Shown: positions 1 through 64,000, counted from the stretch's first letter. The stretch: DNA of 64,000 nucleotides from a virus (IMGVR_UViG_3300013382_000004); one strand, 5' to 3'. The notes: generated from the sequence alone by a model not told the origin. Numbers and translations: made by a program.

Positions 1-155
1 GCCATCAAAAATAGTATACGAAGAAACTTCCCAAATATTTTGAAGTTTATCCATCAGGGTATCTCCATCTTCGATGTTTTCCCAAACATATTGAGCAAAA
101 GCTACTGGGTTAGTGGGAAAATCATTCTTTTTCATATTATTCTCCTTTTTCCCTT

Positions 156-596
156 TTACTTAATGGGAGCGCCCTTAAAATCAACAATATCAGTAGGAAC
201 ATCATTGGTGTCATATTCAATCTTAACACCAGTGTTCTTATAAGGCGCATCTTTAAGAGTAAGCTTTTTGTCAATCATGGGAGTTAAATCAAAGTACTCC
301 TCAATTTCTTTACCAGTAAGAAGAAGAGCACCAGTAAGCGCACCTACAATCAAATAAAGCGGGTCTTTATGATTATCCTGAGATTTAAGCTCCGTAGAGA
401 AGATAGTACACTGAGTATCATTCTCCTTAAGAATGTACTTAATATTATCAGGATTATCACTATCTTTAGTATCAGGAGTGGGAAGATTCTTCTTGCAAGT
501 CAGTTTGGGAAATTCCTTCTGACGAGCAAGAAGTGTGTAGTTACGAGAAATGCCCTTACGAGCCTTAAAGTTATGTGCCATACGAGATTTAGGCAT
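156..596 (-). CDS. hypothetical protein
   Basis: 146-aa ORF preceded by AAGGAG SD. Confidence 0.7.
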   Translation of the reverse strand: MPKSRMAHNFKARKGISRNYTLLARQKEFPKLTCKKNLPTPDTKDSDNPDNIKYILKENDTQCTIFSTELKSQDNHKDPLYLIVGALTGALLLTGKEIEEYFDLTPMIDKKLTLKDAPYKNTGVKIEYDTNDVPTDIVDFKGAPIK

Positions 597-630
597 TATA
601 GTTATCTCCTTTTTTAAATTAATTTATTTT

Positions 631-1455
631 TTAAATCCAATAATTGTAATAATTGTTATGTGCTCTTTCTCTTTCAGTGATAGGAAAATTATCCCTAAAA
701 CTTAATATTGAGTTAACTGCATTAACAGACAAATGAAGTTTGTGAATTGTAATCATTGTTTGTCTTATTTCATTACAATTTTCTGGACTATTTATAATAC
801 TATGCTGTTTTAAAGTGCGCCAAATATGAAATTTTTCTTCGTATTTATCAAGAGCAACACGAATTGTTAAATAATTAAGAACGGCAAAAGCAAATTGTAA
901 ATAGTTCCAACGACGAGTAATATAGAAGCTCAAACTTCTAAAATAATTATCGCAATTTGTGTTTTTACAATTTAATGCGCGTTCAATTGCTTGATTAATA
1001 ATAATCTCATCTTCTTTAAAACTAGCGCAACTTTCAATAATATTAAGCCAAGTGATATGAAAAGAGTTGGCATTTAAATTAATCATATAAGATGTGCCAT
1101 TATTAAGATAAGTAAAAGGTTGAGGCAGTTTTCCATATGTTTTTGCGTTCCACATTACAGCATTGTTAATAAGAGACATAAACCAGCTTGGTTGCCATAC
1201 AATTAATTCCTTATAATATTCAAGAATGGCATCGAACTTTTTAGAAACGCTCCAAAGAATCATCCAATCATTTTTACATTTAGGCTTTTTATAAACTGCT
1301 TCTCCAAAATCTGCATCATCCAAATCTTTAACTAAACAAGTCATAGTCGCAATAAATTGAACAATGTTATGTCTAATAGGCTTTTCACCTTTTGAAAGAA
1401 TTTTTACTTTTTCGGACTGGTATTCATCTAAACCATACATATCTAAATAAATCAT
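631..1455 (-). CDS. hypothetical protein
   Basis: 274-aa ORF, ATGA overlap with upstream gene. Confidence 0.75.
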   Translation of the reverse strand: MIYLDMYGLDEYQSEKVKILSKGEKPIRHNIVQFIATMTCLVKDLDDADFGEAVYKKPKCKNDWMILWSVSKKFDAILEYYKELIVWQPSWFMSLINNAVMWNAKTYGKLPQPFTYLNNGTSYMINLNANSFHITWLNIIESCASFKEDEIIINQAIERALNCKNTNCDNYFRSLSFYITRRWNYLQFAFAVLNYLTIRVALDKYEEKFHIWRTLKQHSIINSPENCNEIRQTMITIHKLHLSVNAVNSILSFRDNFPITERERAHNNYYNYWI

Positions 1456-2300
1456 GTTGCCGTCCTTAAGAGAATGTTAAGACATTCTTCTGCCATTCTT
1501 TCTTGGTGAGCACGCAATCTTTGGCTCTCTTGTCTTTCATAAATAGTAACCATTCTTTGAGCAATAATGTTAGCTCTGGTTTGAGGAATAAAGGCCATAG
1601 GGTTTCCCATACCACCTCTAATAGCTTCTAAATCTGCTTCTGTTGGAGTGGGAAGATTCTGATTTTCGGTTGTAAGGGGATTATAAATAATTTCATGCGT
1701 TTCTGGATTGTGAATATAAATTGTATTATTCCTGTCAAAAGGCCCGATATTTCCTTTTTTCTCCATAATATAATTTCCAAAGAAGCCTGTTAATTTAATT
1801 AAAGCTCTCAGAGCTTTATCAGAAAGGTTTTTATAAATATGGGCGAGATAATTCTTTGGGGTATCAAGTACAAGAAAGAAATCATCTATAATTCTAATAC
1901 AATTCTTCAATCTAATAATGTATTTATACATCAAACTATAATTCTTTAGATTGTTTTGACTGATGATAAAATCTTTATTAAAAGAAGTAACCATATCAGA
2001 ATAAAAACCAACCCAATTATTAAATTTAATTACTTTTAAACCTGTAGAACTCAATTTTGTATCAAAGAAAATAAAATTTAGATTATCAACAAAAGTTACA
2101 TCAGGATTTTCAGTTCTGAGCATAGTGACATAAGAAAGTAATGGAAGAGTAGGCTTGAGATAATCAAACAAAACAGCAAATTTATCAAGGCTAATTTCTT
2201 CATTGTCAAAGAAAAAGCCGAAAGGAATTTCATCAACAATCCTCAAATAAGAGGCAAACTGCTTTCTAATATCCTCATAAGGAATTGTTTTATTTTCCAT
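1452..2300 (-). CDS. hypothetical protein
   Basis: 282-aa ORF, TAATG coupling, GGAGG SD. Confidence 0.75.
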   Translation of the reverse strand: MENKTIPYEDIRKQFASYLRIVDEIPFGFFFDNEEISLDKFAVLFDYLKPTLPLLSYVTMLRTENPDVTFVDNLNFIFFDTKLSSTGLKVIKFNNWVGFYSDMVTSFNKDFIISQNNLKNYSLMYKYIIRLKNCIRIIDDFFLVLDTPKNYLAHIYKNLSDKALRALIKLTGFFGNYIMEKKGNIGPFDRNNTIYIHNPETHEIIYNPLTTENQNLPTPTEADLEAIRGGMGNPMAFIPQTRANIIAQRMVTIYERQESQRLRAHQERMAEECLNILLRTAT

Positions 2301-3088
2301 TAATAACCCTCCTGATAATTTTCAACGACAGGAATATAGGGAGCGGGATTAACATCATGTTCATTAAAACCATGATAATAAATACATTTTTCCATTTCTC
2401 TACTAATTCGTGTAATAGGTAAAAGATTACAAGCAAATTTGTCTTTCTTTGAAGTAGCTTCATAAAGCTTTAATTCATTTGTAGAATAATAAGTAAGGTC
2501 AGTAACATGAGTGCCGAAACAACTACCTTTAGGCATCGTAGCTATTGGATATTTTTCTTTTATCAAATCTCTGAAAGCCCAAATTACATCTACTGCCCAC
2601 CAAATATGTTCCATAACATAATACAAAAGAACAAAAAAACTTTTTATATTTTGTTTTTTTAAAGAGATAATTAATTTATCAGCGTTTTCAAATAAAGTAC
2701 TTCCTGATTCAAGATATTTATATTGTAACTGTTCTGGTCTTAAACCATAATCAAGAGTAATTTTATCAAAGTTTTTGGTGTGAGAAACTAATAAGTTCTC
2801 TTCTTGGCAATCAAGCAATGTACTGTTAAATATGATTGATTGTTTAGCAGAAAAAGAATAAAAACTACGAGGATTCTTTAAAGTTAAAAGGTACTCATAA
2901 GTAGGAACAAAAGCAAAGAACCATTCACGATATTGAAATAATATATCAAAAGTCATTTCATTAAAAAGAACTGGTTTGAATAATACATCTTTGTTTTGCT
3001 CAATTAATCCATCCCTACCCAAAATATGTTCAACCACATCTACTGCGTTAATAATATTTGCTTCAGGCGGAGTTACTTTCATCGTCAC
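2300..3088 (-). CDS. hypothetical protein
   Basis: 262-aa ORF after GAGG SD and a TTGACA promoter at ~3136. Confidence 0.75.
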   Translation of the reverse strand: MTMKVTPPEANIINAVDVVEHILGRDGLIEQNKDVLFKPVLFNEMTFDILFQYREWFFAFVPTYEYLLTLKNPRSFYSFSAKQSIIFNSTLLDCQEENLLVSHTKNFDKITLDYGLRPEQLQYKYLESGSTLFENADKLIISLKKQNIKSFFVLLYYVMEHIWWAVDVIWAFRDLIKEKYPIATMPKGSCFGTHVTDLTYYSTNELKLYEATSKKDKFACNLLPITRISREMEKCIYYHGFNEHDVNPAPYIPVVENYQEGY

Positions 3089-3180
3089 ACACTTTCACCT
3101 CTATCCTTTTATATAATACAACAAAAAGCCTTATTTGTCAAGAGTTTAATCTCAACAAATAAGACTCTTATTATATATTT

Positions 3181-3444
3181 TTAAGTGTTTTTATAAAGAA
3201 GAGCGCAACGAGGAGCAAGATTTTGAGCTTTCATAATTGAAAGATTCTTGATAGCCACAGCGTAGAACTTGTTGAACTCTTCAAGAGAAGACCAACAAAT
3301 GACGTTATCATCGTCTTTCTGACCAAAGTAGTAATACTTATCAAAGCTGTCCCAACAAAGATAACTATCATTGGTATCACTATAAATAGTCAGAATGGTA
3401 TTATGCATAGGAGTAACTTTAAATTTCTCATTAATGTTAAACAC
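3181..3444 (-). CDS. hypothetical protein
   Basis: 87-aa ORF with AAGGAG SD. Confidence 0.6.
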   Translation of the reverse strand: MFNINEKFKVTPMHNTILTIYSDTNDSYLCWDSFDKYYYFGQKDDDNVICWSSLEEFNKFYAVAIKNLSIMKAQNLAPRCALLYKNT

Positions 3445-3459
3445 GATAAAATTCTCCTT

Positions 3460-3723
3460 TCAATTTAATTTCGCCCAATGAACACAATTTGTATCAATCT
3501 CATGAGGAGAAATGTCCCAAGAATATTTATCAGGATATGATTTAAAATCACTTAAATATATCAAATATTCATCTGCGTAATAATCAAATTTTCTCCCTTG
3601 AAATTTTGCTGTGTAAACATTATAACTGCCACCAAAAATTTCGTCCATAAATTGAACGTCTTCAAGTATAAGGACTTCTTCACCGACACGTGGCTACCTA
3701 TCTTCAAAACTATACCATTCCAT
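3460..3723 (-). CDS. DUF551-like small protein, paralog 1 (one in-frame TAG read as Gln)
   Basis: MEWYSFEDR*PRVGEE aligns with neighbour MEWFDFEKKQPHIGEE; TAG at 3694-3696 sits on the Q; ends HWAKLN. Confidence 0.8.
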
Positions 3724-3744
3724 TTTTGTTAATCCTTTTTTATT

Positions 3745-3984
3745 TCAATTTAATCTTGCCCAACGTAAACAGGAAGATATAAAACAATGAAATTGGCTTG
3801 AATAATTTTTTTGAATATATCTTTTAAAATTGTCTAGTTTAACATCACATACTCCACGACTATCTATTCTTTCTCTTCCTAAATAGGTAGCAACAAAGAT
3901 TTTATGATGCCCAAGAATGGTTTTCATTACGAGAATTTCTTCGCCAATATGGGGTTGTTTCTTTTCAAAATCAAACCATTCCAT
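3745..3984 (-). CDS. DUF551-like small protein, paralog 2
   Basis: MEW..F...P..GEEI...WARLN. Confidence 0.75.
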   Translation of the reverse strand: MEWFDFEKKQPHIGEEILVMKTILGHHKIFVATYLGRERIDSRGVCDVKLDNFKRYIQKNYSSQFHCFISSCLRWARLN

Positions 3985-4006
3985 TTTTTGTTAATCCTTT
4001 TTATTT

Positions 4007-4288
4007 TTAATATAATCTTGCCCAGTGAAGAAATTTTGAATAAAGACTCTTTTCATCTAAACAAAGATAAAGTTTTTCTCCACCAATTATTTTTAAATTG
4101 GTAAGTTTTACTAAGCTCATATCTTGGCTGTTATATTCTGTTTTTTTAAAGCTCTTATAATTACATTCGTAAATGGTGTAATGATTGGTGGAATTGCGCC
4201 CTACAAGTTCATAACTTGACCACTCGTGGATAATTACAATTCGCTCCCCGTTTTTAGGAAGATGCTCAAGAAAAGATTCCCATACCAT
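4007..4288 (-). CDS. DUF551-like small protein, paralog 3
   Basis: MVWESF...P..GERI...HWARLY. Confidence 0.75.
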   Translation of the reverse strand: MVWESFLEHLPKNGERIVIIHEWSSYELVGRNSTNHYTIYECNYKSFKKTEYNSQDMSLVKLTNLKIIGGEKLYLCLDEKSLYSKFLHWARLY

Positions 4289-4291
4289 GAT

Positions 4292-4549
4292 TTAATACAA
4301 CCTCGCCCAATGAACATTATCAAGCCAAAAAGAACAATACCATATGGATTTTTTATTTATAGTTGCTTTGCCTGAGATTAAAACTAAATCATGTAAAATC
4401 ACACTTCCAGAACATTCATTTTTAAAAATGCATTTGTACACAGGATTTGAAGATGTTCTACATTTTACTTGGCTTATTGCTGTTGAAAAACAAATCCAAA
4501 TTAACTCTCCTTTTCGCGGGAGCTTTTCTGCAAAAGTGTGCCATTCCAT
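4292..4549 (-). CDS. DUF551-like small protein, paralog 4
   Basis: MEWHTF...P..GELI...HWARLY. Confidence 0.75.
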   Translation of the reverse strand: MEWHTFAEKLPRKGELIWICFSTAISQVKCRTSSNPVYKCIFKNECSGSVILHDLVLISGKATINKKSIWYCSFWLDNVHWARLY

Positions 4550-4567
4550 AATTAATCAAATTTAGGC

Positions 4568-4810
4568 TTAGATTTCCTCCTTTACAACTTCCTTGTTAGT
4601 TACATCAGCAATTCTAATGATAAAAGTTTTAGTTGCAAAAGACATTTCCTTGTCATGGAAATTAACAATAAGACCAGCATCATTTTCATTTTCATAATGA
4701 AAATCAATATAGTCTACACCAAGAACTGCGTTCTCACCAAAGAGAGCTTTAACAATATCTTTTCTTAAATCTTCCTGAGTGTATGCAATAAGATTTTCAG
4801 TTCGTTTCAT
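4568..4810 (-). CDS. hypothetical protein
   Basis: 80-aa ORF, AAGGAG SD, directly after a promoter. Confidence 0.7.
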   Translation of the reverse strand: MKRTENLIAYTQEDLRKDIVKALFGENAVLGVDYIDFHYENENDAGLIVNFHDKEMSFATKTFIIRIADVTNKEVVKEEI

Positions 4811-4842
4811 AAAATAACAGCTCCTTTCTTTACTGTAACTAT

Positions 4843-4871
4843 ATTATAGCAAGTAAGAAAGAAGCTGTCAA
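4843..4871 (-). promoter_or_regulatory. sigma70/sigmaA-type promoter within an inverted repeat
   Basis: TTGACA-17bp-TATAAT; spacer is complementary to the downstream SD region. Confidence 0.85.
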
Positions 4872-4899
4872 GTGTTTATTAAATTTTAATTGAAATTAT

Positions 4900-5745
4900 T
4901 TAGTCAAAGATATCAATATCGCTACGAGGGCAGTAGGAACGCGACTCTTCAACAGACTTTTTAGCCTGAGCATTTGCGGCGTTAATTTTTTCAATAATCA
5001 GGTTACAGTTTTCGAGCTTGTTAATAACTTCCATCTGTTCCTTAACAGTACGTCTTGCAATGAGAATATCTTGGAGCTTTTTAAAAATAAGATAACCATT
5101 GCAAGCATCAAGGTGAGAGAACTCAATGTAATGAAGCACATCAACAATTTGAGCATTGTAATCGCCCAACTGCTTTGCCAAGTCTTCATTAGAGGGAAGA
5201 GAGTTGATAGAAGAAGCGATTTCCTCAAAAGTACTGGACATAGATTCTAAAGTAGGAAGAATCTTATCCTTGGTATATTTACTTGCCTGATATTTTTTAA
5301 GAGAGTCTTTGACAGGAAGTTCATCACCATCAATCATAGCCTTTGCACAATTAGTATGAGGAACAAATGGCAAAAGAGAATCTTTGAATTGCATTTCGAT
5401 AGGATTTCCACTTGTAACAGGTGCTTCGCTTAAACTTTCCTGCATATTAAGGACTGCTTTAGAAATATTCAAACGAATTAATCCTTTATTTGCCACATCG
5501 GAAACGAGCTGGTCATACACCAAGCTATTGGTTTCAGCATGATAAATAGAAAACACACGATTTGACAAAAACTTGTCAACAATAGAGTGATTGAGGACAA
5601 TGTTTGCAGCTTTGTCAATATCCTTAAACAAATGTTTCTTGTTAGGATTTGAAATATAGCTGTATTGATTGCTCACAAACTGAATATAAGAGTTAGTTGT
5701 GGTTTCTTTCAGATAAAAGCTCATATCAGCTTTATCTCCTTTCAA
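4900..5745 (-). CDS. coiled-coil hypothetical protein
   Basis: 281-aa ORF with a DVLHYIEF...RR.VK C-terminal motif; likely start at the Met after AAGGAG. Confidence 0.7.
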   Translation of the reverse strand: MKGDKADMSFYLKETTTNSYIQFVSNQYSYISNPNKKHLFKDIDKAANIVLNHSIVDKFLSNRVFSIYHAETNSLVYDQLVSDVANKGLIRLNISKAVLNMQESLSEAPVTSGNPIEMQFKDSLLPFVPHTNCAKAMIDGDELPVKDSLKKYQASKYTKDKILPTLESMSSTFEEIASSINSLPSNEDLAKQLGDYNAQIVDVLHYIEFSHLDACNGYLIFKKLQDILIARRTVKEQMEVINKLENCNLIIEKINAANAQAKKSVEESRSYCPRSDIDIFD

Positions 5746-5794
5746 TTTTGATACGACAATTATACCAAGATAAAAGGATTATTTCAAGGGTTTA

Positions 5795-6169
5795 TTAAGA
5801 AATTTTTTCAGGGTCCGCAATAGAATAATTAATTCCAACCACAAGAAATTCATCACGATGAGACAAGTAAAACAAATGAATTACTCTTTCTCCGAGATAA
5901 ATCTCTTCGTCTGCATCAAGCAACATATATCTCTCATGTTCAGGGCTAATTTCATAAATATCTGTCCTAATTTCTGTAATGGTTTTAAGTTCATTTTCAG
6001 ACAAAAGATTATCCCCTTTATTATCCATAACAGAAATTTCATTCAAGGGGACAAAGTTTCCAAGCAAGGAAGAATTATTAGAAGTTAAACAAACTCCAAT
6101 TTTTGTGTCACCATGCCAAACAGAACTTACCCCTTTAAGGCCAACAGGCATAGAAAAGATATTATTCAT
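5795..6169 (-). CDS. hypothetical protein
   Basis: 124-aa ORF coupled to the rhomboid gene. Confidence 0.7.
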   Translation of the reverse strand: MNNIFSMPVGLKGVSSVWHGDTKIGVCLTSNNSSLLGNFVPLNEISVMDNKGDNLLSENELKTITEIRTDIYEISPEHERYMLLDADEEIYLGERVIHLFYLSHRDEFLVVGINYSIADPEKIS

Positions 6170-6789
6170 TAAAATTTATTTTTAACCTCAATCATATATT
6201 CTTCTAAAAACTTATTCGCTTTTTCATGTTTACAATATTTCATAAAAATATGTCCAAATACAAGGCCGCTAAAAAGTCCTGCAAAATGAGCAATATTACC
6301 AATATTGGGAATAAATAAATTTATTCCAACGGCAGAAATGATTACAACAATTAAAATTTTAAATCTATCTTTTTTATCTACAACAGTAGTAATGAAAAAT
6401 CCCATTAATCCATAAATAGCACCAGAAGCGCCAAGACCAACAGCATTAGGAGAAAACCAAGAATAAGCAATAAAGGTAGCGATTTCTGAAATAATACCTG
6501 TACCTAAATAGACGCAAAGAAATTCTGTTTTTGTAAGATATCTTTCTACAAGGCTTCCTAAATAAACAAGACTAAGCAAATTTGCCACCAGATGATATAA
6601 TTGGGCGTGAGTAAAAACAGGAGTTACAAATCGCCAAATTTCAATGGAACTGTTATATAGTAAATTGTAACTCCATAGATAACAAATAAGAGTAGGATTA
6701 ATTAAAACTGCAATATAAACTGCAATGTTAATTAAAACCAACCAAAAGGTTAAAGTTTTAGAAAATTCTTTTAATTTGGTCATCAACAA
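6169..6789 (-). CDS. rhomboid family intramembrane serine protease
   Basis: WR motif, FTH..LYHL..N, GASG catalytic Ser, AHFAGL catalytic His, multiple TM helices. Confidence 0.92.
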   Translation of the reverse strand: MLMTKLKEFSKTLTFWLVLINIAVYIAVLINPTLICYLWSYNLLYNSSIEIWRFVTPVFTHAQLYHLVANLLSLVYLGSLVERYLTKTEFLCVYLGTGIISEIATFIAYSWFSPNAVGLGASGAIYGLMGFFITTVVDKKDRFKILIVVIISAVGINLFIPNIGNIAHFAGLFSGLVFGHIFMKYCKHEKANKFLEEYMIEVKNKF

Positions 6790-7030
6790 TTTTCCTCCCG
6801 CAATAAGGACAGAAATTCATATCAGGATGCAATTGTTCGCCACATTCAGAACAAACTTTGATAGTTCTAATATAACTCCTGTTTATGTTTACAAGTTTCT
6901 TTTTACAAGTTACATTACAGCCAAGACTAAAGCCAAGAGTGTTTAACTGGTCTTCTGCAAGGCTACGTTCCCAAGCAACTTGTTCGTAAACATCGTATAA
7001 TACAGTATCAGGATGTTCTTTGTTATTCAT
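6758..7030 (-). CDS. zinc-ribbon protein
   Basis: CSECG...FCPYCG. Confidence 0.7.
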   Translation of the reverse strand: MNNKEHPDTVLYDVYEQVAWERSLAEDQLNTLGFSLGCNVTCKKKLVNINRSYIRTIKVCSECGEQLHPDMNFCPYCGRKIVDDQIKRIF

Positions 7031-7386
7031 TAATATAAATCCTCCGAATAAAGTTCAATTTCTTTTCGCTGTTCTTTAAAATAAATAAGAGAAGCAGGAA
7101 GAGAATCTTTTACAAGTTCAAAGGCTTTTGCTCTATTGTAAAAATTTCCAGCTTCATCAATAAAACCTCCTTCTTTAACCCAATCGGTAGCTTTATGATT
7201 TCCTGTAAGCATATTGCTAATACAAGCAAAATTTCTATAACCATCACCATGACGAGAGCAAGGAAGAATAATGCTCTTTTTTGGACATCCTCTGTTAATG
7301 TTACTAGGCGTAAACCTAATAGCGGCACATACAATTTTTGACATATTATACCTCAATTTCATCCATTTTCCATAAAAGCCCCACAA
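7030..7386 (-). CDS. conserved phage hypothetical protein
   Basis: CAAI...RH...GFID..GNFYNR..A...LYSEDLY motif. Confidence 0.7.
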   Translation of the reverse strand: MWGFYGKWMKLRYNMSKIVCAAIRFTPSNINRGCPKKSIILPCSRHGDGYRNFACISNMLTGNHKATDWVKEGGFIDEAGNFYNRAKAFELVKDSLPASLIYFKEQRKEIELYSEDLY

Positions 7387-7587
7387 GCGGGACAGTAAGG
7401 ACTTGAAATAACATATATACCAACATCATTAATATTTGTTCGAACAATGCCTCTTTTTTTGCAACTCCCACAAGTAGCCATAGCAAGAGTCTCAAGGAAG
7501 GGCTTGACATCATAATAAAAATCAATGTTATACCAATGATTTTGTTCTGGAGAAATAATTTTAGATTTAATATATTTAGTCTTCATG

Positions 7588-7920
7588 TTAAAGCTCCATT
7601 TCTTCAACAGGAAAGATTTGGTTCTTCATGCCATTATCTTTAGGAATAGCTACAAACTTGCCATAATTCTGGGGATTGTTAGGATTCTTGTCTCCATACC
7701 AACAACCCATAAACATACCAAATGCTTTCTGATATCTATTATAGAAAACCTTTCCCATATAGGAATGGTTCTTACCCTTGATTTCATAAAGATTACCAGT
7801 GATAATATTATTACCATTGGCATCAAGAAGAGAGGTTACAATACCACAATTCTCTCTCTTGTCACGAGTGGGAGCTTTACGTCCCTTTTTAATGCGTTCC
7901 ATTAGTAACGCTCCTTCCAT
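7588..7920 (-). CDS. hypothetical protein
   Basis: 110-aa ORF in operon. Confidence 0.65.
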
Positions 7921-8300
7921 TTATAGGTATATTTGAAAAACCAAATCTGCTCTGTACGACCTTTATATTTAATGGTCATAGGCTTAGACAAACCTGTGTT
8001 GTGTGATTTGATTTTGCCAATCTTTTTTACAGCAACAGGTTTTTTAATCCACCTTTCTCCCGTAGCAGGAGCATCACAAACACGACTTCTACAAGAGTAT
8101 CCTTTGAGCTTTTGATTAACAGGAGTGTAGACATAATATTCCATGCTAATATCTCCTAATGCTGAAAGACAACCTTCGATAGTAGGAGCAAAACAAACTC
8201 TTGGAATAGATACATCTTCATTATAAGGAATCGCTGTATCAGGAATCTGTGGTGTCAGATTTGTAAGATTTGGGTCATGAGAAAGATGATATAACATCAT
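7902..8300 (-). CDS. hypothetical protein (possible ART-like fold)
   Basis: LYHLS...[13 protein letters not shown]...TGERW motif. Confidence 0.6.
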
Positions 8301-8581
8301 ACTCTCCTTTCAGCATCAGGCTGAGTGTACACACGACGAAACATCTGACTATAAAGTTCTTTGGTAAGGACAAGCAAACTTGTATCTAAGCAGTCGCCAT
8401 AAAAATTTTTTAAAATTCCTTTGCCATCAGTGTCTGCAAGAATAATTACACCGTCAGCAAATTTTTCTCCTTGGTACCAGCATTCTCTATTCCACATTTC
8501 TTCAATAACTTCTTCAAAAGTTAAATCATAAGTGTACTTTTTCTTTTCCATAAAATTCAACTTCTTATCTTTGATACTCAA
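8297..8581 (-). CDS. hypothetical protein
   Basis: 94-aa ORF with ATGA coupling. Confidence 0.6.
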
Positions 8582-8606
8582 ATAATACCAAAAAGATAAG
8601 GAGTTG

Positions 8607-9305
8607 TCAAGTATTTAATCTTTTTTTCTTGCCAAGAATTGCAAGCAAACGAACAAAGATATTAATAATATCAAGATAAAGGTCTGTTGCACAACTAATG
8701 GCATTATAAGGTGTAGCAGCATATCTCTGAGAACAATACCAGTCATAGCCAATATAAAGAGAGAACAGAGCTACCACAGCATAATCAATTACATGACCAT
8801 CGTAGCTAAGGAAAAAAACCAAAGTTCCTTCAACAAGGACAATACTAATCAAAGCAATTAAAAGGATATGCCCAAGAGAACAGAAATACTCAGGGAATAC
8901 AGTGCTAATAGTAGCCATGATTACTACAATAATACCTGTAAGAAGACACACATAGCTGATACTCAAAGCGGTATACTGACTTACATAAACACTTAGAAGT
9001 GCTCCAATAGGCAAACAAATAAGGTTAAATCCAAGGAAAGCAATTAAAGCATTTTCTGTGCCACTAATAATAATAGCTCCAAGAAAAGCTAAAGCAAAAT
9101 ATCCCAGAATAAAAAGAAGAGGATGAGCCGCTACGAAATTAAAAACCTGCACCTCAAGGAACATACAGATAAAGAAATTACAAATCAAGCCCCAAAGAAT
9201 AGTACATCCCATAAGAGCATTGAATCCTGCATCTGTCATTTGCATATCTTCTGGCATACAGTCAAAAGTAATTCTATCTTCTTTTAAATTAAAGCCATTA
9301 TCCAT
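8607..9305 (-). CDS. Bax inhibitor-1/YccA family membrane protein
   Basis: about 7 TM helices; YIGYD and LYLDIINIFVRLL C-terminal signature. Confidence 0.88.
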   Translation of the reverse strand: MDNGFNLKEDRITFDCMPEDMQMTDAGFNALMGCTILWGLICNFFICMFLEVQVFNFVAAHPLLFILGYFALAFLGAIIISGTENALIAFLGFNLICLPIGALLSVYVSQYTALSISYVCLLTGIIVVIMATISTVFPEYFCSLGHILLIALISIVLVEGTLVFFLSYDGHVIDYAVVALFSLYIGYDWYCSQRYAATPYNAISCATDLYLDIINIFVRLLAILGKKKRLNT

Positions 9306-9606
9306 TCTTAGTTTCCTTTTCTTTTTCTAATTTCTTCTTCTGTATTTTCAAGTAATCATCAAGGTCAAGAAAAGAAGTGTTGTTAGCTAAACCTTCTTTA
9401 ATTTTATCCAGCATTATTTTTGCTAGGTAATACTCGTTTTTCCCAAAAACGCCTAAACTACAAGAGGATTTATCAGTAAGTTCAATAGTAATAGTATAAG
9501 TTGGAGTATTTACTGACCAATCCACATTGTTAAAATCAGCATCAAGGTGAATAGCTCTCCATCCCATATACAAATTAATAATCTGGTTGTCGTAACTAAT
9601 AACCAT
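9298..9606 (-). CDS. hypothetical protein
   Basis: 102-aa ORF with AGGAG SD. Confidence 0.65.
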   Translation of the reverse strand: MVISYDNQIINLYMGWRAIHLDADFNNVDWSVNTPTYTITIELTDKSSCSLGVFGKNEYYLAKIMLDKIKEGLANNTSFLDLDDYLKIQKKKLEKEKETKNG

Positions 9607-9659
9607 TATTTATTTCTCCTATAAATTTATAGATAACACAAATAAAAGAAATCTTTTAT

Positions 9660-10334
9660 TTAAAAATCCGCTTCGTCATCATCAAGGTTAGTAATCATTG
9701 AAGGAGCATTACCATATCCTGTTTTCATCTTTACAGGTGTAATAATATCTTTTCCAGCAAAATTATTATGATACCAACGTAACTCTTGATTATTAAGATT
9801 CTCTTTGACTTTTTTAGAGATTTCTGCCGCTTTGCTAATTTCTTCTTCGGATTTCTTTTTAAGAATTTCAATATCAGACTGAGCACTTTCAAGAATAAGT
9901 TTGAGATTTTTTACTTCTTTTTCGTTAGTTTCTCTGGCTTTTTTGGCTTTAATATAATTACGTCTCCACAATGAATATTTTAGATTACCAACAAAGCCAA
10001 AATCTACATAAACATCTTTAGCGTCAAAATAATTCAAACTCCAATAATTATTTAGAACTACATCTCCATGCTTGTAATTGTGGTTGTTAATTCTGCGATG
10101 AGGAAGGCAGCTTAAGCCCCATTTCTTAGTATTTAAGCAATAAATATCATACCACTTATCGAAATCCATCTTGACACATTCTTCGCGTTTGCGCTTTTCT
10201 TTAATATCATCTAAATCAGCGCCAAAAATTCCTTTGAAAATAAGTGGCCCAATTAAAAGCCCAAAAAGAAGCCACACAACAACTCCACCTGAAGTAATTA
10301 AAACTAAAAATAAAACAATTTTTAATGCCAACAT
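9660..10334 (-). CDS. membrane-anchored coiled-coil protein (paralog of 10336-10878)
   Basis: N-terminal TM; shared F..W..Y...KW.L, VYV.FGF.GN.KY and NLK.ILE..Q.DIE motifs. Confidence 0.7.
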   Translation of the reverse strand: MLALKIVLFLVLITSGGVVVWLLFGLLIGPLIFKGIFGADLDDIKEKRKREECVKMDFDKWYDIYCLNTKKWGLSCLPHRRINNHNYKHGDVVLNNYWSLNYFDAKDVYVDFGFVGNLKYSLWRRNYIKAKKARETNEKEVKNLKLILESAQSDIEILKKKSEEEISKAAEISKKVKENLNNQELRWYHNNFAGKDIITPVKMKTGYGNAPSMITNLDDDEADF

Positions 10335-10335
10335 G

Positions 10336-10878
10336 TTAATTCTCCCATCTATCAGTAGACTTTAATTCAATGTTACTGTTCATGTAAGATTCTTGAATTT
10401 TATCTGTTTCTTCTTTGGCTTTGTTGATTTCTTCTTCGGCTCTTTTTTGAATTTCTTCAATATCTCTTTGCACAGCTTCAAGAATATATTTTAAATTGTC
10501 TTGGGCATTTCTAATAGAGTCGCTTTTCTTTTGTTTGTTGTTCATGTTATATTTAAAAAAGACATATTTAATATTTCCGATAAAGCCAAAATTAACATAA
10601 ACGGTATCCCAAACTCCATTTTTGGTTCTAACTGTTCGTTTAGGGGCAAACCACATTAAAGTCCATTTATCAGGAGCTAAAATATAATACTTTTTCCAAT
10701 CGTTAAATTTCAAATGCGCCCAATCGCGCCATTTTTTATGATGAGCTTTAACAAACTCAAGCGGCGTATTTGCGCATCCACCATCTTCATCCTTGATAAT
10801 ATAAGCAAAAAGACAAATGAAAGCGATAAAAGCGAGGATGAGTAATCCACTAATAACATACAACAATTTACCGAGCAT
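10336..10878 (-). CDS. membrane-anchored coiled-coil protein
   Basis: N-terminal TM; paralog of 9660-10334. Confidence 0.7.
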   Translation of the reverse strand: MLGKLLYVISGLLILAFIAFICLFAYIIKDEDGGCANTPLEFVKAHHKKWRDWAHLKFNDWKKYYILAPDKWTLMWFAPKRTVRTKNGVWDTVYVNFGFIGNIKYVFFKYNMNNKQKKSDSIRNAQDNLKYILEAVQRDIEEIQKRAEEEINKAKEETDKIQESYMNSNIELKSTDRWEN

Positions 10879-10907
10879 AAAAACACCTCTCCTTCTTTAG
10901 TACACTC

Positions 10908-10936
10908 AATATACCATGAAGGAGAGGTGTTGTCAA
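10908..10936 (-). promoter_or_regulatory. sigma70-type promoter within an inverted repeat
   Basis: TTGACA-17-TATATT; 14-bp IR arms 10882-10895/10918-10931 cover the SD. Confidence 0.8.
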
Positions 10937-10956
10937 CTATTTATTAAATTAAATTT

Positions 10957-11262
10957 TTAATTCTTTTTGGGCTTAATGTGAAGAATTGAATCAATCTTCT
11001 TAACATATACAGTAAATCCATAATATTCATTAATCATATCACATAAATCTTTAAAAAGTTGATGATTGATAACAGTTAAATATTGAGGATACCTTGTATA
11101 AATATAAATATTCTCAAGTTCATAATCGTAATCAATAAAAACTGATTCTGTTAAAGTTGCAAAAGTGTCATCAGCATCAATAATTCTCTAAATAAAATTG
11201 GCAACTTCCTAATCAATAGGTGTGGTAATATCAGGAATTACCTCGTAATTTTTGTCAACCAT
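10957..11262 (-). CDS. hypothetical protein (2 in-frame TAG)
   Basis: AAGGAG SD + ATG; open for 101 codons except two TAGs; fills an otherwise empty gap. Confidence 0.75.
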
Positions 11263-11626
11263 TTTCTTTCTCCTTACTTAAATATTCATCTAATACACTA
11301 TCAACATTACCACTTACAAAAAGAATAGGGGGGTCTTCTTTGGAATAGGGGTAAGAAGTTGAATTAAGGTATTCATAGTCTTTAGGCATTACGCAAGCCC
11401 AATGATTTAGTTTGGGTACATAAACAAGATTAGAAAAACCCCAGTTATAAAACAAATCAAGTTCTCTCGCAGTAAAATTTAATCTGTAAGCTTCATGTTT
11501 ATAATATTCAGATTTCTTTTTATCGTTTATTTTATTAGAAGCTTTAAGATAATCTTTTAAAATTTCTTCAATTTTAAGACAGGCATCAAAAATTTTCATT
11601 ATTCCTCCACATAACAGATATAGCAA
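11255..11626 (-). CDS. hypothetical protein
   Basis: ORF; likely start MKIFD after GGAGG. Confidence 0.65.
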   Translation of the reverse strand: MLYLLCGGIMKIFDACLKIEEILKDYLKASNKINDKKKSEYYKHEAYRLNFTARELDLFYNWGFSNLVYVPKLNHWACVMPKDYEYLNSTSYPYSKEDPPILFVSGNVDSVLDEYLSKEKENG

Positions 11627-12630
11627 TTATATCCTTTTTCAGCTAAATCAGCTTTAACCTTTTCAGCCCCAGACTTTTTAGCAAAGAATCCAACTTGAAC
11701 TTTATACAACTTAGTTTTTGGGTCCATTATACAGAAAGCTGTAGAATAATCAATAATGCCCTTTAAAGTGCGAATCTCGTTACGATAAGTGATTGCGCGA
11801 GTAGAATTGCTAAAAGCGCCTAACTGGCAACGATAGCCGACTTTCTTGGGACGATTCTGTTCTTTCTTATCTTCCTTGTTTTGTTTCTTCTCTTCAAGTT
11901 CTGCCTTTTCTCTTTCAGCATTAGAACGAAGCCAGAAAGCGAGAATGGAATCGACAGGTCTTAGCCAACCAGATGCAGATAAACGTGTACCTTCAAAATT
12001 GGTATAAGTAGAATTTCCGCCATCTTGATTGCAACAATACTCTACATCAGGAAAAATCGACTTAACAAGATTCTGAGCCTTAGAAAGTTTCATGCCGCCA
12101 GAAACTACAGAGATAATAAAATATTTTTCATTCTTAGGATTACCATCTGTTTTTGTCCAACCAAACATCTGTCTTTTAGCTTCATAATCAATATCAGCGT
12201 AATCCTTTACAGACTGAGGCTGCTTATTTTTAAACAAAGCAGGATATTCCGTACCGAAATCTCTCCAACCAACACCGTTGTTAAATACGCCATTCATAAT
12301 CTTACCAGCGTTAGTAATACCCCAACCATTAGAGAAATTACCGTCTTTAGCATAAACAGTATTATTACTTTTAAGATTCCAAATAGAAGTTCCACTTTCA
12401 GTATCAAAGAAGAAAGCGTTCGTTACAATATCGGGTTTATAACCATAAAGATTATACATCTTTTCTGGACTTAGTTTAGGCTGAGTGCACATATCTATAC
12501 TTGCACTCTTTAATTCGCTCTTGGGCCATTCAATTACAACTACATTGTTATAAGTAACCCCTCTTACAATAGGGTGATACCAACGAAGCAGAGAATTGTT
12601 TTTGCCATAATGATACTAAATATTTGCCAT
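11599..12630 (-). CDS. cell-wall-associated protein: phosphodiester-glycosidase-like N-domain plus tandem SPOR repeats (TAG at codon 5)
   Basis: GGAG SD + ATG at 12630, MANI*YHYG then open frame; NQDGGNST motif; YRCQLGAFS and YKVQVGFF SPOR repeats. Confidence 0.75.
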
Positions 12631-12763
12631 TTAAATCTCCATTCTTCTGTACTATTTCAACAGATTTGTTTTAATTAAAATAAAGGACAGGTATCCTTTT
12701 CTATTATTACCTTAACACAAAAAAGGATACCTGTCAATATTTAAATTGTTAAATTTTTATGAA

Positions 12764-13135
12764 TTAAATAATTGGGGCAACAGGAATTTCTGTCTTTTTC
12801 TTTTTGTTGTAGATGCGTTTTGGCTTATCTTCCTTTACAGATTCAGTGGTCTGCCCCTCTTTGGAAAGATTAATCTTTTCTACAGGAACAAGTTTAAGTT
12901 CTTCAATAGTAATGCTTGCCCAATCGTAATAATCAGGAGGAAGATTAGTTTCATCAAAATTAAACTTGAGCCCCTTTTCAGCAGAAAGAGGACAATTAAA
13001 ACGCTTGGCACGGTCAAAGTCTACGAAGAATCCACCCTCACCAAAACTTTCTCCTGCAAAAAGTGTTTTGATTTCTGAATCTCGATTTGCTTTAATGGTA
13101 ATATAATATGCAGAGCGATTCTTAAGAGGAAGCAT
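12764..13135 (-). CDS. hypothetical protein
   Basis: 123-aa ORF, AAGGAG SD. Confidence 0.65.
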   Translation of the reverse strand: MLPLKNRSAYYITIKANRDSEIKTLFAGESFGEGGFFVDFDRAKRFNCPLSAEKGLKFNFDETNLPPDYYDWASITIEELKLVPVEKINLSKEGQTTESVKEDKPKRIYNKKKKTEIPVAPII

Positions 13136-13146
13136 AACAATCTCCT

Positions 13147-13479
13147 TTATTTTAGAATAGAATATTTACTACCAATTTCAACCTTAATGATTTTCATGTA
13201 ATTAAAGTCATATTCCTTGGCGTAAGACTTGTTTTCAAGGAAGAATTTCTTGTTCTTCACCCACCATTCCCTTGCATCTTTTTCACTTTCAAAAGAAAAA
13301 CAAGAAAGAGTATAATTCTCAGCAAGAAGATAAGGCATATTAGACCAACCTCTATTGGCAAAAGCGTAAGAAGAAGTTTCACCATAATTAAGAGGAAGTT
13401 TCTTGCGAGGAATGCCAATACAATAATAGGTCTCCATGTTAGAATGTGTGAGACCAGCATCTGTAATATTAAAAATCAT
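13147..13479 (-). CDS. hypothetical protein
   Basis: 110-aa ORF. Confidence 0.65.
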   Translation of the reverse strand: MIFNITDAGLTHSNMETYYCIGIPRKKLPLNYGETSSYAFANRGWSNMPYLLAENYTLSCFSFESEKDAREWWVKNKKFFLENKSYAKEYDFNYMKIIKVEIGSKYSILK

Positions 13480-13520
13480 TTTTGTTCTTATCCTTTTCTA
13501 TAATGCGCTTAAATTTCACC

Positions 13521-13859
13521 TTAAATATTTTTTAGCTCAATTACAGTTTTAAGAGTGCAAGCATTCTTACCAGCAAACACAAAAACAAAACCTTTGTGAT
13601 AATAAATCTTTTCGCTGTTAGATTTAGTACGAAAACGTCTCTTAAAAGCCCACATTTGTTCACAAGTAAGACCATTCTTTTCGTAATTATAAATGGTCAA
13701 AGCATCAAGGTTAACACCCTTATTACGAGCATTACAAGCTAACTGACGAAGTTCTCTTTCATTCTTAATACCAAGTCTTTCTAATCCACGGTCACGAGAA
13801 TGAAAAGTTAATTTGATTTTATCAGAGCCAATCTTGTTATGGAAATTACGGTTATACAT
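13521..13859 (-). CDS. hypothetical basic protein
   Basis: 112-aa ORF after promoter 13900-13928. Confidence 0.7.
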   Translation of the reverse strand: MYNRNFHNKIGSDKIKLTFHSRDRGLERLGIKNERELRQLACNARNKGVNLDALTIYNYEKNGLTCEQMWAFKRRFRTKSNSEKIYYHKGFVFVFAGKNACTLKTVIELKNI

Positions 13860-13899
13860 TTAAACAACTCCTTTCAAGAATGATTTACTTTATGTTTAA

Positions 13900-13928
13900 A
13901 GTATACCAGACCTAAAAGGAGTTGTCAA
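13900..13928 (-). promoter_or_regulatory. sigma70-type promoter within an inverted repeat
   Basis: TTGACA-17-TATACT; IR arms 13864-13874/13915-13925. Confidence 0.8.
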
Positions 13929-13935
13929 TAGTTTA

Positions 13936-14424
13936 TTAATTTGTTTCGGGAAAAATTGATAGTCTTTCTCTAAGACTGGAATATTCATCTAAAAGATGCT
14001 TATAATTAGCAATAGCATCTTTAGTTTTTTCTTCTGCTTCTTTGATGGTAAGAATTTCAAAAGTGGAATTATCTCCACGTTCATCAATCTTTAGACCAAT
14101 AAGATAATACTTTTGGTCCTTTTTCTGTTCTAAACAGGCTTTAGCTAAAGTTTTCTTTTGCCAAGAGCTGATGTAGACTCTTAAAGAATATTCTAAATAA
14201 CCTAATAGATAAGCAGGGGTCGCTTCTTCCCCCATAATAAACCAATATTCGGTTTCGCTTTCATAAGGGTTAGGGATATAGAAACAGCGTTCTGTCATTA
14301 CAGCGCGAATATCTACTCTTTTTTCATAAGCAAAGCATTCTTCTTCTGTACTAAACATGCGCCCATCTTCTGCGACCCAGAGCGTCCTTTCTTGGGCAGG
14401 GATTAATTCTTTTTCAATTTTCAT
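13936..14424 (-). CDS. hypothetical protein
   Basis: 162 aa; A.DG..F...EEC..YE motif common in phage proteins. Confidence 0.7.
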   Translation of the reverse strand: MKIEKELIPAQERTLWVAEDGRMFSTEEECFAYEKRVDIRAVMTERCFYIPNPYESETEYWFIMGEEATPAYLLGYLEYSLRVYISSWQKKTLAKACLEQKKDQKYYLIGLKIDERGDNSTFEILTIKEAEEKTKDAIANYKHLLDEYSSLRERLSIFPETN

Positions 14425-14425
14425 A

Positions 14426-14779
14426 TCAATTAAAATCCCTTTCTACCTTGTTATAAAATTCTTCTTTTAATTCATCGGTGATTATTCCTGTTTTATTTAA
14501 TTTATCATTTACGTTAATTAATACAGATTTTACAAAATCGTCATAATTAAAAACCCACATATAAGCCATCGAAATATTCAAAATGGGTATCGCACTTACT
14601 AATACCATTTGAACAAGTGTCCATATTGAGTTCCCGTTGTTTATAATTGTAACATCTACATTTCGAGCATTAAAAAAGTCATTGAGGTATTTAGTACACT
14701 TTTTCACAGAAAAGAAAAAACCTAAAATATCTAAGATAAAGAAAAACTGCCAAATTTTAATTAGAATCTTTAGAATCAT
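14426..14779 (-). CDS. membrane protein
   Basis: two TM segments, IPILNI motif. Confidence 0.65.
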   Translation of the reverse strand: MILKILIKIWQFFFILDILGFFFSVKKCTKYLNDFFNARNVDVTIINNGNSIWTLVQMVLVSAIPILNISMAYMWVFNYDDFVKSVLINVNDKLNKTGIITDELKEEFYNKVERDFN

Positions 14780-15021
14780 CCGCTTTTGTTTCTATCTCCT
14801 TCACTTCTTCTACTTTTTTAACCTCTTTTGGTTGCTCCTTAAATTTCTTACAAAGATAAGATAAATGTCCCATGGAATTATATGTAAAACCACTATCAGG
14901 ATGTCTTACACAATCCTTCCATGGACATTTCTTTTCATCACAGCCAGTAAAAGGAAGTAAAGATGTTTCTCTATCTCCTTTTGGGATATACATTTGTCTC
15001 TCCTATACACACATTATTTAA

Positions 15022-15558
15022 TTACCCCTTAATTTGAATATAAGGGATGGAATCAGGACCACAATCAAAGTCCCATCCATTTTCAACAACCTTCTGAAGA
15101 AAAGTTCTGCTGTTTGTCAGTTTCCAAGCAATAGGACTACAACAATCTTTATGAATGGTATAATAAGGATGCTTGATATTCTTCTCACGACCAATTTCAA
15201 AGAGACGACCCATAATAACATTGAAGAAATAGCTTACATCATTATCTTTAAAAGTTTTATTCCAAACTTCTGCATCTTCTCTTGCCTTTACACTGGTTAC
15301 ATCAACCCAAGAACCATCTTCATTCTTTTGAAAAGTAAGTTCATAACCTCTGCATTCACAGAGTTCCTTAAAGCGCTTGTCGTTGGTCATAATTCTCCAC
15401 ATAGTAGGAGTGAGCTGGAAGTTCTCAAAACGAGCCACACCATAGCCCAAACTGGAATTATGGTCAAGACGTTCCTCGATATAACCAAGAAGTTTCATAA
15501 TATTGTCATTCTTATTGTTATTCTTGTATTCTTCAAGATATTCCTGTTTGGTAAACAT
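15022..15558 (-). CDS. hypothetical protein with internal duplication
   Basis: two similar halves (W....D/S..F......GY/W). Confidence 0.7.
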   Translation of the reverse strand: MFTKQEYLEEYKNNNKNDNIMKLLGYIEERLDHNSSLGYGVARFENFQLTPTMWRIMTNDKRFKELCECRGYELTFQKNEDGSWVDVTSVKAREDAEVWNKTFKDNDVSYFFNVIMGRLFEIGREKNIKHPYYTIHKDCCSPIAWKLTNSRTFLQKVVENGWDFDCGPDSIPYIQIKG

Positions 15559-15633
15559 AATTTAACAACTCCTCTTACTTTTTTATTTTGTATTTATATA
15601 ATACTATAAGTAAGAAGAGTTGTCAAGTGGTTA

Positions 15634-16032
15634 TTAATTTTTCTTGCCAATTTTATAAGGGTACTTTTTTAATTCTTCTGGTAAATCCTTATACTGAATA
15701 GCTTTTTCTTCAATGAGATAAAAATACTTTTTCTTTTTTGCAGATTTCTCATCTTTAAGATTTTTACTACCACAGTAAGGACAATAGATAAATTCTCTTT
15801 CAGGAGAATATCTTGTAATAAATTCTGGCTCAGATAAATATGAAGTAGGATGGAGATATCTTCTACAATTTAAGCAATAAGAATAAAAAGCTCCATCATT
15901 GATAAATTTAACTACAAGCCAGTCTCCATTACGGAATAGAATTTTGAAACGAGGGTCGTTATCATTATATTGATAATCACTGAATTTCGCTTGTCTTATC
16001 TTCTTCCTTTGTTTCTTTGACATTCTCTTCAT
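15634..16032 (-). CDS. zinc-ribbon protein
   Basis: CLNC...YCPYCG. Confidence 0.65.
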   Translation of the reverse strand: MKRMSKKQRKKIRQAKFSDYQYNDNDPRFKILFRNGDWLVVKFINDGAFYSYCLNCRRYLHPTSYLSEPEFITRYSPEREFIYCPYCGSKNLKDEKSAKKKKYFYLIEEKAIQYKDLPEELKKYPYKIGKKN

Positions 16033-16360
16033 CCTTTACTTCGGATTTATCAGTGACTTCCGTAACAGCTTCGGAGAGACCTCTGCCCATCATTTCTGCC
16101 ATGGCTCCCATCATATCAACCATCCCATTAGGATTTTGCTGAATAGTATTATAAGAAGTTCTGAGGAGCTTATAAAACATAATTACGCAATCAGCAAATT
16201 CATACTCTTCGTTGAGTTTTGCTTGAATTGCAGTAATATCATCCATACTGTCAATCTCTTTGTCAAGAGTTCGCTCTTCATTGCCATAAGTAGTAATAGT
16301 TGCCTCGGGCTTCAAGCCCATATATACAATATAATAAGTATAGCTCTTCTTCAAATTCAT
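15977..16360 (-). CDS. hypothetical protein
   Basis: 127-aa ORF, AAGGAG SD. Confidence 0.65.
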   Translation of the reverse strand: MNLKKSYTYYIVYMGLKPEATITTYGNEERTLDKEIDSMDDITAIQAKLNEEYEFADCVIMFYKLLRTSYNTIQQNPNGMVDMMGAMAEMMGRGLSEAVTEVTDKSEVKDEENVKETKEEDKTSEIQ

Positions 16361-16361
16361 T

Positions 16362-16631
16362 TTAAAAATAATCTCCTTGAAATAAATATGCTACTGTAGT
16401 ATTAGTTTTTTCTGCGATAATTACAAAGTCTCTATATGTTAAGAAAAATCTTTTATGAGCAATCTTTCTTACATCTTTTTCTGACCTATTTAAAAATTCA
16501 GCCCATTGCTTATATGAATAAGGACTTGCTTTCATTACTTTACTTACTCGCTTCAGCTTGTCCATATAAGATTTGTTGGGATAAATATAATAGAATTTAA
16601 TATAATTCCAAAGACAAACTAATCTTTTCAT
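16362..16631 (-). CDS. XRE-like HTH protein
   Basis: YSYKQWAEFLNRS...IAEKTNTTVAYLF. Confidence 0.55.
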   Translation of the reverse strand: MKRLVCLWNYIKFYYIYPNKSYMDKLKRVSKVMKASPYSYKQWAEFLNRSEKDVRKIAHKRFFLTYRDFVIIAEKTNTTVAYLFQGDYF

Positions 16632-17122
16632 TTACTAATCCTATCTGCAATCGTGCTTGCTACAAAACTGTCTGGTTTAACTGTAGGCTCATATCCCGCA
16701 CCTTTTAACCATCCAACAATTTCTGGAATTACTTGACCACTTGGTCCAGCATATCCAGCATCAACATGAATTCCAATACTAGTGTACTTTTCATAGTCAA
16801 AGTTTTCTTGGATGGCTAAAGTTGCTAATTCATCAAACAACTGGTCTGCATATGCAATGCTCAATTCAGTTTCTTTGTGAATCTTAATTTTTAAATTTAA
16901 AATAATTGGTAGTTTTTGAATCTCATAGAAGAACTTTCCACCCTTGCCATCGGTATAGACAGCGATAACAATGACGGCTTTTGTTTCATCTTTGTGATTC
17001 TGACTATCAGTACCAATGACAATATGATTATGTTCTGCTACATCTGCATGGTCTTTAATGTAGTTAAAGACAATTTCAGCTATTCTCTTCATGTCTACTC
17101 GTCCGTAAGTAGGACTAATCAT
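16628..17122 (-). CDS. RNase H-like YkuK (DUF458) family protein
   Basis: IGTDSQ, GKGG, ETELS, IHVDAG, KPDSFVAS..ADR motifs. Confidence 0.85.
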   Translation of the reverse strand: MISPTYGRVDMKRIAEIVFNYIKDHADVAEHNHIVIGTDSQNHKDETKAVIVIAVYTDGKGGKFFYEIQKLPIILNLKIKIHKETELSIAYADQLFDELATLAIQENFDYEKYTSIGIHVDAGYAGPSGQVIPEIVGWLKGAGYEPTVKPDSFVASTIADRISK

Positions 17123-17147
17123 ATTATCATCCTTTCATTTAATTTAA

Positions 17148-17723
17148 TTACAACTTGTTAAGTTTAGCTACAAGTAGGTTAATCTTGTCGATTGTTTTTG
17201 GAGAAAATACATATCTTTTGTTCGTGTCTTTATCATAAACACTTCTGATTACGCTTCCAGAGTCAGATTTGAGGTAAAAATCTTCTTCTGTAAAATAAGG
17301 AAGTTTTACTTTAATTTCTTTCATAGGCATCTCTGTAACTACACGAATTGTTGGAATAATTTCATAATCTTCTGGATTATAAAACCAATTCAATTCTTGT
17401 TTAAGAGTAGTCTTTGAAGTAAAATATTTGGCTCCATCTTTATCTGTAACAAGAGGGGTGTCTCCAAAAGTGCTCATTCCTTTATAATAGCACTCTTCAA
17501 GATTGGAACCTTTGATGAAATTAGCGTTAATTTTAGCAAGGAAAACTTTTTGCTCTTTTTTATTTTGTTCTTTTGTATTTTCTTCTTCAACTTTATTAAG
17601 ATTAAGATTGCGTCCACATACAGGACAATAATTGGCATGAACATAAAAATCGCCATGGTCAATAAGATTCTTTTTGCTTGTAGCGTTAATAGTGAATCTA
17701 TAATTCTCACACCATTTACACAT
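17148..17723 (-). CDS. zinc-finger hypothetical protein
   Basis: MCKWC...NYCPVCGR. Confidence 0.65.
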   Translation of the reverse strand: MCKWCENYRFTINATSKKNLIDHGDFYVHANYCPVCGRNLNLNKVEEENTKEQNKKEQKVFLAKINANFIKGSNLEECYYKGMSTFGDTPLVTDKDGAKYFTSKTTLKQELNWFYNPEDYEIIPTIRVVTEMPMKEIKVKLPYFTEEDFYLKSDSGSVIRSVYDKDTNKRYVFSPKTIDKINLLVAKLNKL

Positions 17724-17793
17724 ATAGAAAGACTCCTTTCAGTCTAAATTACTATCATTAGTATAGACTAAAAAGAGTCTGTTGTCAAGAGCT

Positions 17794-18087
17794 TTATTTA
17801 ATTTTCTTCTGTTTTCTTATTTCTCTTTGAATCTTAAACCAGTAAATTGCAGCCCGAACGAGAGCAATAGGCCAGCAGAAAATCAAAGTTAAATAATGCA
17901 ATAAGGTTACTTCTTTATCATTTCTATTAGCAGGACAATTATAAACATTATATGTTACTGCAAGCCCACATAAAAGATAAAGAGCAAAACCTATTAGAGA
18001 TACATCATTCAATCTCATCAGCAAACTCCTTTGCAAAGGAATGAAAAAGAGCTGTAGTATAAGTATTTGTTTTTTTGGAGGAAACAA
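17794..18087 (-). CDS. small membrane protein
   Basis: TM helices; likely start MRLND; CGG codon inside a TM helix. Confidence 0.55.
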   Translation of the reverse strand: MFPPKKQILILQLFFIPLQRSLLMRLNDVSLIGFALYLLCGLAVTYNVYNCPANRNDKEVTLLHYLTLIFCWPIALVRAAIYWFKIQREIRKQKKIK

Positions 18088-18188
18088 TCATGAACAATTA
18101 TAGAAAAAGGAGAATATACTACAGCTCTTATTGTTATATTAACATACTTTTTTGAGTTTGTCAATCACTTATTAAATTGTTTTTAAAA

Positions 18189-18461
18189 TTACTTTTTAAG
18201 AAGCATTTGATGAGAATAAAGAATCTGCATTTTTTCAGCTACAGATAAACTTCTATTATAATCGTCATCATTGTCAGCAAGACGCATTGCAAATTGATAA
18301 TCGAGATTTTCAAAAATTTCTTCTGTCAAAATATGACCATAATTCTGCTCTAAAACTTGATAGACTTCTTCAAGATTAGGGAGATTACTCGTGTAAGATT
18401 CACTGGAAAGCTCTTCAAATTTAGGAGTTTTTTCTTTTTCTGACTTCCTATTAAAAAACAT
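18189..18461 (-). CDS. hypothetical protein
   Basis: 90-aa ORF, GAGG SD. Confidence 0.6.
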   Translation of the reverse strand: MFFNRKSEKEKTPKFEELSSESYTSNLPNLEEVYQVLEQNYGHILTEEIFENLDYQFAMRLADNDDDYNRSLSVAEKMQILYSHQMLLKK

Positions 18462-18484
18462 TTTTTATTTACCTCTCCTTAAAA

Positions 18485-18970
18485 TCAAAACCTATAAAAC
18501 TTGCGGGGTTTAACATTATCCAACATATCGAAAATCATTCTCTTAGATTTGCGAACGGCTTCTTCCATCTTCGCATAAAATTCATCACGAGAAATAGGCT
18601 GAAAATGGTCAAATTTATCGGGATAATTTAAAAGGAAGAACAAATCAACATCCTCGTTGTAATAAGGAGCGCAATCAATTTCTGAATCTGTATAACAACC
18701 ATAAGGTGTCTCATTTTCAAAATTATTGATTTCTACACAGCCCCAAGAAGAAGAATAACTAACATCACATCTGCCTTCTAATAGCTTGGGAGGTTGAACA
18801 ATCATAATATAATGTCCTTTATGAATATAACAGTTGCCAATAAGTTTCTCAGCAAGTTCTTTCATAACATATTCATCATAAGATTCTCTTGTGAGTTTAT
18901 TTAAATCTTTATGAATTTCAGAAAGTTCTTTCTTCTTTTCTTTCAAAGAAGTCTTCCACGTATTTTCCAT
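18485..18970 (-). CDS. hypothetical protein
   Basis: 161-aa ORF, GAGG SD. Confidence 0.7.
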   Translation of the reverse strand: MENTWKTSLKEKKKELSEIHKDLNKLTRESYDEYVMKELAEKLIGNCYIHKGHYIMIVQPPKLLEGRCDVSYSSSWGCVEINNFENETPYGCYTDSEIDCAPYYNEDVDLFFLLNYPDKFDHFQPISRDEFYAKMEEAVRKSKRMIFDMLDNVKPRKFYRF

Positions 18971-19049
18971 GTTACACCTCTATAATAAAAATAGTCTCAT
19001 AACTAATATTAAATTAATCATGAGACTCTATTAAATTTCCAATTTAATA

Positions 19050-19575
19050 AATTGCGAAGACTTGGAAGTTATTCCCCGCTCTATTACTTCCTTCACTCAT
19101 TGAAACTTTCCCGTCTACGGCTATCCATTTTGGCGGACAAGTGATATAAGTCTTCTTGTAAAACTGCGAACAACCTACCCGTAGGTTATTCAAATACGAT
19201 AATAAGCGCTCCGACCCCCATCGGATTCTTATTAAAGGTGAGGAATAGACAACGTTCACCTCACTATGAGCCTCTGGTCCTAGCCTCTGGACGATGCCGC
19301 GCTCTTTGTCTAACATTTTTAGTTAGCAATCAACCTATTCTATCGGGCAAGAATCCGATAAATAGGATTTTATAATTCTTGCAAGAATTTTCCACCATTA
19401 ACTTTCAGGTGGGGGGGAGCTTGCCGCTCTAGTATCTTCGTAGTTCCTATTTCTACAAAGTATGCTTCCGACAGTATAAACTTTATACATGTCTAAGAAG
19501 TCATTGCATCTCAGCTATCATTGAATATTCAATTGTGTGTCTTGTAGGCAAGAACGTGATTTACCTATCAGGCCT
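19050..19575 (-). ncRNA. large structured ncRNA candidate (ROOL/GOLLD-size class)
   Basis: about 520-nt GC-enriched gap without a credible CDS; many hairpins; downstream of promoter 19684-19711. Confidence 0.5.
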
Positions 19576-19718
19576 GTTAGTATAAATCAAGAAGATTTTT
19601 TCTACGCTACAGGAGAAAATTTTTTTCTCTTTCGGGGAGAATCTTTTCTTCATTTTTTCATCCTTTCCCTTGGGACACTCTTAATATACCATAAGGTTTG
19701 CTTCCTGTCAAGTATTTA

Positions 19719-20045
19719 TTAAACATTTTCCGAAAGTTTTTTCTCAAGTATCTTAATCATATCTCTTTGAGTAGATGTAAGAGATACAAGAGTTTCTTGC
19801 TTTGCATTTAATTCTTTAACAAGTTTATCATAAGAATCAATAAGCTCTTTCTGTGCAGCAGCTTTGTTCTCTAAAGAAGTAATAAGCTGTTCTTTTGCGT
19901 CATCTAAATTCTTATGAGCTTCATCTGCTTCTGTATAAGCTTTGTTGTAAGCATGGATTCCACCTACAATAGTTCCACCCAAAAAGAAAATAGTAACAAC
20001 GCCAACTGCGAGGATAATACAAAGAACAACTTGTGAAACAGTCAT
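19719..20045 (-). CDS. membrane-anchored coiled-coil protein
   Basis: N-terminal TM then heptads. Confidence 0.65.
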   Translation of the reverse strand: MTVSQVVLCIILAVGVVTIFFLGGTIVGGIHAYNKAYTEADEAHKNLDDAKEQLITSLENKAAAQKELIDSYDKLVKELNAKQETLVSLTSTQRDMIKILEKKLSENV

Positions 20046-20458
20046 TTCTTTTTTACCTCCATCAATTTATTTTCTGGTTCAATTCTAAATTGTCCCATTT
20101 CCCAATCAAAACCAAGCCCAACAGATTGGACTTTTTCATAGGGTCTACCACCCCAATTAGCTTCAAAATTTTCAATGGTAATTACTACCTGAGATTCTTT
20201 GTCTTGCTTCCAGCATGGACTTTCAGCCATTTCGTTAAGGATATCTCTTAATCTTTCAACAGTCATTTTTCTTGCCCTTTAAATAAAGTTTAAAGAAATG
20301 AATGGCAGTCATAAATAATCCACCACTGATGAACAAACAGAAAGGAGTCAGTACTTCTCCTGTGGAATTATCTAATCCTGCTATTCCAATTACAATAAGA
20401 AAATATAAACAAAATAATGAATCAGCTAAATTTGGATTTATTAAATCTTGATTTGAAT

Positions 20459-20824
20459 TCATACAATCCAAAAATGAACAATATCTTTATATGGAGAAGT
20501 CCAACTATCTTCTGTAAACTCCGTCCAATCTAAAATACATCGAGTAAAGAAACTCTTGCATCCACTAATTGTTCCCCATCCATTAGGAGATTCGTACTGT
20601 TTATATTTATCGGGAAATCTTTCAAGTTCTTCTAAACCGTGAATGATAAAAGGAATAACATCTTTTACAAGACCATTATCTTCTTCATTCTTCCATTCTA
20701 ACCCTGTAGATTTCTGAATCATTTTTCTTAAATTATAAGTTGTATTTGCTTCACAATTTCCAATATCAGCCCAAAGTTTAGGGTCATCCTTGCACTGTAC
20801 TCGATAACTAATATCGTAACTCAT
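20459..20824 (-). CDS. conserved phage hypothetical protein
   Basis: MSYDI...N.TYNL..M...P.KY...NGWG motif. Confidence 0.7.
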   Translation of the reverse strand: MSYDISYRVQCKDDPKLWADIGNCEANTTYNLRKMIQKSTGLEWKNEEDNGLVKDVIPFIIHGLEELERFPDKYKQYESPNGWGTISGCKSFFTRCILDWTEFTEDSWTSPYKDIVHFWIV

Positions 20825-21006
20825 TTAATTACCTCCAAATCAATATGACCAACATATACAAAGCCAGCAACATCATTAACATCAGTGGCATATGTGTCAT
20901 TGATTTTTGCGAATTTTAGTGTCGTTTTGAATTATCCATAAATCCCCAAAGAAAGGATTGTAATAGATATCTCCATTAACAAATTCTTTTTCACCAGTCT
21001 TAATCA

Positions 21007-21465
21007 TTATCCGTAAAAACCTCCATCGGGCTGTTCTCTTTTGTAATTGGGACAAGATGTATCATCTATGGGGTCTCTAAAACAATCTATCCCCCAAGTA
21101 TGAACACATTTTTCACAATAAAAAGGTGGAATCTAAAAATTATAATATGTTGGCTTCTTAGGTTCTTTTGGCATAAAAGGACTTTTTTCGGGCTTGGGAA
21201 TAGTAACAGGGTCAGGTTGAACATTTACATCCTTCATAAGCTCTTCTTTCTCAACCTTTTCCCATGCATCCATAGCTGAATTGAGAAAATCAAGGGTGTG
21301 CTCATCATACCCCAAAATCTTAAGTTCTTTAATCAAATCATCGTTGCCAATCTTTTTTAAAACATTTGGAAAGGCATAAAGTAAAACTTGAACATGACCA
21401 AACTCTTTACGCCATTCATTATACTCTTTTACAGTCATTAATAATACCTCGTCTTTCGACCTCAA
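21007..21465 (-). CDS. hypothetical protein with Cys-rich C-terminus (TAG readthrough at 21133)
   Basis: reading TAG as sense adds IPPFYCEKC...C...CPNY and ends at a TAA overlapping the next ATG (TAATG). Confidence 0.75.
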
Positions 21466-21661
21466 ATTTAAGTTCGCTTACTGCTACGGTAACTGGCATA
21501 GATACAAAATGGTCATAATAATCTACAGCCTTAGAAAAATAACTACCGTGCTTAATAGGCCAATTCTCTTTGTTCTTTGGAGGATTCTTTTTTTCGATTT
21601 CCTTAAGCTCTGTACAAGCCGACCAAAGTTCTGCATTAGTTAAATTACGAAAATAGCCCAT
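21419..21661 (-). CDS. hypothetical protein
   Basis: 80-aa ORF after a promoter, AAGG SD. Confidence 0.6.
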   Translation of the reverse strand: MGYFRNLTNAELWSACTELKEIEKKNPPKNKENWPIKHGSYFSKAVDYYDHFVSMPVTVAVSELKFEVERRGIINDCKRV

Positions 21662-21743
21662 AATAATACACCTTTCACTTAATATAATTGTGATTGCATA
21701 TAAAGAATAACACAGTTTTTCTTATTTGTCAATAGGAAACAGT

Positions 21744-21771
21744 AAAAAAAGAGAGGGAATTGCCCTCTCTT
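21744..21771 (-). terminator. intrinsic terminator after the TROVE-like gene
   Basis: AGAGAGGG/CCCTCTCT hairpin followed by a U-run on the minus strand. Confidence 0.75.
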
Positions 21772-21787
21772 AATTTATTTTTTTAAC

Positions 21788-23515
21788 TTAGGCAAAAGCT
21801 TTGGTCTCAACAGTGTCATAACGCTTATTCAACAGTACTTCCATAAGAGCATCCCAAGGATTCGTCTTGCCTGAGAGAACCATTTTCAAAGTATTTACAC
21901 TAAACCCACTAACCATGATACCATAGTCATTCTTGGTCATGGGAAAGCCATTATTTGTGTTACCATTTCCTGTGGTATTCCAGTAGATAATCATGGGCAT
22001 ATCATATCCAGCATCCTTGTACTTCTGCTCAATGGACTTAAGGAAAGCAGGAGCTTCCTGAGCAGTAGCACGAGTACTGTTATAACCCCAATAACCATAA
22101 CCACCGTAGCCGCGACCACCAGTACTAATGTTACGAATGTTTACCATAGAATCCCAACCACCATCACTGATAATCAGAATATTCTTGGGCAAATCACTCT
22201 GAGGGGAATGATTATCAATGGCAGTTTCAAGAATCAGGTCAAACACAGCCTCAAGGTTGGTATTATTAATTTCATTATGACGGGCGGCTTCCATAAGATT
22301 CTCGCGCAAAGAGTCGTGATTAACATTAACCATCTGAGGACGAGAAGAGAAAGTAATGTAACGACCCTTATATGCACCCTTAGCACGCTCTGCAAAGTAA
22401 ATTGCAAGAGAGTTGGCTACTTCAAGGGCAGTCAGACGAGTACGACCAACATTGGTACACATAGAACCAGAGCCATCTGCAACAACAATAGTAGAACTAT
22501 CATCAGTTACAAGATTGGGAAGAGACTTCCACATACCTTCGAGAGTAGCATCATAAGAACGAGGAGCACTATTCCACGAACCATCACAATACTTATGAAC
22601 GATATCACAAGGATTAGCTACAGAAGAGTTAATCTTTGCTTCGCCCTTGGTAAGAGCATTTAGATAAGCACGACGGCGCTCTTCATCATTACGAAGGAAA
22701 GCATTGTTGTAGTTGAGATTGGCCTTGGAAGGAACAGTCTCATAATCAATGCTCTGCCAATTCTGAGAAGACATCTTACGCTCAACAACGTCAAGATGCT
22801 TGCGAAGAGCAGACAAACCCTTGCGATACTCACGCTCAGTCAAACCGAGCATATCCATCGTCTTAAGACCACGCTTACGAGTGTCATGGCTGTGAGAAGA
22901 AGCGCTATCAAGCCACTTTGCCATAAGGCTAATGGACTTCCCCTTCTTCATATTAGCCATGTCTTCCTTCCACTGCTTACGAATCAGTTCACGAACAACA
23001 GGCTTAGTAGTGGGATTATCCATGACAGCATAAATATAATCCCAACGAGAATATTCAGGAATCATGGGAATCAAGTTCGCCACAATCTGAGCACCACCAT
23101 TGTTCATCATATCCTCAAGGCAAATCTTAAAAAGACGGCGCTGGCCCTGACCCTCACGGATATCGCCAGCGTAAAACAGCCAACGAATAGCGAGACGAGG
23201 ATTCTCAGAATAAGCCGCACGGAACTTCTTCACAATATCACCATCAGGGAGGCTACGAAGAGCAGAGATGGAAGTATTGATATCCAGAAGAGCAGAACCA
23301 GAAGACTCATATGCAATAGCACCATTAGAAGTGTACAGCTTGTCGGCGGGAAGAGTAGGAACTGCAACCTGAGTGTAGTAGCCTTTAGCAGTCTTCTCAA
23401 CCTTGTCCATAAAGGAAGCCTTACGGTTGGTTCGATTGGTCTGAACAGTCTTCTCAGGCTTAGGTGCCCAAGCCTTAGTATTCTTCTTCTTGTTAGGATT
23501 ATTATAGTTATACAT
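21788..23515 (-). CDS. DUF2828 family TROVE/Ro60-like protein with C-terminal vWA domain
   Basis: TSNGAIAY..SG, DIREGQGQR..F, AKW, IDYETVPSKA helical region; vWA MIDAS DGSGSM and ISD. Confidence 0.82.
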   Translation of the reverse strand: MYNYNNPNKKKNTKAWAPKPEKTVQTNRTNRKASFMDKVEKTAKGYYTQVAVPTLPADKLYTSNGAIAYESSGSALLDINTSISALRSLPDGDIVKKFRAAYSENPRLAIRWLFYAGDIREGQGQRRLFKICLEDMMNNGGAQIVANLIPMIPEYSRWDYIYAVMDNPTTKPVVRELIRKQWKEDMANMKKGKSISLMAKWLDSASSHSHDTRKRGLKTMDMLGLTEREYRKGLSALRKHLDVVERKMSSQNWQSIDYETVPSKANLNYNNAFLRNDEERRRAYLNALTKGEAKINSSVANPCDIVHKYCDGSWNSAPRSYDATLEGMWKSLPNLVTDDSSTIVVADGSGSMCTNVGRTRLTALEVANSLAIYFAERAKGAYKGRYITFSSRPQMVNVNHDSLRENLMEAARHNEINNTNLEAVFDLILETAIDNHSPQSDLPKNILIISDGGWDSMVNIRNISTGGRGYGGYGYWGYNSTRATAQEAPAFLKSIEQKYKDAGYDMPMIIYWNTTGNGNTNNGFPMTKNDYGIMVSGFSVNTLKMVLSGKTNPWDALMEVLLNKRYDTVETKAFA

Positions 23516-23537
23516 AATTTTTCTCCTTTTTTAAGGA

Positions 23538-23597
23538 CTAGACTCTTTTGTCCTTTTTTCAAAATAAAAGTTTTTGTAGTTTGCTGTGAGAGTCTAA
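23538..23597 (-). ncRNA. ACAGCAA stem element copy 1 (5' leader of the TROVE-like gene)
   Basis: TAGACTC-TC-ACAGCAA...GAGTCTAG between promoter and SD. Confidence 0.75.
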
Positions 23598-23619
23598 CTA
23601 CTTATCACTGACAATACAT

Positions 23620-23648
23620 ACTATAACAGACGTATCTTAATTTGTCAA
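23620..23648 (-). promoter_or_regulatory. promoter of the TROVE-like gene
   Basis: TTGACA-17-TATAGT with extended TG. Confidence 0.8.
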
Positions 23649-24107
23649 GAGGTTATTCGAATTATTTTCGTCTTTATCTAAAGTTCTCTTAAAGTTATTT
23701 ATAAATAATTGTTTAGCATTTTGAGCTTTATAGCAAATATCATTAGTAATAGCTTCTTCAATACCCTCAAAGAGTGGAATAAGGGGACATAAAAGTTCTC
23801 TTTCATTCTCATTGTCAGCCAATGCATCTCTACTTTTAGATATATTAGTTAATTCCCTTATAATGATATCTTTTGTCTTAAATTCTAATTTAGTAGTAAT
23901 TTCACCATCAGATTTATCAGTAAGTTTTTCAAATTGCTCTTTAGATAGGTATTTTTTATTTATTATTACCCAAACCTAAATTTCTCCATTGGTATCTACT
24001 AAAATTGGAATGTCTGTTCTATCTTCTGCTCGGTTTGCTAATTTTCTTATCCAAGTCTAATAAGCTTTCTACCCCTCTTGGGTCTAAAGCCAGTTAATAT
24101 CAACCAT
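23637..24107 (-). CDS. hypothetical protein (4 in-frame TAG)
   Basis: GAGG SD + ATG; open for 156 codons apart from TAGs. Confidence 0.7.
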
Positions 24108-24137
24108 AATTATACCCTCTTATACTCAATTATACCC

Positions 24138-24509
24138 CTACTCAGATTTCAAAACAGAAATTTTAATCCCACCTTCCTCGAATTCATACTTAGCACGAGG
24201 AATTTTTACTTTTAAAGTACCAGTTTCTTCATTAGAATTCTGATTTACAATAGGTAGAGTAAAATTTAAATTAACTGTGTCATCAAAATTTTTCTCCATA
24301 TTAAATTCTTTTGGCTCGAATTTAATAAACATCTTAGATTTTTCCGAACGAGAAAAATTTAAACTAAAATTAGATGTACTATCCAACTGAACAAGATTGT
24401 GCTTCAAACACGCAGTTAAACCGCAATATCCTCTAATATTAGCATATTCACATAAAATACCCTTTGTATTACAATATCCTTTAGAGGGATAATAATCTCC
24501 TGTGTTCAT
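24138..24509 (-). CDS. hypothetical protein (TAG end extends by a few codons to TGA)
   Basis: Cys-rich N-terminus. Confidence 0.6.
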   Translation of the reverse strand: MNTGDYYPSKGYCNTKGILCEYANIRGYCGLTACLKHNLVQLDSTSNFSLNFSRSEKSKMFIKFEPKEFNMEKNFDDTVNLNFTLPIVNQNSNEETGTLKVKIPRAKYEFEEGGIKISVLKSE

Positions 24510-24511
24510 TA

Positions 24512-25096
24512 TTAGTTCCCCTTAAAGTAATATTCATAACGCTCTCCATCCCAAAGAGGATGCTTAACATTCTTTTCAACATGCCAATCATAATATTCGC
24601 CCTTTTCATCTACATCGGCAACATAGCAATTATCATCAGGGTCACAACTGTTATCATTGCCAGTGTAAATACAACTTCTTGGGTCAAAAAGAAAGCGTTT
24701 TAATTTGTCATCATCTTCAAGAATTTCATTAATGAATGGAATGAGTTCTCCTGCATGGTCTACAGAACCACTACAGTCCCAAGATTCCCAATCACTATAT
24801 TTACTTGTCTCTCTTTTGTAATCAGGAACAAAGATTTTAATCTTAAAGTCTTCTTCAAGCTTACGTTTAAATTCCTTTGCTTGAGCACCCATGTCACAAT
24901 CAAGCATAGCTGTATAAAGATAAGAAGCCTTATCTTCCGTGGAAGAGTAGCAACTTCTTTCCCAGCCATAATCTTTATCTGCATTAAAATTTAGATAAGC
25001 TGGAATATGTTCTGGACCATAATTGTCCTTTGAAATAACAAGAGAATGACAAGAACTTGAATTTGTTTCAAATACATTTTTACGAATTTGTTTCAT
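24512..25096 (-). CDS. FETNSSS-motif protein, paralog 1
   Basis: MKQIRKNVFETNSSSCH start after GAGGAG; VDH and GNDN motifs. Confidence 0.75.
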   Translation of the reverse strand: MKQIRKNVFETNSSSCHSLVISKDNYGPEHIPAYLNFNADKDYGWERSCYSSTEDKASYLYTAMLDCDMGAQAKEFKRKLEEDFKIKIFVPDYKRETSKYSDWESWDCSGSVDHAGELIPFINEILEDDDKLKRFLFDPRSCIYTGNDNSCDPDDNCYVADVDEKGEYYDWHVEKNVKHPLWDGERYEYYFKGN

Positions 25097-25994
25097 TATT
25101 CTTCTCCTCATTTAAATCTCTCAAAAACTGATACATTTCAGTAACAGTCTTATTACCAACATCATAGCGGTTATTTACATCACAAGAATTTCTTGCGAAC
25201 TGCATTTCAACTCCATCAATGTACATAGAAGCACTGGTCTGTTCGCCATCTTGGCCGTCATCACCCATGTACATAGTATTCCAATCTTCCTCAGACATAA
25301 GACGCTGAGGTTCAAGCTGCTTAATAGCAAGATTGTCAAAACTAATAACAGAGAACCACTTCTCGTTAATCATACGACCAAGATTGTCATAGATTGCCTT
25401 CTGCTTATTAGCTACAAGTTCCTTGGCCCAATCTTCCTTAACATATTCCTCACCACGGCGAACAGTCTTGTAACCAAGAATAAGAATCTTAAGGTTACGA
25501 TTCTTAAGAGCACGAAGAGTATCCATTGTTACAATGCCATTAATGACATGGAGAACAAGATTGGGATACTTAGAAATAGTCTTAAGAAACTGCGGCTGAA
25601 GAGGGTCAACAAGAGAGACACCAATACCATAGATGAGCTTTTCCTTAACAAGCTGTTCAATAAGCTCCTGATTCTTCATAAAGGCAAACTGATGAACAGT
25701 CATATTAGGAATAAGATTCAATTCCTTACACTTGCGAAGAAAAGGAATCAAGTCAGGATGAGAAAGGGGGTCTCCACCTCCAATTGCAAGCTCTGTGTAT
25801 TCATGGAAACTTTCAAGAACCTTGATACCCTGTTCACCAAGAATGTCACCATGCTTGCCAGTTGGAGTGCTATTTTCATGACAATTACTTACCAAAATAT
25901 TTTCGACAAAATAATTGTGATTATCTTTTACTTCAATATTATAAACTTTTCCACTATAAGAAATTCTTTCGATAGAATCAATTTTCATTTTCAT
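25080..25994 (-). CDS. split-intein C-fragment (IntC) fused to radical SAM C-extein
   Basis: MKMKIDSIERI...VYNIEV..NHNYF..NILVSN|CHENS; ELAIGGGDP radical SAM core. Confidence 0.88.
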   Translation of the reverse strand: MKMKIDSIERISYSGKVYNIEVKDNHNYFVENILVSNCHENSTPTGKHGDILGEQGIKVLESFHEYTELAIGGGDPLSHPDLIPFLRKCKELNLIPNMTVHQFAFMKNQELIEQLVKEKLIYGIGVSLVDPLQPQFLKTISKYPNLVLHVINGIVTMDTLRALKNRNLKILILGYKTVRRGEEYVKEDWAKELVANKQKAIYDNLGRMINEKWFSVISFDNLAIKQLEPQRLMSEEDWNTMYMGDDGQDGEQTSASMYIDGVEMQFARNSCDVNNRYDVGNKTVTEMYQFLRDLNEEKNNETNS

Positions 25995-26964
25995 CTTCCT
26001 TACTATCTAAAATATGTCTTTTATGAAATTTAGGGTCTACTTTATCATGACAAGATTCACATACTACTAATCCAATATCATGAGAATTGTGATAATCTAC
26101 AATAGCCTTTTCAAGTTTTAAATAGTCTTCTGACATATATTCAACTTTTTGACCATTTAAACCTAATTCTTTTAGAAATCTTTCAAATATTTCTATAAAG
26201 GGTTCTTTATGATGAACGTGCAAATATCCCCGTCTTGCCCCACAAACTTCACAGGTATAATTAGTTCTTTCAAAATTTGCCTTTTTCCAATCTCTTAAAC
26301 GAATTCGGATATAATTCTATAAAGAGCGAGTTCCTTTAAAACTTTTTCTTTCTTTGCCTCGGGGATATTTTAATTCACCTGATTCCAAAAGCTTTTTAAG
26401 AGTTTTTTGTTTTTTGTCTTTGCTATCTGGGTTATTCATTGGATTATTATTTTTCATACGCTTAGATGCTTCTTTTCTATTTTGTTCTTTGCGTATTTCT
26501 TTTTGCTGTTTGTCTTGTTCCTTTTCTTTTTCTTTCTAACAATATTCTTCCCAAGTTAATTCTTGTTCGTAAACAGGATTGTTTAATTTCATCCTTAAAG
26601 AAGCTTCAAGATTATTCTTCTTTTTGCATTCATCACAAGTATACGCAGGATTGTTTTTGAGATTTTTTCTGGTTACTTTTTTAGTAACTGTTTTTAAAAT
26701 TTTTCCGCACTATCTACATATAATATTTTGCTAAAATTCTTTTAAAATATGCGGTTTTTCTTTTATACATTCAGGACAAAGCTCTTTACTTTGTTTTGCA
26801 GTAGCCTAATATTCTTTCCCGCATTTCTAACAAATGTAAGTTTTAGTTTTATTTTTATACTATATACGATGCCACTCTTTTCGACATTCGTTATTAAAAC
26901 AAACAATGGTTCTACTATCTCTTGTTTCAAATTCCTGCTAACATATTTGGCACTACTTAATTAT
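25978..26964 (-). mobile_element. free-standing zinc-finger/HNH homing endonuclease gene between the split-intein halves (9 in-frame TAG; start codon uncertain)
   Basis: about 325 codons with no TAA/TGA; repeated CxxC; CEVCG...LHVHH...VCESCH. Confidence 0.8.
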
Positions 26965-27403
26965 AAAGCATTACCTCATCATTGGTTGTCAAAAAGCCAG
27001 CTTCTACCCAACCTCTATTAATAGTATAAATCTTATGATTAGGAGTACAAATAATAGTTTTATCTTCGACTGTGATTTTAATTAATTCTCCATTATAATC
27101 ACGTTCATAAAGTTTAACGACAGGCTTCAATTCTTTAATATGATTTTCCAAATTATAAGAATCAACAATATCTCCGATATTCACTTCTTCAATCGGGACA
27201 TCGTTTCCATTAACTTTTACTTTTACTCCAGCAGGAAAACAGAAACTACAACCCTGTGCGCAATTATTAGTAATTTTATAGTCGCAACATTCTGGAAAAT
27301 CAGCCTTGAAAAAGCTTAAATCATTTTCACGAGTCTTGGTCCCATTGTCCAAGTCGATGGAAACCATATAATTACCGTTCTGATAAGTCTTAATATTACT
27401 CAT
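26957..27403 (-). CDS. radical SAM N-extein fused to split-intein N-fragment (IntN)
   Basis: MSNIKTY...ITNNCAQGCSF|CFPAG...GD.V...CTPNHKIY..RGW..A..L...D (intein blocks A and B), ends at TAA. Confidence 0.88.
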   Translation of the reverse strand: MSNIKTYQNGNYMVSIDLDNGTKTRENDLSFFKADFPECCDYKITNNCAQGCSFCFPAGVKVKVNGNDVPIEEVNIGDIVDSYNLENHIKELKPVVKLYERDYNGELIKITVEDKTIICTPNHKIYTINRGWVEAGFLTTNDEVMLYN

Positions 27404-27660
27404 TAATCCATCACCACTTTCTTCATATCTTCTTCCTTTTCCCAAACTTCCTCAATTGCAGGATAAACAACAGAAGAAGTCATTTTGTGATTACACTTGG
27501 GACATACATACTCATAAAGAGGTGTAAAAATAGCACAAGCCATTTCACTCAGCTTCATTTCAACATCACAATCACTACAATAGATGCGATGAACCTTGCG
27601 ATACTTAAGATATTCTTTTGTTACACGTTCGCTATACAATTTAACTCCATTAGTGCTCAC
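27403..27660 (-). CDS. zinc-ribbon protein
   Basis: CSDC...YVCPKC...YP. Confidence 0.65.
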   Translation of the reverse strand: MSTNGVKLYSERVTKEYLKYRKVHRIYCSDCDVEMKLSEMACAIFTPLYEYVCPKCNHKMTSSVVYPAIEEVWEKEEDMKKVVMD

Positions 27661-27680
27661 AGAGATTGTCCTCCATATTA

Positions 27681-28190
27681 TTAGTCATTTTTTATTTCTT
27701 TCTGATGCTTTTTGTAAACCTTGTTATTAACTACTTCAATATATCCAAAATCCCAAGGCGCTTCTCCTTGGTAATCAATAATTCCATTAGCAACATATCC
27801 ATTAGGGGCAAGAAAATTATCAATGAGATACTTCAACCAATCAACATAATTGTAAAATTTTTCTGCTTCATTCCAAACTAATTTGTTTTCATCATTAATA
27901 ATCCATTTACACCAAAGACCAGCTTGAGTGTAAGGAGGGTAGTTGTTGTCAATAACAGAATCATCAGATTCTTGCCCAGCAAATCCCAAACCGCCAATAA
28001 AATATTCTCCCTCTTCACCCAAATTTCCATTGTAACAAAGATTTTCCCAGTTTGGAAATACTTCTTTAATTTTTTCATTATCTCGCTTCATGCGGCGAGT
28101 ATAACTAAATTTGTTAATGTACTCTTTAAGTTCAGAAGAAATTGGCTTGTTAAAAGAAATTGCCCCGTTAAATTCAGTAGTATACCCCAT
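27681..28190 (-). CDS. conserved phage hypothetical protein
   Basis: MGYTTEF.G...LWC.W...EKFYNYVDWLKYLI..FL...NG.I..QGE. Confidence 0.75.
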   Translation of the reverse strand: MGYTTEFNGAISFNKPISSELKEYINKFSYTRRMKRDNEKIKEVFPNWENLCYNGNLGEEGEYFIGGLGFAGQESDDSVIDNNYPPYTQAGLWCKWIINDENKLVWNEAEKFYNYVDWLKYLIDNFLAPNGYVANGIIDYQGEAPWDFGYIEVVNNKVYKKHQKEIKND

Positions 28191-28381
28191 AATTAGTTCT
28201 CCTTTTTAATGTTCAACACGGGGATTATCCTCTATATACTTCTTTACTCTGTCACCATCATAACGAGAGGGACAGGCATTACAAAGGTAAGAACCATAAT
28301 ATTCACAAGCATGAACCTCTTCCTGAGACTTGGGAGCAGACTCACAATTCAGGTGGTCGAATGCGCAATAAATCTTCATTT

Positions 28382-28744
28382 TTATTCGTTTCCTTTCTCT
28401 CGAACAATGTAAATGTTATTTCCTTTATTTTCAAGGATTTCGTAATCCTGTAAAAATTTGGTCGGAATATTTTCTTCAAATTTAACCATATATCTTTCTT
28501 CATAAACAGGATTAAATGCCATTTTAAACATTTTACCAGAGGCAAAAGTGAACAAAGAAACGGCTACAATACAAACAAGCGTTAGCCAGCCAAATTTTTC
28601 TTTTATACATAACACCAAAAAATAGAATAAAAGCAAAGCAAAAACAGCAAAAATAATTCCTGCACCAATCAATTCATCTAAATCAGCAGAAACTCTTACC
28701 ATTTCAGAAGTTAAAACTTCAACGCCATCAATCATTTTTGTCAA
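28382..28744 (-). CDS. membrane protein (paralog of 28728-29114)
   Basis: two TM helices plus Y.VKF...Y.I...G.IY.V.E. Confidence 0.65.
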   Translation of the reverse strand: MTKMIDGVEVLTSEMVRVSADLDELIGAGIIFAVFALLLFYFLVLCIKEKFGWLTLVCIVAVSLFTFASGKMFKMAFNPVYEERYMVKFEENIPTKFLQDYEILENKGNNIYIVREKGNE

Positions 28745-29114
28745 CCCTTTCTTTTAACGTGTAGATTTTTCCTTCTCTGGAAATAATATAATTTTCTTCG
28801 AGTTTTTCGTAATCAGTTAATGAAAAATGGTCTGGGTCAGAGAATTTAACTTCATAAGAGATGATTTTAACTGGATGAGTCATTGCGTGCAAATTAATTC
28901 CCGAGATTACTCCAAGAATAATGGTCGCTACAAGAAGCAAATCAAATCCGTCCATGAGAACTTTAGTTTGAATCCAATCTACAATAAAAGTAATTATACA
29001 AATAATACAAAGAGCAGCGAGAAGACTAGTAATAACAAAAACAAAGAGGTCTCCACCTTTAGTAGTTACTATTGTATTGAGAATTTCAATGGCTGGATTA
29101 TTTTCAATCGACAT
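28728..29114 (-). CDS. membrane protein
   Basis: two TM helices plus YEVKF...YII..EGKIY.LKE. Confidence 0.65.
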   Translation of the reverse strand: MSIENNPAIEILNTIVTTKGGDLFVFVITSLLAALCIICIITFIVDWIQTKVLMDGFDLLLVATIILGVISGINLHAMTHPVKIISYEVKFSDPDHFSLTDYEKLEENYIISREGKIYTLKERVDKND

Positions 29115-29217
29115 TTTTACATCTCCTTTCGAGTAATCAAATTATACTCTACAAAAAGAAAAAAGTCAAGGAGTTAATAAAAAATAATCTCCTTGACCTA
29201 TTAAAATATTTTAATTG

Positions 29218-29661
29218 TTAGTTATAACCATAAGCACAAGTAATAACAAGTTTATCACCACTGGGAGAAGTATAATGAGAAGTCTTAGTTTCAAGGCCAT
29301 CACTATTACAGTCCTGCATAAACTCTTGATAAGTTAAACCAACTCCCTCATAGTCGAAAAGAGAATCCTTTTCTTGTCTACGTTGTTGGGAAATACGAGT
29401 ATAAGTATATTCTTCTTTTTCTGCGTCTGTAAGTTCAAACCAATCCTTATAATATTTACCTTTGCATCTATTATAGTATTCTTCTGCTTCTTTCCTGTCT
29501 TGCTTAGTAATTCTAATGGAGTTTTTAATAAAAGTTTCATTCCATTTATTAAAAAGCAGTTTCCCATCTTGCCAATCTTTATACTCGTCTTCGGTACAAA
29601 TAGCAAGGGTATGAGTAGAAGAAGAGTTGGTTTCAAATACATTTTTACGAATTTGTTTCAT
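29218..29661 (-). CDS. FETNSSS-motif protein, paralog 2
   Basis: MKQIRKNVFETNSSSTH. Confidence 0.75.
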   Translation of the reverse strand: MKQIRKNVFETNSSSTHTLAICTEDEYKDWQDGKLLFNKWNETFIKNSIRITKQDRKEAEEYYNRCKGKYYKDWFELTDAEKEEYTYTRISQQRRQEKDSLFDYEGVGLTYQEFMQDCNSDGLETKTSHYTSPSGDKLVITCAYGYN

Positions 29662-30094
29662 TTAATTTTACCTCCTCTAAAATTTTAGCTTCTACTAATT
29701 TATTCATTCGATTTTCATATTTGTCAACAATCATATCAAGGAAAGGAAAACTGTGTCCACTATCTTGTGCTCTAAAAAAAGCATTATATGGTTGACCAAA
29801 ATCATCGTCAATGACTTCAAGATTATCAAAATCATTCCAAGATTTAAGGTCATCAAGGTCAATCGCTACATCAAAGCTAAATTCATATGAAATTCTTTCT
29901 TTTTTGGAGTTAAAAAGACAAAAATGATAAGTCATCCAATAATGGTCAGACTTTTTAGATTCTCTCCAAAACCCTTCTTTAAAACCTGTATCAGTAAGAA
30001 GGACAATTTGTTCTGCTGTGGTTAAAGAAAGAAAATAATTAGATAATTCATAACGCTTCATCTTATGCTTTGTTTTCATGCGAAGATTCTGCAT
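29645..30094 (-). CDS. hypothetical protein
   Basis: 149-aa ORF in operon. Confidence 0.65.
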   Translation of the reverse strand: MQNLRMKTKHKMKRYELSNYFLSLTTAEQIVLLTDTGFKEGFWRESKKSDHYWMTYHFCLFNSKKERISYEFSFDVAIDLDDLKSWNDFDNLEVIDDDFGQPYNAFFRAQDSGHSFPFLDMIVDKYENRMNKLVEAKILEEVKLNETNS

Positions 30095-30710
30095 CTTTCT
30101 TCTCCTTCTCTGCTTCTAATCGAGCCAAATACTGTTCTTTCCATTTAGCCTCATATTCAACACGGCTATCATGGATAATTTTAGTAGTATTTACTAAACC
30201 AGAATCTTTAATATGAAGCCACGTATTATATTCATCGCCATCCACAACCACAATATATCTCTTATTGGTCAAAAACTCTTCAAGAGATACATTGTACTTT
30301 TTAAGCCAACCCTCGATTTCATAGTCATCAGTTCCCCCATAATTGGGAACAGGTTCATCTGCTTCTACATAATCTTTAACTTCTGAATTCCAAATATAAT
30401 CTTTGGTATCGAATTCAAAATCTGTGAATCCATCAATGTATTCCCTGCAAATTTTTCTACATTCATCTACAAGATTGCCATTAGAAGACGCAATAGCATA
30501 TCTCAATTTATCTTTGAAAGTTGCAAGTATATCAAAAGGTGAGCGGTAAAATTCAAGGGAGGATTCCCACAATCTCACTTTACCTTCTTTGGTAAGATAA
30601 AACTCATCGTTAATTTCTTCTCTTGTGTAATGTTCATTATCAGTAGTAATCACAAGAGAATGACTTGAGCTACTATTGGTTTCAAACACATTATGCCTAA
30701 TTTGTTTCAT
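30063..30710 (-). CDS. FETNSSS-motif protein, paralog 3
   Basis: MKQIRHNVFETNSSSSH; DGDE motif. Confidence 0.75.
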   Translation of the reverse strand: MKQIRHNVFETNSSSSHSLVITTDNEHYTREEINDEFYLTKEGKVRLWESSLEFYRSPFDILATFKDKLRYAIASSNGNLVDECRKICREYIDGFTDFEFDTKDYIWNSEVKDYVEADEPVPNYGGTDDYEIEGWLKKYNVSLEEFLTNKRYIVVVDGDEYNTWLHIKDSGLVNTTKIIHDSRVEYEAKWKEQYLARLEAEKEKKDAESSHENKA

Positions 30711-30740
30711 AAAAATACCTCTCCTTATTTTTCTACTGAA

Positions 30741-30769
30741 AGAATATCATAAGGAGAGGTAAATGTCAA
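30741..30769 (-). promoter_or_regulatory. sigma70-type promoter within an inverted repeat
   Basis: TTGACA-17-TATTCT; ACCTCTCCTTAT arm pairs with the downstream SD ATAAGGAGAGGT. Confidence 0.75.
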
Positions 30770-31050
30770 GCCTTTATTAAATTATTTTCCGTTTAATTAC
30801 TGAAGAGAAATTTCCTCAATAATTTCAAACTGGCTTAAATCATTTGCGTCAAACTTCTTATCCTGTTCACAATACATAATGCCTACAAGACCAAGAGCAC
30901 CAAACTGATTAGGAAGAGGCATAATCTGATATACACGATAGGTCTTACCATCAAGCGCATTCTTCTTCTTACATTTAAACATATAACTATTATTAGCCAT
31001 TTATAATACTCCTTAAAATTTCACTTTTATTCTATCTTGTTTTATTTTTG

Positions 31051-39372: not shown

Positions 39373-39533
39373 AGCTTCCGACAGGAATCGAACCTGCAAC
39401 ATCCTGATTACTGGGGATAGAAATGAGATTCGAACTCATAACAGTTATTAACTGACCTTGGGGGCTACCCTTCAGACATTACCTTTCTGTCATTCTACCA
39501 AATCAGGCGCTCTACCAATTGAGCCACGGAAGC
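39373..39533 (-). tRNA. tRNA-Thr(UGU) interrupted between positions 34/35 by an 88-nt tRNA-like insert (39412-39499); no encoded CCA
   Basis: exons join to CCTGA-TTTGTAA-TCAGG. Confidence 0.85.
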
Positions 39534-39558
39534 AAATAAAGGACTAAACAAATAGTCC

Positions 39559-40074
39559 TTATCCACGAGTACGTTTCCAATAATTTGCCATTTTATATTC
39601 AGGCTTATTAGTAACTTCCTCGATAAATACTTCAGGAAAAGGCCAAACATAACTATTGGCTTCTTCCTCAGAATCAAATTCAACTTCGGCATAATAGAAA
39701 GCAGTATCAGTGCCACCATCTACAAGATTGAATTCAATTAGATAACCATTATTGTAAAGACCTCTATAATCTTTTACAATAGGATTATAACCAAGTTCAT
39801 TGAAACAATCAAACAAAGAATTATTTGTAAGATTTGTTTCAATTTCAGTACGGGTTAAATTACCACCAGACTTAAAAGTAAGAGCATCTGGACGATAACC
39901 TTTACCACTTTCAAACCAACGTCTTATACGAATTTCCTGTAAAATACTTCCATCAGAATTATATTTAATATTAATATAGATAGTTTTAACAATTCCGACT
40001 TCATCAAAATCGACTTTAGGAAAACCAGAGATTAAAAACTTACGTTCGATTTCGATTGAATTCTTATTGCTCAT
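39559..40074 (-). CDS. CYTH-domain (triphosphate tunnel) protein
   Basis: EIERKFL, IRIR, LTFK, RTEIE, K.Y, YAEVEF, EVT..PEY; true start MSNK after AAGGAG. Confidence 0.85.
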   Translation of the reverse strand: MSNKNSIEIERKFLISGFPKVDFDEVGIVKTIYINIKYNSDGSILQEIRIRRWFESGKGYRPDALTFKSGGNLTRTEIETNLTNNSLFDCFNELGYNPIVKDYRGLYNNGYLIEFNLVDGGTDTAFYYAEVEFDSEEEANSYVWPFPEVFIEEVTNKPEYKMANYWKRTRG

Positions 40075-40096
40075 TTTTAATCTCCTTTTCTTTCCA

Positions 40097-40185
40097 TGGC
40101 GCACGCTACAGGGTTCGAACCTGTGATACCTTACAGTATGCCAGTTTTCAAGACTGGTGTAATCAACCAACTCTACCAAACGTGC
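40097..40185 (-). tRNA. tRNA-Ser(UGA)
   Basis: CCAGT-CTTGAAA-ACTGG; long variable arm; G73. Confidence 0.9.
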
Positions 40186-40187
40186 AT

Positions 40188-40409
40188 TTATGTTTCAGAG
40201 AATAGATAAATATCTTTCTCTCCTACATCTTTTTTAATATCAGCAAATTCTTTATCACTAATTTGAGTCATTGGAGGGAACACACATTTAAAAGAAGAAC
40301 AGCCATCTTTTTCAATACAGACAATTTGCTTCTTACAAACTGGGCAAGTATAATTCCAAGATAAAAGATTAGTTTCATTCTTAGCAACTTTAATTTCTGT
40401 TACTTGCAT
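40188..40409 (-). CDS. small zinc-binding protein
   Basis: CPVC...C...C. Confidence 0.55.
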   Translation of the reverse strand: MQVTEIKVAKNETNLLSWNYTCPVCKKQIVCIEKDGCSSFKCVFPPMTQISDKEFADIKKDVGEKDIYLFSET

Positions 40410-40516
40410 TATTCCCTTATTACAATGAGGGCATCTATAAACAAACTTTTTATTACTTGCTGTCTAATAAATGTAAGTCTTAAAATTAGTCATTGAATTT
40501 GCTTCCTTTTGTTTTT

Positions 40517-40586
40517 TGGTTGCTGAACCCATTATTACTTGGGTATGAGCCAAGTGTGATTTATATATCCGTTTCACTCGCCAGCA
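40517..40586 (-). pseudogene. initiator-type tRNA-Met(CAU) with the T arm largely deleted
   Basis: CTTGG-CTCATAC-CCAAG anticodon arm; GGGTTC fused directly to AGCAACCA. Confidence 0.65.
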
Positions 40587-40587
40587 A

Positions 40588-40663
40588 TGGTGGACCTGAC
40601 AAGACTTGAACTTGCGACTTCCTGCGTGCAAAGCAGACACTCTCCCAACTGAGTTACAGGCCC
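40588..40663 (-). tRNA. tRNA-Ala(UGC)
   Basis: G3.U70; CTGC-TTTGCAC-GCAG. Confidence 0.92.
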
Positions 40664-40942
40664 AAATATTCTCTCTTATCCCTACTCAATAGTAAGTTCG
40701 TAATTCATTATTGGCGAATTCGTAACTTACTATCTTTCGGCATTGCAATGAGAGAATTCTCTAATTGTTTTCGTTCAATTTCTGAAGAAAATTTCTAAAC
40801 AAGCGAAGTCTTTTTCTTGTTTTACTGACCTAAAAGACCCAAATTAACAGGTTGTCATTCTTTTAAATTTACCGTAAAAAGAATCTGTGACTAAGAAAAC
40901 CGTCTCAATCTCTTATTCGCGTAATAAGATGAAAGAAATTCT

Positions 40943-41019
40943 AAGTGGCGCTGTACCTAACAGCTTCCTGCAAGGGTTTCCCACGAGCGGGGCAGGACTC
41001 GAACCTACACTCTCCACTT
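40943..41019 (-). ncRNA. circularly permuted tRNA-like RNA without the ACAGCAA stem
   Basis: AAGTGG...T arm GTAGG/CCTGC...closed acceptor...D arm GCTG/CAGC...CCACTT. Confidence 0.6.
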
Positions 41020-41020
41020 T

Positions 41021-41106
41021 TGGTGCAGATAAAGAGATTTGAACTCTTACACTTTTAAAGCACGAGAACCTAAATCTCGCATGTCTTCCAATTCCATCAT
41101 ATCTGC
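41021..41106 (-). tRNA. tRNA-Leu(UAG)
   Basis: CGAGA-TTTAGGT-TCTCG; long variable arm. Confidence 0.9.
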
Positions 41107-41486
41107 ATAACAAAAGAGTTTTTAACAAGAACTCATTAACTTGGCTTTTGTTGTTCATCCTCAGCACCACCTGTTAGGAGCAATAAGCAGTATGCTCGGC
41201 TTATTGTGTTTTAAGGTTACATGACCCATAACCTCAATACCTACCCCGATTTAGTTGCAGTAATCAGAGTTTTTGTTTGAACAAATGCGCAACCATTTGC
41301 TCCCGTAGACACGGCACTGACTTCTCCGTATAGCTTTACGCTGTAGGTTTTGATGTTACATTCGACCCCTAACATCTAACCGTATATCAGTGTTCTACCC
41401 TCGTCAAGAACCATTCACTTGTTCTCTACTCCTTTTACAGGCGGGCATAAGGGGGATGATGTTTTGTTAGTCTATCATCAAGACCA

Positions 41487-41571
41487 TGGTAGCTGAGGTG
41501 GGACTTGAACCCACATCTCTTTCGAGGGTTGTACTTGAAGCAACTGCGTATGCCAATTTCGCCACTCAGCC
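41487..41571 (-). tRNA. tRNA-Leu(CAA)
   Basis: loop TTCAAGT; long variable arm. Confidence 0.88.
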
Positions 41572-41584
41572 ATAATAATTAATA

Positions 41585-41701
41585 CTAGACACGTTTTTTG
41601 ATTTCCAGCAACCACGCATCTTCCAAAGAAGATTAAGGAGTCGAACCTTATCGTTAATTTTCCATATTAAAGCATCAAGTAATTTTGCTGTGCGTGTCTA
41701 C
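41585..41701 (-). ncRNA. ACAGCAA stem element copy 6 with permuted T arm and acceptor
   Basis: GTAGACACG/CGTGTCTAG; TAAGG-TTCGACT-CCTTA; ATCTTC/GAAGAT. Confidence 0.78.
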
Positions 41702-41768
41702 TTGAAAGGAATTTATGTTTACCTATTAGAAAAATAGGAGCGTCAACTTTTTTATTTTTAGTTAATGA

Positions 41769-41898
41769 CTAGACTCGTTTTACAAAATCTGTTGCTCTGC
41801 CAATTGAGCTAACTCCCGATGGTCGGGAGTGAAGGACTTGAACCTCCAACACACAGGCCCATAGCATTTGTTATTGTAAAGTTGCTGTTAGAGTCTAC
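41769..41898 (-). ncRNA. ACAGCAA stem element copy 7, YrlA-like permuted tRNA domain
   Basis: T arm, ACTCCCG-ACCA-T-CGGGAGT closed acceptor, D arm GCTC/GAGC. Confidence 0.85.
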
Positions 41899-42025
41899 TT
41901 GAAAGGAATGCTTTTATGAACAATAAAAAATGAACATTAGCTTACAAATAAATTTGTATCTTTACCATGTTTTTACTATAACATAAAATTTTCATTTTGT
42001 CAAGAGTTTTAAAACAAAATTTTAT

Positions 42026-42110
42026 TGGTGGGTGAGGAAGGTGCCGACCCTTCTACTCCGTTAGGAAACAAATTTACAGTCTGTCGTGTTTGCCGATTCA
42101 CTACTCACCC
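42026..42110 (-). tRNA. tRNA-Tyr(GUA)
   Basis: ACAGA-CTGTAAA-TTTGT; variable arm; atypical T loop GTCGGCA. Confidence 0.88.
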
Positions 42111-42138
42111 ATTTAATTATTTCTCTTTTAGAAAGGGG

Positions 42139-42202
42139 CTAGACGCTTTTGTGTATTCTTATTTAACAGATAAGTACATTTAAAATTGCTGTAAGCGTCT
42201 AC
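42139..42202 (-). ncRNA. ACAGCAA stem element copy 8
   Basis: GTAGACGC-TT-ACAGCAA...GCGTCTAG. Confidence 0.75.
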
Positions 42203-42241
42203 TATAATGAAATCATATTACAAAATTAGCATTTCTGCTAT

Positions 42242-42366
42242 TGGTGCGTCTGGAGAGATTCGAACTCTCGATACCCGCATTATGGGGTTGGATATAAGTC
42301 TTGAACTTATCGAGGCCCTAATGCTATCCAACAAAGTGCGGTGCCTTACCACTTGGCCACAAACGC
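42242..42366 (-). tRNA. tRNA-Lys(UUU) interrupted between positions 35/36 by a 50-nt tRNA-like insert (42283-42332)
   Basis: exons join to CCGCA-CTTTTAA-TGCGG. Confidence 0.85.
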
Positions 42367-42373
42367 ATAAATA

Positions 42374-42501
42374 CTAGAGACATTGTAGTTATGGACTCCT
42401 GCCTTGCCACTTGGCTACACTCTTCAACCGAAGGTGCTCGGATTCGAACCGAGGGATGGGAGTTTGGCTTATTAACTTTCAAAATTGCTGTTAGTCTCTA
42501 C
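42374..42501 (-). ncRNA. ACAGCAA stem element copy 9, YrlA-like permuted tRNA domain
   Basis: GTAGAGAC/GTCTCTAG; ACTCC/GGAGT anticodon stem, CTCGG-TTCGAAT-CCGAG, closed acceptor, GCC-AAGTGGCAA-GGC D arm. Confidence 0.85.
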
Positions 42502-42676
42502 TTTACAAATATCATCTTATTGAAAGGAAATTATTCATATCAGATAGAGAAAAAGGAGAAGTAGCATTTCGTCAAGTACTAAATCTTTAGCCCTTTGATA
42601 GATTTAAGTTCCCCTCATTTAACTCCGATAAAACTTACTCACACTATCATAAGAACGGATTTCTGATTTGAACAAA

Positions 42677-42752
42677 TGGTGATGGGTGCGGGAGTCGAAC
42701 CCAGCGTTTAGGACGTGAAAGGCCCTCGTCTTAGCCACTTGACTAACCCACC
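42677..42752 (-). tRNA. tRNA-Glu(UUC)
   Basis: AGGGC-CTTTCAC-GTCCT. Confidence 0.88.
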
Positions 42753-42762
42753 ATATTATAAC

Positions 42763-42880
42763 CTAGACTCTTTTGCGTATTATTCACCACAGAGCGCCCT
42801 CTGACGAGAATCGAACTCGCTAATGATTGTTTTCAAGACAATTGTGTTAACCTTTTAAGGAATTTGCTGTAAGAGTCTAC
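42763..42880 (-). ncRNA. ACAGCAA stem element copy 10, tRNA domain permuted in the D loop, intact UGA anticodon arm
   Basis: ATTGT-CTTGAAA-ACAAT; GCGAG-TTCGATT-CTCGT; CAGAG-GGCG-CTCTG. Confidence 0.8.
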
Positions 42881-43072
42881 TTTTCAATTACTTTTCAGGA
42901 GGTTTAGCCTATATTTTTATTATAACACATCATTCATAGAATGTCAACCACTTTTTAAAATTTTCTTTTGTACTTTTTGAGAAGATTTATTTTTATTTTT
43001 TATTCTTCTCTTAAGATGTATTTATCTTACCACATTTTTAGATTTCTGTCAAGACTTTATTAGAATTTTCTT

Positions 43073-43354
43073 TTACTCAACAGCCTCATTATAAGTCATC
43101 TTCATAATATCAGGCTTAACGGGATAGAACTCACCTTTAATTCCCTTAACGATATAATCACCAACAGAAGCGTAATGGTCTCCCTCAAGGGTATTAATGA
43201 TAAGATTAGTTACAGTACCATTAATAGTATGCTGAGTAGTAACACAACAATGAGCACCAACAAATTCCATAATTTCGGTTTCATTAGTACCATCCCAAAT
43301 AACGGCTTCAATAGTAACTGGCTTCTTAGTATACTTTTTAATCATGAATTTCAC
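43073..43354 (-). CDS. conserved phage protein (KKPV.IEA...TLEG...GDYI..G..GEFYP.KPDI family); possible nucleotide-signal sponge
   Basis: family motif recognised; resemblance to Acb4-type sponges is from memory only. Confidence 0.6.
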   Translation of the reverse strand: MKFMIKKYTKKPVTIEAVIWDGTNETEIMEFVGAHCCVTTQHTINGTVTNLIINTLEGDHYASVGDYIVKGIKGEFYPVKPDIMKMTYNEAVE

Positions 43355-43729
43355 CTTCTTGTGTTTTTAAAAATTTAACCACAAGATATAGCGGCTAAGA
43401 TTTTTTTAAACCCCAGCATATTGTGGTTTAAAGATAAATAAAATGATGATTTTATTTTTACTTTTAATGGGAGCTTAACGTACTCCAAATGAGTAAAACA
43501 ACGGATTTCTTGTTTTTGAGTAAAGCATCAAGAAATATCTAACCCTACTGCTTTATTGGCAACGGAGTTATTTATACTCTCATCCGTCATTCGAGTTTGT
43601 TGTCGGCGCTCAGTCCACCATCTGGGCGAACAACTCCAAGTTCGTCGATGCGAAGACAAACTCCAAGGGTCACATCACTTCCGATGTGATAACTACAATA
43701 ATACCACCACTACTATTGTAGCATATTGC

Positions 43730-43821
43730 CCCCCCATAATTGGATTCGAACCAACTTCCTCTCCCGATGTGGTGTTTACTCACTATCAGTTAATAAGAAT
43801 GCTCCATTACACTAATGGGGA
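43730..43821 (-). pseudogene. tRNA-like RNA with an expanded, irregular anticodon arm
   Basis: TCCCCAT/ATGGGGG acceptor, D arm, GTTGG-TTCGAAT-CCAAT; no canonical 7-nt loop. Confidence 0.55.
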
Positions 43822-44153
43822 TATAAATGTTATAGACCTTTTAACTATAACTCACAGGTTCTCCCTTATACAAACAAGGTGACGGGACATTGCTGTGTTT
43901 TTAAAAGAAAGCCCTTGTTATACTTTTTCTTTCAAGGATTTAATGGTAAGAACATTTCTTGACCTATAGGTGTTCTCAAACCTACTCCTTCACCATACAT
44001 CCAAATGTACTCGCAGGTATACATTGAACATCTCATCCTTAAGGTCAACTGGGGAATCATAAAGCCGTTCGGTTTATTTTTAATTTGAGTAAACCTTCCT
44101 CAAACGCCCCTTCATCCGCTTTTTTAGAAGGATACGGAATCCACGAGTTTTGA

Positions 44154-44241
44154 CGAAGTGGACTGGACTCGAACCAGTACAGTCTTACAACTTACTACTT
44201 GTTTAGCAAACAAGGTCCTTACCAATTAGGATTACCACTCC
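44154..44241 (-). tRNA. tRNA-Ser(GCU)
   Basis: CTTGT-TTGCTAA-ACAAG; long variable arm; 3' end GTCA rather than GCCA. Confidence 0.88.
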
Positions 44242-44254
44242 ATAAATGAGCAAT

Positions 44255-44378
44255 CTTGGCACTTTTTTCTAGCCAACCACGGTTAACCATTCCTTGCTCA
44301 AGGGATACGTTAATAAGGAGTCGAACCTTACACGACGTTATTCCAAAAACATAAAATAAATTTGCTGTGAGTGTCAAC
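44255..44378 (-). ncRNA. ACAGCAA stem element copy 11 with permuted T arm and extended acceptor
   Basis: GTTGACACT/AGTGCCAAG; TAAGG-TTCGACT-CCTTA; CGTGGTTG shared with copy 6. Confidence 0.72.
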
Positions 44379-44397
44379 TTTTTAAATTTGTATCTGC

Positions 44398-44475
44398 TGG
44401 TGAGAGTAACAGGACTCGAACCTGTAAGCCTCCGCCGTGTAAAGGCGGCATTCTAACCAGTTGAACTATACTCCC
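44398..44475 (-). tRNA. tRNA-Val(UAC)
   Basis: CCGCC-TTTACAC-GGCGG. Confidence 0.92.
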
Positions 44476-44608
44476 ATATAATATTGGTTTTTCCGCCAAA
44501 TGCCAAAGGACTTTCGTATTTTACCAACAAACCTCACGTTACTTAATTTATTTATAGACGTTGAGTAATTACGTCTCAACAACACATTTTTTAGAAAGGA
44601 AAACTATC

Positions 44609-45055
44609 TTAACCCACAGCTTCTTCGGATGGACTATCCTCAGAAGGGATGGTATTGCCAGTGTTATCGACAGAGTCATCTGAAGGAACAGGGTTCTCAG
44701 TCTGTGCCAAACTCTCCTTTAACTTTTCATCATGAAGCTCACGGTTTACCTCGTATACAGCGGCTTCAATAGCCTTACGGACTTCATCTGCATCAAGAGT
44801 AATACCAAGAGACTCCATCTGCTGATTAAAATACTTTGTTGCTTCCTGCAAACGCTTTTCAATCTCCCGTGGATACATCTGCTCAACAGCTCGAACAGCA
44901 ATTAGAGCATACTTCTGAATTAGTTCTGCTGTATTAAGAGCTTCATCAATTTTATCCTGTCCAACCTTCTTACGAAGATAAGGAATAAGAAAAATTGTAA
45001 TAGCCAGAGCACAGAGACCAATTACAGCAACTACAATAGGGGTAATGTCAGTCAT
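44609..45055 (-). CDS. LL-H-family holin-like protein
   Basis: N-terminal TM + IPYL; AVRAVEQ; IEAAVYE. Confidence 0.75.
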   Translation of the reverse strand: MTDITPIVVAVIGLCALAITIFLIPYLRKKVGQDKIDEALNTAELIQKYALIAVRAVEQMYPREIEKRLQEATKYFNQQMESLGITLDADEVRKAIEAAVYEVNRELHDEKLKESLAQTENPVPSDDSVDNTGNTIPSEDSPSEEAVG

Positions 45056-45133
45056 TTTTGTACTTCCTTTTTTACATTTTGAATTATAACATCTAACAAA
45101 CGCTTTATCAAGTGTTTATTAAATAAAATTTAA

Positions 45134-45267
45134 TGGAGCAAGATACGAGATTCGAACTCGCCCTTACGGTTTTGGTCCTTTAAGTAAGACTTGAACTTAC
45201 ATCAATGGTTTTTCATTAAACTATTAAAGGGGAAGACCGTCGTGCTAACCGCTAACACTAATCCTGC
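45134..45267 (-). tRNA. tRNA-Gly(UCC) interrupted between positions 36/37 by a 58-nt tRNA-like insert (45173-45230)
   Basis: exons join to ACGGT-CTTCCAA-ACCGT; U73. Confidence 0.85.
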
Positions 45268-45417
45268 ATATATGATACCACCCACGTATGAATGGTATCA
45301 AACTCCATGCTCCGTAGAGACCTCATGCTAGCCTGATAGGTTTCCTACTAAGATACCAGTAAAGTAATGAGCTTAACCAGACAAACGTAGACTTAACCAA
45401 TGGAGTATCTAGCTTAA

Positions 45418-45888
45418 TTAATATTCAAGAACATCCCAGTCACAATAATAAATATGATGACTCATAAGATAAGAGCTAAGAATTTCTTCCTCAGATTGAT
45501 TTCTAAGTTTCTCAATTTTTTGCTCTAAGTCCTTAATATAAAAACTTCTCTTCTCAATCTCTTTTGTATATTTACGAAGTTTCGCTTCTACTTCTTTAAG
45601 TAAAATATAAAGACGCTTTTGCTGGTCATCAGAAAGAGTTTCTAATGAATCCAAAGATTCCATTAAATCATTCTTTCTCTGACAATATTCTTTATGTTGT
45701 TCAATATAAGGCTGTCTTTCTTTTTTAGCAATCGCTACCTTGTCTGTAAGATATTTAATATCTTCATAAAGTTTAACACTTGCTTCAAGAAAATAACTTT
45801 GTTTATCTTTAAGCATAACTTCTTCCGTCATTACAGCATCAACAGAAGATTCTTCATACCAACCCGTATACTTAAGCCAAACTTTCAT
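45418..45888 (-). CDS. coiled-coil protein
   Basis: 156-aa ORF with heptads. Confidence 0.65.
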   Translation of the reverse strand: MKVWLKYTGWYEESSVDAVMTEEVMLKDKQSYFLEASVKLYEDIKYLTDKVAIAKKERQPYIEQHKEYCQRKNDLMESLDSLETLSDDQQKRLYILLKEVEAKLRKYTKEIEKRSFYIKDLEQKIEKLRNQSEEEILSSYLMSHHIYYCDWDVLEY

Positions 45889-45890
45889 AA

Positions 45891-64000: not shown

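What the first reader, a model, noticed from the sequence alone, without database searches (positions are those of the whole stretch)
42283..42332. Insert 3: 50-nt acceptor + T-arm minihelix inside tRNA-Lys(UUU)
GTTGGAT/ATCCAAC acceptor plus ATAAG-TTCAAGA-CTTAT T arm plus CCCA, joined by a 15-nt linker. This is essentially the known minimal RNase P substrate (coaxial acceptor/T helix with CCA), which suggests selection for processability rather than decoding.
Basis: partly seen in the sequence, partly recalled or inferred. Interest (0 to 1): 0.7.

Follow-up and report, generated by a model that had tools for sequence, protein, structure and literature searches.

The report
tRNA-shaped mini-intron in phage tRNA-Lys
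The lysine tRNA gene of this large phage is split inside its anticodon by a conserved 50-base insert shaped like the top half of a tRNA. It belongs to a mobile family of inserts whose ends lie where tRNA-trimming enzymes cut, which suggests, but does not prove, a so far undescribed way of splicing tRNAs.

Summary
On the minus strand, 42332-42283 is a 50-nt insert between anticodon bases 35 and 36 of a good tRNA-Lys(UUU) gene (42366-42242). It has a perfect 7-bp acceptor stem, a 15-nt linker, a 5-bp T stem with loop TTCAAGA, then C-CCA, directly followed by exon 2.

It is not a one-off. Three other tRNAs in the window and seven tRNA species across five related 116-216 kb phages carry such inserts. 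All 17 distinct inserts run from acceptor base 1 to an N-CCA-type tail. They sit at four different anticodon-loop positions, and five of the seven species are intron-plus in some genomes and intron-minus in others. A relative of the Lys insert in another phage's tRNA-Glu is 844 nt long and carries an HNH homing-endonuclease gene, so the 50-nt form is probably a stripped-down mobile intron.

Best reading: a tRNA-shaped intron cut at its 5' end by RNase P, cut after CCA by an unidentified nuclease, with the exons sealed by the phage's Rnl1-type ligase. No RNA or enzyme evidence exists.

The only published precedent I found is the 'enigmatic introns' of Lak megaphages. This scan has reported the same class before on other phage DNA.

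The parts
42242..42366 (-). Interrupted tRNA-Lys(UUU) gene, 125 nt, ending in an encoded ACCA
   Evidence: Rfam tRNA 55.1 bits with the insert as a loop gap. Plain ARAGORN misses it. ARAGORN -i finds it with a 50-nt intron but shifts the intron by 1 nt and calls the tRNA Gln.
42333..42366 (-). Exon 1: acceptor 5' strand, D arm, anticodon stem 5' strand CCGCA, loop bases C32 U33 U34 U35
   Evidence: Sequence. 98.4% mean pairwise identity among six related phages.
42283..42332 (-). 50-nt tRNA-shaped insert (mini-intron) between anticodon bases 35 and 36
   Evidence: Identical in 5 of 6 genomes; the only change is T-stem U-A to U.G in G001. 99.3% identity against 83% and 43% in the 200-nt flanks.
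42326..42332 (-). Insert acceptor 5' strand GUUGGAU. The predicted RNase P cut lies immediately 5' of G at 42332, with U at -1.
   Evidence: 7/7 Watson-Crick pairs with 42293-42287.
42311..42325 (-). 15-nt linker AGCAUUAGGGCCUCG, standing in for the D arm, anticodon arm and variable region
   Evidence: Invariant in all six genomes. Its role is unknown; a D-loop-like GG contact with the T loop is only an inference.
42294..42310 (-). Insert T arm: AUAAG / UUCAAGA / CUUAU
   Evidence: 5/5 pairs; the loop fits the U54 U55 C56 R57 A58 consensus; the stem ends in a G-C pair, as in all 21 inserts compared.
42287..42293 (-). Insert acceptor 3' strand AUCCAAC
42283..42286 (-). Discriminator C plus CCA. 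The 3' junction lies immediately after the A at 42283.
   Evidence: Tails of the 18 insert alleles tabulated in the six genomes: ACCA 10, CCCA 4, TCCA 1, ACAA 2, TTCA 1.
42242..42282 (-). Exon 2: loop bases U36 A37 A38, anticodon stem 3' strand UGCGG, variable loop, T arm, acceptor 3' strand, ACCA
   Evidence: 99.2% identity among the six genomes.
37301..37359 (-). Sister insert, 59 nt, in tRNA-Ile(UAU) at 36/37
39412..39499 (-). Sister insert, 88 nt, in tRNA-Thr(UGU) at 34/35. It is absent from the same gene in G002-G005.
45173..45230 (-). Sister insert, 58 nt, in tRNA-Gly(UCC) at 36/37. It is absent from the otherwise identical gene in G004 and G005.
   Evidence: Contigs from RNA-library runs X17 and X18 skip exactly 45173-45230.

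Best explanation
The 50-nt stretch is a miniature, ORF-less member of a family of mobile, tRNA-shaped introns that live in the anticodon loops of phage tRNA genes.

Shown: the insert is a discrete unit that runs from base 1 of its own acceptor stem to its own N-CCA. It is as conserved as the tRNA exons. Family members are gained and lost precisely between close relatives. A longer relative carries an HNH homing-endonuclease gene.

Inferred: the precursor folds as a tRNA-Lys with a second acceptor/T-arm domain hanging from its anticodon loop.
1. Host RNase P reads that inner domain like any pre-tRNA and cuts between U35 and the insert's G1, leaving a 3'-OH on exon 1.
2. A second endonuclease cuts directly after the insert's CCA, leaving a 5'-phosphate on exon 2. 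Candidates are a host RNase Z acting after CCA, as in Thermotoga maritima, or the phage's own beta-CASP RNase.
3. The two exons are still held together by the anticodon stem. They form a nicked anticodon loop with 3'-OH and 5'-phosphate ends, the kind of break an ATP-dependent, T4 Rnl1-type ligase seals. All five relatives encode such a ligase, beside a kinase/HD-phosphatase.

The products would be a normal tRNA-Lys(UUU) with loop CUUUUAA and a free CCA-ended minihelix. At the DNA level the family probably spreads by endonuclease-driven homing.
For: Anatomy and significance.

The outer gene is a bona fide tRNA, and exact excision restores an anticodon stem-loop found in uninterrupted phage tRNA-Lys genes.

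Family rule: 17 distinct inserts in six genomes, 11 different acceptor sequences, 119/119 and 85/85 paired cells. Within-family compensatory changes:
- Glu insert, pair 2:71, A-T versus T-A
- Gln insert, pair 5:68, A-T versus G-C
- Lys insert versus the L077 Glu insert, pair 4:69, G-C versus A-T

Boundaries are fixed to the inner tRNA's ends, not to a position in the outer loop. Four insertion positions occur.

Intron-minus alleles of Gly, Thr, Pro, Glu and Gln exist in sister genomes and differ by exactly the insert. RNA-library contigs skip exactly the 58-nt Gly insert.

The interrupted Lys and Ile(UAU) genes are the only copies of those anticodons found in the complete 216-kb relative G005. 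The Lys exons are 98-99% conserved, which argues that they still function.

Mobility: the Lys insert's 3' 28 nt match, at 24/28 positions, an insert in tRNA-Glu of other phages. In G006 that insert is 844 nt long and encodes a 243-aa HNH protein, 29% identical (E = 2e-13) to the window's HNH ORF beside tRNA-Thr.

Ligase: an Rnl1-family gene in 5/5 relatives, preceded by a P-loop kinase + HD gene. Other insert-bearing phages have an Rnl2-family gene (G011, 79.6 bits) or a weak Rnl2-like gene with motif KMHGT. A beta-CASP RNase is present in 4/5 relatives.

Literature: RNase P cleaves acceptor/T-stem-loop model substrates (PMC11143913). T. maritima RNase Z cuts just after an encoded CCA (PMC7479834).
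Against: There is no RNA-level or enzymatic evidence. The only RNA-library contig covering the Lys gene retains the insert, and such contigs cannot separate DNA from RNA.

RNase P explains only the 5' cut. No bacterial enzyme is known to cut a structured RNA exactly after an internal CCA in this context.

Two family members have imperfect tails (ACAA, TTCA).

The inner acceptor end is tethered to the outer anticodon stem by only 4 and 7 nt, which could hinder RNase P.

Minimum-free-energy folding prefers other pairings by 4.7 kcal/mol.

Rnl1 is absent from the G006-G010 clade and from G011-G014, which also carry such inserts. ATP-dependent RNA ligases are common in large phages anyway (PMC7824862).

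The ligase gene was not found within this 64-kb window; it is known only from relatives.
Confidence: 0.55

Rival explanations
1. The insert is spliced, but not by RNase P. A dedicated phage or host endonuclease recognises the tRNA-shaped insert or the three-way junction and cuts both sides, leaving 2',3'-cyclic phosphate and 5'-OH ends. The phage kinase/HD-phosphatase heals these ends and the Rnl1-type ligase seals them, as T4 Pnkp and Rnl1 repair a broken tRNA-Lys.
For: A kinase (AAA_33) + HD gene lies immediately upstream of the Rnl1 gene in relatives, and a healing enzyme would be needless after RNase P/RNase Z-type cuts. A phage beta-CASP RNase exists. This rival also removes the need for an unexplained cut after CCA.
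Against: It gives no reason why every insert should begin exactly at acceptor base 1 and end in N-CCA, or keep a T loop of tRNA consensus. No splicing-endonuclease homologue was found in five relatives. Heal-and-seal cassettes are common anti-defence equipment in large phages (PMC7824862).
Confidence: 0.2
2. The insert is not spliced. It is selfish DNA that has disrupted the gene, or the chimeric RNA has another role, such as a decoy for anticodon nucleases or other tRNA-targeting host defences. The host supplies tRNA-Lys.
For: No spliced product has been seen. The window and its relatives are rich in tRNA mimics (the permuted 'handle' RNAs) and in RNA-repair and anti-defence genes. tRNA-Lys(UUU) is a classic target of anticodon nucleases (my own knowledge: PrrC).
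Against: The exons are 98-99% identical across genomes whose flanks are 43-83% identical, and they still fold into a perfect cloverleaf. Intron-plus and intron-minus alleles of Gly have virtually identical exons. The interrupted genes are the only copies of their anticodons.
Confidence: 0.13
3. The released CCA-ended minihelix is the selected product, for example a substrate or sponge for enzymes or toxins that act on tRNA 3' ends. The host tRNA gene serves only as a promoter and processing scaffold.
For: The whole 50 nt, including the 15-nt linker, is invariant in six genomes. The CCA is encoded.
Against: Related inserts vary freely in sequence and length (49-844 nt) and keep only the fold. 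They are dispensable in sister genomes. Some have imperfect CCA tails.
Confidence: 0.07

Closest known systems
'Enigmatic' introns in Lak megaphage tRNAs (Devoto et al. 2019, Nat Microbiol; PMC6784885)
   Same: Both are inserts in anticodon loops of tRNA genes of large phages that recode TAG. In both, the insert is almost invariant where present and absent from the same tRNA in related genomes. One Lak intron, in tRNA-Thr(UGU), was noted as possibly encoding a tRNA itself.
   Different: The paper gives no architecture rule, no mechanism and no link to homing endonucleases. I had no Lak sequences to align, so homology is untested. The present insert lacks D and anticodon arms altogether.
RNase P model substrates: acceptor stem + T stem-loop hairpins with 3' CCA (McClain, Guerrier-Takada and Altman 1987, as reviewed in PMC11143913)
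   Same: The same elements are present: a 7 + 5 bp coaxial helix, a T loop and a single-stranded NCCA.
   Different: The model substrates are free hairpins. Here a 15-nt linker interrupts the 5' strand between the two stems, and both ends are tethered inside another tRNA's anticodon loop. Cleavage is untested.
Group I introns in bacterial, plastid and phage tRNA anticodon loops
   Same: Both interrupt the anticodon loop at various positions, can carry homing-endonuclease genes and are mobile.
   Different: Group I introns are self-splicing ribozymes with a large conserved catalytic core. A 50-nt insert cannot hold that core, and no Rfam family matches it.
Archaeal/eukaryal bulge-helix-bulge tRNA introns (splicing endonuclease + ligase)
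   Same: Both would be enzyme-dependent splicing of small tRNA introns. Archaeal introns of this kind can carry homing endonucleases.
   Different: There is no bulge-helix-bulge here: both junctions flank a single three-way junction. The position is 35/36, not 37/38. No EndA homologue was found in five relatives. The setting is bacterial phage, with sigma-70-like promoters and encoded CCA ends.
T4 Pnkp/Rnl1 repair of tRNA-Lys cut by the PrrC anticodon nuclease (own knowledge; summarised in PMC7824862)
   Same: The same tRNA species, the same site (a nick in the anticodon loop) and the same ligase family with an adjacent kinase/phosphatase gene.
   Different: In T4 the break is inflicted by a host defence. 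Here it would be a programmed step of maturation.
tRNA punctuation, and the mascRNA-type release of tRNA-like structures by RNase P and RNase Z (own knowledge)
   Same: A tRNA-shaped element serves only as a processing signal for the tRNA end-maturation enzymes.
   Different: In those systems the flanking RNAs are released, not rejoined.

Membership tests
tRNA (Rfam RF00005) - the outer gene | Cloverleaf scoring above the gathering threshold | tested here: met
   55.1 bits against a threshold of 29, full model 1-71, with the insert treated as a 53-nt loop insertion.
tRNA-Lys(UUU) - the outer gene after excision | 7-nt anticodon loop with U33 and anticodon UUU; a body like other tRNA-Lys genes | tested here: met
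   Loop CUUUUAA. The anticodon stem-loop is identical to that of uninterrupted phage tRNA-Lys genes among 33 IMG/VR loci. The L081 gene also shares the 5' half. A 1-nt shift would give Gln(UUG), as ARAGORN calls it, but the window already has a separate tRNA-Gln(UUG).
RNase P minimal substrate | Acceptor stem stacked on T stem (about 12 bp), T loop, single-stranded 3' NCCA | tested here: met
   7 + 5 perfect pairs, T loop UUCAAGA, tail C-CCA.
RNase P minimal substrate | Is actually cleaved at -1/+1 by RNase P | not testable with these tools
   Needs an in vitro assay or end-mapping of RNA from infected cells.
tRNA-shaped phage tRNA introns (Lak-type 'enigmatic' introns) | Insert in the anticodon loop of a phage tRNA; nearly invariant where present; present or absent between related genomes | tested here: met
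   For Lys itself no intron-minus allele was found in the six genomes or in IMG/VR. Intron-minus alleles were found for Gly, Thr, Pro, Glu and Gln.
tRNA-shaped phage tRNA introns (Lak-type 'enigmatic' introns) | Sequence homology to the published Lak introns | not tested
   No Lak sequence was at hand. GenBank phages gave no match to the interrupted Lys or Thr genes.
Group I intron | Conserved catalytic core (P3-P9), size of about 200 nt or more | tested here: not met
   50 nt; no Rfam hit even at E <= 1.
Bulge-helix-bulge intron | BHB motif at the junctions; splicing endonuclease available | tested here: not met
   The junction geometry is read from the sequence. PF01974 was absent from five relatives while ringing in 4 archaeal controls.
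Homing-endonuclease-bearing mobile intron | Encodes an endonuclease within the intron | tested here: not met
   50 nt cannot hold an ORF. A related insert in G006 does carry one: 844 nt with a 243-aa HNH ORF. The Lys insert is therefore read as an ORF-less derivative.

The most novel reading that the evidence does not exclude
Phage tRNA genes carry a third kind of tRNA intron, neither self-splicing nor bulge-helix-bulge. It is a mobile, tRNA-shaped cassette excised by the ordinary tRNA end-maturation enzymes: RNase P at its 5' end and an RNase Z-like cut after its CCA. The exons are then rejoined by a phage ATP-dependent RNA ligase. If so, the 'tRNA repair' ligases of large phages would also be splicing enzymes, and maturation of these tRNAs would depend on phage gene expression.
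Probability: 0.4. Interest if true: 0.9.

Novelty: new variant of a known kind. Interest (0 to 1): 0.74.

Why it matters
Only two routes of tRNA splicing are established: self-splicing group I introns, and protein splicing of bulge-helix-bulge introns in archaea and eukaryotes. A tRNA-shaped intron removed by RNase P and a 3'-end nuclease, then sealed by an Rnl1/Rnl2-type ligase, would be a third route and the first enzyme-dependent tRNA splicing in the bacterial world.

It would also do three other things:
- give phage RNA ligases a housekeeping role beyond repair of defence damage;
- explain the 'enigmatic' introns reported in Lak megaphages in 2019;
- show how a selfish element can persist in an essential RNA by borrowing the cell's most universal RNA-processing signals.

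In practice, standard tRNA finders miss or misname these genes. Here ARAGORN missed Lys and, in intron mode, called it Gln. tRNA inventories of large phages are therefore biased. The 50-nt form is small enough for direct biochemical tests.

Tried and rejected
No whole genome is held for the window.

GenBank phages gave no match to the region or to the interrupted Lys gene, and only a 41-nt tRNA-body match for the interrupted Thr gene.

RNA evidence: four RNA-library runs were laid on 36000-48400, but all are contigs of relatives. No joint across the Lys insert was listed, and one contig (X17, record 4) retains the insert. The exact 58-nt skip of the Gly insert may be an intron-minus DNA allele rather than spliced RNA. 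Splicing is therefore neither shown nor excluded.

Small ribozymes were considered. No hammerhead-type core is visible in the insert by eye, and no Rfam family hits it.

RtcB is absent from ten insert-bearing phage records. A CCA-adding enzyme is absent from five.

Linking each insert to a neighbouring free-standing endonuclease gene gave no clean pattern. TAG-containing ORFs, likely endonuclease genes, lie beside tRNAs with and without inserts. An ORF with an HNH-like C terminus ends 4 nt before tRNA-Lys in G001, G004 and G005, but not in the window.

A search for the Thr/Pro insert family in IMG/VR found only one further contig.

Seven literature searches found no description beyond Devoto et al. 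2019.

Full report
**Setting.** The window (33% GC) carries a dense tRNA array on the minus strand between about 36.1 and 48.3 kb, among short minus-strand ORFs. An amber-suppressor-type tRNA with anticodon CUA is present. In-frame TAG codons occur mostly in a few ORFs, notably a GIY-YIG ORF (36381-37178, 7 TAG) and an HNH ORF (38432-39310, 5 TAG). This is the pattern of a large phage that partly recodes TAG. No whole genome is held. Five IMG/VR contigs from one metagenome (G001-G005, 116-216 kb) match the tRNA array in blocks that are mostly 74-95% identical. G005 is complete, with terminal repeats.

**The observation.** Read on the minus strand, 42366-42242 is a tRNA. It has acceptor stem GCGUUUG/CAGACGC, a D arm, anticodon stem CCGCA/UGCGG, a T arm and an encoded ACCA. 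Rfam scores it at 55.1 bits with a large insertion in the anticodon loop. Plain ARAGORN misses it.

It reads GUUGGAU, 15 nt, AUAAG-UUCAAGA-CUUAU, AUCCAAC, C-CCA. Removing it leaves the loop CUUUUAA. The resulting anticodon stem-loop occurs in 33 IMG/VR contigs, nearly all as uninterrupted phage tRNA-Lys(UUU) genes. One of them (L081) also shares the 5' half of the gene. The insert therefore sits between anticodon bases 35 and 36. ARAGORN in intron mode shifts it by one base and calls the tRNA Gln(UUG). The homologues, and the separate tRNA-Gln(UUG) in the array, argue for Lys.

I scanned for a strict descriptor: 7-bp acceptor, abutting 5-bp T stem, consensus T loop, NCCA. It hits 18 times on the array strand, representing 13 tRNAs and four inserts. 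It hits nothing on the other strand, and one site in 20 shuffled windows.

Thermodynamic folding is lukewarm. The nested double cloverleaf is 4.7 kcal/mol above the MFE, and the inner acceptor pairs have probability about 0.18.

**It is one of a family.** Three more tRNAs in the window have the same kind of insert:
- Ile(UAU), 59 nt, at 36/37
- Thr(UGU), 88 nt, at 34/35
- Gly(UCC), 58 nt, at 36/37

I fetched the five relatives whole and ran ARAGORN with introns allowed. This gave the following presence/absence pattern:
- Lys: 50 nt in all six genomes.
- Ile(UAU): interrupted in all six, but by a different insert at 32/33 in G001 and G004.
- Thr: present in the window and G001 only.
- Gly: present in the window (58 nt) and in G001 and G003 (69 nt); absent in G004 and G005.
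- Pro: present in G003 and G005 only.
- Glu: present in G002 and G003 only.
- Gln: present in G001 and G002 only.

Where both alleles exist, they differ by exactly the insert.

All 17 distinct inserts begin at base 1 of a 7-bp stem. That stem's 3' strand directly follows a 5-bp T stem with a 7-nt loop, and is followed by N-CCA. All 119 acceptor cells and all 85 T-stem cells are paired. There are 11 different acceptor sequences and 2-5 pair types at every acceptor position. The last T-stem pair is always G-C.

Within-family compensatory changes occur: Glu 2:71 A-T versus T-A, and Gln 5:68 A-T versus G-C. Tails of the 18 tabulated alleles are ACCA (10), CCCA (4), TCCA (1), ACAA (2) and TTCA (1). 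The middle varies widely: nothing but a 15-nt linker in Lys, a D-arm-like hairpin in Ile and Gly, and a nearly complete tRNA shape in Thr.

Similar inserts turned up by chance in unrelated IMG/VR phages (L063, L076, L077, L081).

**Conservation of the Lys insert.** Across the six genomes the insert is 99.3% identical and the exons are 98.4% and 99.2% identical. The 200-nt flanks are 43% (upstream) and 83% (downstream) identical. The single substitution turns a T-stem U-A pair into U.G.

**Link to mobile introns.** The last 28 nt of the Lys insert match, at 24 of 28 positions, an insert in tRNA-Glu(UUC) of another phage clade. The acceptor stem of that insert shows a compensatory change (G4-C69 to A4-T69). 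That Glu insert is 95 nt in three contigs and longer in L142. In the complete 169.5-kb phage G006 it is 844 nt (L148:1529-2372).

The 844-nt form keeps the same tRNA-shaped ends. It encodes a 243-aa protein (L148:1617-2348, four TAG codons) with an HNH motif. This protein is 29% identical (E = 2e-13) to the window's HNH ORF next to tRNA-Thr. The 95-nt form corresponds closely to the two ends of the 844-nt form.

The simplest reading is that these are mobile introns whose core is a tRNA-shaped shell. The endonuclease gene sits where the anticodon arm would be and is often lost. The 50-nt Lys insert would be the most reduced state.

**Mechanism.** What is shown:
- The boundaries follow the inner tRNA's ends, not a fixed position in the outer loop.
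- The retained parts are those read by tRNA end-processing enzymes.
- There is no room for a ribozyme.
- No Rfam family other than tRNA fits.
- No splicing-endonuclease homologue is present in the relatives.

What is inferred: RNase P, which cleaves acceptor/T-stem-loop model substrates (PMC11143913), cuts 5' of the insert's G1. U at -1 fits the common leader base of the array's ordinary tRNAs. A second cut after CCA is needed, and this is the weak point. RNase Z of T. maritima is reported to cut just after encoded CCA, and RNase E is reported to do so occasionally in E. coli (PMC7479834). The relatives also encode a beta-CASP/RMMBL RNase.

RNase P and RNase Z leave 3'-OH and 5'-phosphate ends. 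A nick of that chemistry in a tRNA anticodon loop is the kind of break a T4 Rnl1-type ATP-dependent ligase seals (end chemistry per PMC7824862; the loop preference of T4 Rnl1 is my own knowledge). All five relatives encode an Rnl1-family protein directly downstream of a P-loop kinase + HD protein.

Against a strict Rnl1 dependence, the G006-G010 clade and G011-G014 lack Rnl1. However, G011 has a clear Rnl2-family gene. G006, G007 and G009 have a weak Rnl2-like gene (18.5 bits in Pfam) with a KMHGT motif. G008 gave no hit. RtcB is absent from all records tested.

The kinase/HD gene keeps alive a rival in which an unknown nuclease leaves cyclic-phosphate ends that are healed and then sealed.

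**Is it spliced at all?** The evidence is indirect:
- The interrupted Lys and Ile(UAU) genes are the only copies of those anticodons in the complete relative.
- Their exons are conserved like working tRNAs.
- Intron-plus and intron-minus Gly alleles have virtually identical exons.

Direct evidence is missing. The RNA-library contigs laid on the region come from relatives and cannot separate DNA from RNA. One contig retains the Lys insert. Two contigs skip exactly the Gly insert, which may simply be the intron-minus allele.

**Comparison with what is known.** The closest published report is Devoto et al. 2019 (PMC6784885). It describes Lak megaphage tRNAs with 'enigmatic', highly conserved, variably present introns, one of which 'may itself encode a tRNA'. 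I found no later treatment.

The element is not a group I intron and not a bulge-helix-bulge intron; defining features of both were tested and not met. It resembles an RNase P model substrate in form. Its proposed sealing step resembles T4 repair of tRNA-Lys.

**Earlier notes of this scan.** Notes on the same genome (e1-5647158) list the four nested cases. Follow-up reports on other phage genomes (e1-1968979, e1-5369779, e1-2989568, e1-2989569, e1-3416709 and others) describe the same class, including endonuclease-bearing forms. So the scan has found this before on other DNA. I re-derived the main points independently here.

**Verdict.** Relative to the literature this is a new variant of a barely described kind. 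It offers a concrete and testable possibility of a new splicing route.

Noticed in passing
window 23581-23597, 36353-36369, 37474-37490, 37560-37576, 37820-37836, 41685-41701, 41882-41898, 42186-42202, 42485-42501, 42864-42880, 44362-44378 (all minus strand): A family of about 11 small RNAs. Each has a GUAGAC-like 5' arm, an invariant ACAGCAA, a variable payload and a covarying GUCUAG-like 3' arm. Several payloads are circularly permuted tRNA mimics with the acceptor stem closed by a loop; in one (41898-41769) the closing loop is ACCA-U. The topology recalls bacterial Y RNAs (YrlA). Two copies flank tRNA-Lys.
   Followed up: partly
window 21788-23515 (-): A 575-aa protein with DUF2828 + DUF7788 + a weak vWA match. 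As I recall, TROVE + vWA is the layout of Ro60; this was not tested. A handle-RNA motif lies just upstream at 23581-23597. This may be a phage Ro/Y-RNA-like pair.
   Followed up: no
window 49842-50666 (-): A Thg1-like 3'-5' nucleotidyltransferase (Pfam E = 2.5e-26) close to the tRNA array. Nearby lie a PARP + WGR protein (51897-53141), two weak macro-domain hits (45891-46364, below the Pfam cut-off, and 53244-53960) and an NAD-dependent DNA ligase (61263-63251).
   Followed up: no
window 36381-37178 (-) and 38432-39310 (-): A GIY-YIG ORF and an HNH ORF, rich in in-frame TAG, lie directly downstream of the interrupted tRNA-Ile(UAU) and tRNA-Thr(UGU) genes. In G001, G004 and G005, an ORF with an HNH-like C terminus ends 4 nt before tRNA-Lys. 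This may be a collaborative-homing arrangement, but no clean correlation with insert presence was seen.
   Followed up: partly
window 36138-36293 (-): tRNA-Arg(UCU) abuts the CUA-anticodon suppressor tRNA with no spacer (36213/36212). A single RNase P cut would make both the CCA end of the first tRNA and the 5' end of the second.
   Followed up: no
window 43730-43821 (-) and homologues (G005:73792-73910, G001:30138-30256): An odd 92-119-nt tRNA-like gene (acceptor CCCCAUU...) with a long, variable internal segment. ARAGORN assigns it different anticodons in different genomes. It may be another interrupted or degenerate tRNA.
   Followed up: no
window 39559-40179 (-): A 206-aa ORF between tRNA-Ser and tRNA-Thr with no Pfam hit. 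Its N-terminus (…IEIERKFL…) looks like a CYTH-type triphosphatase signature; this was judged by eye only.
   Followed up: no
L060:172-2532 (G005), L141:721-2181 (G003): Relatives carry a kinase + HD / Rnl1 'heal and seal' gene pair and a separate beta-CASP/RMMBL ribonuclease.
   Followed up: partly
L063:10227-10373 and L076:6157-6306: Unrelated IMG/VR phages carry 75-nt tRNA-shaped inserts ending in N-CCA in a CUA-anticodon suppressor-type tRNA (L076) and a CCA-anticodon tRNA (L063). One acceptor pair (7:66) is unpaired in each, and the T loops are atypical (AGCAAUA, GGCAGUA).
   Followed up: partly
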